From Asterias rubens (Eukaryota), in NCBI RefSeq assembly GCF_902459465.1, contig NC_047081.1, positions 5,456,001 to 5,520,000 on the forward strand: DNA of 64,000 nucleotides, given 5' to 3'. The first letter of the stretch is position 1, and every line of letters starts with the position of its first letter. The translations under genes were made by a program, and so were the position numbers. The notes under the pieces are model-generated. The model was given only the letters and a program-made list of their open reading frames with translations. It searched no databases and had not been told where the DNA came from. Shown here piece after piece: positions 1 through 64,000 of this stretch.

Positions 1-115
1 CACGGAAGAAAGGTAATATTTTGGAGCAAAATCCGTTTAGAGTTGGCACCTACATTGTAACACGCAGCTCCATTTTTTCAGAGCATGCATTCATTCTAAA
101 GAAAATTATGACAAA

Positions 116-375
116 CTGAATAAAACACGCCTTAAAATATTAAACATGGGGACCTTAATTTTTTATTTTAAACCTTGCGGCATCTACACCTCTTTTGTTA
201 CCCCCCCCCCCTCACAAACACACAACTTTCTTTGTAGTTTGGAAAACCTGAATAAAAATGGCTTAAAAGTTTATGCATTGGGACATTAATTTTATTTTAA
301 ACCTCGCAGCATCTACACCTCTTTTGTTACCCCCCCTTGCCCCCAACACACTACTTTTTTTGTAGTTCAGAAAAG
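116..375 (+). repeat. Diverged tandem duplication, about 132-bp period
   Basis: ctgaataaaa...gcatctacacctcttttgttacccccc...tttgtagtt occurs from 116 and again from 248. Confidence 0.7.
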
Positions 376-1754
376 GAAGTTCACCAGGAAATAAATTTCG
401 TTTTTTTTTCAAACAGAGTATACATTATGCTTAATAAAAATATCTTCCAGGTTATGTTAAGGCGTCAACATTTGCATTAGAATCTCCAAGTGATAGACCC
501 GACTTTTGTGTTTGAGTTTTTAACATCAAACGAGTCATACACATGGATTTAAACAGAGTGGAAGCAGTAAATGTTAGTTAAGCATTGGATTCAAACACAC
601 AGAATCAAAGACACACATTCCTTTGTAAGACTGATTATGTGAAATGCTATTGAATCAGGGTGAAGTCCAACACTCTCACTGAGGAGAGCACTGAATGTTT
701 TGGGGCACAGGTTTTCAGAGCTATAACACTAATAGTAATAATAATAATAATACGCAAACAAATAGGCGGGCAACAGAAACTCACTTGCAATTTAAATAAG
801 CTTGTGTAGACTACACAACATGAACTGTGCAAGATTTATTTGAAGAAAAATTATGTTTACAGGTAGAATTACCCTGGACGAAATAAAGGTACAATTCTAA
901 AGTATAAGTTTAAGATTTCACACAGTGATCATCAAAATAAACTCAAGTTTAGAACAGCAAGTAATAAACCACGAGGGAAACTGACCATGTTGAATGGTAT
1001 AAATTCAAACGAAATTGGGGTAGCAGAGCAAGGTTTTCAGGAGCGACGCTATGTCGTATGCTAAAATTATTTCATCGACTTGACTGAGACAAACATTTAT
1101 TTTTGTGACACTGTTCGACTCATTTCTTAAACACTGAAACATCTCAGCAAGTAATACTTTATCAAGGGAAGCTTAACTATCATTATCCTTAAACTGTTGA
1201 AGTTAAGTGTAAATCTGTGGACAATGTGTTTTTTGTCTTCTAAAAGTATCAAAACCTAAGGTGACAGTGCAGTGGCTGATGCATAATTGTAATGCTGATG
1301 TCTGTGGACAAGTAAAGATCGTATTATAACGGGAAACTGTCTGGTTCATCAAAGTCTGCAGCAGAAATACTGTACTGTAGCTCTGTAGGTAGATCTCAGC
1401 ATGTTTAGAATTTTGTTGTTGATGATTGAAACTTTCTATAGGTGTTTAGGCATTCCCCCAGATCATCTCCTATAGACTGCAAGTTTCGCGCTCACTGGAG
1501 CAAGAAAACACCACTTATTTTTTATGGAATCAAATCTTTGCTTTAAATTATTCTTTATGCCGAATCTAGACGACGACAAAAATCATTACAGCTTGTTTTT
1601 GTTTTAGCTTTTAAAAGACCAGCAATAAACGACCAGAAGTGAAGGTCAAAGTCAGGTTGTGTCAGTGCAGGTTGTGCGGATTTTCCAGACCTATCATTAT
1701 AAAAAAAATTTTGAGAATATCTTATATTCTTTATTGCTGATGCAATGATCTGTT

Positions 1755-2018
1755 ATCATTGCGGTACCCGCTGCCAAAACATAGGATTCGAACTGCCTCT
1801 GCTACAGGGCAATCTCGATAGATTAGTTGTTTAAGACACTGCTCTAGAATTGCAAGGGTCGTTGGTTTGAATCCCACCCGAGTAACATGCCTGTGATATT
1901 TTTTTCACAGGACTTTGGAAGGCACTGAGTATACAGTGCTAACACACATCGATGTATGGGTAAAAACCAAAACTAATATTCTTTATCCCCGACGCAATTG
2001 TTACATCTCTTATATCGT
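1755..2018 (+). mobile_element. tRNA-derived SINE-like repeat, copy 1
   Basis: Degenerate A box and B-box-like ggtttgaatccc; highly similar to 53209-53519. Confidence 0.7.
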
Positions 2019-3844
2019 ATATAGATCTGTAATATGAAAATGCATCAAAAGGGAAAAAATTTTAACCTAAAAGCTAAATAATTAACATCTTTCAAAGCAT
2101 TTCACAGGCACTTCTGGTTAAGACAGGTCAAAAGGTCAAGAAAAGGTCATTTTTACATTGACTCTCCCTATGCACTACCAATTGGGGAAATACAGAGTTC
2201 TTGATTATTAATATTTTAAATTTTCAACTTCTGGGTTGAACCGTAAGACATTTAAGGTCAAATTGGGGGTATGTCAATGACTTAAAGGGGCAAAAAAATA
2301 ACTAATCATGTAATGAAGTTGTTTTCCATTACTAGCATAGTATTCTGTTTTTATTAATTTTTTAATATATTTTGAATGGTCTGTTCTTATAAGACAAGCA
2401 ATCTTCTTCAGCATTGCAAAACTATCGAATGTGATTGATAGCCTTGTTTTTTTCTTTACATGTACATTAAATTTACTTTTTTGTTTGGGGGGGGGGTGTT
2501 TGCTGGCCTCTTTTTGAGTATTGAAATGTGTGATCACATTTTAAATCATTTTAGACTACATTTTAAAGTACCGTACATTGTTTTTTTCTTCTTCATATTT
2601 TATAGTAGGGATCACATTTTAAGGTGTTTGGTTTGCGCAATCTTCAGGCTTCTGTTTGATTTGTGATACAAAGTCTTTTTATCTGTCTTTCATGATTAGG
2701 CACAGTTATTAAATAAATAACGTCCATGTGAACTACAAAAAGTAAAAGCACAGTACTAAATAAATTATAAAAAGAAGTACTCACATGGTAACAAATAATT
2801 ACAGGGGTAAATAGTGAACAAATATAAAGACATTGTTAATGCATTTACAATGGTTCTTGAGAGGGACACAAGATGCATTTATATACAAACTGAAAAGTTA
2901 TACAATGCACAAAATATCGTGTGTCAGTTATTTTCTTTTGACAAACAAAATTTTATGATTCTAGAGAGCTCAAGATTACAATTTTTGATGTTTTGGTTTT
3001 ATTGTTTTTTTATATTCAAATTTTAATTCTTAGAAAAATGAGATGATCCTACACAAAACAAATTTCACTGCTCAGGTTATGTGTGTATACGTTTTTGAAA
3101 CCGTTTGTTATTTGTGTGTAGAGTTTTACATCTTTCATTTTAATTCTCAATTTTACTTAAAAAAGAAACTAATGAAAAAATTGCTAATTGTCTCGGTAAA
3201 AAACAAGCAATTGCATCTTTTGTAGTATTGTACATTGTAGTTACATGTACATACCTACATTGTTTTGGAAAAGGTCAAAACTGCAAGCTTTAGACAGTGC
3301 TGTTCTTTTTTTATTATAATTTTCAGGCACTGTGTGAGGTTAACACTAGTTATAAAGAGCTCTGTGGTATGCATCGAGGTAGGCCTACGTATACACGTAG
3401 TATGCATTGAGGTATAAAGGCTTATTACGCACTTGTACCTGAATTTCTGAACTAATAACTGCATGACGTGCAGTAGATTTGAATGAACCTTGGCCCCAAA
3501 ATGACTTGTATACATTCCATTCAGCTACACTTACATGTACATGGTACATACTTGTACATTAAATGTTTGGATGCTTCATAATCAAATAGGGTGCATATTT
3601 CATATGCGTGTAGTAAGGCTGCAGTATAAATGTAATGTACATGTATTCAATTCAGTTCAATTCAACGCAAATTTATTTTTCATGTTGACAAGGACAATTA
3701 AACATACAGTTGAAAACAAATAACAATATGTTATTTTGAAAAGAGATGGATACCACATAATTCAACATGCTGGGACAAAGTTTTGTTTTGCTTTTGTACA
3801 TTTCCCTTTGACAGACAAGGACTTGGACACGAAAAGGATAAAAC

Positions 3845-4780
3845 CAGGGGCGTCAATCCGTCTTGAAAGGTGGGGGGGGGGGAGGGGGGGGGGGACATAA
3901 CATTTACGGCGGGGGAATTTTTTTAGCCCGTAGATCATATGCTCTCTGGTGCAATCTAGTGAATCTGAGGGGTGATGTTCCCCCCTCTCAGATGTTGGAA
4001 TTTAATGCCTTTTTCAAACTACGATGCACCTATTCTTGCTATCATGGTTATTGTACCTTAAAAGCAACTCATTTATAGCGTTGTTATACCCATATTGTTT
4101 CTGCATTCTAATGCTCAGATGGCGTTTCATCCCTTTCATCACCAGACCTAAGAAATATGTTTTATGGGGCAAATCTGTCAGAACTTCTGTAAAATGTGAG
4201 CAGCAGTAGAACCTTTTGGGTTGACAGCATCTTCAAGTGCGGATCTATGAACCAAGTTTTAGGGGGAAAATCTGTCGAAGAGTGAGCTCATGAGTGCAAA
4301 ACCTTTACGGCATGGGTCCGATTTTCATGATAAAGGTGGTCAAAGGACACAGGGAACATTTGATACTGTGTCCCCCACCCTTCAAAAATGGGGTGAGTGG
4401 TGTTGGGTACACGTCCCTTCAACTCTTGCAAGGGGAGGTGCAAATCTGTCACGATAGAGCATGCATCCAAGAAGCCGTTATGGCATGGGGTGCGGGCCCG
4501 ATTAAGGGCCCGGGAAAATTTTACATTTAGATGCTCTGTGATGCAATCTGGGCCAATTTTGAGGGGGATATTGTGTCATCCTTTGCCCACAGGATTAATG
4601 CCCATATAGGGACACAGGGTTTCATCTTACATTGTGCAAAACTTGGGATTCATGATAAAGGTGGTCAAAAAGGTGGGGGGGGGGGGGGGGACATTTGATA
4701 TTGTGTCCCCCACCCTCCAAAAGGTGGGGGGGGGGACATGTCCCCCTGCCCCCCCCCCCCCCCTCTGATTGACGCCCATG
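3845..4780. mobile_element. Non-autonomous hAT-type element, 936 bp
   Basis: TIRs caggggcgtcaatc / gattgacgcccatg (13 of 14). Perfect 8-bp TSD GATAAAAC at 3837-3844 and 4781-4788. G/C homopolymer-rich interior, no ORF. Confidence 0.85.
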
Positions 4781-6865
4781 GATAAAACAATGACATGGAC
4801 CAGATTGGTCAGTATAAATAATTATCAAAACAACAGTATTTGTACATTTAGTGTATTAAAGAGGTGTCGTTTCAGTTTGTTAGAGAATGACATGAGTGAA
4901 CAAGCCTTTTTAATATCAGAGTTGAGCAAACTAGGATATGCATGTTACAGCATTTCGACACCTTGTTTTTGACAACAAACTTAAGTCTAGTTTTAGTACT
5001 TCTTCTTCTGCTAAGAAGTCACTGCTCCCTTGTCCGCGAACAAAAGCACCCTCCTAAAGCTCATATGAACTTCACACAACGTTAGCTATCTATTAGGAGA
5101 TGAAACCGTTTCAGTTAATACGTCACCAGGTGTCAAGTTACAAGGTTTTAGAGACGATTAGAGGTTTTACAACGATTAGAGACCTTGGGTTGCTTTTGGC
5201 GGAATTTTACAACATTATACAACCTTGTGTGACATCTACTTCCTTATAATTTAATACTGGCAATATATTTTTGGAGATGTTTTCAATGGTGTTATAGTCT
5301 GGCAAAGGTCTAGCTTAAAAAAGAAGAAGAAGCTGTGTCTGAAGTGGTGGCTATGGCTGCGGCTACGACCGTTGCCAGGTGTGTTGCTAAGGGCGTCCTA
5401 TACTTCAATGCATGACGACGCGGCGATCCAGCCTGTCTGTAGCCGTAGCCTTAGCTGCCAATTCGGATACGGCCTAAGATTGATGATGTCACTAAATTTA
5501 AGGGCGCCCTCTAGCAGCAGATTAAAAACATTTCAAAATACACTTTTACTAGATGTCCGTGGCAGAGTTTATGATACATCTTTTGGTGACAGTTTTTATT
5601 CTTTTGTTTTAACCTTGACAGCCCCTGTACAACTTGTAACTATTGTGCATGTCTAAAGATTTGAAATAAATAAAATGAATAAAATACATAATTGGGCCGA
5701 ATTCATAAAAAATAGCAATTGCTTATACAAGCACAGGCACTAAACAAAAGCAAAAGTTCATAGGCAGAAGCTGAAGCAAAAGCAATTGATTAAATTTGTA
5801 TACAGGTACATAACTTTTTGCTTTTACAAATTGCTTTTCCTCAAGGTAGCCCAGCAATTGCTTGTAGTTTCTTGTAAGCGCTATTCATGTGCAATGAAAC
5901 ATGCGTAAATGTGGAGCTTAATAGACGCAGTTTTGTAAAGGCTGCATAGAGTTGTGATCAAAAGGTTGTCAAATGTGATCAAAAAGAGAGTGCAGCTTTG
6001 GTCAAAATCATCTAAAAACATCCTGTGCTACAACTTATGAGAAATCTCAACCACCGAGTAGCAAGGAAATAGAAGGCATCTCAGGGTGCCAAAGCAACAA
6101 CCTTCGACCGTCAAGGGTTACGATCATCAATAAATCCAAAACTATAGCAAAGGCAAACAAGTGTTTAAATGGTGCTTTTACACCTAGAAGAAAAATGTCA
6201 GTTAGAAACAAAAAATGTCGGGCATTAGGCCTAATGAGCCAATTTCAAATCAAGGGATAGGCCTAATGCAACTGTGTGCATTTAAGTGATAGTGAATCAA
6301 GTCAGACAAATCCAACCTCACATAAAGCTGGGCTCATATTACTCCTAGAAGTATGTGCGTTCCGCTATCGTTTGTTCCGAAACGAACCTTGTAGTTCTAG
6401 TTGAAGTAGTCTCATACTTCCTTCGAATGCAAATGCAAAGTGGATTTTGGTGAGGCAATATGTAGTTTGTAAGGGCTGCCCTTCAAAAAGTGTGACACAA
6501 GAAAATTGATGAAATAGCAGGAAGAAGGATCCCTGCATAACAACAAGTTTTGAGTTAAGGTTTGTTCAGAGCAAATTAAGTGTTCACAAACTATACAGAT
6601 TCAATCAATATAATCAAGATTCTCTACACTCGCCACTTTGTGACAGTTACCCAATGACTTTTATCAGTGGCAAACGCTTGGTTGTATCATGGTGTTGCTC
6701 TAGTTTATTCATGGAGGAAGGAAACCCACATTCTGCTGAACAGAAGCACCAGAGCTTGAGTTTGGTGATCTTACGTGTACGTATGTATGTTAAACTTTAA
6801 AAGTTTCCACGAAGTACAAATTCCTGGTTGATATTGACTTTTTTTCATCTTTAAATCTGTTACAG

Positions 6866-7033
6866 GATCCTCGATTCAATTGTGAAATTGATCTGCAAAC
6901 AGGGTACAAAACAAGAAGTATGCTGTCTATGCCCATCAAAGCCCCTCTAGGGGAGGTGATAGGTGTGGCGCAGGTCATTAACAAGATTGGCAGTAAAGAT
7001 CGGCATGAAGCTTTCACAGATAGTGATGAAAAG
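6866..7033 (+). CDS. Exon of a GAF-domain cyclic nucleotide phosphodiesterase (PDE5/PDE11 type), GAF-A C-terminal part
   Basis: tacag|GAT acceptor and AAG|gtaatt donor; 168 nt, phase 0-0. Translates [56 protein letters not shown], with the GAF signature D.RFN..D..TGY.T...L.MPI and the NK...F...DE motif. PDE5 versus PDE11 orthology cannot be resolved by eye. Confidence 0.93.
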
Positions 7034-7485
7034 GTAATTTAATTGTTACATTTATGTACATTGTGAAAGATTGAACAACTGTGTTCGTATTCAGAAAATA
7101 ATTTTGGCGTGTTGTGGCCAAGTGGTTGAGTGCACTGGACTTAATTATAATAATAATAGGGTCTTTCTACAGTAAAGGGTAATTGAAGCTTTGTGCTCCA
7201 TTTGTCTGTCAAAATGTTACGTGGGTAATTTCCAGCATGGATGTACTAACAATTTTTTAAAACTTCTACATGTTTGAAGTGTAGGCCTTACCAAACCTAC
7301 TTACAGGGCAAAATTTCATGGTTCTCAAAAGTCTGCGCTCACGATCACCATTTTCCGCTTACTGTGCAAGCGCGGAATATAATGTGCAAGCTTGGAAGCA
7401 CACAAACAAAAGAAATCCCTGCTAAGCAGTCTATTTTGCTTGACGTTAGCGCATAATTCACTCCTTCTGCAAGTTCCCATCATGA

Positions 7486-8382
7486 TAGGCCTGGGTGACA
7501 AGTGAAATTTACTACTCGACTAGTCGCACCTCAAACCTAACTACGACACTTGTCGAGATAAAATACGGATTCTCAAGATTTGTGCCGCTATGTGCCGCAA
7601 GGGCAATATTAATTATGTTGCGAATGGGTGACTAGTGAAATTTACTACTCGACTAGTCTCACCTCAAACCTAACTCTGACACTTGGCGAGATAAAATACA
7701 AATTCTCAAGATTTGTGCCGCTATGTGCCGCAAGGGCAATATTAATTATGTTGCGAATATTAGTAAGCAACACAACTGGTTCACCAAACAGGTAGTCGGG
7801 ACAAATATTTTAGTCAATGTGTGGACACGATTATGAGTAGAGAAAAACAGTAGTCGCGACTCAAATAATAGAGAGGTTTCGCAGAGTCACAGATACTCTT
7901 ACGTGAACGGATACGTCATAATACGTCATCACTTGTTGAGGTCCATGTGACGTATAACTGTTGTACACAAGTTAGAATAGTCGCTCAAAACGGGAATCTG
8001 TCGCCATACACGTAAGTAAACAACGAGTATATTTTGTTCATGTTTTTGTAGCGGATTGTTATTTTTTAATGTACCAGGTTTTCACCATGTCTATTATAGG
8101 TATCATACATGGATGTAGTTGGACATGTTGTTACCCACCATGCTTCAGAAAAAGAGAAATGGCGACCCCCATGGGCGCAGCCATTTGCTTAATAGCTCCC
8201 TCTGGAGCCTCAAGTTTAGGGTATTCGTTAGAATTTTGCGAAACAAAACTACACAGCTCACTTGACGCGAACGCGTACGGTTCAATATCTGTATACGTAT
8301 TCGAATCCGCGACTCTGCGAAACCTCTCTAAAAATTTGTAGTCGCGACTTTAACACTAAAGCACACTAGACGCCCCGGCCTA
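7486..8382. mobile_element. MITE with TAGGCCTGGG-type termini (hAT-like), containing a 133-bp tandem duplication and a nested MITE
   Basis: Ends taggcctgggtgacaagt / actagacgccccggccta. Units 7493-7625 and 7626-7758 are duplicated. Paralog at 22444-22749. No TSD found. Confidence 0.65.
7869..8330. mobile_element. MITE with 20-bp perfect TIRs
   Basis: tagagaggtttcgcagagtc ... gactctgcgaaacctctcta; absent from the paralogous host copy near 22690. Confidence 0.8.
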
Positions 8383-8426
8383 CAAACGCTATGGGATTAA
8401 GGGAGAAACAAAGAATAATAACAATA

Positions 8427-9575
8427 ACTAGACATTAAGTGTTTGTGAACAAACACGAAGCTGTTACGTGTTGTTTTGCTTACATTATGTGCTTCTTTGG
8501 CCCAAGGAATCTATCACTGAAAAAAGGTTTCAAAAAAGTTGTGTAGCTCTTGATATAAGGTCACACTTCCCTGTTGACCCGTAAGTAAAGTTCAACATGG
8601 GCTCACAGCTACCAAAGACTAATCTGCAACGCCCAAGGAGTTTATCACGGAAAAAGTAAAAAAATCGGTTGTTACAGATCTTGATATATAGTCCCACTTC
8701 CGGTTGACCCAGAAGTAGAGGTCAACGTGAGGTCACAATTTTCCAAAGTTAATATTTATTGCCCAAGAGTCTTTAACTGAAGTTTGAACATTGGCTGTGT
8801 ACTTTTTGAGATATGGTCCCACTTCCGGTTGACCCGGTAGTAAAGGTCATCATGGGGTCAAAGTTGTATCAAACTAATCTTAAAGGCAGTGGACACTATT
8901 GGTAATTACTCAAAATAATTATTAGCATAAAACCTTTCTTGGTGACGAGTAATAGGGAGAGGTTGAAATGGCTCCCTCTGAAGTGCCATAGTTTTCGAGA
9001 AAGAAGTAATTTTTCACGAATTTGATTTAGAGACCTCAGATTTAGAACTTAAGGTCTCGAAATCAACCATCTAAACGCACACAACTTCGTGTGCAAGGGT
9101 GTTTTTTCTTTCATTAATATCTCGCAAGTTCGATAACCGATTGAGCTCAAATTTTCACAGGTTTGTTTTTTTATGCATATGTTGAGATACACCAACTGTG
9201 AAGGCTAATCTTTGACAATTACCAATAGTGTCCACTGCCTTTAAATGCCCAAGGAGTCTATAACTGAAAACAAAATTAAAATTTGTTGTGTAGTTCTTGA
9301 GATATGGTCTCACTTCCGGTTGACCCGGAAGTAGAGGTCAAAATTGGGTCACGGTTTTTCCTCAAAAATTGTAATGCCTAAGGAGTCTCTAACTGAAGAA
9401 ATTTGTTTAATCGGTTGTGTAACTCTTGAGATATGGTCCCACTTCTGGATGTCGGGGTCACGATTACCCAAGACAAATCTGTCATGCCTAAGGAGTCTAT
9501 TGCTGAAAAAAAACTTTGAAATCGGCCGTATACATTACTTCTTGAGAAATAGTGCTGCAAAAAAAAATCATTAAA
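8427..9575 (+). repeat. Helentron/HINE-like element carrying a roughly 125-130 bp tandem array (array A)
   Basis: Head actagacattaagtgtttgtgaacaaacac with hairpin, in an AAT-rich site; repeated monomer gatatggtcccacttccggttgacccggaagtagaggtcaa. Interrupted by a Kolobok-type MITE at TTAA. Confidence 0.6.
8884..9240. mobile_element. Kolobok-type MITE (AGGCAGT family)
   Basis: TTAA at 8880-8883 and 9241-9244; TIRs aggcagtggacactattggtaatt / aattaccaatagtgtccactgcct. TTAA TSD with AGG termini matches Kolobok/T2-type MITEs. Confidence 0.8.
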
Positions 9576-10369
9576 GCTTCTAATTACCATATTAATTGAC
9601 ACGTGATGACGTCACAGTATCAAAATTGTGTTTTTCATACTAATAAATTTCATAAGGTACACGATGGTATGTAATGTAACTTATCCCAATCCAGTGCCTT
9701 TTCAAAAACCCTATTAGAATGACGTTCTTTTTAACGAAATTCCTAAACGTACGTAGGAAACGTAAGTAGGCCTATTGGTTGTGTACAAATCCAATGGAGT
9801 GTGTACAGAGTAATAAGTCCTGAACGCGGTTAGAAAATAAATAAAAAAGATGCCAACTTCAGGACAGCGTCGTAGACTCCCCACAAGTAAGTCCTCAACC
9901 CAAGAGTCCTCACTGTGTTGCCAGAACTATAGAAAAGGTGAAACAATGTCATGAATAGTGTCAAGTAAAGTGACTACATGTACATCCACAAGTACTATGT
10001 TGTACCCATTCGGCCAAGATTTTAATTTATTCGTTAATCATAGACGTATCATGATAGCTTTTAAGGGACTGAAACATATGTTATTAGGATCAGTGTATTT
10101 TTAAACACAGACTATCAAATTTAGGAAACGAACAGATAAATTATTTTGAAGTTATTGTGTTTTTGACCATTTTAATGTTGACATTTGAAGAACCATTGTG
10201 TTTGTGCACAGACACAAAATGTGCAATACCTGATGTCATGGTGACGTCGTCAAAGATTTTATGCCGGCTATCACCTTAACCGGACCCAACTAGTATAGCT
10301 GAAAAAAGTTTCAGGATCGGTGGTGTATATTTTGAGATATGGTGTTAACTAGGTTTGCTAATTAAACTA

Positions 10370-10511
10370 TACCACACGGCACACAACAGTACTTGATACG
10401 AGGTATCAACGAGGTTACAAAACATTGTAACCTCGTGGAGTAACCTCGTTGATACATCAAAAGCCGTGCTTCGACCCCGCGGAATCATGTACTGATATGT
10501 GCCGTGTGGTA
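10370..10511. mobile_element. Small hairpin-rich MITE, about 142 bp
   Basis: taccacacggcaca-caa-cagtac versus gtactg-ata-tgtgccgtgtggta; internal inverted aacgaggttac / gtaacctcgtt. Confidence 0.6.
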
Positions 10512-11404
10512 GTATCTATGCATTTCGTGAAGTCAGAGCGGGCCGGTGCTTGCGTAAAGAGCCGGCCTTGGACAAGGCTAATTTCAAGGCAGTTTTCACA
10601 AAGCTGTGATTGCGCAATCATGGCACAATTTGCCAACTAGCCATTTTGTGTCGTAATTTCCACATAAAACCAATAGTTGTGAAAGTAAAAGCTGGACTAG
10701 TTTTGAGATGTGCCCCCTTTCATCATATCAAAAGTTGAAAATAATTAGACAGTGCAATCTCCATATATAAGATTTTATGTTTTTTTCCATTGAGGTGTGT
10801 ACAAATCGTGCCTGTAGGTGTCTAGGCTCTTTGGTTCTTTTGATGTCAAAGGTCACACCCTCTATAAACCCGCTTTAGAACACGGCCCAGCTTGATGCTT
10901 TCAACCAACTCTGTGCATACAATCGCCATTCTCAGCTTCCTGTGCAAGCTCTGAAAGTGAAATATTTGCGCAGGCTTCGAATCAATGATTACGATGAGTT
11001 TCCCTGCGCACATGCAAAAATATCCCTTCCAAGCAATGAAATGCACTTTAGGGAGGACCTTGTATTCTAACAAGCGGTAATACCTTGTTGTACCGCGGTG
11101 TACACGAGGTATTGAGCTGAAGGTATTACTTGGCTGTAATGAAATTATCTTCGGGTCAATGCACACCACTGCATTTCGTCACACGCATATTCATGACCGA
11201 ACCCAGGCTGGCCAGTCAAGGTAGAGGCACAAAGGGACCAATTTATATGACCTTAATCCCCACTAATCTGGGAGTAATCTAACAAAAGGGTGATAACACC
11301 TCGTTTAGCAGCCCCTGAGTTTGAAAATAACACCCAGTTGCAATAGTTGTTGCCCATGTCCTGCCTGTTATCCCTGTTCTGAAAAATTTTCAGTCTCATA
11401 ATAT

Positions 11405-12108
11405 TATTTTCCTCGTCCTGGGTTATTTCCCCCTCCCAGGTTTATTTCCCTTAATATTTTTCCGTCCCGGGTTGTTTCCCCGTCCCAGGTTTATTTCCCT
11501 TAATATTTCTCCGTCCCGGGTGGTTCCCCGTCCCAGGTTTATTTCCCCTAATATTTCTCCGTCCCGGGTTGTTTCCTCGTCCCAGGTTTATTTCCCCTAA
11601 TATTTCTCCGTCCCGGGTTGTTTCCCCGTCCCAGGTTTATTTCCCGTAATATTTCTCCGTCCCGGGTTGTTTCCCCGTCCCAGGTTTATTTCCCCTAATA
11701 TTTCTCCGTCCCGGGTTGTTTCCTCGTCCCAGGTTTATTTCCCCTAATATTTCTCCGTCCCGGGTTGTTTCCTCGTCCCAGGTTTATTTCCCTTAATATT
11801 TCTCCGTCCCGGGTTGTTTCCCCGTCCCAGGTTTATTTCCCGTAATATTTCTCCGTCCCGGGTTGTTTCCCCGTCCCAGGTTTATTTCCCTTAATATTTC
11901 CCCGTCCCGGGTGGTTCCCTGTCCCAGGTTTATTTCCCTTAATATTTCCCCGTCCCAGGTTTATTTCCCTTAATATTTCCCCGTCCCGGGTTGTTTCCCC
12001 GTCCCAGGTTTGTTTCCCTTAATATTTCTCCGTCCCGGGTTGTTTCCCCGTCCCAGGTTTATGTCCCTTAATATTTCTCCGTCCGGGGTTGTTTCCTCGT
12101 CCCAGGTT
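11405..12108. repeat. 49-bp minisatellite, about 14 units, subterminal in the Zator element
   Basis: Unit gtcccgggttgtttcc(c/t)cgtcccaggtttatttccc(c/t/g)taatatttctcc; period 49 (e.g. 11561 to 11610). No unique spacers. Confidence 0.95.
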
Positions 12109-12261
12109 TTCTTGAATGCAGTAATATTTCCAATATAATCCAATAAATTCAAACAATTATCATTTCTTCTCAGTATCATTACTTCTCTGTAATGCCTTAC
12201 AACTTTATTTATTCTTAGCCAAGTCAGATACCAAAATATCATCACATATTCCTTGCTTTCA

Positions 12262-13815
12262 TTAATCCAGTAATGGACAGGTACCCAGACTCTTCTCCAT
12301 GAAGGACGGCATGGTACAAGTAGTGGTCTGATTTTGGACTTGACACGTCTCTAAGTAGGTCATGAAATGTCCGGGATAAACTGTTGAAGGAGTTGGTGTA
12401 AGCAAGGGACCCTTGTTCTCGCGGATTGTCTTAACAGCTTGGACAGCTCGGACGGGATGAGTTGAGCAGTGGAGGCAAGTGTCCTTGTCACACTTCACGA
12501 TACATAGTTCTCTCGGTCTCTTGTGTAAATGTTGGATGGCAAAAAGCAATTCTTGATGAAGTTCATCATCTTCCGTAATCTTTGCTTTAGACCCAGATGA
12601 GATGATTTTATGCACAGTTTCATAATCGTCATATGGTGCTGATTGCCTTCGGCAAGGTTGGTGACTTGAAGAGATCTCATGTCCATCGAACTTCCGGCCA
12701 TTCCAAAAAGCATTGATCTCTTCCATAGCGTTGTCAAAAACCATGGCTTCCTTTTCTGCTCTTTGGTCCGAGTTGAGTCCCGACTGGACAGAGGGCGGCT
12801 GCGTCTCCCCGTCTAATGTGCTTCGAAGTCTTACTGATGTGAGCATTTTGCTCAGAGGAGCCCATCCATGCTCTATGGGGTTCGATGCTGAATTTTTGGG
12901 TGCATATTTGGTTAAGCACAGAAAATCCAGGTCAACTAGGCGAAGGAGGCGAGACAAAAAGACTGCAACTGTCCACGACGATTCGTTCCAGTCGGGTCCC
13001 CAATCAACAACGAGCACTGCCCCTGTCTTTCCTTCGCTGGCAGAATTCTCCAAAATAGGAAGAAGATCGTTTATGTGTTCTTGAATCGTCATCTTGTGAA
13101 ACTTTTGAGATCTGTTCACAATATGCATACGGCCAGTTCTCGGTGTGTATAGATGGCTGCGCCCAAGTTCATCTTGTACCTCTGTCGGTGCATCGCTCTT
13201 CTGCTGAAGCTCCATGTACCCACATGGAGTGATCAGGTATCCAGATCCTTGAGGAAAGTCATGATCTGGGTAGTTTGGGGAGTCGTTGATCATGTGGACT
13301 TTCTTTACTTGATGGTACCGACTAACTGCCATACCGCCAACGTGTACTTTGTTCATGCAGTCACATGATAGAGCTACGACTTCGTTGGAAAACTGAGCTG
13401 CAAACTCCAGGCGGTACTTTACCCTACAGCTACAGTAGTGGGAGTCCATGTGGAAAGCACGCTCGTCATTCTTCTTAAGGGCCACTTTAGCCTCGATCAA
13501 CCCTTTGTAAAGTTTTCCCGACTTTCGATGTTTACTAGGTGGTGCCATCAACCGAGAGCAAGTGGTCGTACTGATGGACATACCGGTTATCTCCGTCTCA
13601 AGGTGTCTCTTTAGGGAGGGGATCGACGTTCTGCATGCACGACCCACACTTGATCGGCGCCGTGAGTCTGCAGCGTAGCTTTGTTGAGTCACGAACGCAG
13701 TTGCCGTTTCCACAACCTGAGGGAACTTCTCGTGAAGTGGTTTACGACCAGCTCCTTTCCGTGGGCAGTTGTTCTTCTTCCTGAAATCTTTTCCTTTCCG
13801 GAATGGAGATGGCAC
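12262..13815 (-). CDS. Zator-type DDE transposase, main exon (open frame)
   Basis: Uninterrupted ORF with SCDCMNKVHVG..AVSRYHQ, PDHDFP, VVDWGPDWN and YAPKNSASNPIEHGWAPLS, giving a D/D/E triad in Zator-like context. Acceptor ttttcag|GTG at 13815, phase 0. Confidence 0.8.
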   Translation of the reverse strand: MPSPFRKGKDFRKKNNCPRKGAGRKPLHEKFPQVVETATAFVTQQSYAADSRRRSSVGRACRTSIPSLKRHLETEITGMSISTTTCSRLMAPPSKHRKSGKLYKGLIEAKVALKKNDERAFHMDSHYCSCRVKYRLEFAAQFSNEVVALSCDCMNKVHVGGMAVSRYHQVKKVHMINDSPNYPDHDFPQGSGYLITPCGYMELQQKSDAPTEVQDELGRSHLYTPRTGRMHIVNRSQKFHKMTIQEHINDLLPILENSASEGKTGAVLVVDWGPDWNESSWTVAVFLSRLLRLVDLDFLCLTKYAPKNSASNPIEHGWAPLSKMLTSVRLRSTLDGETQPPSVQSGLNSDQRAEKEAMVFDNAMEEINAFWNGRKFDGHEISSSHQPCRRQSAPYDDYETVHKIISSGSKAKITEDDELHQELLFAIQHLHKRPRELCIVKCDKDTCLHCSTHPVRAVQAVKTIRENKGPLLTPTPSTVYPGHFMTYLETCQVQNQTTTCTMPSFMEKSLGTCPLLD

Positions 13816-13994
13816 CTGAAAACAAATATGTGTGGTGATCATTAATTAAACTGTTGTTTCAAAATAAAAAGGGAATACTTAAAATAAAATAAAAGATAAT
13901 TTAACAATTTTGAGGATTCAAGGTTCTCCTTAGGCTTAACGTTTATGCGGGCGCTAATCAATCCTGCATGATCGTCATATTTCACGCACGATCG

Positions 13995-14150
13995 CCAAAT
14001 TGCACAAATCATAACTGCACCATTGGCATATTGCGCACATTATTACTGCACTATCGGCATATTGCGCACACTATTCCTGCACTACAGGCATACTACGCAC
14101 ACTATCACTAAACTATCGGCAAATTGCGCAATTTATTACTGCACTATCGA
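13995..14150. repeat. About 31-bp tandem repeat, about 5 units, in the predicted transposase intron
   Basis: actgcactatcggcatattgcgcacactatt repeated with divergence. Confidence 0.8.
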
Positions 14151-14428
14151 CTCAATTGAGTCTTGGATACAAGGTTCCGTTCATCGGCTAAAAATGTAGT
14201 CAGGATGCCCTGCGACACAGAGCAAAATTCGCTTGCAGGTGCAGGTACCAGTGAACTATAATTCCAACATACAATTTCAATGGACACCAGCGATTATTTT
14301 TGCGTTTGATTGTGGATTGTGTGGATACCAAAATGCGGGTTTTTGTAACTATTATTGCGTAAATGGGCATATACATGTACACACACACACACACACACAT
14401 ATAGTCTGAGCTTTTTTCCATAGCTTAC

Positions 14429-14551
14429 CTTTCCGGGTTTGAAGACGTAGTGATTCTCATCATCGCTTTCGCCAAACAGCCACGAGTCGTTTGAGCTATC
14501 AAGGGATGGATCAAGCAATAAATCTAAAAAGTCGTTGTCCATTTCGTTCAT
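14429..14551 (-). CDS. Predicted first coding exon of the Zator transposase (acidic N-terminus)
   Basis: ATG at 14551; 123 nt MNEMDNDFLDLLLDPSLDSSNDSWLFGESDDENHYVFKPGK; donor AAG|gtaagc in phase 0, matching the phase-0 acceptor at 13815. Spliced product 558 aa. Confidence 0.55.
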
Positions 14552-15038
14552 TCTGATCAATATCTGCCAATGTTATAAAGGTGAACTATATACTTCAGAA
14601 TAAATCGAAACTATACTTTAAGAGATGATGTGTACGTCTGTTCGCTTTATCAATTTAATGATTTTGATTCTTGCAGAGGTGTTTCTTACTTGATATGGTC
14701 TAGAGAATTACTAAGCAACACAAGATTCTACAGCTAATCACTGATCTTTCTTTCCCATCTGGAGAGTGCATCTTTCTTTATTGAAAGCGGTCCTTTTGAC
14801 AAACCGTGTGGTCAAGCGCAACGCATCTTAATCTATAAAAAGTAGCTTTCTTGATCGGTGGCTGTTTGAGCCAATGATCACACTTGACACTATTGTCAAT
14901 TTCATCGCATACTCTCCTGATGACACCATCGACTAGGCATTTTCACTTTATACAAAAGTTCCTTCTACTCAAGACGCATTTTTGTTGTTGAATTTATCCT
15001 CCAAATTCTTTAGCACATCCAAAGATCAATCATTCATC

Positions 15039-16120
15039 ATGGACACAGGTTAGTACGATTTATAAGTTTTAAAGTGTGTATATAATTTTTGGTGGAATTT
15101 CTATTTCTATATAACCCAAATAATGTACATTAAAACATAACCAACTTGGAGGCTAAAACATAAATGACGCGACTTCCACAAATTGTGGTGTCTATACTAA
15201 ATTTGAAAAATAGTCCATACAGTTTATAAATAATTATTTTGTTTTTACCCATACACCGATGAGTGTTTATCACTGTATATACCCAGTAAAACCCAGAATG
15301 AACCCGATGCAAATTTTCCATCATATTTTAGTATTTTAATATTTATGTATGTTTTCTGCTTTTCTTATTACAGCAAAAAGACCAAGATTGGTCGACGAGT
15401 CATCCGACAGCGAAGACGATGCCCCACTCGCCTTAATTGCCAATGACCGATCCCTTACTGGAAAACAGCAACATGGGCGGGATACCCAAACCATCATTCA
15501 ACTGCTGATGGAGATTCGCGCAGAGCAGGAGAGACAAGCGGCGATCTTAGACGAACAGGCCCGTCTGCAAGAAAGACAGAGCAACGAAATCCAAAATTCA
15601 AAATGTATCAGCAACCGTCTCCAACATGTACGGCCTGCTCAGAGGACGCATTGATAAGAGAAGTCGTCTCACCAGCAACGAACCCCAACCAGACAACGAA
15701 CCCCAACCAGACAACGAGAAGACTACATCAGGGTTGACGAAGGCCGTAGCAGACCTGGCGGACGGGTTTGTGTCCATCCCCATCCGGCATGAGGAGTACC
15801 GGCCAGGGGTGGTGTACGAGCCGGTCGGGATTCCTGCTGATGACTATACATCGATCCTTAATCGGTCAGCCACGGCACCTACCTTCGTGCGGGGATTAAT
15901 GCCATATTTTTTCGAGAAAGACGTTTTGAGAAGATCAAACTATGAAGGTACCACTGTACTTAGGCAGGACCAAGAGCCATTGAAGAAGGACAAACTTGAC
16001 CGGCGGCTTGTTATGTCCCTTTTGGACCAAGCGGAGCTAGAATATTCTGGTCATGTTTTTGATCGGAAGTCGTTCTCCAAAATACGGGCCTCAATTAATG
16101 ATAAATGTCGCCACACCTGA
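15039..16120 (+). pseudogene. Spliced coiled-coil + BEN-domain gene, frameshifted by a 7-nt duplication
   Basis: Exon 1 ATGGACACAG|gttagt (15039-15048) and acceptor ttacag|CA (15374) are both phase 1, giving MDTAKRPRLVDESSDSEDD. Removing tcaaaat (15598-15604) fuses both track ORFs into 249 aa. C-terminus FVRGLMPYFFEKDVLRRSNYEG...KLDRRLVMSLL...KIRASINDKCR matches the BEN pattern F.R.L....F....L..S...G....LD....I....IN.KCR. Confidence 0.78.
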
Positions 16121-16382
16121 ACAGTATTCTTAAACATCTCTCCAGGCCAACTTTGTAAATATTTTGATAATGTTTGATTTTTTTTAATTCGTAGACTGGT
16201 ATCTAAATCATATCGATTGAGTTGTAGACAAAAATGGAAAAGAGTAATGATGCAATAAACATCTTATCGTGGCAATTAAACAAAATGTATAGAAAGGCAG
16301 TGTTTGTTTTTTGTCTATATATTTATTTAATTAATACTTATTTTAATTTAAGTTCGGATAATAATGCTGGTTAAATTTCCCT

Positions 16383-16650
16383 AGAATTTTCTCAGTCCCG
16401 CCCATAATATTACGCCCTCCCGGGTTTTCTCAGTCCCGTCTCTTGTCCCGAATGTTTTCAAGGCCCGGTTTATTTCTAAGTCCAGTATTATTTCCCCGTA
16501 TGCATACTTATTTCTCAGTCTCGTAATACTTTGCATGTCCCGTTTCCTGTCCAATAATATTTCCAAGCCCGGATATTTCTTCTTCCTAAATATTTTTCCG
16601 CGCCCGGTTAATTTTCAGTCCCATATTAAATTCCCCGCCCTCTAATATTT
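16383..16650. repeat. Degenerate GTCCCG / TAATATTT repeats at the right subterminal end of the Zator element
   Basis: ctcagtcccg, tgtcccg, gcccgg and taatattt recur, in the same orientation as the left 49-bp array. Confidence 0.6.
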
Positions 16651-17697
16651 ATCAGTCATGCATCTTTGTTTGTTTAGGTTTGTTTAAAGGGGGAGGTTTT
16701 AAGATAGATTTGTTAATGTTTTATTTAAGAGACATTACATTTCCCCGAAGGATACCAACGCTAAACAAACAATAAAACTTAGCAAAACAAACAAATAAAT
16801 ATAAAAAATAATATAACTTGTCAATCCCATGTCGAGAAAGATTTTACTTTAAAAACATGTATCACTTTCTGCCTCTCCAGTTTATGACGTTTATGGCTGT
16901 AAGCCAATAATCCCTCAATCCCCCTTAATCTCATAACAATAGCGCTCGAAGGTGGACTGGTTTAAGGATTCTCTCCCCCTCAAGTCCTTTCATCAAGACG
17001 TCTATTGTGACGGCGCAGCCATTTTTAATGAGCCTCACTCTCCTCCTGTTTGACCTCTTGAATACGGAGTATTCATGAACCACAAGATTTCCATTCATAA
17101 AACCTTGTGATGGCAATACCTTGTTGTACCTTTTGTACACCGTGGTACAACAAGGTATTACCGCATGTTAGAATACGAGGTCCTCCCTTATGTAAGGGCA
17201 CAATTTCCACGCTTCTAAAGTGTAAATTCTTTGATTACGGTGAATCAGAGTCATTAAATTGGGCCATACAGTTTCACAAGATAGTTTGTACACAACAAGA
17301 AATTTCACATGTTTGAAGTGTACATGTAGGCCTACAGCAATCCTACTTATTACACATGCGCTTACGTTCACCATTCTCCGCTTAGGGGGCCTACTGTGCA
17401 TGCGCGGAATTTAATGTGCAAGCGCGGAATTTTTAGAAGCACACAAACAAAATGAATCCCTGCTAAGATTTGTACGCTTTACGGAACCTCACAATTCAAA
17501 CGCTGGATCTTTGCTTCCAGAGCAGAGCAATTTGACATTGGGTCTATTTGCACAGGATTTGTTCATGTGAAGCTGATGACTAGGGTATTTTCCTACTTGA
17601 CTATTCGCACCTCAAACCCAACTATGGCACTTGTCACGATTAATTTTTGATTCTAAAGAATTGTGGCTATTTCTGCCGCAAGCACATAATTAATTAA

Positions 17698-17863
17698 GGG
17701 AATAAAAGGGTAGCGATGAGTTCTTCAACGTACGTTTAAAGCCGGCAGGGTCGGCAGCCGTGTGATAAAGGCCCGAGCCGAAGGCGATCGAGGGCCTTTA
17801 TCGCACGGCAACTGCAAGTTTTTAAACATACGTTTAAGAACGAGTCACTACTCTTTTATTCCC
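17698..17863. mobile_element. Long-palindrome non-autonomous element (possibly Crypton-type)
   Basis: Outer arms gggaataaaag...cgtttaaa (about 36 of 43), inner arms gccgtgtgataaaggccc / gggcctttatcgcacggc, loop gagccgaaggcgatcga. Confidence 0.55.
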
Positions 17864-18802
17864 ATTCATAAATGCCCTTATGATAAAAAACGTAAAAAAA
17901 ACCTTGTGCTTAGATTAGGTGCTGGTGATAGCTATGATTTGCGCTTTCCGCGTGATAATCTTGCGCGCCCGATCGAGGAAGCAAGCTCAGTGTGCATAAA
18001 CAGAGCTTCAGTGTACATTAACAAAAGGTTTATGCACACCCACGTGATGCACTCTCCACCAATAGGAGTAGAGAAACTGTCTGGGGTATTTATATGTTGT
18101 TGTGAATAGTAGTAAATAAGGGACACAACTGGTTCACCAAACAGGTAGAGCACGGTTCATACTTCCCGCTAATGCGAATCAAGTTTTCAAGTCAAGGTGC
18201 TGTTTTTGCAGCGAAAGTTTCGCAAGAGTTGAGCACAAGTCAACCGTTTACATTTTCCAGTCATGATTGGTCAAAACCCGATCATTATTATTGGATGATA
18301 AGGACCAGCTTTGGAAAACAGTAAATAAATCGCCCCTAAACCAGCATACAGTGTGTACAAATAGTTTGCGCTTTGCACTGTATCGCATGCTTATTCATCA
18401 TAGTTTCATAGCAACTTCGCACACATGCGTGTACACGCTGAAAATGTATCAATTTTGATGTAACAGGTGCGCGCGTATAAACTCATTTGTCTATATGGTC
18501 TTGTTTACAGCGAAATGCTACATGGACGCTGAGCTCATACGCGTGATTTAATGCACAAACAGTTATCGTTGAATCATTTACCTCCTTTGACCCCAGTGAA
18601 GGCGCTTAACAGACCATTCTTTTAAAGAGTCAGTGGTCTCAAAGTATCAGTATTGTGATTAATGCACAAAAGAGAAGGGAATCTTCGAAAGCTAAAATGT
18701 GGCCCCTGATTATGTCTGGAAGTATCACTGAGAGAAAATCACAAAATTTGAAAAATTGTATCTGTTCGTTTCGTTAAAAAGGTATTTATTAATCATGTTA
18801 AT

Positions 18803-18945
18803 AGGAATAACAGTGTTCGGACCTGGTCTTCACTATGTTGGTGACTGGCGCTGTTAATAACGGGCCTTGCCTCGGTCGGTTAACAGCGCCAGCCACCAAC
18901 CCGGTCATTACCACGCAATGAAGACCGAGTCGCACTGTTATTCCT
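18803..18945. mobile_element. Long-palindrome non-autonomous element (possibly Crypton-type)
   Basis: aggaataacagtg...cactgttattcct outer arms; tggcgctgttaa / ttaacagcgcca inner arms; loop reads cgaccgaggcaaggcccg on the minus strand. Confidence 0.55.
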
Positions 18946-21034
18946 CAAGTATGAACCGAGCTGCGAATTAGGCTAAGTAAACCCAACGTATAGGCCTATA
19001 GGGCCCCGGGCCAGTTTATCCGCAAAATTTCGCACTGACGCTCACCTTTCTCCGCTTACTGTGCTAGTGTCAAATATCTGGCGAACTTGCGAATAAGCGA
19101 GGATATAAACACGCTCAAGCATACATTCCCTGCTAGCTGTAAAATACACTTAACGTAAGCGCATAATTGCCTGCTTCCGTAAGCGCCGATTCTTCCCTTA
19201 TGGTAAGCAGAGCCATGTATCAATATAGAATCACTTCACTTTTTCTGAATACTTTTGCTGATTCGTAAACCATTTTGCTTATTCGTTACAGTTTTACTCA
19301 TTACACAGATGCTTGTTGATGTAGAATTGTAAAGGTAATTACAATCAACAATACATCCATGTCATTCAATGTTTCACCACAACACATATGAACGATAGTA
19401 CCATTTAAATTTTTCATTAATAAAAAGATGTGAATGAATCAATTTGTGTACTAAGAATCACTTCGCTGATTTGGAATCAGTTCGCTTAGTCTGAATTATG
19501 TCGCTTATTTGGAAATCATTCGCTTATTCTGAATCATTTTTTGTCATTTTGCAACCATTTCGCAACCATTTCGCCTTAGTAACGATTTCGCTCATCTTTC
19601 ATTCGTAACTATTACGCTTGTTGATAAAGATTGTGAAAATTGTTAACTAATAATAATAAATAATAAAACAGTATCGCAATATGAATTGGCATTCCTCAAA
19701 ATGAAAAGCATTACAAGAAAACAAAAACTTAAAGGCCTATATTCCCCAATAAATTCCAAAACAAATAATTATAAAATTAGGCCATACCAGCTGTATACCT
19801 TAAATGAAACCAATAAAAATACTTACTACTTAAACAACTATAAAGCCTAACCTAAAGGATCTGAAAAATTACTCTTTATACTAAAAAGTTAAAATTACAT
19901 CTTTATGATTCACCACAAGATTGATGCATTGATAGTAGGCCTACCATCGATGGTCATTTATAAAATGTGTATGCCGTGTAAACTTCCAAATCTCAGGCAG
20001 GTGTATTCGTCCATGCACGGTCCACTTTTACTCGTAGTCGTACGTGTACATGATGCCTTTGATCGAAGCCAAATAAGTAAAGAAACAAGTTTTTATGTTT
20101 CACATAGGTTTGTCCTCAGTGGTAAGGTTTAGAAAGAAAAGACTGGCACTTTGTGTTGTTTGACAACATACATTGAGCGAAAAACTGCAAAATAGCGCTA
20201 TTTATTAGCGAAAAGGTGGTTGCTCCATGTTTCTACCTCGTACGTAATACATCGAAGAACCATATGTACATGTACGTAGAACCGTAGAACTTCCTCCTTA
20301 GTAGTGCGTGCAAAATCAGGATCGTTTTATTTTCCAGGAAAGAAGCTTCTAATGAGCCAAAAATTTGAAAAATAAGAGCATGTTGTACCGATTGTCTTAA
20401 TGTAGGTACATATTTCTTATTGTAAAAAAAGAAGTAAAATGTATGCGTTATTATATTGATTTCGTCGAGATTTCCGGAGGATTCGAACTCTGATCACTTG
20501 GGTAATAGCACCCGCGTTTAACTGCGGCCCCATCGGATCATCAACACAGAGGCAGTGATTTTATTCTTTATATAATAATTATATAAATTTATGAAAAATA
20601 ATTTCAAGATAACGTGACACAAAAAATTACTTCATTTTGCACATCTTCAATACCAAGAGAATCAAAATATGAAAAAAAAATGAAAATCGGATGTTTATTT
20701 TGGGAGATATGCTGTTAACAAGATTGCCTAATTAAATATTCATATCATTAATAACTCGGCTAATTGATTAAGAGATTAAAAAACGTACGTAAAAAACTAA
20801 GTTACGTACTAAGCTTCGATTTAACAAAGAACTCAAGTCTGTCATTTCTACCGTTTCTAAGATTACGTCGCCACAAAATTACGTGCGTTAAACCTATGGC
20901 GTTAAACCTACGTGCGTTAAACCTATGGCGTTAAACCTATAACACAAACAAAAACGTTTCTAAAACGTTTAAAAAATCTCGACGAAAACAATACCTGTTC
21001 CGACGGTAGGTCGGAACAGCTAATAATAATAAAA

Positions 21035-21800
21035 ACTAGACATTAGGTGTTTGTGCACAAACACAAAGCTGTTCCGTGTTCTTTTGCTTGGATTATGTGC
21101 TAAAACGACCAAGGAGTCTGTAACTGAAAAAAGTTTGAAAATCGGTTGTGTAGTTCTTGATATATGGTCCCACTTCTGGTTGACCTGGAAGAAGAGGTCA
21201 ACTTAGGGTCACGGTTATTCAAAGTTTATTTTTAATGCCTAAAGAGTCTAAAACTGAAAAATATTGAAAATCGGTTGTGTAGTTCTTGATATATGGTCCC
21301 ACTTCCGGTTGACCCCGGAAGTAAAGGTCAACATGGGGTCACGGCTAGCCAATGCGATTGTCCAATGTCAAAGTAGTTAATTAAACTGAAACAAATTGAA
21401 AATCGGTTGTCTAGTTCTTGAAATAAGGTCCCACTTCCGGTTGACCCGAAAGAAAAGGTCAACATGGGGTCACGGTTTTCAAAATTAATTTTTAATGCCT
21501 AAATAACTGAAAAAAGTTTGAAAATTTGTTGTGTAGTTCTTGAGAAATGGTCCTACTTCCACTTGACCTGGAAGAAGAGGTCAAAATGAGGTCACGGTTT
21601 TTCCAAACAAATTGTAAGACCTAAGGAGTCTATTACTGAAATTTTCTTTAATCGGTTGTGTAACTCATGAGATATGGTCCCACTTCCGGTTGACCCGGAA
21701 GTAGAGGTCAACTTGAGGTCACAGTTTTTCAAAATTAATGTCCATGCCCCAAGGAGTCTTTAACTACAGACAGTGTAAAAATTGGTCCTGTACTTCTTTA
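21035..21800 (+). repeat. Helentron/HINE-like element with tandem array (array B)
   Basis: Same head and monomer as array A. Directly follows a hairpin end ctgttccgac-ggtag-gtcggaacag (20995-21019) across an aataataataaaa spacer. Confidence 0.6.
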
Positions 21801-22443
21801 GATATGGTGCTGCAAGGATTTTCACTGTCACTCGTCAATAGAGGGCGGTATATAAGATGAGTGGTCCCTAGTTGAATAATGTAAAAACTTGTATTGACTC
21901 AGGTTTGTTTGATTGATTTGGTTGGTTTCTTGAGTTCATGCCAGTATTTTAAGAGTCCATTGTCATGTGACAAACGACTTAAGGATAAAATCCTTGTTTT
22001 TGGTTGGTGGTTTGATGTTTGATCTAGTACGAGTGGATTTTACTGAACTCTTAACCACCAAACTCTGCACTTACGATCACCATTTTCTGCTTAATGTGCA
22101 AGCGCAAAATAAAATGTGCGAGCTTGGAAGCACACAAACAAAAGAAATCCCTGCTAAGCAGTGTATTTCGTTTGATGTAAGCGCAGAATTCACTGCTTCT
22201 GCTAAGCATTGAATCTTGGCTTCCAGAGCAGAGCATGACATTTGGGCCCATTCGCAAAAGATTTTTCATAAGGTTTATCGCGATTCAGAACCCCAATGCT
22301 ATGTGGAAAGGAATATGGGGCTGTGTTTATGCAGTTTCTACGACTCGCGCATGCAACGCCTATACCTTTGTGGGGGTTCAACAGCGCTTCTCTTGATATT
22401 TTGCAATTCGCGATAAACCTTATTAAGCAAGTTTCCATCATGA

Positions 22444-22749
22444 TAGGCCTGGGTGACTAGTGAAATTTACTACTCGACAATAGTCGCACCTTAAACCCAA
22501 CTACGACACTTGTCGAGATAAATTACGGATTCTCAAGACTTGTGCCGCAATGTGTTGCAAGCGCAACATTTTATATGTCACGAATAGTAAGAAGCAACTC
22601 ACTTGTTTCACCAGACAGGTAGTCGGGACAATTTTTGTAGTCTGAATTTGAGCACGATTATAACGGAGTAGAGAAAAATAGTAGTCGTGACTCAAATAAT
22701 AATTTGTAGTCGCAACTTTAACACTTAACACACTAGTCGCCCCAGCCTA
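22444..22749. mobile_element. Second copy of the TAGGCCTGGG-type MITE
   Basis: taggcctgggtgactagt ... actagtcgccccagccta; colinear with 7486-8382 minus its duplication and insert. Confidence 0.7.
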
Positions 22750-24085
22750 CTTTTGCACAAGTAAACCACGGGTATTATCCTGCGAATGCAAATTTTTAAG
22801 TCACTGTTGTCTTCGCAGTGAAAGTTTTGCAGGAGTTGAGCACAATTAGTCAACTGTAGCAAATTTTTGGTTGCGAATTGTGAGGCTCAAGAACACATTC
22901 CCTGCTAAGCTGTTAAATACGCTTAGCGTAAGCACAATTCCATGATTACGTAAGCGCTGCGATTCTTTCCTTTAAAAGCCATTGGCCCAGAACCAAACTA
23001 TATATAGCTTTTTAAACTCAAAAAGCAGCTAAACACAGCAAATACATGTTGTGAATCAAGGTAATATTCTGCTCATCTGCAGCAAAATGTTTTGCCCATT
23101 CATTATCAGCTCTATAACATTGAGCCACTCAACCCCCTTAGAAACGTCAGCAAAACAAAATCTCTGCTTTTGTATTCCTGTCAAAGAGTTTTTGTTTGTC
23201 ATGGTCTAATTTCAGAAAGTAAAGCAAAATACTGGAATAAGTTTAGGCAAATGGTCCCCGGCGCGAACAAGGTGACTCACCCGTAAAACATTCCAAATCC
23301 CATGCGGTCTATTTTCGTCGTCCACGATCGTCGCCTGAAACGAACCCAGTCCACGTCGTTGGGTACCGGTCAACTCGGTCCCAAACCAACTCGGCCCCAG
23401 TCAAGAGCTTGATACGTTGACAGTTTTTTCACTCATTTCTCAAAAACTACAACACCACAGCAGGTAATATTTTAAGGGAAGCTTTCAACTATCATTATCT
23501 TCAAACTGTTTAACTTTAGTGTACATCTTTGGACACGATGGTGTGTCGTCGTCGTCGAAAAACCCTATTTAATTACGCACGTTCATTTGAACGAAAACCC
23601 TAAACCTTCGTACTTTGTACAAGCACAAAGTAATGTGTCCGGAAGCCGGTATCCAGTTATATTCAAATGAGTAGACTCCTCTCAAGAAGTCACAACTCAT
23701 GATAGGTACATACTGCATAGCATTTACCATAGATGATGTTTAACAATAACATAGAAGTGACTGAATCCAGTTATATTCAAATGAAGATTACGTGGTTAAT
23801 TAATTAAGATTTTTAACATTTGTTACATTTTGAGTAAAGCTTCAATTTGGTATAATAAACTCACTCTTTCGTATTATGGTTTAGGAGATTAGGCTTTAAC
23901 AAAATGCCCTGGTTAAACCTATGGGCTTTTGACGGATACAAAGAATAATAATAATGTTAAAAATAAAAACAAATCAAAATCTTAACAAAAACAATAGCTG
24001 TTCCGACCACTACGTCGGAACAGCTAATAATAAAAATCTCGACGAAAACGATACCTGTTCCGACGGTAGGTCGGAACAGCTAATA

Positions 24086-24343
24086 ACAAACCTGTGAAAA
24101 CTTAAGCTCCATCGCTCATCGGAGTCTCGCCGTGTCATGACATGTGTATACTATACATGCTATAATCCGTAATTCTCGTTGTCGAGAATTGATAATTGTT
24201 TTAATGTTTTCTCAAAAAGTAAAGCATTTCATGGAATAATATTTCAAGAGAAGTCTTTTACCATAACCTTCTGTAAACCCTGTAAGTTATTTGTAAATCT
24301 GTGAACTTTTATTTTTTTTCTGTTCCAAAAGTGTATAATGGTT
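24086..24343 (-). mobile_element. Truncated Kolobok-type MITE (AGCCATT family)
   Basis: Reverse complement of the 51777 element's left part, ending gtgtataatggtt|TTAA. Confidence 0.7.
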
Positions 24344-24399
24344 TTAAGTTTCACTTTTTTACAAATAGTTCAGGGATTGAAGGGCACTTTAGTAATGTA

Positions 24400-24558
24400 C
24401 ACTGCTAAAAATGGTATTCTTGAAACAAGAAAGACAGCTTATTTTGAGAAAATATTTCTTGTGTCACTCCCCACAAACTTTTTCTAGGGAGTGACACAAG
24501 AAATATTTTCTCAAAATAAGATGTTTTTCTTGTTTCAAGAATACCATTTTTAGCAGTG
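24400..24558. mobile_element. 159-bp near-perfect hairpin MITE with CACTG termini (CMC/EnSpm-like)
   Basis: TA|CACTGCTAAAAATGG...CCATTTTTAGCAGTG|TA; arms of about 72 bp around a 15-nt loop; 2-bp TA flanks. Confidence 0.8.
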
Positions 24559-25764
24559 TAGTCTAATATTGTTGATTTGGTATTCATATTTCATTAAGAG
24601 TTGGCCATTGATATTGAAACAGCCACTCTTGTCTTTTATGCATTGGTATCACAACAGCTTAGTGCAAGGAGGCATCTACTTATCAGTGTATGTCATCCTT
24701 TGCAGCATCCACATTGAATGGGAAGTCAATTAATTTTGTTGACAACTGAAATCAAGTTGGGTACGTCTCGTGTCAAAGGTCAGCTTACAGGCCGATCGGA
24801 AAATTCATGAACGTCGCGCAGAAGTAAGTGACAGACAAGGAAAAATTACATCGCTGGAGATTTGAAACACCGATTGCTCTGATAGTTGACCAGGTATCGC
24901 AGCAATCATTGTTACAAAATAATTATTATTTACACGTATTTTCATTGTATTTTTTTCGAACTCATTGACTGTCTTAAATATTAGTATATATCACATGTCT
25001 CTTATTGTTGATATTTTTGACGGAAAAAAAGAGACGAATGGACATTTACAGATTTATTTTATATTATTTTTTTTAACTGTCGGATTTGATTGTCTTTTGC
25101 TGTTAAAATTATTTGTCAACATCCCCCACCACCTGCGCATTCAAAAGGTAAATAAATGCCCCTGCAAATATGAACTTTTGATCATTTAAATACCTCAATT
25201 ATCTAAGAGGTTGTTGAGGTCTGTCAAAAATGCTTACTTCAGGGACTCAAAATCTTCTACCTTAATTTATTTGAAAGGCATGGGCCGTCAAATTTGTGTA
25301 TGATATCTTGCTAGGTACATGTACCTCTTAGTTTATTACAATGTATAAATAAACAAAACAGCTTTCACTTATGAAAATATCAGGGTCCGAATTTCAGACT
25401 TACAAATGGTCCATATAATAAAGAAGATGCCATACATGTACATGTATGTTGTTGCTAAGGTTCTTGATGTTAGGGCGAGGTGTTGGTAACCTCTCAGCCC
25501 TAGTATTTTTTAATCATGGTTCACTCTGGGTGGTTTTGTTTAGTTTAAATTTTATACCGTTTTTGAGGTTTTTAGACTGCTTTTTCTATACTATTTAGTG
25601 TTGTTTTTAAAATAATATTGTATTATTTGTATATATTGTAAATTTTGTTGACTGTTAACTGTATAAATTTATTTTTAGGGGGAATGGAATAGTTACTGTG
25701 ATATCTGATGGCTTATTACATGTATATTCACGATATCCTTTTCCTTCCTATCTTGTTTTTGCAG

Positions 25765-25854
25765 GTATTTGCTCAATATCTGCAGTTCTGTGGAATCGGT
25801 ATCAACAATGCAAGAATTTATGAAAGGGCAACAATGGAAATAAGGCGAAATCAG
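25765..25854 (+). CDS. Next PDE exon (end of GAF-A and linker helix)
   Basis: Polypyrimidine tract, ttgcag|GTA acceptor, CAG|gtaggt donor; 90 nt, phase 0-0. Translates VFAQYLQFCGIGINNARIYERATMEIRRNQ, in frame with the 6866-7033 exon. Confidence 0.93.
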
Positions 25855-28800
25855 GTAGGTGTGTCATGTGTTACTTTTGTCTACACTTGCACCAAATACA
25901 TTTGCTTTTGAAATGCCACTATTTGTACTAGTGTTTCACTAAATAACAGATTGGCCTGTTGTGTAATGGAGCAAAGCCTCTGCAATACACGTTTCATTGT
26001 TGAAGGTGTATACATGTACAGAAGCTTTTTGATTACACAATGATTTCCTCATTTTTGTTGTATTCATAGCTTTATTGCCTAAAAGCAAGTGCAAATATAG
26101 ATCTTAAAAATTTATTTTTTCCCCCCCCACATTTAACTGTCCATTACTTAACAATGCATTGGGCGATTTGACTCATTTTCACGTAGCGGGTCACATATAG
26201 TTTTGGTTGAACAGAATAATGTGGTGAAAAATATACTTCCAATATTTTTACATAAAAATGTGCGTTAAGACATGTTGATCATGAATCAAGATGGTGTATA
26301 AATATTTGACCCGGCGAAAGTGCATTTTTTGGGTCAAAAAACAAAATGGTCGCCGTTTCCCCTCCAAAACCATTACAAAAGTCTTTATCCAAAACACATT
26401 GTACTATCGCATTTGTCATGGTAGCAAGCCTTATTTGGGCGAGTTCGCATCACATTTTGGGGGGAATTTACTTTTATTTTCCCATTCCATGTTTTTCTTG
26501 CAGGCTCCGCTTTTTTTCCCGTTCGGTTTTTATCTAATGTTGTTTTAACATCCGAAATAGATTATCAAGCAGTACGTACCTGGAATCAGGAAGCACTTTA
26601 ATTTAGATTGATTTTGACGTGTGAGTCGGGGGCTAGACCCAGTTCTGTCATTGGAGCCGTTGTTGTTAATTTTTCGAGTTGCGCGATGTCCATTGGATGT
26701 CCATTATATGTGTATTTAAATGTCATTGTTCCATTGCACCAATAGAGGGCGCTTCACTAAAAGCTGAATTAAAAATCCAACACCTTGAGACAAGATTAGG
26801 CACAAATGTTTTTTTCCACAAGACGTACGTTGTGTGTGTGTGTATGTATTTTTGCCACATCGCACTTGTGGAATTACTCTAAGGAATGCTACACAAATAT
26901 CTTGAAAATGAGGATGCACAACACATTGTTACATATAAGAATTGTGGCCTATGTTTCTGTGAATGTTCTGTCTACGCTGCAGTTTAAAGCTTTTTACGTT
27001 CGTAGTGTTGGCCCACAATCCAGACAAGTTTCCCAATGGGCCAAAATCGGGACACAGTTTTCTGCTTTTTTTAAATGACCACTCACAGTCCTGGAAAGGA
27101 TTTGAACACAAGAAGCTAAGGAAACACCAAGGACATAATCTAGAGCAGGAAGAGGGAGAAAGGGTAATTAATAAGGCCCCGTTCCTACTGGACCCCGCAT
27201 TGATCTCGCAATTCGAGAAAAGGGCGGTCAAGACCTCGAAAGGGAGATCAAAGGTTGATCAAAGAGATGTATGCGTAAGTGAAACGCAAGGGAGATGAGG
27301 ATCTGACCGTGCAATTTTGATCCTCCTCGGGATTAGGATTAAAACGGGATCCGATCGCCCTAGTGGATTAATGGGCGATCAAAAGGCTAGTTGGAATGGA
27401 AAAGTCGATCAGGACCACGCAATTTGAGGGCAAACATCCGATAGGCTCGACTGGCACAAAAACAGTGGTTTTTTTCCCTCTTCTATTCCCAGCACACACC
27501 ACCCAAATACAAGTAGCCACAGCTTGTATTTGGACAAATAAGAATTGTAAGTAAAGCATACAGCAGTATTGACGTCACGTGACGATACCAACTACACGTT
27601 CTGTATTACGTGTCTACATTAAACGCATATCAATCGATTTTGTTATGCATTTTTTAAAGAATGAATATGTACATACGTACTTTCTTTAAAGATGGCAGCT
27701 CTCAGCAACACATGTCCTTTAACCCTTTTAATACCACATTGTTTATTGCAAGCGCCCAACCGGATACCGCATTGTAAACGGGGGTCTCACTGCAGCTGCT
27801 GTGTACCGCATTTTTTTTCTCCTTATAGCATTTTGCTTATAACATGTAGCAGATCAACTATTCGGCAAGTCTTAGTTCATTCATCTAGATTGGTTCATTT
27901 CATTCAAATAGAAACCTTTGCAAAAGAAATGGCATAATAAAATCAATAAATGTACATGTATTGCATAAGTTTGATAAACAACTTTTACATAACATACAGG
28001 TAGGCTACACATAAAATGTCTAAGTGAACTAAAACATTCAACTAATGTAACATTGAACTTTTTTAACTCAAAAAAGACATGTAACTTTACTATTATCGGA
28101 GATGCAAGTATCCAACAAGTAAATAAGTTGTTTGGGAATTTTATATTAATATCATTGTTTTAGCACATTGTTTTTTGTCAGTCCAAGCATGTCCCAACAT
28201 AAAATCAAATTAAGAATAATAACATGAAAGCAGTAGTCCTGTTTTATTCTAAAATCACAAACGTTTACAAACGTGATGTACATGAGATTGCATTTAGCTT
28301 GGTCAGTAAAATCTGTAAAAGTGTTAGACGATTATACATGTATTTAACATGCAATGTGCAATGTCTATAGTCTGGTCCCCTGACCAAAGATTCCTTGACG
28401 TCTCTTGTTAAAAATCTTAGGTCAGGTATCACCAACGGTTAAAAATAGAGCATGACGCAACTTGTCAGGGTCGGGGTCATCTCCAGGGAAACCATGTCTG
28501 CACTATGCGATAATGTAACCCTCCTCCCGACGGCTGCCAGGCCGGAGGGTTACGAGATTATTTTGATCGGCAATTAATGACAATCTGGTTCAACACGTAT
28601 AATTTCGACAGCTAGTCACCAGATTTGCCCCATTTTTACCACTTTCAAAAATCATGAAACTTAATCCTCAATCATTCAAAGTCTAATGAACACTCAAGTC
28701 AAAACACCTATGAAAAAATATTTTTGAAGAAAAAGGACAAAAACTTACCAGATCGTGGAGCGATTTCCCAGGTTTATATATTGTGAACTTGTCGCATCAC

Positions 28801-29494
28801 TTTGCAAACGCTTTATTTAGGCACAATGCCTGCATTGGCAATAACTGCCATAAAAACTCCTGGATCACGGCCGACAGGACTGACATTACGAGTCCATAAC
28901 GAACATCAACGATACTGTCCGAATGTTGACGACAACACGTTCGGAACATTTCGGATAACTTCGAAAAAGGAGGAATTCCTCCTTTTTGGTCACGTGATTT
29001 TGGGTGATACCGGACCCTAAATTCGACAGAGCCTAGTCGGAGATTTTTGGGTCTGGGAACCAGACTACAATGTCTAAATAAACTAAAACATCCAACCAAT
29101 AATGCATTTTTTACTCAATAAAGACATATAACTATTACATCAACAATTTCGGAAAAATAAAACAAGTTGTTTGGCTATACATTTTGTTATAGCACATTGT
29201 TTTTATAAGTCCAAGCACCAAAAAACATAATATAATTCAACTTCAAGATTGATAAATAACATGAAGTCATTGAACAAAAGCATAATGTAAACAATGATGA
29301 AACTTGTTTACTAAATGGTTTCAAAAGAAAGGTACCCTTCAGAATGCTTACTGAAGGCACGATATTCAACTATAGATCTTCATGTGAGAAATATGTTATT
29401 CATGTATGTACATGTAATACTTCATTGACAAAGAGTAGTGGATGCACAAACAGACAAATGGCTATTTTGTGACATGACTTATTGCTTGTGAACT

Positions 29495-30345
29495 TTATTT
29501 ATATTTTGGCAAGGTACGTTTTTTTGTTTTTTTTTGGCCTGATCCAGAATGAAATACTATATTACATGTACGTGTAACCGTGGTTAGATTTGCACATAAC
29601 AGACAATGAAACTCGGGCAAGTCATTCTTCTGCAAAATAAATGTCCAATGCAAGTTAGTGTGGTAGCGTGCAAAGCATGATACTGCACACATTGGACGAT
29701 CGCATTTAGTGCAGCATATTTTTGTTTGTTTTCGCCCGCCCTTCTTTAAGTGGTCGCTACACACGATACAGTCTGGGTAGTCAGCAGCACGGCCAGGGAA
29801 ATGACCACGCTGTGTGAGCTGTGCGGGCAAGTTTTCTCTTGACGATCGTCTTCCTCGACGCGCTTGGTCACAATCCCAGCCTTCAAGAAGTCCTCTGATG
29901 ACTGCCTGTCGGAACTTCAGTGGCGTAAGTTTGACGTTGTCGGGAATACTTGCGTAGACGATGTGTGCGTTCACTATGCATACTTTAAGAAGATGGAAAA
30001 AAACTTGTTTCCACCACTTGACGCTTCTGTGACCGTGATTGTAATATTGGAAGAACTGGTCGGCTAGGTCGGTTCCTCCCATGATTTTATTGTAGTCATC
30101 AATTGAGTTCGGCTTGATAACTTCGCGGTGTCCATTTACACCATGGCGACACCGTACACGCTTGTTCATGGTGGTACAATCACCAACAGTGGTGAGGACA
30201 TTGACACATTTCTTGTCAAACCAAGAAATACAAAGTTGTCCTTGCTAGTTCTTTTGCAGCCATCTCCGTGGGAAGGTTGGAGATCTGTTTTCTGTGCATG
30301 AGATGATTTGTGATCTTGAACAATTCTTTTTGGTTTCCCCCACAG
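29495..30345 (-). pseudogene. piggyBac (PGBD-type) transposase C-terminal fragment
   Basis: WFDKKCVNVLTT, KPNSIDDYNKIMGGTDLADQ, KWWKQVFFHLL and a C-terminal cysteine-rich domain CIVC...CCTKC..PMC..SCF..YH. Possible element end TTAA|CCCTTTT at 27719-27729. Confidence 0.85.
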
Positions 30346-30349
30346 CCCT

Positions 30350-31900
30350 TTATTTTCTCATTTACAAAGTCTTTGCTTCGGTGAGGATGCGCTTACATAT
30401 TGTCTCGCTGAGTTTTGAAAGTGTCATGGTCGACAGTAAGCCTCGATTTGAGCCATTTCCGTTATAGTTGGCGACGTCTGCGCTTTTATGTATGAAACGC
30501 TGATTGCACCATGGAAGGGCGGGCGGGTCAATGATGTGACGTGATTGCATGGGTGCATGGTCATTCACCAGTTTACTGAGCACAGCATTGTATTGATGAG
30601 TCAAATCGTTTATCGTAGTACATGTAGCAAGGTTTGAGATGACGTCATCCGCGAATTTGTCTAAGTCAATGGATTTCAATTTGCGGTAGTTGAGTAGGCG
30701 CTTTGTGTACTCTGGCTTTTGGAGATTTAGTAGACAATTGATTCCACGGTGATCAGAGACGTACTCTGATACAGATACAGATTGAACAAGAGTATCTGAT
30801 TGGCGAGTAATGACAAGATCGATGGTGTGGCCAGACTTGTGAGTTTGAAAGTCAACAAGTTGTTGCAAGTCATATTTCAGTAGCAGATCCTTAAGAAGGT
30901 TTGTCTCATTTGTGTTGACATTCCAATGGATGTTAAAATCCCCTAGAATAATGGGTATTCCAGGGAACAATACCTGTCGGTCGAGAACTTATTCCAATGG
31001 ATGTTAAAATCCCCTAGAATAATGGGTATTCCAGGGAACAATACCTGTCTGTCAAGACTTATTCCAATGGATGTTAAAATCCCCTAGAATAATGGGTATT
31101 CCAGGGAACAATACCTGTCTGTCAAGAACTTCTGTAAATTCCCTGATGAATGTGCTGAATGGGACTCTATTCTTCTGTGAAGAAGGTGGTCTGTACAGAA
31201 CAATGATCCGCACGTGTTTATTGTTGTAGATAATGTTCAACTCAGTAAGTTCAAAAGAAGTGACCGCAAGCGCCTGGTTGTCAAGTGGTGTAGCAACGGA
31301 CGCGATCAGCCCCGATTTGTACAATACGCCAACGCCACCCCCTCTTCTCCCTTTCCTGGGGGCGTGGACAAGTTTGAACCCTCTGGGCGTACCTTCAGCA
31401 GGGGCGTAGTTGTCTTTTGGTTTGAACCAAGTTTCAGTTAGAGCTAAAACATCTACATGTATGTTATTGTCTTTGATGTGGTCCTGGAGTATATTAGCTT
31501 TGTTACAAGCAGATTGACAATTTTAAAGACCAAGAGTTAATATGGATGTGCTAGTAGGTTTTGCAAATAAGTTATTGGCAGATTTAGCCAGATTTCGACT
31601 TTTTTGCTTTACCACCTCTGCTGCCTCTGTGAACATGATGTCGTTTGCCGATTCCAAGGTCAAGAGTAAGTTGATACACATCTTTAGGCAACCTCATATC
31701 AAGGGGAGACATGCTTAACCCTATGGCTCTCAAACTGCTGCTGCTGTACTGCAGCATGTCATGTTGTGGTGTGTCACACATAGGTGGGCAGGTTGAAAGG
31801 CACGGCACTGCAACACCTTTGCCAGTACTCAGTGTTTTTTCTGCTGATGTTACCGCCGGGTTCCACATCTTGATACCGACACATGGAACATACTCTCCTA
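30350..31900 (-). pseudogene. CR1/L2-group LINE fragment (AP endonuclease; RT missing)
   Basis: HRGSRGGK leader, NCQSACNK, LALTETWFK, RGGGVGVLYK, LYRPP, GDFNIHW, THKSGHTIDLVIT and SDH motifs; stops, frameshifts and a triplication. Confidence 0.88.
30920..31131. repeat. Tandem triplication of a 70-71 bp unit within the LINE endonuclease
   Basis: attccaatggatgttaaaatcccctagaataatgggtattccagggaacaatacctgtc starts at 30920, 30991 and 31061. Confidence 0.95.
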
Positions 31901-31924
31901 TTCAACAGCAAAACAACTGAAGTT

Positions 31925-32308
31925 AATCTCCTTCAACACCAACCATGTTACGTGTAACATACAGTCAGTTCCTAAAGCAATGAGTATGACCCTTGATGAA
32001 GTTCGCCAAGAAACCACAGCTGATGAAGTCATGCAAAGGCTGATGAAGACTATTCAATCTGGAAAGTCAAATGACTTGGATGACATCAACATGCCATGAT
32101 TCAAACCAATTGGATCCGAGCTAACAATCTGCAATGGACTGATTCTGAGAGCCAATCGCTTAGTCATGCCCACATCCCTGAGATCCAAAGCTGTAAATCT
32201 TGCTCATGCCAGTCACCAAGGGATCGTGAAGACAAAAACATTCCTGAGAGAGAATGTTTGGTTTCAGGGAAAAGATGATATGGTGGAAGACGAAGTAAAA
32301 AAATGTGT
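31925..32308 (+). pseudogene. Gypsy/Ty3 pol fragment, integrase zinc-binding region (left half of split element)
   Basis: LILRANRLVMPTSLRSKAVNLAHASHQGIVKTKTFLRENVWF...VEDEVKKC (HHCC-type region); continues at 38041. Confidence 0.85.
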
Positions 32309-35300
32309 CTACTTCACTCTACTTACCGGTAGAGTCGAATTACTAATTTGCATATTCCCTATGCCGCCAGGCAATATTGCTAAGACTTTACACACAATAG
32401 CGCCCTCCACCGTCCTACCCACAAAGCCCCATGACATGCTTGCCACGAAGTCGTCCTCTTTTCTCTTAGCCACAGTTGGGTGAGGACGTAAATAATTCTG
32501 TGTCCAACAGTTTACTGTTTTTAAATGAAATAAAAACACCTTACCTTTATTGCTGAGATTTGAAATAAAGACTGAGATTGAAGATAGTAGAGTTGTTATT
32601 TAGTTGAAGTGTTTTAGATAAAGATCGTTATAAATGAGTAGTTCAATGGAAATTGGGGAGGGCTCCGACTGTTGGAACTGGGGTTACGTCCATTCCCCCG
32701 GGACAGTCGGAGCCCTCGGAGGGCTGCGCGGAGTGACACTCCGTCGCTGGGCTCGCCCTTCAACCGGCCCCGCAGCCTCAGTCGGCTGCGTCGGCTGGGG
32801 GACCCACTGACCAAGGAGGGAGCCTTCCCGCTCCCCCTCTTCGATCAGCGTACGTGGGTCCACCCAATCTAAGATCAAGCGCCCCGGCAAGTCCAAGAAA
32901 ACTAGTGCCGAGGCGGCGACCAAGAGAGGTAGGGCTAAAGGTAACTCCGTTCCGGAGCGCACCGCGCCCTCTCTCGAGCCTCGGGGTCACTGCAGCCGGA
33001 GGGATCCCCCCCCCCTCCACACGGCTCAGTGAACCCGGCCCTCGCCAACCACGTGGGTTCCCCCACGACGTACGACGGTCGTTGATGGGCCTTTGCGAGG
33101 CCACCCTACCCGATCGCCACCCGCCCACGCCATAGGCGGTGGTGCGCTTGCGATGGGTAGAAGGATTGGTGACGTGGAGTCGGGTAGCTGGGAGTCCCCT
33201 GGCACACCCCGCTCACAGGGCCCGTCCTCCTCTTCGGGTTTTACCCGTTACTCGGGCGTCCCGGTCACCCAGATTTCCTCCGAGAGGGCCTCAGATTCGA
33301 CCCGGGACCGATATTTGCACAAGAGACAGAATACCAAGAAAGACCGTCTTGCCCGACATTCACCGTCAAGCGATCTGACGCGTCTATGTCTGGCTCCCAG
33401 AAATGCAATTCACTCAACCGGCCCCCGTAGCCTCAGTCGGCTGCGCCGGCTGGCGGACCTCTCAAGGAGGGGAGACTTCCGTTCCACTTCTCTGGTCAGC
33501 AGTGTGCGTGGGTCTACCCATGGAGAAAGATTAATTCCTAATTATTCCTCCATGGTCTAACCCAATCGAAGGTTAAACGCCCAAGCAAGACAAAGAAAGC
33601 TGGTGCTGGGGCGGTAACTAGAAGAAGTAGGGCTAGGGGTGGCTCCAATCCGGAGCGCACCGTGCCCTGCTCGACCCGGCCTCGGGGTTGCTGCAGCCGG
33701 AGGGCATCCCCCTCTCCACACGGCTCGGCTTACCCGGCCCTCGCTGACCACATGGGTTCCCCCACGACGGTCGTTGACGGGCTTTTGCAGGGCCGCCTTA
33801 CCCGATTAACACCCGCCCACGCCATGGGCTGTGGGGCGCTTGCAATGCATTTCCGGCCGACATGAGGTTAAGAATTTTGCCCCACCAGGCCTGTACATCC
33901 AGCCCGACCTTTCCGGTCACGACTGGGTGCACTCAGGTCAGGGAGGCCCCAAGGGCTTGGTTAGCTGTGCACCGGCCTCCCCTCACAGCCACTGCTCCGC
34001 ACCTACCACACACTTCTTACGTGGGGTGGCGCGGGGCAGGATGGACCGTCACGCACTTGGGTACAAGGGCACCATCCCCGCCGGGGATCAGCCTGCACCC
34101 TTCGGGGTCCTTCGTGTCCGATAGGGGTCGGACCATCATGGTTTGGGCACAGCCATTTGGTGGCACGCCTTTGCTGGGTGCCTCCGACCCTTTTTTGAGT
34201 CCGGCTGGCTACTCGTCCCTGGAAAAGGACGAGTTGGCCACTAGCATTCAGCGGTCGTCAATTACCAATACTAAATTGCGCCTTGTCAAGCGGGACAGGA
34301 CTCGGATGCCGGGCCTTCCCGTCGTGAAATCTGAGGATCCTCCTGCTGAACGACAATCATTCAAGTGGAGGACAGGCCTGACTCTGCGGAGCGGAAATAA
34401 TTTTCCAGCTATGCCACTCGATCGTGTCTGCAGTGACCGTATCAAGGGCATTATGTTGGCAACCATTTGGGAATACTTACTCCCAAGTGGGCGGAGACTT
34501 ATTATCGATTCCCCACGGTGGACTTCAATATATATTTTCTGAACCCAGTTCTACCAGACTCGGCGTCAGATAGACTTGCCGCCGATAGGGGGACAGCTCC
34601 TTCAAAATTTCCTATTGCAGACAAAGCCCAAGGGAAGTGGAAGAGGTAGTCGGAAAGAGGGACTCAACGTCACGCTTTGGCATGCGCACATCGTCCTTCC
34701 GACTCCTTCTATCCGAGTACCTCACACTAGCTGGTGTTGAGGACTCAGCGGTTCCGGCAGACATGTTGGTAGCTTCCATCCATTGTCTGACAGCAGGCTG
34801 CATACCGATCTGGACCAGTTTGCAAAGGTTTTGACCCTAGCAACATTGGCCTAAGGGCTGCACGTCTAAGATGCGTTTTTTGTTCACCGGTCGCGGGGCA
34901 CGACAAGCGTATCGGCGCGCTCCCTCTGATGGGGAAAGTCCTGTTTGCGGGTAATTTTCAGGAGTCCATGGAGTCCGAGGCTAAACGCCTTAAGGCCACG
35001 GGATGGACCTGAGGAAACCACAGGCCTCCACGCCACAGGCGAAGTAGCTGGGGCTGATTGGGCAGCACTTTGGAGACGAGGGGTGATGATTTTCCAACGC
35101 CTCGACGATTGGTTAATCGTGGGTCGGTCCAGGGAGGCGACGGCAGCGGTGCTCAAGATAACTTGACACCTCACGCCCAACCTGGGGTTCTTGGTGACAG
35201 ACGAGAAGTCGCACCCAATCCCCTCTCAGGTGCCCATCTTCATCGGTGCGGCCCTCGACTTTCAGAAGGAGCTGGCCCGCCCATCAGTGGACCAGGTGTT

Positions 35301-38040
35301 GGACTTGCGTCAATGCGTGGCCCCCCCCCCTTTTTTCCTCGGGCAGCGGTGGCACTGAAGCTGGCCTGGCTCAGATTCCTGGGCCTTATAGCCAGCATGG
35401 TGGATTTAATCAATTTTTGCAGGCGAGGGATGAGGCCTATTCAGCTTCGTCTCCTCACCTACTTCCGGCCTAGTCGCCATTCGATCCACCCCCCCCCCCC
35501 CCCGGTGCCTACCGTGCCTTGGCTGACCCCCCACCTATGTTGGTGGATGGCCAACCTCACGCAGAGTCGAGCGTTCTGTCCGCCCCGTCCGTCCTTGACC
35601 ATCGTCACCGATGCGTCTCTGTATGGCTGGGGGTGACCCTTTACCCTCGCCAGATAGCAGGGGTATGGGGCCCAGAACATCTCTCAAACCTGGAAATGCT
35701 GGTGGACCGCAATGCCCTTCAGCATTTCCTGGCGCAGTTGACGGGGCAAGCCGTCTTGGTGCATTCCGACAACGCTACAGTCGCGGCGTATATCAACCAC
35801 CAGGGGGGCACCCAGTCGTTTAACTCCACTGGTGCATACAGCAGGGGACTTTTCTGTCGACGGTCTCCATCCCAATGAAGGAGAATGGTACAGCCGACGC
35901 CCTCTCCCGGGGTCGGATTATTTCGACAGAGTGGTCCCTCCGCCCACTCCGTCCCTCTGCCTGGGTGGCCCAGCCTCTCTTTCTGCTGATTGACTGGCCT
36001 TCAGTGGACTTGTTTGCCCCTCTGGCGAACAAGCAGCTGCCGATCTACTGTGCCAGAGGCTTGGCAGATCGACGCACTGGCCATGCACTGAGACGGGCTG
36101 CCGACGTACGCCTATGCCATCTCCCTCATTACGGGGGTGCTGACCGAGATCGAGCAGGATTCCTGCAAGGTTCTTTGATCGCCATCTGGCCACCACAGCC
36201 CTGGTTCCCTGGGCTGGTCAGGCTCCTGGTACACAGGCCGATGGTCCTTCTGAACGACCGGACCTTATATACCAGCCCGGACCCATAGTGATTCATCCGG
36301 CTTTGGGGGCCCTGCACCTGACATGCTGGGCGCTGTCTGGGGACCCCTCAGAGCAGTGGGCCTCTCGAGACGGGCTGCGGAGGTCGCCGCCCAATCTTGG
36401 AGGGCCTCCATTCGGAGATTATATGATTGCCGACTACACTATTTCTTTAAATAGTGTAGACGGCGAGCTATACATCCCGCCAATACATCAGGGATTTCCT
36501 CTGGTACCTTTGAAAGCGGGCTGGCGACGGCCACGGTGAAGGATTACCGGTCAGCCATCGCAGCGTTTCACGCGGGGTTTGCCGGTGGATCGATGGTTTT
36601 CCGATAACCAAGCAATCCGGCAGCTGACTAGGGGGATGTTTGTTAACCCGTCCCCCTGTGTGCAAGATGGTCCAACCCTTGGACCTCTTTAGCGTATTGT
36701 CAGTTCTAACCAAACCCCCTTCGAACCGCTATTGTGGGGCCACATTGTTGCACTTGTCTATCAAGGTGGCTTTCTGGTGGCAGTGGCTACGTCTTCCCGA
36801 CGTAGCAAACTCCACTTCCTTACAGTGTTGGCTGGACACATCCTGGGGGAACTTGGAGGAGTCCGCCTTATACCTTCTGCGGGGTTCTTGGGTGAGATTC
36901 AGTCCGATTCTTTAGAACCCTCAGACACCTTTGTCCCCGACCTTAAAGCTTTTTTTGGCGGTCGTGGTCGACAGACTTTGGTGCCCTGTATGGGCATTAG
37001 GTGGTATGTCGACCGCACAAAGTCAATCAGAACCGGCCACAAACGACTGTTTGTGTCCACGGTTCCACCATTCCGACCGTCGTCTCGCGATACGATCGCA
37101 TGTTGGATAGTCACAGCTATTCGTTTGGTGCCCTGTACGGGCATTAGGTGGTATGTCGACCGCACAAAGTCGATCTGAACCGGTGTCCACGGTTCCACCA
37201 TTCCGACCGGCGTCTCGCGATACGATTGCATGTTGGATAGTCGCAGCTATTCGTTTGGTGCCAGGCGGGTGGCCTGCGGCCGTTGGTCCGGTTCATGCCT
37301 GCGAGATGCGGGGACGTATTCCTCATGGATTTTCTTTAAAACCCCATGAAGGATATCACAAGGGCGGCTTCCTGGAAGAACCCTTACATGTTCTCCGACT
37401 GCTACCTGAAGGACGGTCTGCAGGTGGATGGAAGAGCAGGTCGAGCCGTGTTGCAGGCGGCCAGCCGAGCTGTGAAGCGTGAAGAAGCTCCACCTCGTTA
37501 GGGATCACGCTTGTATGTGATTTTCCCATATAATAGAGGGCTAACATTACAATAAGTTCTGTTCACCCATGGGGACGAAACCTCCATTCATTCGGGCATG
37601 GACCTTAATCAGGCCTAGGGTCCGCGAGGCGTTCTCTGAACTTTGGATTGCGCCTGGGTCCTACGCCCCTAAAGACACGCGTATACCCACCGCCTTTCCT
37701 CGGTGCGAGTCTATGCAAATTAGTAATTCGACTCTACTGGTAAGTAGAGTGAAGTAGACTCCCCCCCACAGAAGTGTGGATGGGGTCTACGAACGAATAC
37801 TTACCGATAGAGTATCCCTCCCTCCTTCCCCACATACGCGGTTCTTGGGTGCTTACATTTTGGTAGGGCTCATAGAAAAGAGGACGACTTCGTGGGTAGG
37901 ACGGTGGAGGGCGCTATTGTGTGTAAACTCTTAGCAATATTGCCTGGCGGCATAGGGAATATGCAAATTAGTAATTCGACTCTACCGGTAAGTATTCGTT
38001 CGTAGACCCCATCCACACTTCTGTGGGGGGAGAGGGGAGT
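32309..38040 (+). mobile_element. DIRS1-type tyrosine-recombinase retrotransposon, internally deleted and degenerate
   Basis: Left ITR about 32309-32465 inverted versus about 37873-37993 plus a right extension; internal complementary region 37712-37813. Remnants: ORF1 about 33860-35050, RT C-terminus LDDWLI (35060-35290), RNase H TDAS..GWG / HSDNATV (35590-35880), methyltransferase-like ADALSR...VDLFA (35880-36290), tyrosine recombinase TVKDYRSAI (36290-37480). Confidence 0.9.
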
Positions 38041-39051
38041 TTCATACCAAGCAGCAACCCCTAGTGGTACAGAAAGACAAGAGCCACTGAAAATGACACC
38101 TCTATCCTCTGCCCCGTGGAAAGAAATTGCAGTGGATTTCACTGGCCCATATGCGCCAGGAGAATACCTTCTCGTGGTTGTTGACAAATACAGTCGCTAT
38201 CCCGAAGTCGAAATTGTTACTTCTACTTCATCCAAAGCTACCATTCCAAAGTTGGATGCGATTTTCGCTAGACAAGGATTTCCTGATGTGGTGGAGACAG
38301 ACAATGGCCCGCCATTTCAAGGTTATGAGTTTGCCAGGTTTTCAGCCTTCCTTGGTTTCACTCATCGCATAGTCACACCACTACATGTATGGCCCAGAGC
38401 AAATAGTAAAGTCGAACACTTGAACAGAACGCTTGGAAAAGTCATACGCACAGCCAAATCAGAAGGAGTAAGCTGGATCAGCAGCTGTACAAATTTCTCC
38501 ATCAATAAATTTACATGTATCTCCAATTGAAGCTCTGAACTCTAGAAAGCTGAAGTGTGAGCTACCTGAATTACAGACTCCAATGCAGTCTCACAAACAT
38601 GACGCCTTTCTCAGAGAACGTGATGCACAGCAGAAGTCACAGATGAAAGAATACACAGATAATCTTCTTCATGCTAAGCCGAGCAACCTCAGACACACTC
38701 CCCCATTCAACCCCAAACCATTTGAAGTGATGACGTGAAGAGGAAACATGATTGTAGCCAGACGAGGCGAGAAAATCACTAAGCGAAACATTTTTTACTT
38801 CTAAAGGATTGCAACCCCTCCGCCAGACCACCACCCTTTTTCAGAAGACTATGAAGAGCACATCAACAAAACAACCTCTCTTCGCAGAACCACCACCTAC
38901 CCAAGAGGACACTACCTTGCCAACACTTGATGCTGATAAACCTCTGACTACACCACAAAGCCCCAGCTCAATGGAATCTTGTCTCCATCGAGTTCAGAAG
39001 ACTCCTAGAGTTCATAAGACTCCAGCTAGATTCAAAGACTATGTCAAATAA
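38041..39051 (+). pseudogene. Gypsy/Ty3 integrase core and C-terminus (right half of split element)
   Basis: PWKEIAVDFTGP, LLVVVDKYSRYPEV, TDNGPPF and WPRANSKVEHLNRTL; ends KTPARFKDYVK*. Purine tract then TG at 39358-39371 may mark the PPT and 3' LTR start. Confidence 0.88.
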
Positions 39052-39910
39052 GTTGTGAAAAACAAGTTAAATTTCACTCATAAACGTTTTTTCAGTTTTC
39101 TGATAAAAACATCTGGACTGGTGAAGTCAAGAAGGCTTACACAAACCAAACCGTTTGTTGTCAAAGAACTTTGAAACTAAAGGAAACTTTAAGTCTTCTT
39201 CATTAGTCTGATTTTTGTTGAAAATTGATGAGAAATTTGTACTGTTGTGATTATCATGCAAGCAATTGACTTTTTGAAGCAATTGACTTTTTGCAATGCA
39301 TTCAAGCAGAGACATTTAAAGAATGCATCTAATCAGGGGTAGGATAGATACATGTATGGGGAGGGAGGATGTGAGACAGAAGGAGAGTGAGTGCATAGGC
39401 ACTGTTCTTCCCAAAAAGACCTTAACACTGAGATTTTTGATGGTCGATGGTTGGTGGCTGAATATGAAGCCTTATACAGGAGACCACTTTCCTGGTGAAT
39501 TTGTTGAAATTGGGCAAATTACTGTACAGAGTTGCAGTTGTTTACAGAGCTGGATATTCATGTCACTGAAAGTGGTATAAGAAAGGATGATAAAACATTC
39601 TGACAATTCATACAAATAAAAATGTGAAAGAGCCTGAAAACTACCATGGTTCGAACTTCACAAGATTCTTGAACAGATTTAGGCTACTTGACATTGTAAG
39701 AAGTTCTTTCATCTTTGCCAGAATCAGTTGTTGAAAGTTTTATTCAACCAGCAACTGCTCCATGATTCAACTGGTCAAAGCCGTAATGCAAACCATGGAT
39801 ACATGTCTTTCACACTTCTTTGTGATGTCACTGTCGCAAGGTTTTGTACAAATACACTGTTTTTGTGTTATAAATTGTGTATTTTACAAGTTGCTGAGGA
39901 ATTATATTAA

Positions 39911-40289
39911 AGGCAGTGGACACTATTGGTAATTGTCAAAGACTAGCCTTCACAGTTGGTGTATCTCAACATATGCATAAAATAACAAACCTGTGAAAAT
40001 TTGAGCTCAATCGGTCATCAAAGTTGCGAGATAATAATAACAGAAGAAAACACCCTTGTCACACGAAGTTGTGTACGTTTAGATGGTTGATTTTGAGACC
40101 TCAAGTTCTAAACTTGAGGTCTCGAAATCAAATTTGTGGAAAATTACTTCTTTCTCGAAAACTATGGCACTTCAGAGGGAGCTGTTTCTCACAATGTTTT
40201 ATACCACCAACCTCTCTCCATTACTTGTCACCAAGAAAGGTTTTATGCTAATAATTATTTTGAGTAATTACCAATAGTGTCCACTGCCT
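39911..40289. mobile_element. Kolobok-type MITE (AGGCAGT family)
   Basis: TTAA 39907-39910 and 40290-40293; same TIRs as 8884-9240, opposite orientation. Confidence 0.82.
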
Positions 40290-40293
40290 TTAA

Positions 40294-40648
40294 AGGGAAG
40301 GTACAGTGTACACGTTTGATAACTACTCAAAACAAGTATTAACTTAAAAACCGACTTGGTAACGAGCATTGGGGAGCTGTTGGTAGTATAACAGATTGTG
40401 GGAAACGACTCCCTCTGAAGTAACGTAGTTTTTGAGAAAGAGGTAATTTCTCAGTAAAATAACAAAAGACTTCTAGCTAGAAGTCTTTTATTCCTATCTG
40501 AAAGCACACAAATTCGTCCAACAAGAGTGTTTTTTTCTTTTTCTATCATTTTCTCGCAACTCCGATGACCAATTGAGCTAAAATTTTCACAGCCTTGTTA
40601 TTTTATGCTTATGATAGGATACACTAAGTACAAACGTGTACCTTCCCT
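40294..40648. mobile_element. Kolobok-type MITE (AGGGAAG family), tandem with the previous one
   Basis: Shares TTAA 40290-40293; ends caaacgtgtaccttccct|TTAA (40649-40652). Confidence 0.8.
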
Positions 40649-41281
40649 TTAAAGAAGCTTTTACATTTTGTAAAATAACAGTACTTCGTCAATGGCCGGG
40701 CAAACTGTAGCATGATTTACCGTAGCACGAGTTTCCGTAGCACGAGTTACCAAGTTTTTGTGCGCGTCAATGTGAAACTAAGAAGAGCACATCTTTTTAT
40801 GGTACACCATAATAAACTTCTGCATAATAGTTACTCATCATATAATCAATTAGACTTGATTGGGTTTTGTTTTAGGACACAATAAAAATAAAAATGAGGA
40901 ATTGTTTAGCATGTCCTTGCTCGTAGCACGAGTTACCGATATTCATACCTGTCCCATGCATACGACAATTATTTTTTTCTCAACAAATTACTATGAGGAT
41001 AACCTTGGATGTTGGCTTTGAAAATACAAAACATTAAGATTCAAATCAAATATGTTAATAACTGGAGCCTGGAGTATGAAAAAGGACACCATAAAGTGTA
41101 GCACGAGTTACCGCGGAATTGGCCATATTATACACATTCCCTCAAAACTATCTTTGCACACATTCTTATAATTGAAAATGGTACCGTCAGTCGCATTACA
41201 TTTCGTCACTCGCATTTCATGTCACTCGCATTTCAAATTTCAAGAGCCTCCTGTTATAATGTGGTTGGTATTTTGTTTTAA

Positions 41282-41686
41282 TATAGGTTTTCTCGGTCAA
41301 ATTCGACAAATGAGCAGCCAATTTCATGTTCGAATTAAAGCTATTTTGCCTCTCCAGTTTTTACTGCGTTTCAAATTCAGAATTCGGCCATTCAATTTCT
41401 TTTTTAGTCGAGTCAAATTCCTTTAGCACTCTATTTAATTTGGCATACCGTCATTCTTTTTCGTGACACATACGCCCCAAGAAGCGTCTGCGAATTTGAA
41501 TGCTGCTTTGATGGATGGTTAAATTGAATGATTATTTTGTTAAATCGAATGACGTAACATTACATTTGATTAATCATAAAACACATCGAGTGACCCTTTT
41601 CAGTAGCATTCGATTTCATGCGAAATAGAATAGGCTGGTGGTTAAATTGGCTGCTCATTTTCCGAAATTGACCGAGAAAACCTATA
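41282..41686. mobile_element. MITE with about 43-bp TIRs and TA flanks
   Basis: tataggttttctcggtcaaattcgacaaatgagcagccaattt versus aaattggctgctcattttccgaaattgaccgagaaaacctata. Confidence 0.7.
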
Positions 41687-42119
41687 CTTGGTGCTTTTAT
41701 ACTTGGTATTGGTGGGAGAAGCAAATTTTCAATGCCAACATTACAATCACAACCAGTTGTAAAAAAAAAACTTCATACCTCTCTGCATACATATCTTAGA
41801 GAAAAGTCATGGCCAGATTATTTTGATTTTTTATTATTTTTTTCCAAGGGATAATGTCATACTACTAAATTGCTTTTAAAACAATTCTGTAAAACTGCTT
41901 TTTTTTATGGGAAAATGCAAAAAAAAACTATTTGAACAAATAAATAAAAATTCCTGGTCCTTCCATCCGATAGCATTAACTTAAAAATAGAAAGAAAGTT
42001 CGAGGATGCATTTGATTTTTTGGGGTCTACATGTATGTCCCTGTTTGCTTTGAATTGCACCATTTGATCCTGGGCTTCAATGATTTCAGGATTTTTGGAA
42101 GAAGGACCAAATTTCAAGT

Positions 42120-42505
42120 ACTATACAACCTATTTCAAACTTTTTTTAAGTTTTAGACTCCTTTAGGCATTTAAAATAAACTTTGAAAACCCGTGACCCC
42201 AAGTTGACCTCTACGTCCGAGTCAATCGGAAGTGGGACCATGTGTCAAAAACTACACAACCGATTTTTAAACTTTTTTCAGTTATAGACTTCTTAGGTAT
42301 TAATATTGACTTGGGAAAACCGTGACCTCGTGTTGATCTATACTTCCGGGTCATCCGGAAATGGGACCATATACACATGTATCAAGAACTAAACAACATT
42401 TTTAAATTTCTTTTAGTGATAGACTCCTTGGTCATTGAAGCACATAATCCAGGCAAAATAACATGGAACAGCTTTGTGTTTGTTCACAAGCACCTAATGT
42501 CTAGT
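42120..42505 (-). repeat. Helentron/HINE-like array element (array C)
   Basis: Reverse complement of the array A/B head (gtgtttgttcacaagcacctaatgtctagt) and monomers; ends 30 nt before the PDE exon at 42535. Confidence 0.6.
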
Positions 42506-42534
42506 TTTATACTTATTTTTGCATGTTTTTTCAG

Positions 42535-42672
42535 GTTCTTTTGGAATTAGCAAAGGTACTTTTTGAGGAGCAAAGCACTCTTTCTAACATTGTTCGGAGG
42601 ATCATGGAGTTAACGATATCTCTACTGCGTTGTGAACGGTGTTCCATACTGCTTGTGGATGAGACATCTAAG
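42535..42672 (+). CDS. Next PDE exon (start of GAF-B)
   Basis: tttttcag|GTT acceptor and AAG|gtaagt donor; 138 nt, phase 0-0. Translates VLLELAKVLFEEQSTLSNIVRRIMELTISLLRCERCSILLVDETSK, resembling the VLL.LA...FEEQ..L and L.CERCS.LL segments of PDE5/PDE11. Confidence 0.93.
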
Positions 42673-45600
42673 GTAAGTTTACCTTTCATTCTTATATTAC
42701 ATCTTCATGTTGTTATTCAAGTCTATTTTTGACATGTGTACTTACCTGTAGAGCTATTAAATTTGGATATTTCCTATTTGGCTGAATGCTAATTTTGTTT
42801 AACACAGTAGTGCATCCAACAGGCTACAACTGGGCCCTTAACAAAGTCACCACTACCTGGCACCAAATTGTGCACAGGGTGAGGTGATCTTCCTTGTGCT
42901 ACTTACTGCTAGATCATGTGTGCCTTAAGAAGATCAAGGCCATGTATCTGGGTAAACAAATGGAAGAAAGTGTTGAGAATGCTACGTATATTTATACACC
43001 TCATACAGGCTGATTATGAATAGTTTCCCACTGTACCAAAGTCTATCTGCCAAATGCACTGAAGACAAGATTGAGGTTGAAACAGGGAAAAGTTAAGAAG
43101 ACACTTTTCCGACTGCACCCGTGACAAAATTGAGTCGCAACTAAAGAAAAAACCAATGCAGCTTTCCACTGTGGCATCTTTGTTTCTTTTTAATACTACA
43201 GTATTAGAGTATCTACTTTTGCTTCTTTACTGCGTAAACACCCGTTGTAATGCAGATGAAGTGTTGGCAGTGTAGAAATATAACTAGGTTTTATGAATGG
43301 GTGGGCTAGGTTTGGATGTCCTTGACGTTTAATAGTTTAGCAACCTAGCTTTGAATTTGTCTACGGTCGTTGCTTCCTTAGTATAACAATAATAATAATA
43401 ATAATAATAATATTAATCTTATTAATAATAATAATAATTATTAAGATGGCTCTGTAAGGCCAGCTGAATTGCTACTTGTATGGATGTGTTCATTGTCTGT
43501 TTCTTCCGGAAATCTCTCTGCAGACTGATCGCACATACAACATGTACCATCATGCTCCGCAAGCAAACACATGCGCAGATTGTTGCATAACCCACATGCT
43601 CCTTACTAAATAGTTAAGAACTTTACAACATGCACTGTCAGTTGCAGTGCTCCACATTTCTTATTGTGTGTCAGTTCTACCGACTAGTATGAAAAATAAT
43701 ATGCAAATGTTTGGCTCTACAGGTAAGTTTTCACTTCTAGACCCTAACAAGGTTTCTGGGGTTGGGAAGGGGCGTTATAAATGCAAGCTGTCACTCAGTA
43801 TACACATTTGTATTAAACTGCCTTGCATGCACAAATTTACAAGTGATGTCTCTTTTTGCCATGTATCATGCTGCTCATGTAAGGCCTAAAAAAAAAGGTT
43901 GTGCATCCGACAGCTCCAGCTACTGTAGGTGCTCTCTGGTGGTTTCTGAAGCATTTCTGGTACCTATTTCTCTGTTACAAGTAAACTATTTTGCTTTAAT
44001 TTTAAACTTTTTTCCAACTCGAAAATGAGAGGCTTTAAAGCACAGATATTGTAAAGGTGATTGACGTCCACTATTTTTGCTCCTTTTTTGCAATAATGAT
44101 CAAACATTGTAACAAAGAAGACACAAACAACAAATAACACATGAATCATTTCAAACAGATTACAACCTTCGTTTTTGTGTCACTTTAGTCACATGCCAGT
44201 TTGACCATGGAGCTATTTCTACCTCCATGGTTTGAGATGGTTTGTATTTGAACTTTAAAACAAATACACATTATTAAACTCTATAAAATGTTTTCTGGGG
44301 CAATATTAGGCCAGTTCAAAGCAGTTACTTGGACCATGGAGCGTGGACCCATTTAGCCCGAAATGATATAAAAGCGATACAAATAATGTAGTACAAGTTT
44401 GCTGTCAACAAAATATTTTTGGGCATGTGTTACTCTTGATACAAATTTTTGCTTTAAAGACTAAAAAAAAAAATGAAGAGGTATTGAATAAATTAAGAGT
44501 TATCATTTACCAATGTTAATTTTCTATCCATTCTTGTCCATTCGATTACAGAACTATAGGCCTAAGGTCAAGAAGCTGATAATAGTTTTTGTATTTATTT
44601 TAAACAAGTCAATCAATTAATTAATGTAAAATAATGATTTACACAAGTATTTGCAACCAATCAAAATGTCAAGAGTGATTTACATGTACATGTACCATAA
44701 TTGTTTGCTTAATTTAAACTGACTGATCATGGTAATTAATATTTTCCTTAGTAATTGTTTAGGTTTCATAACGTTTCAGTCTTATAGGTATGTTGTTTAA
44801 TTGTTGAAACTGGGTCAAAGGCAATTTGTGTAGGGCCTACTGATATGAATACAAGTTTTCCTTTTTACGCCAGCATTTCATGCAGCCTTAAACGATTTAT
44901 ATATTAGGCCTATAAGAATATACTTTTCTCTGATTTCATATGGGGGGGGGGGGGGGCAAGAGGGGGGGGGCAAGGGTTCTGAGCGGGGGGGGGGGGGGGG
45001 GGGGGGGGCGCCGGCCCCCCTGCCCCCCCTCTGGTTACGCCACTGATGACAACGAGCAAACGATGTGCGCTTGAATTTCTAGAAGGAAAAAAGATTGTCA
45101 TGTTTGCCGCCGTCGAGTTGGGAAAAACTGCGAAACCAATCTACAAAGCAACTGCAGAATGTATTCGGTATAAGGTGCACTGCGCCACGTATCACTCAGT
45201 TGCCGATACTGACGACATAGTAGAAACATCCAGAGCGCGATGGTTTGTAGGATCGTGGAGATGAGATTGGTACCTAAAATAATCCGAACGAAAATGCATG
45301 TGAATTTGCCTCTATCATACCAGGCGTGCATGGAGTTCAAGCTGCCTGCTGATGACAGTCGATGACGACGACTGACCGTTAAAACGAAATCTGCGTGTCT
45401 TGCTTGTTGCGTAATCTGCACGTGCTATGTGTATAGTGTTTTGATGTGGTCAGCGTTTTCGAGGCAACTTCGAGTGATTGTTTTATGAAATCTGGTAAAA
45501 CCAAATCTAGTTTTACTCACTGCTGTTTTTAAACAGTTCAACAACAACAAAATAATAAAAGAAGTTCAGTAATTTTCACTGAAATGATTAGACTGTACGG

Positions 45601-45675
45601 CTTCAACAAAGCCGTGCATCAAAATTTGCCCGTGTTTTCAGCCCAACCAACACTGCGTGCACGGCCCACTAGCTA

Positions 45676-45940
45676 ACACGTTGTCCTGAATGCTCCATGT
45701 TGCCTGAACTCCTGGGGTGATCGCTGTTTTTCACATGCCGGACCATCTCTTTGGAACAGCGTCCCACTTCAACTCAGAAAAGCAGATCCTTGTTCCACAT
45801 TAAAAAATCATCTCAAAACATTCCTATTTCGGAAATTTCTTGTTCATTGTGTATTAGCAGTGTTCTTGTGTTTTTTTGCGCCAGGAGTGTCATCTTTGAC
45901 AGACACGGCGCACTAGAAATGTTAAACATTATAATTATTC
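45676..45940 (+). pseudogene. 3' end of an L2/CR1-group LINE
   Basis: Translates WGDRCFSHAGPSLWNSVPLQLRKADPCSTLKNHLKTFLF, the typical GDRAFS..AP.LWN.LP...FK..LKT.LF ORF2 terminus, followed by an AT-rich tail. Confidence 0.75.
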
Positions 45941-45984
45941 CAATAAAATAAGTGTCAAACGGAAAAATGAGCCGACAAATATAA

Positions 45985-46122
45985 GTTATCACACAAGCGC
46001 GAGTGGAATATGGATATTATAGCACTTCTGCGTCCCATATCCAACGAGGCCTAAGGTTGAGTTGGATATGGGATGCAAGCGCGCTATATTTTTCTGTATT
46101 CCATGAGCGCGCATGTTATAAC
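45985..46122. mobile_element. Long-palindrome non-autonomous element (possibly Crypton-type)
   Basis: gcgtcccatatccaac / gttggatatgggatgc inner arms, loop gaggcctaaggttga, degenerate outer arms. Confidence 0.5.
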
Positions 46123-47606
46123 AAATTTATCTTCAAGTCTCACGTGCAACACGCAAAGTTAAAAATTTCAGAACGTTATTTTGGGACGAACAGCATATGC
46201 GCAAAGTTTTAAATGTGATTTAAATGTGAGCGTGACGTATTGACTTTCTAAATACGCAGTGTGCAGTATACTAAAAACTGGGAGTAGGTTTATAGCTTTT
46301 TTTATCACCCTCCACTTTGAGCATCTGATTGGTGGATTAGCACGTACTGGAAGATAAATCACCATGCCATGCCATTTTGTTAAGTTGTTTTCACCCATGG
46401 TGGTACAGGTCTCTATTCAATTCAATGCACACACACATACCAAGGAAATTGACTCGAGCATACCATGGAGCTATAAATTACATGTACTAGCGGCAGCCCG
46501 CTAGATGAGGAGGTAACAATCAGTTTGTAGGATTGGATTAGAAATTGTATTTATAATCAGTATGGAGTATTGTCATTTATTGTCTTTTGATAAATTGTTG
46601 AGTGTGCACAACATAGTTGTGAAACGTTGCCTCTCCCCACCTTCTCTCTTACGTTCTCCAACTAAAGGAATTAGTGTTTGTTTCTGAAATTGAGCTTTAA
46701 TATTGGGAAGGGTATACTTGGCAATGGCGGCATGATATGTAGGGTTTTTGGTGATATTTTAGTGTTGATCGAGCGGGCCTACGCATTATCCGTATAAATG
46801 TGGATTATTTGTCGCCTCTATATATTACGCATGAGTTTTAATTCAATTGGCTTTTGTCATGGTATTAATTTTATTCACTGCACTGAGTATTTCCCCGCTA
46901 AGATGACTGTAAGGGTAAATACTTAGTCGACGAAAAATGTACTTAATGACACACTTTTTTTAATGTGTTGAGCAGCGCATTGGGTATAATTCAAATACCT
47001 GTGGATAATAGTGAAGTCTTTGTCAAAGAGCCAATCAGACAATTGTATACGATTAATTTGGATCGGCAGTGGTATTTGGTTCCCTCCTCAACAAATCCAT
47101 AGACACCGATAGCCGCGGATTTGCTCGACTAAAGGCTCGCAAGAGCCTCTGCATGGTCTCCCCCTCAACAATAATATCCGTTGCAGAGGAGATATCCGAC
47201 TAAAAAGGCCTCTATGAAAGTAGTACCCTCTTTTAAAACAAACTCATAACCACAGCAACTGATTGAAACAAAGTAGTTGGTATGTGCTTTCAGTAAGTTT
47301 TATGTCCGACAGACGATTCGAAATACCGCCGATGACTGTCACGTTCCACTATACTGTACATGCTGTACACAAGCGTTTGTGGTACATGCGGCATGCAACG
47401 ATGCTGGCTGATTTACGTACGTGCAACGAGTCTCTCAGTCGGACCGCCGTGGTCAGTGTTCCTCTCGGCTTGAAATATCTGTCGTACGGTGAGTAACGAG
47501 GCCAACGCTAAAGCAAGTGATATGTGTCTATGAGGTTAATAAGGCGATTACGATGGTTGATTTCCTAGCTCCTGACCAACAGTCTTTATTCTTTCATACC
47601 ACTTAA

Positions 47607-47972
47607 AGCCATTGGACCCTTTCGGTACAGAAAAAAAAAAAAAAGTTCACAGATTTACAAATAACTTACAGGGTTTACAGAAGGTAGTGGTGAAATACTT
47701 CTCTTGAAATATTATTCCATGAAATGCTTTACTTTTTGAGAAAACAGTAAAACAATATCAATTCTCGTTAACGAGAATTACGGATTTATTTTAAACACAT
47801 GTCATGACACGGCGAAACGCGCGGATACAAGGGTGGGTTTTCCCGTTATTTTCTCCTGACTCGGACGACCGATTAAGCCCAAATTTTCACAGGTTTGTTA
47901 TTTGATATAGAAGTTGTGATACACGAAGTGTGGGCCTTGGACAATACTGTTTACCGAAAGGGTCCAATGGCT
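47607..47972. mobile_element. Kolobok-type MITE (AGCCATT family)
   Basis: TTAA 47603-47606 and 47973-47976; TIRs agccattggaccctttcggta / taccgaaagggtccaatggct. Confidence 0.82.
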
Positions 47973-48871
47973 TTAATACAAGGGCAGGAACACAGTGGTG
48001 TACGATATACATGGGCAGGATAAAGTAGTCCCATATCACAACACATGCAAACACAAAAATTGTTTTAAGCACATAAAATGATCAATAAATCTTTGTGTCC
48101 ACCCAAATTTACAATGTTCTCCAGGCCAGATAAATACTTTTGCAAACCCCATCCTTGCCGAGGTTAACCATTTTTATTCAAAATAAACAGTCTTCCCGCA
48201 GGTCACCAAATTTCTTTTTCTTTTATGTGCAAATTATTCATCCTTTTTCGTGCGTGACCTCTGTGTGAATATATAATAAGTCCAAAGGGCTTCAGTCTTT
48301 TTCGGCCTTATCTGAAAAGTATTGACAGAAATAATGTAGCAGTTCATTGAAACTAAGAGCATATCTGTCGTTTTATATGAACAAAATCGGTGCAACTCAA
48401 ATTTTTTAAAGAGAAATTTGTACGAAAAAAAAAATGGCTTCAAAAAGAAAGAAAAACAAGTAACAAAACACAACAGATTGTCCCATTATGAATGTCAGCA
48501 ACAGTCCAAAAGTTGTATACATGGACACTATTTTTTCCTGGAAATGTTAAAAGCGAGACTGGATCGTACCTAGTCCAGTCAGGGTACAGCGATTTCCAAC
48601 GGTAGTTCAAAACCCACGTTACGAAAAAATCAACCATTAAACAGGATGGTTTTCTGCACGGTGATTGGCTGACGATGACATCATCCATTGATGTGGCAGC
48701 TTGCTGTTTTTTGTTGGTATGGTGCCCGACCACCAGTCCAGCGTTAGTCTATTATGGGCTGAATGAGGGTCACCATTTTTACGTACAAACTTCTCTTTTT
48801 AAAATTTGAGTTGCACCGATTTTGTTCATACAAAACGACAGATATTTATTTCAATTACTACTTTATTTCTG

Positions 48872-50324
48872 ATTGTGTTAGCGCCACAAACAAATGTGTG
48901 CCGCTCAAGGAAGCGGAGTATTGTGATAAGCTTTGTCGGCTTCTCCAAAGCATTCGACTGTGTCGACCGCGGAGCCCTGAGACAGATTTTATCATTCTAC
49001 GGCATACCAACATCTTTCATCAACGCAATAATGTCACTGTACACCAACACATCTGCATGTGTGCGCACATACTCGGGTTGCACTGACGAGTTTGGCACGA
49101 CATCTGGTGTGCTCCAGGGAGATACGTTGGCGTCCTACTTGTTTGTCATCGTCATGGACTACATTACATCTTACGTCAGTCGCTCACCCTAGAAGATGCT
49201 TACACTGTGAGGAGACGTATGTCGGCACGATGGACGGCCGTGAAAATCCCCGCACTTGCATACGCTGATGACGCCGCGCTGATTTCTGACAATCCAGACG
49301 TAGCCCAACGCCACCCAGGTCGAAATTCCAGTTGAACCTAGTTAAACTGGGTTTAACTGGAACTAGTTGAAACCAGTTGATAAACTAGTTAAACACAGTT
49401 AAAACCAGTTGGTTTAATATGGAAAATGGACAGAAACCAACTGGTTTATAATTTCAACCTAGTTGAACACAGTTAAACCTAGTCCAAACCAGTTGGTTAA
49501 TATGGAAAATGGACGAGTTTGGTCACTTTCCAGTTGAACCAGTTGACCCCAGTTAACTAATTTTGACCTGGGCAACTACATCACTTTGAGGCAGCATCAG
49601 CCAAAGTAGGTCTGCGTCTGAATGCCAGCGAAACGAAGGTCATGTACATTGGAGACATTCCACACACTACCATATGTACAACAGCCGGCGTCCCTCTCGC
49701 ATCCTGTGACGACTTTTGCTACCTGGGATGCAACGTTGCAGACAGCCGAAGTGCCATTCAGCGACGACGGCAGCTGGCATGGGTCGCCGCTCTTAAACTC
49801 ACACCTGTGTGGGATGGTAGCCAGCGATAAAGCCAAAATGCAGCTCTTCAAGTCCACAGTCGAGACAGTGCTTTTGTACAGCTGTGAAGCTCTAACGATC
49901 ACCAAAACCATGGCCAAGAATCTTGATGCGTCTCACCGTGCTCTCATGCGGTACAGCCTCTGTGTGCACTTCCCAGTATGGCTGTCCAACGAAGACTTGT
50001 ACTCTCGCACATGCATAACACCTGCCACAACAACCCTGCTGAGAAGTCGACTTTGTTTGATCGGCCATGCTCTTCGGAGACCTGAAATGCCTCTCGCTAC
50101 TTTCGTAAATCCACAAAACCAGCCATCTGAACCCTTTCACCAGGGTGGATAGCTACATATCACAGCTTATAGACGACCTCAACGCCATCGGCCTACAACA
50201 CGATCAAGCTGTTCAAGCTGCCCTGGATCGGCCTGGATGGCAGAGACTAATTTCTAACATTGGACAAACCCATGGTCACAACGTCTCAAGCCGAGTTCAG
50301 CCCGAGTAGCGTCAACTATATATA
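48872..50324 (+). mobile_element. 5'-truncated RTE-type LINE with target-site duplication
   Basis: FSKAFDCVDR, GVLQGDTLASYLF, LAYADDAAL, KVGLRLN, FCYLG, VLLYSCE and IGHALR motifs. 9-bp TSD ttatttctg at 48863-48871 and 50325-50333; short (TA)n tail. Confidence 0.85.
49314..49572. mobile_element. CMC/EnSpm-like MITE nested in the RTE reading frame
   Basis: CA|cccaggtcgaaatt...aattttgacctggg|CA. Removing it with one CA restores VAQRQLHHFEA. Many internal ccagtt/aactgg motifs. Confidence 0.8.
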
Positions 50325-51776
50325 TTATTTCTGTCAATACTTTTCAGATAAGGCCGAAAAGACTTTCAGAAGCCCTTTGGACTAATTATATATTCAAACC
50401 GAGGTCATGCATGAAAAACCACACCAACCCCTGCAGATAAAACCGGGCAAAAGCTCAATAAAACACATGGTTTGCGGGTAGACTGTAAACTGCATAATTA
50501 TTTTGCAAAAGTCTGTATATACCTCCGAGTAATATGAGGATGAAAAAACACACACAAACATCGCCAACTATTTTTGGCGTCCACTATGTAACCCACGTAA
50601 AATAACTTTGTAGTTAAACTGAGTAATCAACATTATGTCACCAGGATAGCTTTATACCTGTACTCTGTATGGATGATTTTTGCCAATGCAACACATTTTA
50701 AAGATGGTGTCCACCATATCCCTGTTTCGCGTCAAAATGTAACTAACATTAAACAGCATCAACGTCGGGATTGTTTTTGAAATTACCAGATTTACTTTGA
50801 AAAGGCAACAAAAAGGTATGGACTACTTGTCACGATACTTCTTCATTGTATTAATCTGTGATTACGGTTCCAATTGCAATTTAAATAGAGCGATTTTATA
50901 GGATAATGAATGGGGTAGTTTGTCATGTTTATGGTCAAATAACTTTCTGTGAATTTGAATAGTGTCAAACTGTAACTAACGCAAGAAAAGTGACTAAATT
51001 TCTCTTTTTCCTCTTTACACGACTACATGACAAATAGTTTTTACTTTTCAGTTGACCTGCACTAGATAATCAAGATTAATTCCTCAAAAAATCGTTGTTG
51101 TCGCCTCATAACTTCTCCAGTTTTACGTTAGTTACCGCGAACACGCTCGTGTCTGCTAGTAACCATCGTTAAAAGTCTAGAAAAAACAGCCTACAACACT
51201 TTTAATTTGTGTTTTTATGATATTAAAATCAGTTAGCTGTGATTAGCCTTTGGGTGGGGGGGGGGGGGTTAAGCATTTCAAACACTTGTGTACAAAACCG
51301 TAATGTTACGTTAGTTACGGTGTCCCCTTATTTAATATTATTGTTTAACAAAAGTTATCCCTTTAAATAAAAGTTTCGACTAGAAGATGGGTGCAAAATA
51401 TTAGCTGCAACAAATTAACTTAATTTCTTGTTCTTTTCACTTGTATTTTTGTTTACCTGACTGAAAAGTGGACAACGCGAAACTTACGTTAAATTTACAC
51501 ATCAATCGTGAAAAAAACACTGCATGATGGAATTTCTACTTGCCACATTATCTTTCCATAACTTTTTTTTCAGTAGAAGGTAGTCCATTCGTATGGATTT
51601 TGAGTAAATTCAAACTTCCATCGACACCTATTTTTTCCCCCCCTGTTCTTTGCCAGTATTGTGTCCTTATGTCTAAACATGTAAACTATTGTTTCACAGC
51701 CTTGTGTTTTTGTACTGGCTCTGGAGCAAAAATTTTAGGAATTTCCTCAAAGTTTCTGTGGTTAAATTGTACTTAA

Positions 51777-52141
51777 AGCCATTATACACTTTCTGTAAAG
51801 AAACAAACAAAAAAGTTCACAGATTTACAAATAATTTACAGGGTTTACAGAAGGTAATGGTAAAAGACTTCTCTTGAAATATTGTTCCATGAAATGCTTT
51901 ACTTTTTTAGAAAACATTAAAACAATATCAATTCTCGATAGCGAGAATTACGGATTTATAGAAACACATGTCATGACACGGCGAAACGTGCGGAAACAAG
52001 GGTGGGTTTTCTCGTTATTTTCTCTCGACTCCGATGACCGATTGAGCCTAAATTTTCACAGGTTTATTATTTTATATATAAGTTGTGATACACGAAGTGT
52101 GGGACTTGGACAATACTGTTTACCGAAAGTGTATAATGGCT
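51777..52141. mobile_element. Kolobok-type MITE (AGCCATT family)
   Basis: TTAA 51773-51776 and 52142-52145; TIRs agccattatacactttc / gaaagtgtataatggct. Confidence 0.82.
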
Positions 52142-53208
52142 TTAAAATGTATACATACACGTATATCAGAACTGTGATCAATGGTAGTGGAAAATTACTT
52201 CAGGTTATTGCTCTCTGTGTCAAAAAATGTACGTGAAACTTTCATAAACTTTTGAATATCATTGGTCAATGTCAATAAAAGATATCTGAAAGATTTCATG
52301 TTATTTACGTTATCACCACTTTACTTACAAAAAGAAACTTTTATGACACATTTGAAGGCCCAAACAACTGTTTTTCTCCTGCATGTTTTATGTCAAGGTT
52401 GTCATTATTGTCACACAGGAGAAAATGATTTTTTTTTATCATGGTCATTTCTTCTTTCTCCCTGTAGAGGACCAGATTTAGACTTTTGAGTCACACAAAT
52501 TGCAAAAGTTTGTTTTATCGTTGATTCTTGTTTATTTGGTGGTTATTGATGGCATATCCAAAATCGTATAAGAGTTTCAAGCCAGAAGTGACCCAATTTG
52601 CATATTTATGTTAGGTGGTAATTAGCAATCTTTAAGGTCAATTACAATGTATATCTCTAAAACTATTCGTTTTATGGACAAGGTTTGTGTTAGGGGTGAA
52701 TAAAAACCTGACCTTGACATTTGTATACTTTCCAAATAACTAGGTCAAATTTCAAGGGGTTAAATTGGTTTTCTCCACTCAAATGCATTTAACATGGCAT
52801 ATCATGACAGTGTAATAAATACCATGAATGAATTCTTCGGGTTGAATGACAGGGCATTAAAGGTTTAAATACACTGTGTATGTCCCAAAGTATTGGTGTG
52901 ATCATCTGGAAACTTGGATTTTAATTTGTTGTTGCACCTTTACCGTTAGTCATGAATTGCTACTGTACATGGTATTTATAATCGAAATGTGTTATTTTTT
53001 AAACAGACTTAAAAGAAATTTAAAAAAGTTTCTGCAAAACAGCTGGGCATTTTGGACAAATGCAATATTTCTAGGTATTATTATTTTTAAAATTGTTATA
53101 TACAATGTACAAGTACATGTAACAGTAGTTGCTAATAAGGTTTTGCACATTTATTAGCTGCAGGAATTGTTTTCTTCAAGATTTTTAATTAGCTGTTTTG
53201 TAGGGCAG

Positions 53209-53519
53209 CCAAAATTAATATTCTTTATCTCCGATGCAAATTTAACATCTCTTATATCGTTGCGGTACCCGCTGCCAAAACATAGGATTCGAACTGCCTC
53301 TAGCTGCCGGGCAACCTCGGTAGTCTAGTTGGTAAGACACTGGGTTCGAATCCCACCCGAGTAACATGCCTGTGGTATTTTTTTCACAGGACTCGGGAAA
53401 GTACTGAGTATACAGTGCTATTAACACACATCGGTGTATGGGTAAAAAAAACACCAAAATTAATATTCTTTATCCCCGATGCAAATTTAACATATGTTAT
53501 ATCGTTGTGGTACCCGCTG
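53209..53519 (+). mobile_element. tRNA-derived SINE-like repeat with 66-bp terminal direct repeats, copy 2
   Basis: Direct repeats 53209-53274 and 53454-53519; A-box-like ggtagtctagttggtaa and B box ggttcgaatccc. Confidence 0.72.
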
Positions 53520-54372
53520 ATTTTTGAGTGTGAACTTTCTCAAAGATCTTGAGAACTTCGTCTTTAGTGCACTAAAAATGATGTAGGCCTGTAACAAAAT
53601 AAGCGTCAAAAAAGAAAGATAAAAAAAAGAAAAAAAGATTGGTCGTTGATGGGAGCGCTCATTTTTTGTTCATGTGAATTTTTCCCTGTTTGTTTTCCCC
53701 CAAAAATATCCTATGGGTAAACCTGATTTTAAATTAAAATTTAGAAGTCAGTAGTGCATCTCCATAGAAAAACTATGCTCCATTTTCTCTCTGCATCTGT
53801 TTACAATCCTTTATAATTTATTTTTTTTCTTTAAATCATTGCTAATAGTGTAGTGGGTCTCAGTCCCCTGCACCCTTGCTGTAACATGGAGTATACCCAC
53901 ACGCGCATAAAGCAAAAACGAAAATAATCACTGCTTATACTGTGGCGTGATCTCCTACCTCCACCTTTATGTTTGATGTAGGCTAGTGGGGATATTTGTA
54001 TCCACAGTTTGAATATTGAAGCAAAGTTTCACAGCCAGATGCCCTTCTTCTGATGAAGCCAACCACATGACAACACCCACTGCACGCTGTGGGGAGAAAT
54101 GTCATATTATTCTGATCCGTGACCGTACAGACATAAGCAGGCCAGTATTGCCCGGGTTGGAAGTAAGAGTTTTGCTCCACCAAGGTGGGCTGCCTTCCAT
54201 GGTAAACGAGCCCCACCAATCAAGGTTTGAAATCAGAGTTATCCTTTTCCTACGCTTCCATCCAAGGCTGAGAGCTTCACCAACCCGTGTTTGAAATCAG
54301 TGGCTGTCTCCTAGCTTGGTTGACTCCCATCCAAGGTTAATGAGTGCCAACTGCGCAGAGCAATCTGGTTTT

Positions 54373-56125
54373 GGGCAGTTCCATAGAAATGTAAACCTCA
54401 GTGCCAAAATTTCAAAATGGCACTAATGTGACAAATGAGACATCATTTTGTAGCTAATTGTATGAATTTTAATAAAATATAATTTGTTACTGAAAATATT
54501 CAGCGGCTCAAGTGCTATTTTCGACTGAAAAAATACTTTTAAAATAGTGAAATTGGCTCAAAAATAATGTTTTGCCAATTTAATCAAAATTTTTACTGTG
54601 GTTAAATAGTGTTTGTTTTGGTTTTGCACCTGTTCGAAGTTTGCTATGGTAACAACACAATGATGGAAAAAAAAAAAAAAAATCTTTCAAAATTTTATGA
54701 TATTCACTATTTTGGAAACTTACTTTTCCGATGTATGTCCGACACCAAAATAGTTAATATTTTAATCTCCCTATTTCAACCGTGGGCAGAAAATTTTCAA
54801 ATTTACACTACAAAGCACAATTGATGCTCTCTATCTAAACATGGAATTATTTCTTTAAAAAAATCTTCTTAATCGTACAAAATTCTGGTGTCGGACGTGC
54901 ATTTTGTTCGTACGTCCGACACCAGTACGTCCGACACCTCCAAAATAATTATGTGAAAGCCTTTTTGAATGCCTTTAAAATATCATACAAAGCTATAATT
55001 TGGTACCTAGGGTAACTCTCACCCAAATCACTCAAATCTTGCCTCAAAACAAGTGTATTTCATTCCCCTTTTTTTCGACTGGCTGCTAAAAACACAATAA
55101 TTTTAATCTGCAGAAAATTTTAATTTCCATTTCCAAAACCCACTGGTACTTATAATTAATATAAGAAAAGCTTGGTTTTTGCAGTATATTTGTTAAATTC
55201 AGGTACATGTGGTTACCCCCAAGCAAGGATAGAGCTCTTATTCATTTAGTAAACTGTTGACAATGCTCTAAAGTTGGTTCTTTAGAGAAAATATCAAAAC
55301 ATTTAACACCAAAATTCTTGGTGACCTTTGACCTTGGCAACAGTTACCCACCAAGAACTTTAAACTTTAATTTTTTTAAACACAAGTCCAATCTACAATA
55401 TATTTGAACCAAATGTTATTTTGCAGACTCATATCTTTCATTGTTAGGCAACATTTTGAAACTTGGGTGTTTTGCCAGTTTTGGTTGCCACAGCAATGCA
55501 TAAGGATACGCATGTACATCATGTACAAGTTGCATTACACATGCACATTGTTTCTATTGATCTCAAAACGTGGTATAAGTTGACAATTAAACCACTTTTT
55601 TCAACAAATAATGATTTATCTGATATTACAACACCAAATTGGTAGATTAAATCATTATTTTATAACAAAAGTGAAAAGTTGAACTGATTGTTACCTATTT
55701 TTGAATGCAATTTCGGACAAGTACGTCCGACACTGTGAAATGTACGTCCGACACCAATATATTAAATGCCGTTCCTTAAAATTCAAATTTTAAAAACCAA
55801 ATGTCTTATGGTAAAGTGTAATGACAGAGGTCTGATGAATCCATAAATAAGAAAAAATTGCATTAAAGTTCAAACACATCACAGAGTTTGAACTACAAAT
55901 ATTGGTTTCCATAAAAAGCCGTTTCTCTGAGTACGTCCGACACCATGGTGTTTTCGGCGAATGGCGTCTATATCCAAAGACATGGATGAATTATTTTTTG
56001 ATAAAATAACTTTAGTGACTGCCTTATACCTCTATCCAGAATAAAAATTCCTTTTATTTATACCACTGTAATAATACACTCTGTTAAAGTGTCCGAAATG
56101 TACGTCCGACCCCGTGGAACTGCCC
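54373..56125. mobile_element. 1753-bp non-autonomous DNA transposon (Sola2-like ends)
   Basis: TTTT|GGGCAGTTCCA...TGGAACTGCCC|TTTT; 11-bp TIRs and apparent 4-bp TSD; repeated internal GTACGTCCGACAC motifs. Confidence 0.7.
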
Positions 56126-56929
56126 TTTTAAGGCGCCAGAAACCCGCCTTCATACTTTACTACACCGTTTGCAACAGGGATCAGCAGTCAATAGGAGCTC
56201 AATCCACCTCCCATTATTTTGATCCCTATAATAACATTTCTTCATAAAAGTTCAAGAATGTACATTTTAATTAAACAGTCGCCTTGAATCAAAAAGTTCA
56301 ATCAGATTGGGCATCAGTTTTTAAATGAAATACATCAAGAGCAATAGCAATAGTTTGCAAGACGTACCACTGTTTACCCCCCCCCCCCACATCACAGGAA
56401 ACTAAATTTATAAAAACAATCACTTACTGGCATTGGCTTGATTGTATACCAGCTGCCTGTCTTTATTTTATTGCCATAATCACCTTTAATACCAGTATAA
56501 ATGAGTTTATGCCAACCCATATGCTAAGGAATGTACATATAGGGGGCCTACTGCAATTAACATGTAACCCTATGGGAAAACACGGTGGTCCTACAAAGCA
56601 TTTGGCACCATTTATGTTTTGCCACCTCAGGTGGTACCAATATCTGGTCTGGCCCATGGACTAAAATGGCAACACAACAAACGTAAAAATCCACAGGAAG
56701 ATACAGTAAGTGAAACATAAGCAGTGAAGTGGAAAGGCACTGGCCTGACCACAAGAAGATGGAAACACAAAGGACACTATTAAGGGTGGGGAGAGGTGAG
56801 GACAAAAGTAATTAATTAGTGAATGAGGCTCATACTAAAAGGGGGGTTTCTGTGGGGAAAAGGGATATGGCAAAATAAAAGGTTTATTAGTCATTTCCTT
56901 CTTTCTCAGGCATTAACAATTAGTTAATT

Positions 56930-57595
56930 GCCCAAACTCCTTGGGCATTTAACATTAGTTTTAAACAATTTTGATCCCATGTTGTCCTTTAATTCCTGGT
57001 CAACCGGAAGCGCGACCATACTCTAAAAACATACAGCTAATGTTCAAGCTCTTTCAGTAGACTCTTAGTCTTCAAAACGCATTAAATTAACTTTGAAAAA
57101 CCGTAACCCCATGTTGACCCCTACTTCTGGGTCAGCCGGAAATTGGACCAGGGGTGCGTTCCACTCGCGCAAACGACTCGCAACTGTTCGCGCAAACGTT
57201 TTTTATCTTTTGAACGATTGGTGCGTATACGCGATGTCAATATGGCGGCGCCCTAAAATGAAGATGGCGCGCACCAAACGTATTTTTTTTTTACTTTGTT
57301 TTTGCTGCAATAGTCCTCTTTTTGACATCATTACATCAATTAATTAACTTTGTTATTCCAAATTATCATCCACTGAAAATACAATGTAATTATGTTTGTG
57401 ACGCGGCGGCGAACAACTCGTTCCACTTGAAATTGTTGGCGAACGTGCGCAACTGGTGGCAACGTTTGCGCGAGTGGAACGCACCCCAGATCTCAAGATC
57501 TACTCAACCGATTTTCAAACTTGCAGGTTAGCCTGTGGTAGCCGTGACCCCATGTTGACATTCACTTACTGGTCTACCGGAAGTGGGACCATATC
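56930..57595 (-). repeat. Tandem-array element fragment (array D), interrupted by a Harbinger MITE
   Basis: Reverse-complement monomers (accggaagtgggaccatatc, gaccccatgttgac); head not found. Confidence 0.55.
57152..57486. mobile_element. PIF/Harbinger-type MITE
   Basis: CAG|gggtgcgttccactcgcgcaaacg...cgtttgcgcgagtggaacgcaccc|CAG; 24-bp perfect TIRs, 3-bp CWG TSD. Confidence 0.85.
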
Positions 57596-57811
57596 ATTCC
57601 CCAGGAATATATCAAGCCCCGAAATATATCAATCCGCAGAAATATATCAACCCTAGAAACAAATCAAGCATAGAATTATATAAATTCCCAGAAATAAACC
57701 TAGTGCCACAAATAAATTATGCGTCAGAAGTGTGTAGTAAAGTGCAATAAACGTTTAAGCGCCGTAATCGTACAAGCGCCAGAAATTTATCAATCACTAG
57801 AAATATTAATG

Positions 57812-58160
57812 TAATCTGTTCAAAGAACAGATAATATCCAAGGAAATATTCAAGTTTCTCGACCCTCACAACCACCAGATTAAAATACCCAGCATTTACC
57901 TACTGCCGAAGATCCATGAAAAACCTCCGAGTAGAACACGGTTTGTCGGTAGGCCCATCATCAGTGGTTGCAGGGCCACAACTCAACAAATCTAAAAATA
58001 CATGTATTTTGTCTTGCTTCCCATTGTCAGGCAACAAAGCTTATACACCCTGACGAGACTCTTCACAGGTTCTTCAAAAACTTGACAATTTGACATTGGA
58101 ACAAGACTACATGTATCTCCTAACCACTTTGGATATTGTTTTAATGTATTCAAACTTCAC
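57812..58160 (+). pseudogene. Penelope-like element reverse transcriptase fragment
   Basis: EIFKFL...IPSIYLLPKIHEKPP...GRPIISGC, then after a frameshift RDSSQVLQKLDNL...LTTLDIVLMYSN. Matches PLE RT motifs (LPKIHK, GRPIVS, RD...L.KL, TLDV.S.Y.N). Not in the ORF track. Confidence 0.72.
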
Positions 58161-58688
58161 AGATATGACATATTATCACACGTTATGAGAGGATACAACA
58201 TCTTGCTTGAAATGTTTCTTTACATGTAGTATGTCAACAATTTAGTAATTGGGACATGTACATGAACATGTATTACATAGATGTATGCTGTTCCTCACCA
58301 CACTTTCTCCCGCCCCCTCACTAACCCTTATACCACTCGCCCACCGCCCTTCCCTATCCTTTCAGTCCAAATCTTTGTTTAAATAACAATAACATGCCTC
58401 AAATGGTTTCAGATAGCCCGCTTCATAAAAGTGCTCTTCACTTTCTAGTGATTGTGCCTTAACAGGAGTTTGAACATTGTGAGGGTGTACTAGTTTTAGC
58501 GATTTTTGTTTGTCTCAAGGCCTCAACGTACGCTAACAAGTTGTTTGATGTACACATTTCCTGGTGAAAAAAAGTCCAAACTGTATTTGTGGCTGCACTG
58601 TCTTCCCTTTTGGTAAAATTCCTCTGCAGACTACATAGTATGATTCTAAACACGTATACCCCTATCGAAAGACAGGGTGTGTCTAGGA

Positions 58689-59438
58689 ATTGATATATTT
58701 CTGGAAATTGATGTTTTTCTGGGGATTGATATATTTCCAGGGATTGATATATTTCCAGGGATTGATATATTTCTGGGGATTTATATATTTTGGGGCTTGA
58801 TTTGTTTCAAGGCTTGATTTGTTTCTGGGGGGTTAATATATTTCTGGGGGTTGATATATTTCTGGGGATTTATATCTTTCTGGAAATTGATGTTCTTTTC
58901 TGGGGATTGATATATTTCCAGGGATTGATATATTTCGAGGCTTGATTTATTTCTGGGGGTCGATATATATCTGGGGATTGATATATTTCTAGAAATTGAT
59001 GTTTTTCTGGGGGTTTATATTTTTCTAGGGATTGATATATTTCAAGGCTTGATTTATTTCTGGGGTTGATATATTTCTGGGGTTGATATATTTCTGAGGA
59101 TTGATATATTTCAAGGCTTGATATATTTCTGGGGATTGATATATTTCTGGGGATTGATATATTTCTGGGGATTGATATATTTCTGGAAGTTGATGTTTTG
59201 TGGGGATTGATACATTTCCAGAGATTGATATATTTCCAGAGATTGATATATTTCCAGGGATTGACTTATTTCGAGGCTTAATATATTTCTAGGAATGATA
59301 TTTTCTTGGGATTGATATAATTCTAGAAATTGATATACTTCTGGGGATTGTTTCGAGGCTTGATTTATTTGTGGGGGTTGAAATATTTCTGGGGACTGAT
59401 ATATTTCTGGAAGTTGATGTATTTCTGGGGATTGATAT
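58689..59438. repeat. Degenerate about 18-19 bp minisatellite (ggattgatatatttctgg), with inverted counterpart at 57591-57790
   Basis: Dozens of gattgatatatttc(t/c)(g/a)gg units; ccagaaatatatcaatc-type units in the opposite orientation at 57591-57790. Confidence 0.88.
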
Positions 59439-61677
59439 CATTATTGCTGAAGATCGCTGGCAATCTTCTTATTTTTGTAGTTGTCATTTTTTTGCCCAAA
59501 TGGCTGCCCATAATCATGTGGCTGCTTTCTCCAAAATTTGTTAGACAAAGCACTTGTGCAGTAATACTTCAATCAGTGTGCATGCATGTATGTTGGCAAA
59601 AATGTGAAGCACAATGATAAAAATTAAACCCAGTTGTGTTTTGAAACATTGTATTGTTTCTTACATAAATTTTAATCCTTGCAAAATTGTGTTTTTCTCA
59701 TGTTCACAGAGAAGGAAAAATAAGCGGGGGACAAGCAAAGACACGGTACACATGTCTCTTAAGCCTTTTGTGCACCCTTGTTCTGTAATGCATGATTTTC
59801 ACTCTGATGTTTTGCTTTAATTTCTGCTCTGCTTGTTGTGGCCTTGTCTCATTACCAAATAACAATTAAACCTAACCATATTTATCTAATGATTAACTCA
59901 TCATTTGTTTGCAATTTTTTGTTATAAATATTTTAATTTTGATCAAGTAATCAGAGTAAGTGTAATTTGTATTCAGGTAATTGTTTTTATAGAAATATCA
60001 AAGGCAAACTTGTGAAGCCTTCTGAGTCTACAAAGCATTTCAAAAATCACTCATAGTGTGCTTGAAGTATGCGTATGACAATCAATTTAGAAAGAAACTC
60101 TAGACCACCAACAAATTGCCAAATTATACTAATGGCTGTATCAACACACACAGCTGGGAACCAATAACATTCATTGAAAAGGTTTATTTTTATAAAATAA
60201 ATGAAACAAGTTGATCTATTTGCCTTGATATTGATTAAGTACAGTGTTTTTTATATAATTACTTCATTGAACCAGTGTTTTTTGTGATTACTATCTTATC
60301 AGTTTAAAACACCCTTGTATGCAGTGGTTTGGGCATTTAACATTGTTTTCCATAGCAGCTTCCCAACCCAAGTTTGTTTGTGCAAACAAGTGTAATGTAT
60401 TTCCAGCCCAACCTTAAATGTAGCGCAATGTATTTAGTATCCAATGTTGGACAACATGTTGATGGTATGATGGCAGTGTACAGAAAATTCAGGGAGTATG
60501 GTGGATTTGATTCTGATTATATAAAACCCTTTTGTGCGGTCACTGGTCTCTTGTGATCATGTTAATTTCCTTTATAAAAAAAAAAAAAAAAAAAAGTAAA
60601 AAAAACCCTAATGATTGTATAGTAGCCGAATGAGGGCGCTGTTTTGTGATACTTTTTATGTGGGTCACCATTTTGCAACAAGCAGTGTAAGCTTTGCACA
60701 CACACAAAAGTGAAATACTGACTGCTGAAGGACTTGTCAGAAGAAGAACTGGAATCAGACTAAGTTTGTGAAGATGAAGACGAAGTGAGTAAAATTTTAT
60801 AAACACCTTTTTTAGATCTTGCTGAGATGCAATCAATGAGCCACTCATAGGCTTGTTGAGACTCAAAACAATATTAGTTACCATGGCAACCAATGTCTAG
60901 TAATACAATATACATGTAATATGGTTATTCTGCCTAGGTTAAAGATGCAATACTTTGTAGTCCGGTCAACATTGTATGCCTACAATATGCAGGATGCAAA
61001 AGAATTTCACTTAATGGAACTGGCCTGATGATACGGATGGGGAGGAGAACTTTAAAATGCTCAGTTGCCTGTGACATGCACATAGTAGAGATGGATGGTG
61101 GAAAACGTGTGTGTAGACTCCCTGGAGGGATTTCGATGGACCTACAGACATTTGCTGCCCACTATGTTTGGGAGATCTTACTAGAAGAAGTCACTCACAG
61201 GCCAATGCTTGAATGGCTCTAGCAAAGATCAGGATTGTTGCTCTCCATGTGACATTGGAAGCCCAAAGTTCCTAAACTGGGATACAGTTCTCAACACTGA
61301 AATCCTTGATCTCTTCTTCATCAGATCATACCGTGAGAGAAATGTCCCCCCTTGACCCCCTTGCACAACGCAAATAACCCTAGAGCTGCACAGTGTGCAG
61401 ATACCATTTTCTGCTGTTTTAAGAGTGATTTTCTAGTGTGTACATTTTATTATTATTTATTCAGCCATTTCAACAATACATGACAATACAAAAAATACTT
61501 CCAGATGGGCATGATGGGCTAGGAGAAACAAAAGCAAAATAATTACTGTGGTCCATAGACCTGCCTCCCCACATTAACTAACAACAAACAAAAACAGAAT
61601 AATTCCTAAAAACTTAAATAACGTAAAAGAATATCCTGGTAGAATGCAAATTAAATTTAAGTGACCAAATCTATTAA

Positions 61678-62348
61678 AGACAGTGGACACTATTGGTAAT
61701 TGTCAAAGACCAGTCTTCTCACTTGGTGTCTCAACATATACATAAAATAACAAAGTTGTGAAAATTTTAGCTCAATTGGTCGTTGAAGTTGCGTGATAAT
61801 AAAGAAAGAAAAGACAACCTTGTCACACGAAGTTGTGTGCTTTCAGATGCAAGTTGATTTCGAGACCTCATCTAAATTTGAGGTCTCGAAATCAAATTCG
61901 TGGAAAATTACTTCTTTCTCGAAAACTGTGGCACTTCAGAGGGAGCTGTTTCTCACAATGTTTTATACCACCAACCCCTCCCCATTACTCGTAATCAAGA
62001 AAGGTTTTATAATGATAATTATTTTGAGTAATGCCCCTTATTTTTGACCGCGCGAGGGCGCTATAAATAGTATTTTGATCACTTCCGGGGGTACACGCGA
62101 TTCGCCCTGCACAAATTAATAGGCGTTCTGTCACTTTTGTTGCGCCGTAGTTTCAATTTGCTTTAGAGGTGGATTATAACGGCTCCTTTAAAAGTCTTAT
62201 TGTCTGTGATGGATTAGATGTCTGTGGTTATAATGTGTTCCAATCTTTAAAAACTGTTTTGCGTATGAATGAATATACCCCCGGAAGTGATTGAGAGCGC
62301 CCTCACGCGGTCAAAAATATGGCCCATTACCAATAGTGTCCATTGCCT
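61678..62348. mobile_element. Kolobok-type MITE (AGGCAGT/AGACAGT family) with nested insertion
   Basis: TTAA 61674-61677 and 62349-62352; body like 39911-40289. Confidence 0.8.
62033..62325. mobile_element. MITE with 2-bp AT TSD (ISL2EU-like)
   Basis: AT|gccccttatttttgaccgcgcgagggcgct...agcgccctcacgcggtcaaaaatatggccc|AT. Removal restores the host gagtaattaccaatag. Confidence 0.7.
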
Positions 62349-62734
62349 TTAAGAGAAAAGAAAAAAATCCATCAAAAATATGTAAATAAATAGTTTTATG
62401 AGTAAATAAACAAATAAATTAACAAATAGAAAAATACAAAAATAAGTAGACAAATAAATAAACAAACAAATAAATAAATAAATATACACAAATATATAAC
62501 CCCATGAAATATAGTATGTTTAAAGTAAGTTGTGGGATTGCACATAGTTGTTATGAAACTGTAAAAGGATAAAGCAATAGACAAGTTAAGAAATATGAAG
62601 TGTAGCTACACTATCTTCATGCTTCAGAGCTTTTAAAAAGGATGGCAGAGAAGTTAAAATGGCAGAGCTGACCAGAGCCTAGCAAATATGTGGAAAATAT
62701 CTCTTTGCAATTCGTGTGCTTCAACATGAACAAA

Positions 62735-63119
62735 NNNNNNNNNNNNNNNNNNNNNNNNNNNNNNNNNNNNNNNNNNNNNNNNNNNNNNNNNNNNNNNNNN
62801 NNNNNNNNNNNNNNNNNNNNNNNNNNNNNNNNNNNNNNNNNNNNNNNNNNNNNNNNNNNNNNNNNNNNNNNNNNNNNNNNNNNNNNNNNNNNNNNNNNNN
62901 NNNNNNNNNNNNNNNNNNNNNNNNNNNNNNNNNNNNNNNNNNNNNNNNNNNNNNNNNNNNNNNNNNNNNNNNNNNNNNNNNNNNNNNNNNNNNNNNNNNN
63001 NNNNNNNNNNNNNNNNNNNNNNNNNNNNNNNNNNNNNNNNNNNNNNNNNNNNNNNNNNNNNNNNNNNNNNNNNNNNNNNNNNNNNNNNNNNNNNNNNNNN
63101 NNNNNNNNNNNNNNNNNNN
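62735..63119. other. Assembly gap (run of N)
   Basis: 385 consecutive N. Confidence 0.99.
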
Positions 63120-63237
63120 AGCCCTAGCCCTGACCCTCACCCTAGCCCTCACCCTAGCCCTCACCCTAACCCTAACCCTCACCCTCACCCTAACCCTCCC
63201 CCTCACCCTAACCCTCACCCTAACCCTCACCCTAGCC
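63120..63237. repeat. Degenerate telomere-type hexamer array (CCCTAA/CCCTCA/CCCTAG/CCCTGA)
   Basis: About 19 hexamers directly after the gap. Confidence 0.9.
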
Positions 63238-64000
63238 CACCGAGGCACCAGATCTGCCGGGAAAAAACTCGGAGGGATTTCATTACAGTATATATCCCCT
63301 CACGAGCATGAAGGTTTCTTTATTCCATCAACGACAAAACAGTACACAAGGCACACATCAAGAACATGTCGGAACATTGATACTTGTACATGTTGTACCT
63401 TCAGGTTATTGAACATAATCCAAGGATATCAATCTCTCCATCTGCGTTAACAAATCTACAATGCTTCTCAAGTTTAACACTGATTTGTTTATTTACAATG
63501 TTTTACTGAGACATTGTGTTGAAGCCACTGACCTCATGTCTATAATCAGCGCGAAAGAAGAGTTCCCACGGTCAACTCATTACCATAATGCCCCGCGAAA
63601 GACGAGACATGTTTACATCACCACGGATGCTCAGCGAGCACGATAGGGTTCAAAGGTCGTGATAAGGGAAGTGCATGATTGGACGTCAAAATGAATAATT
63701 CATTTGCTTCACATGCTGTGTTGTCTGAAGGTCTGACGAAAGATATCCATATTCATGAGCTGCATACATAACTAGCAATATCCGAGAGCCCCCCCCCCCC
63801 CCAATTTTTTTTTCAATAGTGGATTTTTTTTTCATGAAACACAATAAACTCGTGAAGTTACAGACCCGACAAGCCTGTTGACCTAGCGGCCTTCACATCG
63901 GGTTAGTGGAATGAGTGCGGATGACTTGTGCACAGTAGTCGTACGGTGTGCGTTGAGCGATGTGACGGTGTACATGGTGTACACGAAATGTATATGGTTG

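Follow-up and report, generated by a model that had tools for sequence, protein, structure and literature searches.

In the 64,000-nucleotide stretch of Asterias rubens DNA that we analysed (the window), a 6.1-kb Zator-type element spans positions 11051 to 17187. It holds a DDE transposase gene on the minus strand and, head-to-head with it on the plus strand, a second gene with a predicted C-terminal BEN domain. Terminal inverted repeats lie at 11051-11111 (plus strand; starting GGGAGGACC) and at 17127-17187 (minus strand). The original prediction had given their length as 54 bp; inverted repeats are indeed present, with 3 mismatches within the first 54 positions, and they extend to about 61 bp. 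The proposed TTA target-site duplication was found as such, at 11048-11050 and at 17188-17190. Two internally deleted derivatives, one on C11 (992 bp) and one on C15 (574 bp), are bordered by duplications of their own, TAA/TAA and TTA/TTA, respectively, and TWA duplications are present at three independent insertions (TTA in the window, TAA on C11, and TTA on C15). A copy on C19 is truncated, and its end is TAA. Sequencing run X2, whose label names a second organism, includes a contig in which the right end adjoins a different flank that starts with TAA. The segment from 11051 to 17187 is a cut-and-paste DNA transposon with defined boundaries, and it has demonstrably been mobile.

The transposase gene is predicted to consist of an exon of 41 codons encoding an acidic N-terminus (14429-14551, minus strand), a GT..AG intron (13816-14428, minus strand) with a 31-bp unit repeated in tandem at 13986-14149 and a run of (CA)n, and a second exon of 517 codons plus the stop (12262-13815, minus strand), ending ...GTCPLLD. 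Exon 2 belongs to an open frame of 526 aa (12262-13842, minus strand). The predicted splice is canonical and in frame (donor AAG|gtaagc, acceptor ttttcag|G), the homologous exon 1 of a related copy on C18 gives a 59% match to that of the window, and a candidate AATAAA poly(A) signal lies downstream of the stop (12208-12213, minus strand). The catalytic residues of the 558-aa product are D193, D312, and E356 (D152, D271, and E315 in exon-2 numbering); they are invariant among 48 relatives, inside a motif NPIEHxW. The transposase has DNA-binding features of its own, namely an N-terminal helix-turn-helix-like region and zinc-binding motifs. It ends about 25 residues early, without the C2H2 finger that is present in 8 of 10 aligned relatives, the other 2 being themselves cut short. 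The expectation of an open minus-strand transposase beginning at ATG 14551 was thus borne out for the predicted spliced, in-frame product but not for its C-terminus, where an early stop removes the finger.

To which superfamily the transposase belongs was judged from domain matches, predicted structure, and target site. The NCBIfam ISAzo13 family matched the window transposase with an E-value of 2.3e-4 and matched 21 of the 48 relatives (best 7e-10), compared with 7 of 48 for IS630 and a single match to IS256. The Pfam family PF07592 matched 12 of the 48, one of them above the Pfam cut-off (P0005, 31.1 bits versus 26.9), while a Pfam search of the window transposase itself and a six-frame PF07592 search across the genome returned nothing. 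The link to ISAzo13 comes only from the relatives and from NCBIfam; the ISAzo13/PF07592 matches are weak, yet this is the leading transposase family. The catalytic triad is carried by an RNase H fold as in the IS630-Tc1-mariner group, and the best PDB structural matches of the transposase model are to Mos1 mariner. In the literature, Zator elements duplicate 3 bp of their target (TAA/TTA) and derive from TP36 (PMC12905397, PMC7386202). Since the transposase matches ISAzo13 (TP36), IS630, and Mos1 and the duplication is a 3-bp TWA, the element fits Zator and not Harbinger, as originally predicted, with kinship to the bacterial TP36/ISAzo13 group (PF07592) indicated by weak matches.

It is quite improbable, in our estimate, that the element is not a Zator and instead is of the PIF/Harbinger type or represents an undescribed superfamily within the IS630-Tc1-mariner group. 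Such a reading could draw on the classical combination of TWA duplications and a two-gene layout in Harbinger elements, on the weakness of the window protein's own ISAzo13 matches in Pfam and NCBIfam, and on the fact that the superfamily was set by domain matches and features rather than by comparison with a Repbase Zator reference. Pfam searches of the window proteins and the 48 relatives gave no match to DDE_Tnp_4 or to a Myb/SANT-type domain, which are the transposase and partner that define PIF/Harbinger, leaving the TWA duplication alone in common; apart from the single IS256 match, ISAzo13 and IS630 were the only notable transposase families among the relatives, and the NPIEHxW motif and the Mos1-like structure also speak against Harbinger.

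The second gene starts at ATG 15039, and the 487 bp between it and the transposase ATG at 14551 (14552-15038), a distance that agrees with the original prediction, presumably serve as a bidirectional promoter. Exon 1 comprises the ATG plus 7 nt and ends in phase 1 (15039-15048, plus strand); the intron (15049-15373, plus strand) contains a roughly 40-bp repeat of very high copy number (15224-15269), and the predicted splice joins the donor CAG|gttagt at 15048/15049 to the acceptor at 15373/15374. The N-terminal part of exon 2 (15374-15604, plus strand) encodes a KRPR basic patch, an acidic serine motif (SSDSEDDAPLALIA), and a heptad-like Gln/Glu-rich helix. We infer a coiled coil here from the sequence and from families of the coiled-coil type (BAR, Suppressor_APC, and FOXP-CC) that some relatives match weakly. 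The C-terminal part (15605-16120, plus strand) lies in another frame and encodes a linker, which includes an 18-bp coding repeat (15671-15717), and the BEN domain at about 15752-16117; a candidate AATAAA poly(A) signal follows at 16254-16259 (plus strand). The gene is consequently split between the frame of 15349-15654 and that of about 15605 to 16120. At the break (15596-15604, plus strand), ATCCAAAAT and ATTCAAAAT stand 7 nt apart and IQN is encoded in both frames; compared with the C18 protein, a 7-bp duplication near this site shifts the frame. Of the spliced plus-strand gene originally predicted, the ATG, the phase-compatible splice sites, and the KRPR patch are present in the sequence, but the reading frame is not open in this copy. 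With its frame-shifted BEN gene and a transposase without the conserved C-terminal C2H2 finger, the window copy is a decaying member of its family. Among the sequencing runs, X1, X2, and X3 cover the introns and so behave as DNA. In X7, a run guessed to be RNA, the match of one contig starts at 15372, adjoining the predicted acceptor at 15374, and the first 126 nt of the same contig match nowhere on the 64-kb stretch, so that this contig does not bear out the predicted exon 1.

The BEN assignment was examined by sequence profile and by structure. Pfam BEN scored 13.3 bits on the window protein (E 0.099), below the cut-off of 23.2, and the relatives gave consistent PF10523 scores of up to 22.3 bits, all of them below the same gathering score. 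A profile search of PDB sequences returned BEND6 and BANP only. In the structural model, the pLDDT exceeds 90 across the domain, and the best 19 PDB matches found by Foldseek are all BEN domains (BANP, Bsg25A, Insv, NACC1, BEND6, and BEND3; probability 0.99-1.00), with TM-scores of 0.52 to 0.67 against the solved BEN chains, normalised to those chains. At the level of the predicted structure, the C-terminus of the plus-strand gene is confirmed as a true BEN fold. The claim of a C-terminal BEN domain accordingly stands on the fold and the BEND6/BANP profile matches, although PF10523 itself stays below its cut-off.

Transposase and BEN genes occur together well beyond the window. On C18, a relative with a transposase 69% and a BEN protein about 50% identical to those of the window has the same head-to-head arrangement with 512 bp between the genes, as well as the same mini-exon and phase-1 intron in the BEN gene. 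A second family (38% identical) has at least four two-gene copies that are 97-100% identical, with the genes about 760 bp apart. BEN genes also lie beside transposase genes in Holothuria leucospilota (head-to-head), in Ptychodera flava (convergent), and on one metagenomic eukaryote contig from ENA (in tandem). Pairwise identities of the transposases and of the BEN proteins are correlated (Spearman 0.78), and the BEN open reading frames are intact across most lineages. These comparisons show that the transposase and BEN genes move as a pair and have diverged in step in sea stars, in a sea cucumber, and in a hemichordate, and the recurrence on C18, in at least four second-family copies, in Holothuria, in Ptychodera, and on the metagenomic contig refutes a one-off capture. 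A nested BEN element is likewise refuted, as 15039-16260 is not flanked by inverted repeats or duplications of its own. No BEN gene was found beside the relatives in Mytilus (L063) or on two other metagenomic contigs (L064 and L065); judging from these sequences, the partner would be either clade-specific or losable. In the Asterias rubens genome, a 5'-truncated transposase copy on C17 has no BEN gene, and solo BEN genes without a transposase lie at C15:11077324, C8:12488095, and C19:8343435.

Repeated motifs were found at both ends of the element and inside it. A terminal motif is present in three copies per end: at the left, AATACCTTGT at 11077-11088 and two inverted copies, ACGAGGTATT and AAGGTATTAC, at 11104-11129; at the right, three copies of the form AATACCTTGT/ACAAGGTATT at 17099-17160, including a 19-bp palindromic pair (17112-17130 and 17144-17162). 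Internal to the left end is a tandem array of about 14 units of 49 bp (11414-12109, plus strand) whose core CGTCCCRGGTT occurs 29 times, on the plus strand every time; across the whole window, the core has 30 matches versus about 1.2 expected. Degenerate units of this array, with a GTCCCG-type motif, recur at 16367-16640 in the same orientation (plus strand). The 49-bp array is dispensable for mobility, because the short derivatives lack it. The Holothuria element likewise has subterminal repeat arrays, and these arrays were the only terminal features found there and in the Ptychodera element (L062 and L067). Inverted repeats were not found for the C18 element (L055). Seven copies of the second family have a common left boundary at L058:3484, and an inverted counterpart of the abundant right end was not found. 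The repeated terminal motif and the subterminal arrays are candidate binding sites, as judged from their sequence.

We consider it somewhat probable that the element is a member of the Zator superfamily with an ISAzo13 (TP36)-derived transposase, that its autonomous form has two genes, and that the BEN protein is a DNA-binding cofactor. Besides the DDE transposase, the autonomous form would encode a protein that combines a basic patch and an acidic serine motif with a coiled coil, a repeat-prone linker, and the C-terminal BEN domain. This second protein would be an element-encoded, sequence-specific DNA-binding cofactor that, as a coiled-coil oligomer, recognises motifs repeated inside the element, the candidate targets being the AAGGTATT(AC) motif, three per end, and the subterminal repeat arrays. 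By doing so, it would assist the transposase in finding and pairing the element ends, and it may also modulate the divergent promoter. A dedicated accessory role, by analogy with the Myb partner of Harbinger, is plausible because of the conservation and co-divergence of the two genes. Gene order, which is divergent, convergent, or tandem depending on the lineage, counts against the cofactor reading, and the transposase may bind DNA without a partner, given its own helix-turn-helix-like region and zinc-binding motifs. The relatives in Mytilus and on the two metagenomic contigs with no BEN gene found beside them, the BEN-less truncated copy on C17, and the short derivatives that moved without the 49-bp array count against it as well. 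The wider proposition that an entire Zator clade, dating back at least to the common ancestor of echinoderms and hemichordates, depends for transposition on an element-encoded BEN cofactor that binds AAGGTATT-type end motifs is doubtful, though possible.

Rather unlikely, but to be taken seriously, is that the BEN protein is a regulator, acting as a sequence-specific repressor or insulator at the element's promoter or shielding the element from silencing by host chromatin. Of the characterised BEN proteins to which the model is similar (Insv, Bsg25A/Elba, BEND3, BEND6, and NACC1), most are DNA-binding repressors or insulators, the echinoderm gene pairs have in common a divergent intergenic region of 487-760 bp, and a transposase with DNA-binding motifs of its own leaves room for such a role. 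Yet the divergent layout is not kept in Ptychodera or on the ENA contig, and we noticed no repeated motif between the two genes. The regulator and cofactor readings are also compatible, as En/Spm TnpA does both. That the BEN gene is instead an anciently captured host passenger of no use to the element is improbable: DNA transposons do capture host fragments, and the solo BEN genes of Asterias rubens could be taken in that sense, but a passenger is expected to decay, whereas in two phyla the open reading frames are still full-length, with a conserved domain order, at identities as low as 16-28%, BEN co-diverges with the transposase, and the window and C18 copies have a common exon-intron structure.

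Zator is among the least studied eukaryotic transposon superfamilies. The element resembles known members (e.g. Zator-1 of Branchiostoma) in its terminal inverted repeats, its 3-bp TAA/TTA duplication, and a DDE transposase related to ISAzo13 and then to IS630 (PMC12905397, PMC7386202), while it differs in its conserved BEN gene and in inverted repeats of about 61 bp versus 33 bp. With PIF/Harbinger, our working analogy, it has in common the TWA duplication and the pairing of a transposase with a DNA-binding partner, but the transposases are unrelated, and the partner here is a BEN plus coiled-coil protein rather than Myb/SANT. The TnpA protein of En/Spm (CACTA) binds repeated subterminal motifs and oligomerises, and both TnpA and the Myb-like partner of Harbinger help the transposase to find and pair the ends; the subterminal arrays and triplicated terminal motifs here are reminiscent of the TnpA system, although there is no kinship in sequence or fold, and TnpA is an alternative splice product of a single transcription unit, unlike the BEN protein, which has a gene of its own. 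BEN domains were previously known in chromatin factors and large DNA viruses, and in some of the known proteins the BEN domain is C-terminal and follows a coiled coil or another oligomerisation region. The protein described here has the same fold as BANP, BEND3, BEND6, NACC1, Insensitive, and Elba/Bsg25A; unlike those host chromatin and transcription factors and the viral proteins, it is transposon-borne, with a similarity below the Pfam cut-off.

A second gene is unmentioned in the Zator papers that we consulted, and full-text literature searches returned nothing in which Zator and the BEN domain appear together; the transposase-BEN combination is a conserved two-gene design that is apparently undescribed. 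A conserved second gene alters the annotation and reconstruction of autonomous Zator elements. If it is a cofactor, Harbinger (Myb) and En/Spm (TnpA) would be joined by another cut-and-paste element in which the recognition of DNA is left to a partner protein. The BEN domain is also tied to transposon biology, with a testable origin for some animal BEN genes. If a whole Zator clade does depend on such a cofactor, the BEN domain would be a DNA-binding module carried by transposons, and some solo BEN genes of animals, including the transposase-less copies in this genome, would be domesticated second genes of transposons. For a direct test, the second family in this genome, with its nearly identical copies that carry both genes, offers natural material.

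The element at 11051-17187 is mobile and carries two genes that are inherited together, a DDE transposase on the minus strand and a BEN-domain gene on the plus strand. As originally predicted, it is bounded by terminal inverted repeats and flanked on both sides by a TTA target-site duplication, but the repeats (11051-11111 and 17127-17187; start GGGAGGACC) are ~61 bp long rather than 54 bp, with three mismatches in the first 54 positions. A 10-bp motif (AATACCTTGT / AAGGTATTAC) occurs three times in each end, and its copies at the right end include a 19-bp palindromic pair. A 49-bp tandem array at 11414-12109 contains 29 copies of the core CGTCCCRGGTT, compared with ~1.2 matches expected over the whole window, and degenerate 49-bp units oriented like those of the left array are also present at 16367-16640. 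A search of the 417.6-Mb genome, in which the window is C21:5456001-5520000, for further copies found derivatives of the same family but no second full-length copy at the DNA level. An internally deleted derivative of 992 bp on contig C11 was flanked by TAA/TAA, a 574-bp derivative on C15 by TTA/TTA, and a truncated copy on C19 had one end at TAA. The C11-type deletion joint, with 12268 fused to 16851, was seen in a contig from sequencing run X1, while a contig from run X2 (labelled as a second organism) placed the element's right end beside another flank starting TAA. Because the derivatives and the X2 contig lie at other flanks with TAA or TTA, the element has moved, making 3-bp TWA duplications, and since the short derivatives lack the 49-bp array, that array is dispensable for mobility.

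The transposase had been predicted to be open. Its ORF at 12262-13842 on the minus strand is indeed open over 526 aa and is joined by canonical splice sites (AAG/gtaagc ... ttttcag/G) to a predicted exon 1 (14551-14429, minus strand), giving a predicted protein of 558 aa, but it stops early, before a C2H2 zinc finger. The window's protein terminates ...GTCPLLD, whereas eight of ten aligned relatives extend into the zinc finger, the other two being themselves cut short ahead of its position. The intron contains 5.3 copies of a 31-bp tandem repeat (13986-14149) as well as a (CA)n run (14376-14399).

An exhaustive profile search with the transposase returned 3,956 cluster representatives. The window's protein itself had no match in Pfam and matched the ISAzo13 family transposase in NCBIfam (E 2.3e-4), a model that also matched 21 of 48 relatives (best 7e-10), followed by IS630 (7/48). 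PF07592, the Pfam form of the ISAzo13 family and presumably the model formerly named 'transposase 36' (TP36) in the original Zator description, matched 12 of the 48, one above the curated cut-off. D152, D271, and E315 in exon-2 numbering (full-length numbering D193, D312, and E356) were invariant among the 48 relatives. The catalytic E is part of an NPIEHxW motif and is separated from the second D by 43 residues. The best match of the predicted structure (mean pLDDT 71) was the Mos1 mariner transposase, and no Harbinger-type domain was present in the window's transposase or the 48 relatives. Zator is of TP36 descent and clusters near IS630 and Tc1/mariner (PMC7386202), and amphioxus Zator-1 makes 3-bp TAA/TTA duplications (PMC12905397). 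The window's element shares both of these defining features of Zator, as known here from published descriptions rather than Repbase sequences. Some long transposase relatives (among P0023-P0154) are predicted to add kinase, SAP, Ulp1-protease, DOT1, or 7TM domains, additions that could stem from fused gene models or from domestication.

The second gene is predicted to start on the plus strand with a 10-nt exon (ATG 15039, donor 15048/15049), followed by a phase-1 intron of 325 bp (acceptor 15373/15374). A segment of ~40 bp in this intron (15224-15269) was extremely abundant in all four runs, with summed depths in the thousands, and probably belongs to a short repeat of very high copy number. 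At the protein's N-terminus is a basic KRPR patch; the acidic serine motif SSDSEDDAPLALIA and a Gln/Glu-rich heptad-like helix follow, and a Pro/Glu/Gln linker encoded by an 18-bp repeat then leads to the C-terminal domain. The prediction that this domain is BEN was borne out by its modeled fold, while its own Pfam match was weak (E 0.099). Pfam BEN matched five of seven relatives (best 4.8e-5), and a profile search of PDB sequences returned BEND6 and BANP only. The AlphaFold model of the residues from 15626-16117 had pLDDT >90 across the BEN domain, and its best 19 PDB matches were all BEN domains (BANP, Bsg25A, Insv, NACC1, BEND6, and BEND3; probability 0.99-1.00). On these grounds the assignment is sound by fold, although sub-threshold by sequence.

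The copy of the two-gene element in the window is damaged. Its BEN gene reads in one frame up to ...SNEIQN and in another from VSATVSNMYGLLRGRI; compared with the intact protein of a related copy on C18 (...MHELKNVKAVSSNTYGLVKGRI...), the break lies near 15596-15604, where two 9-mers overlap 7 nt apart. Contigs from three other runs retained this break and lacked 17 nt at 15671, and no open version was found among the versions sampled from the window and these runs. The 18-bp coding repeat of the linker (15671-15717) is length-variable, and the relatives' linkers have their own unrelated short coding repeats (AQPADM in C18, DEARPTSAAQPDPAEPP in Ptychodera).

The pairing of transposase and BEN gene is conserved. 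On C18, a minus-strand transposase 69% identical to the window's, with one internal stop codon, lies 512 bp ATG-to-ATG from an intact plus-strand BEN ORF (at least 249 aa, ~50% identity); this gene shares the mini-exon (here 16 nt) and phase-1 intron (here 342 nt) of the window's gene, with the acceptor at the same codon. A second, recently active two-gene family encodes a 619-aa transposase (~35-38% identical to the window's) and a 293-aa coiled-coil/BEN protein, head-to-head and ~760 bp apart. Its copies on C4 (L058, G000:C4:10735000-10744999, element ~3484-8195), C15 (13343717-13347212 and 12538209-12541659), and C43 (74312-77809) are mutually 97-100% identical. Immediately upstream of the window's element, a dispersed repeat (9596-10344) is 76% identical to the flank of the C4 copy. 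More than 25 right-end copies of this family are dispersed in the genome; seven copies share a left boundary, at which no inverted counterpart of the right end was found. Its BEN gene also occurs on C5, where the transposase is reduced to its C-terminus, and on C15 and C6 with no adjacent transposase among the matches listed, and a 5'-truncated transposase without BEN lies on C17. Decayed pairs, again head-to-head, are present on C2 and C8. With matches to either BEN query at only ~30 sites in 417 Mb, repeated chance adjacency to a transposase is negligible. Three solo BEN genes of the same family (C15:11077324-11077686, C8:12488095-12488457, and C19:8343435-8343794; L059, L060, and L061) are open over 191-315 aa, have no transposase in the flanking sequence retrieved, and could reflect either decay of an element or domestication.

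Related elements elsewhere also co-retain BEN, as had been asked of other species. In Holothuria leucospilota (CM055974.1), a transposase 45% identical to the window's is arranged head-to-head with the gene for a 390-aa protein that shares the acidic motif, the coiled coil, and the BEN domain (Pfam E 1.7e-4). Subterminal ~50-bp repeat arrays in opposite orientation flank this pair (L062 2095-4452 and 11441-12754), which suggests an element of >10 kb with putative binding-site arrays. In the hemichordate Ptychodera flava, a gene 2.2 kb from transposase XP_070560361.1 and convergent with it encodes KRKR and SSELSEDDD motifs, a linker with repeats, and a BEN domain (E 1.6e-21 by the profile built here, 6e-4 by Pfam), and in a 3.7-Mb metagenomic eukaryote contig the transposase is followed 3.9 kb downstream by a same-strand BEN ORF. 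The relatives in Mytilus and two other contigs had no BEN gene that could be found next to them, at loci interrupted or of uncertain completeness. An extra N-terminal segment in the Holothuria (L062 ORF 6392-7564(-), …VLAKWRSSGRSYKARLL…) and Ptychodera (L067 12789-13097(-), …VRVKWRKSWYKANVL…) BEN proteins looks Tudor/Agenet-like by eye and had no Pfam match.

In agreement with the original prediction, a full-text literature search found, among the papers returned, no description of Zator together with a BEN domain. The search likewise found no eukaryotic DNA transposon with a BEN second gene, though two papers on the bacterial Tn3 transposase matched BEN plus transposase, and the accessible Zator papers mention no second gene.

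Solved BEN domains bind specific DNA motifs, and the Harbinger Myb-like protein and En/Spm TnpA mark or pair ends for their transposases. The element has triplicated terminal motifs and subterminal arrays as candidate targets, and the simplest reading, which we favor with some reserve, is that the BEN protein encoded by the element, with its oligomerisation-type helix, would act as a DNA-binding cofactor, marking or pairing the ends for the transposase in the same way. Repression or insulation is the role of most cellular BEN proteins; as the main alternative we entertain, more doubtfully, that the protein regulates the promoter or the chromatin state of its own element. A strict need for a shared promoter is mildly opposed by a gene order that varies across phyla. 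Cofactor and regulator roles are compatible and non-exclusive. A neutral passenger is unlikely, since BEN ORFs are intact and co-diverge with the transposase across two phyla; pairwise identities of the two proteins correlate among six elements (Spearman 0.78, a trend rather than a formal test, as the pairs are non-independent).
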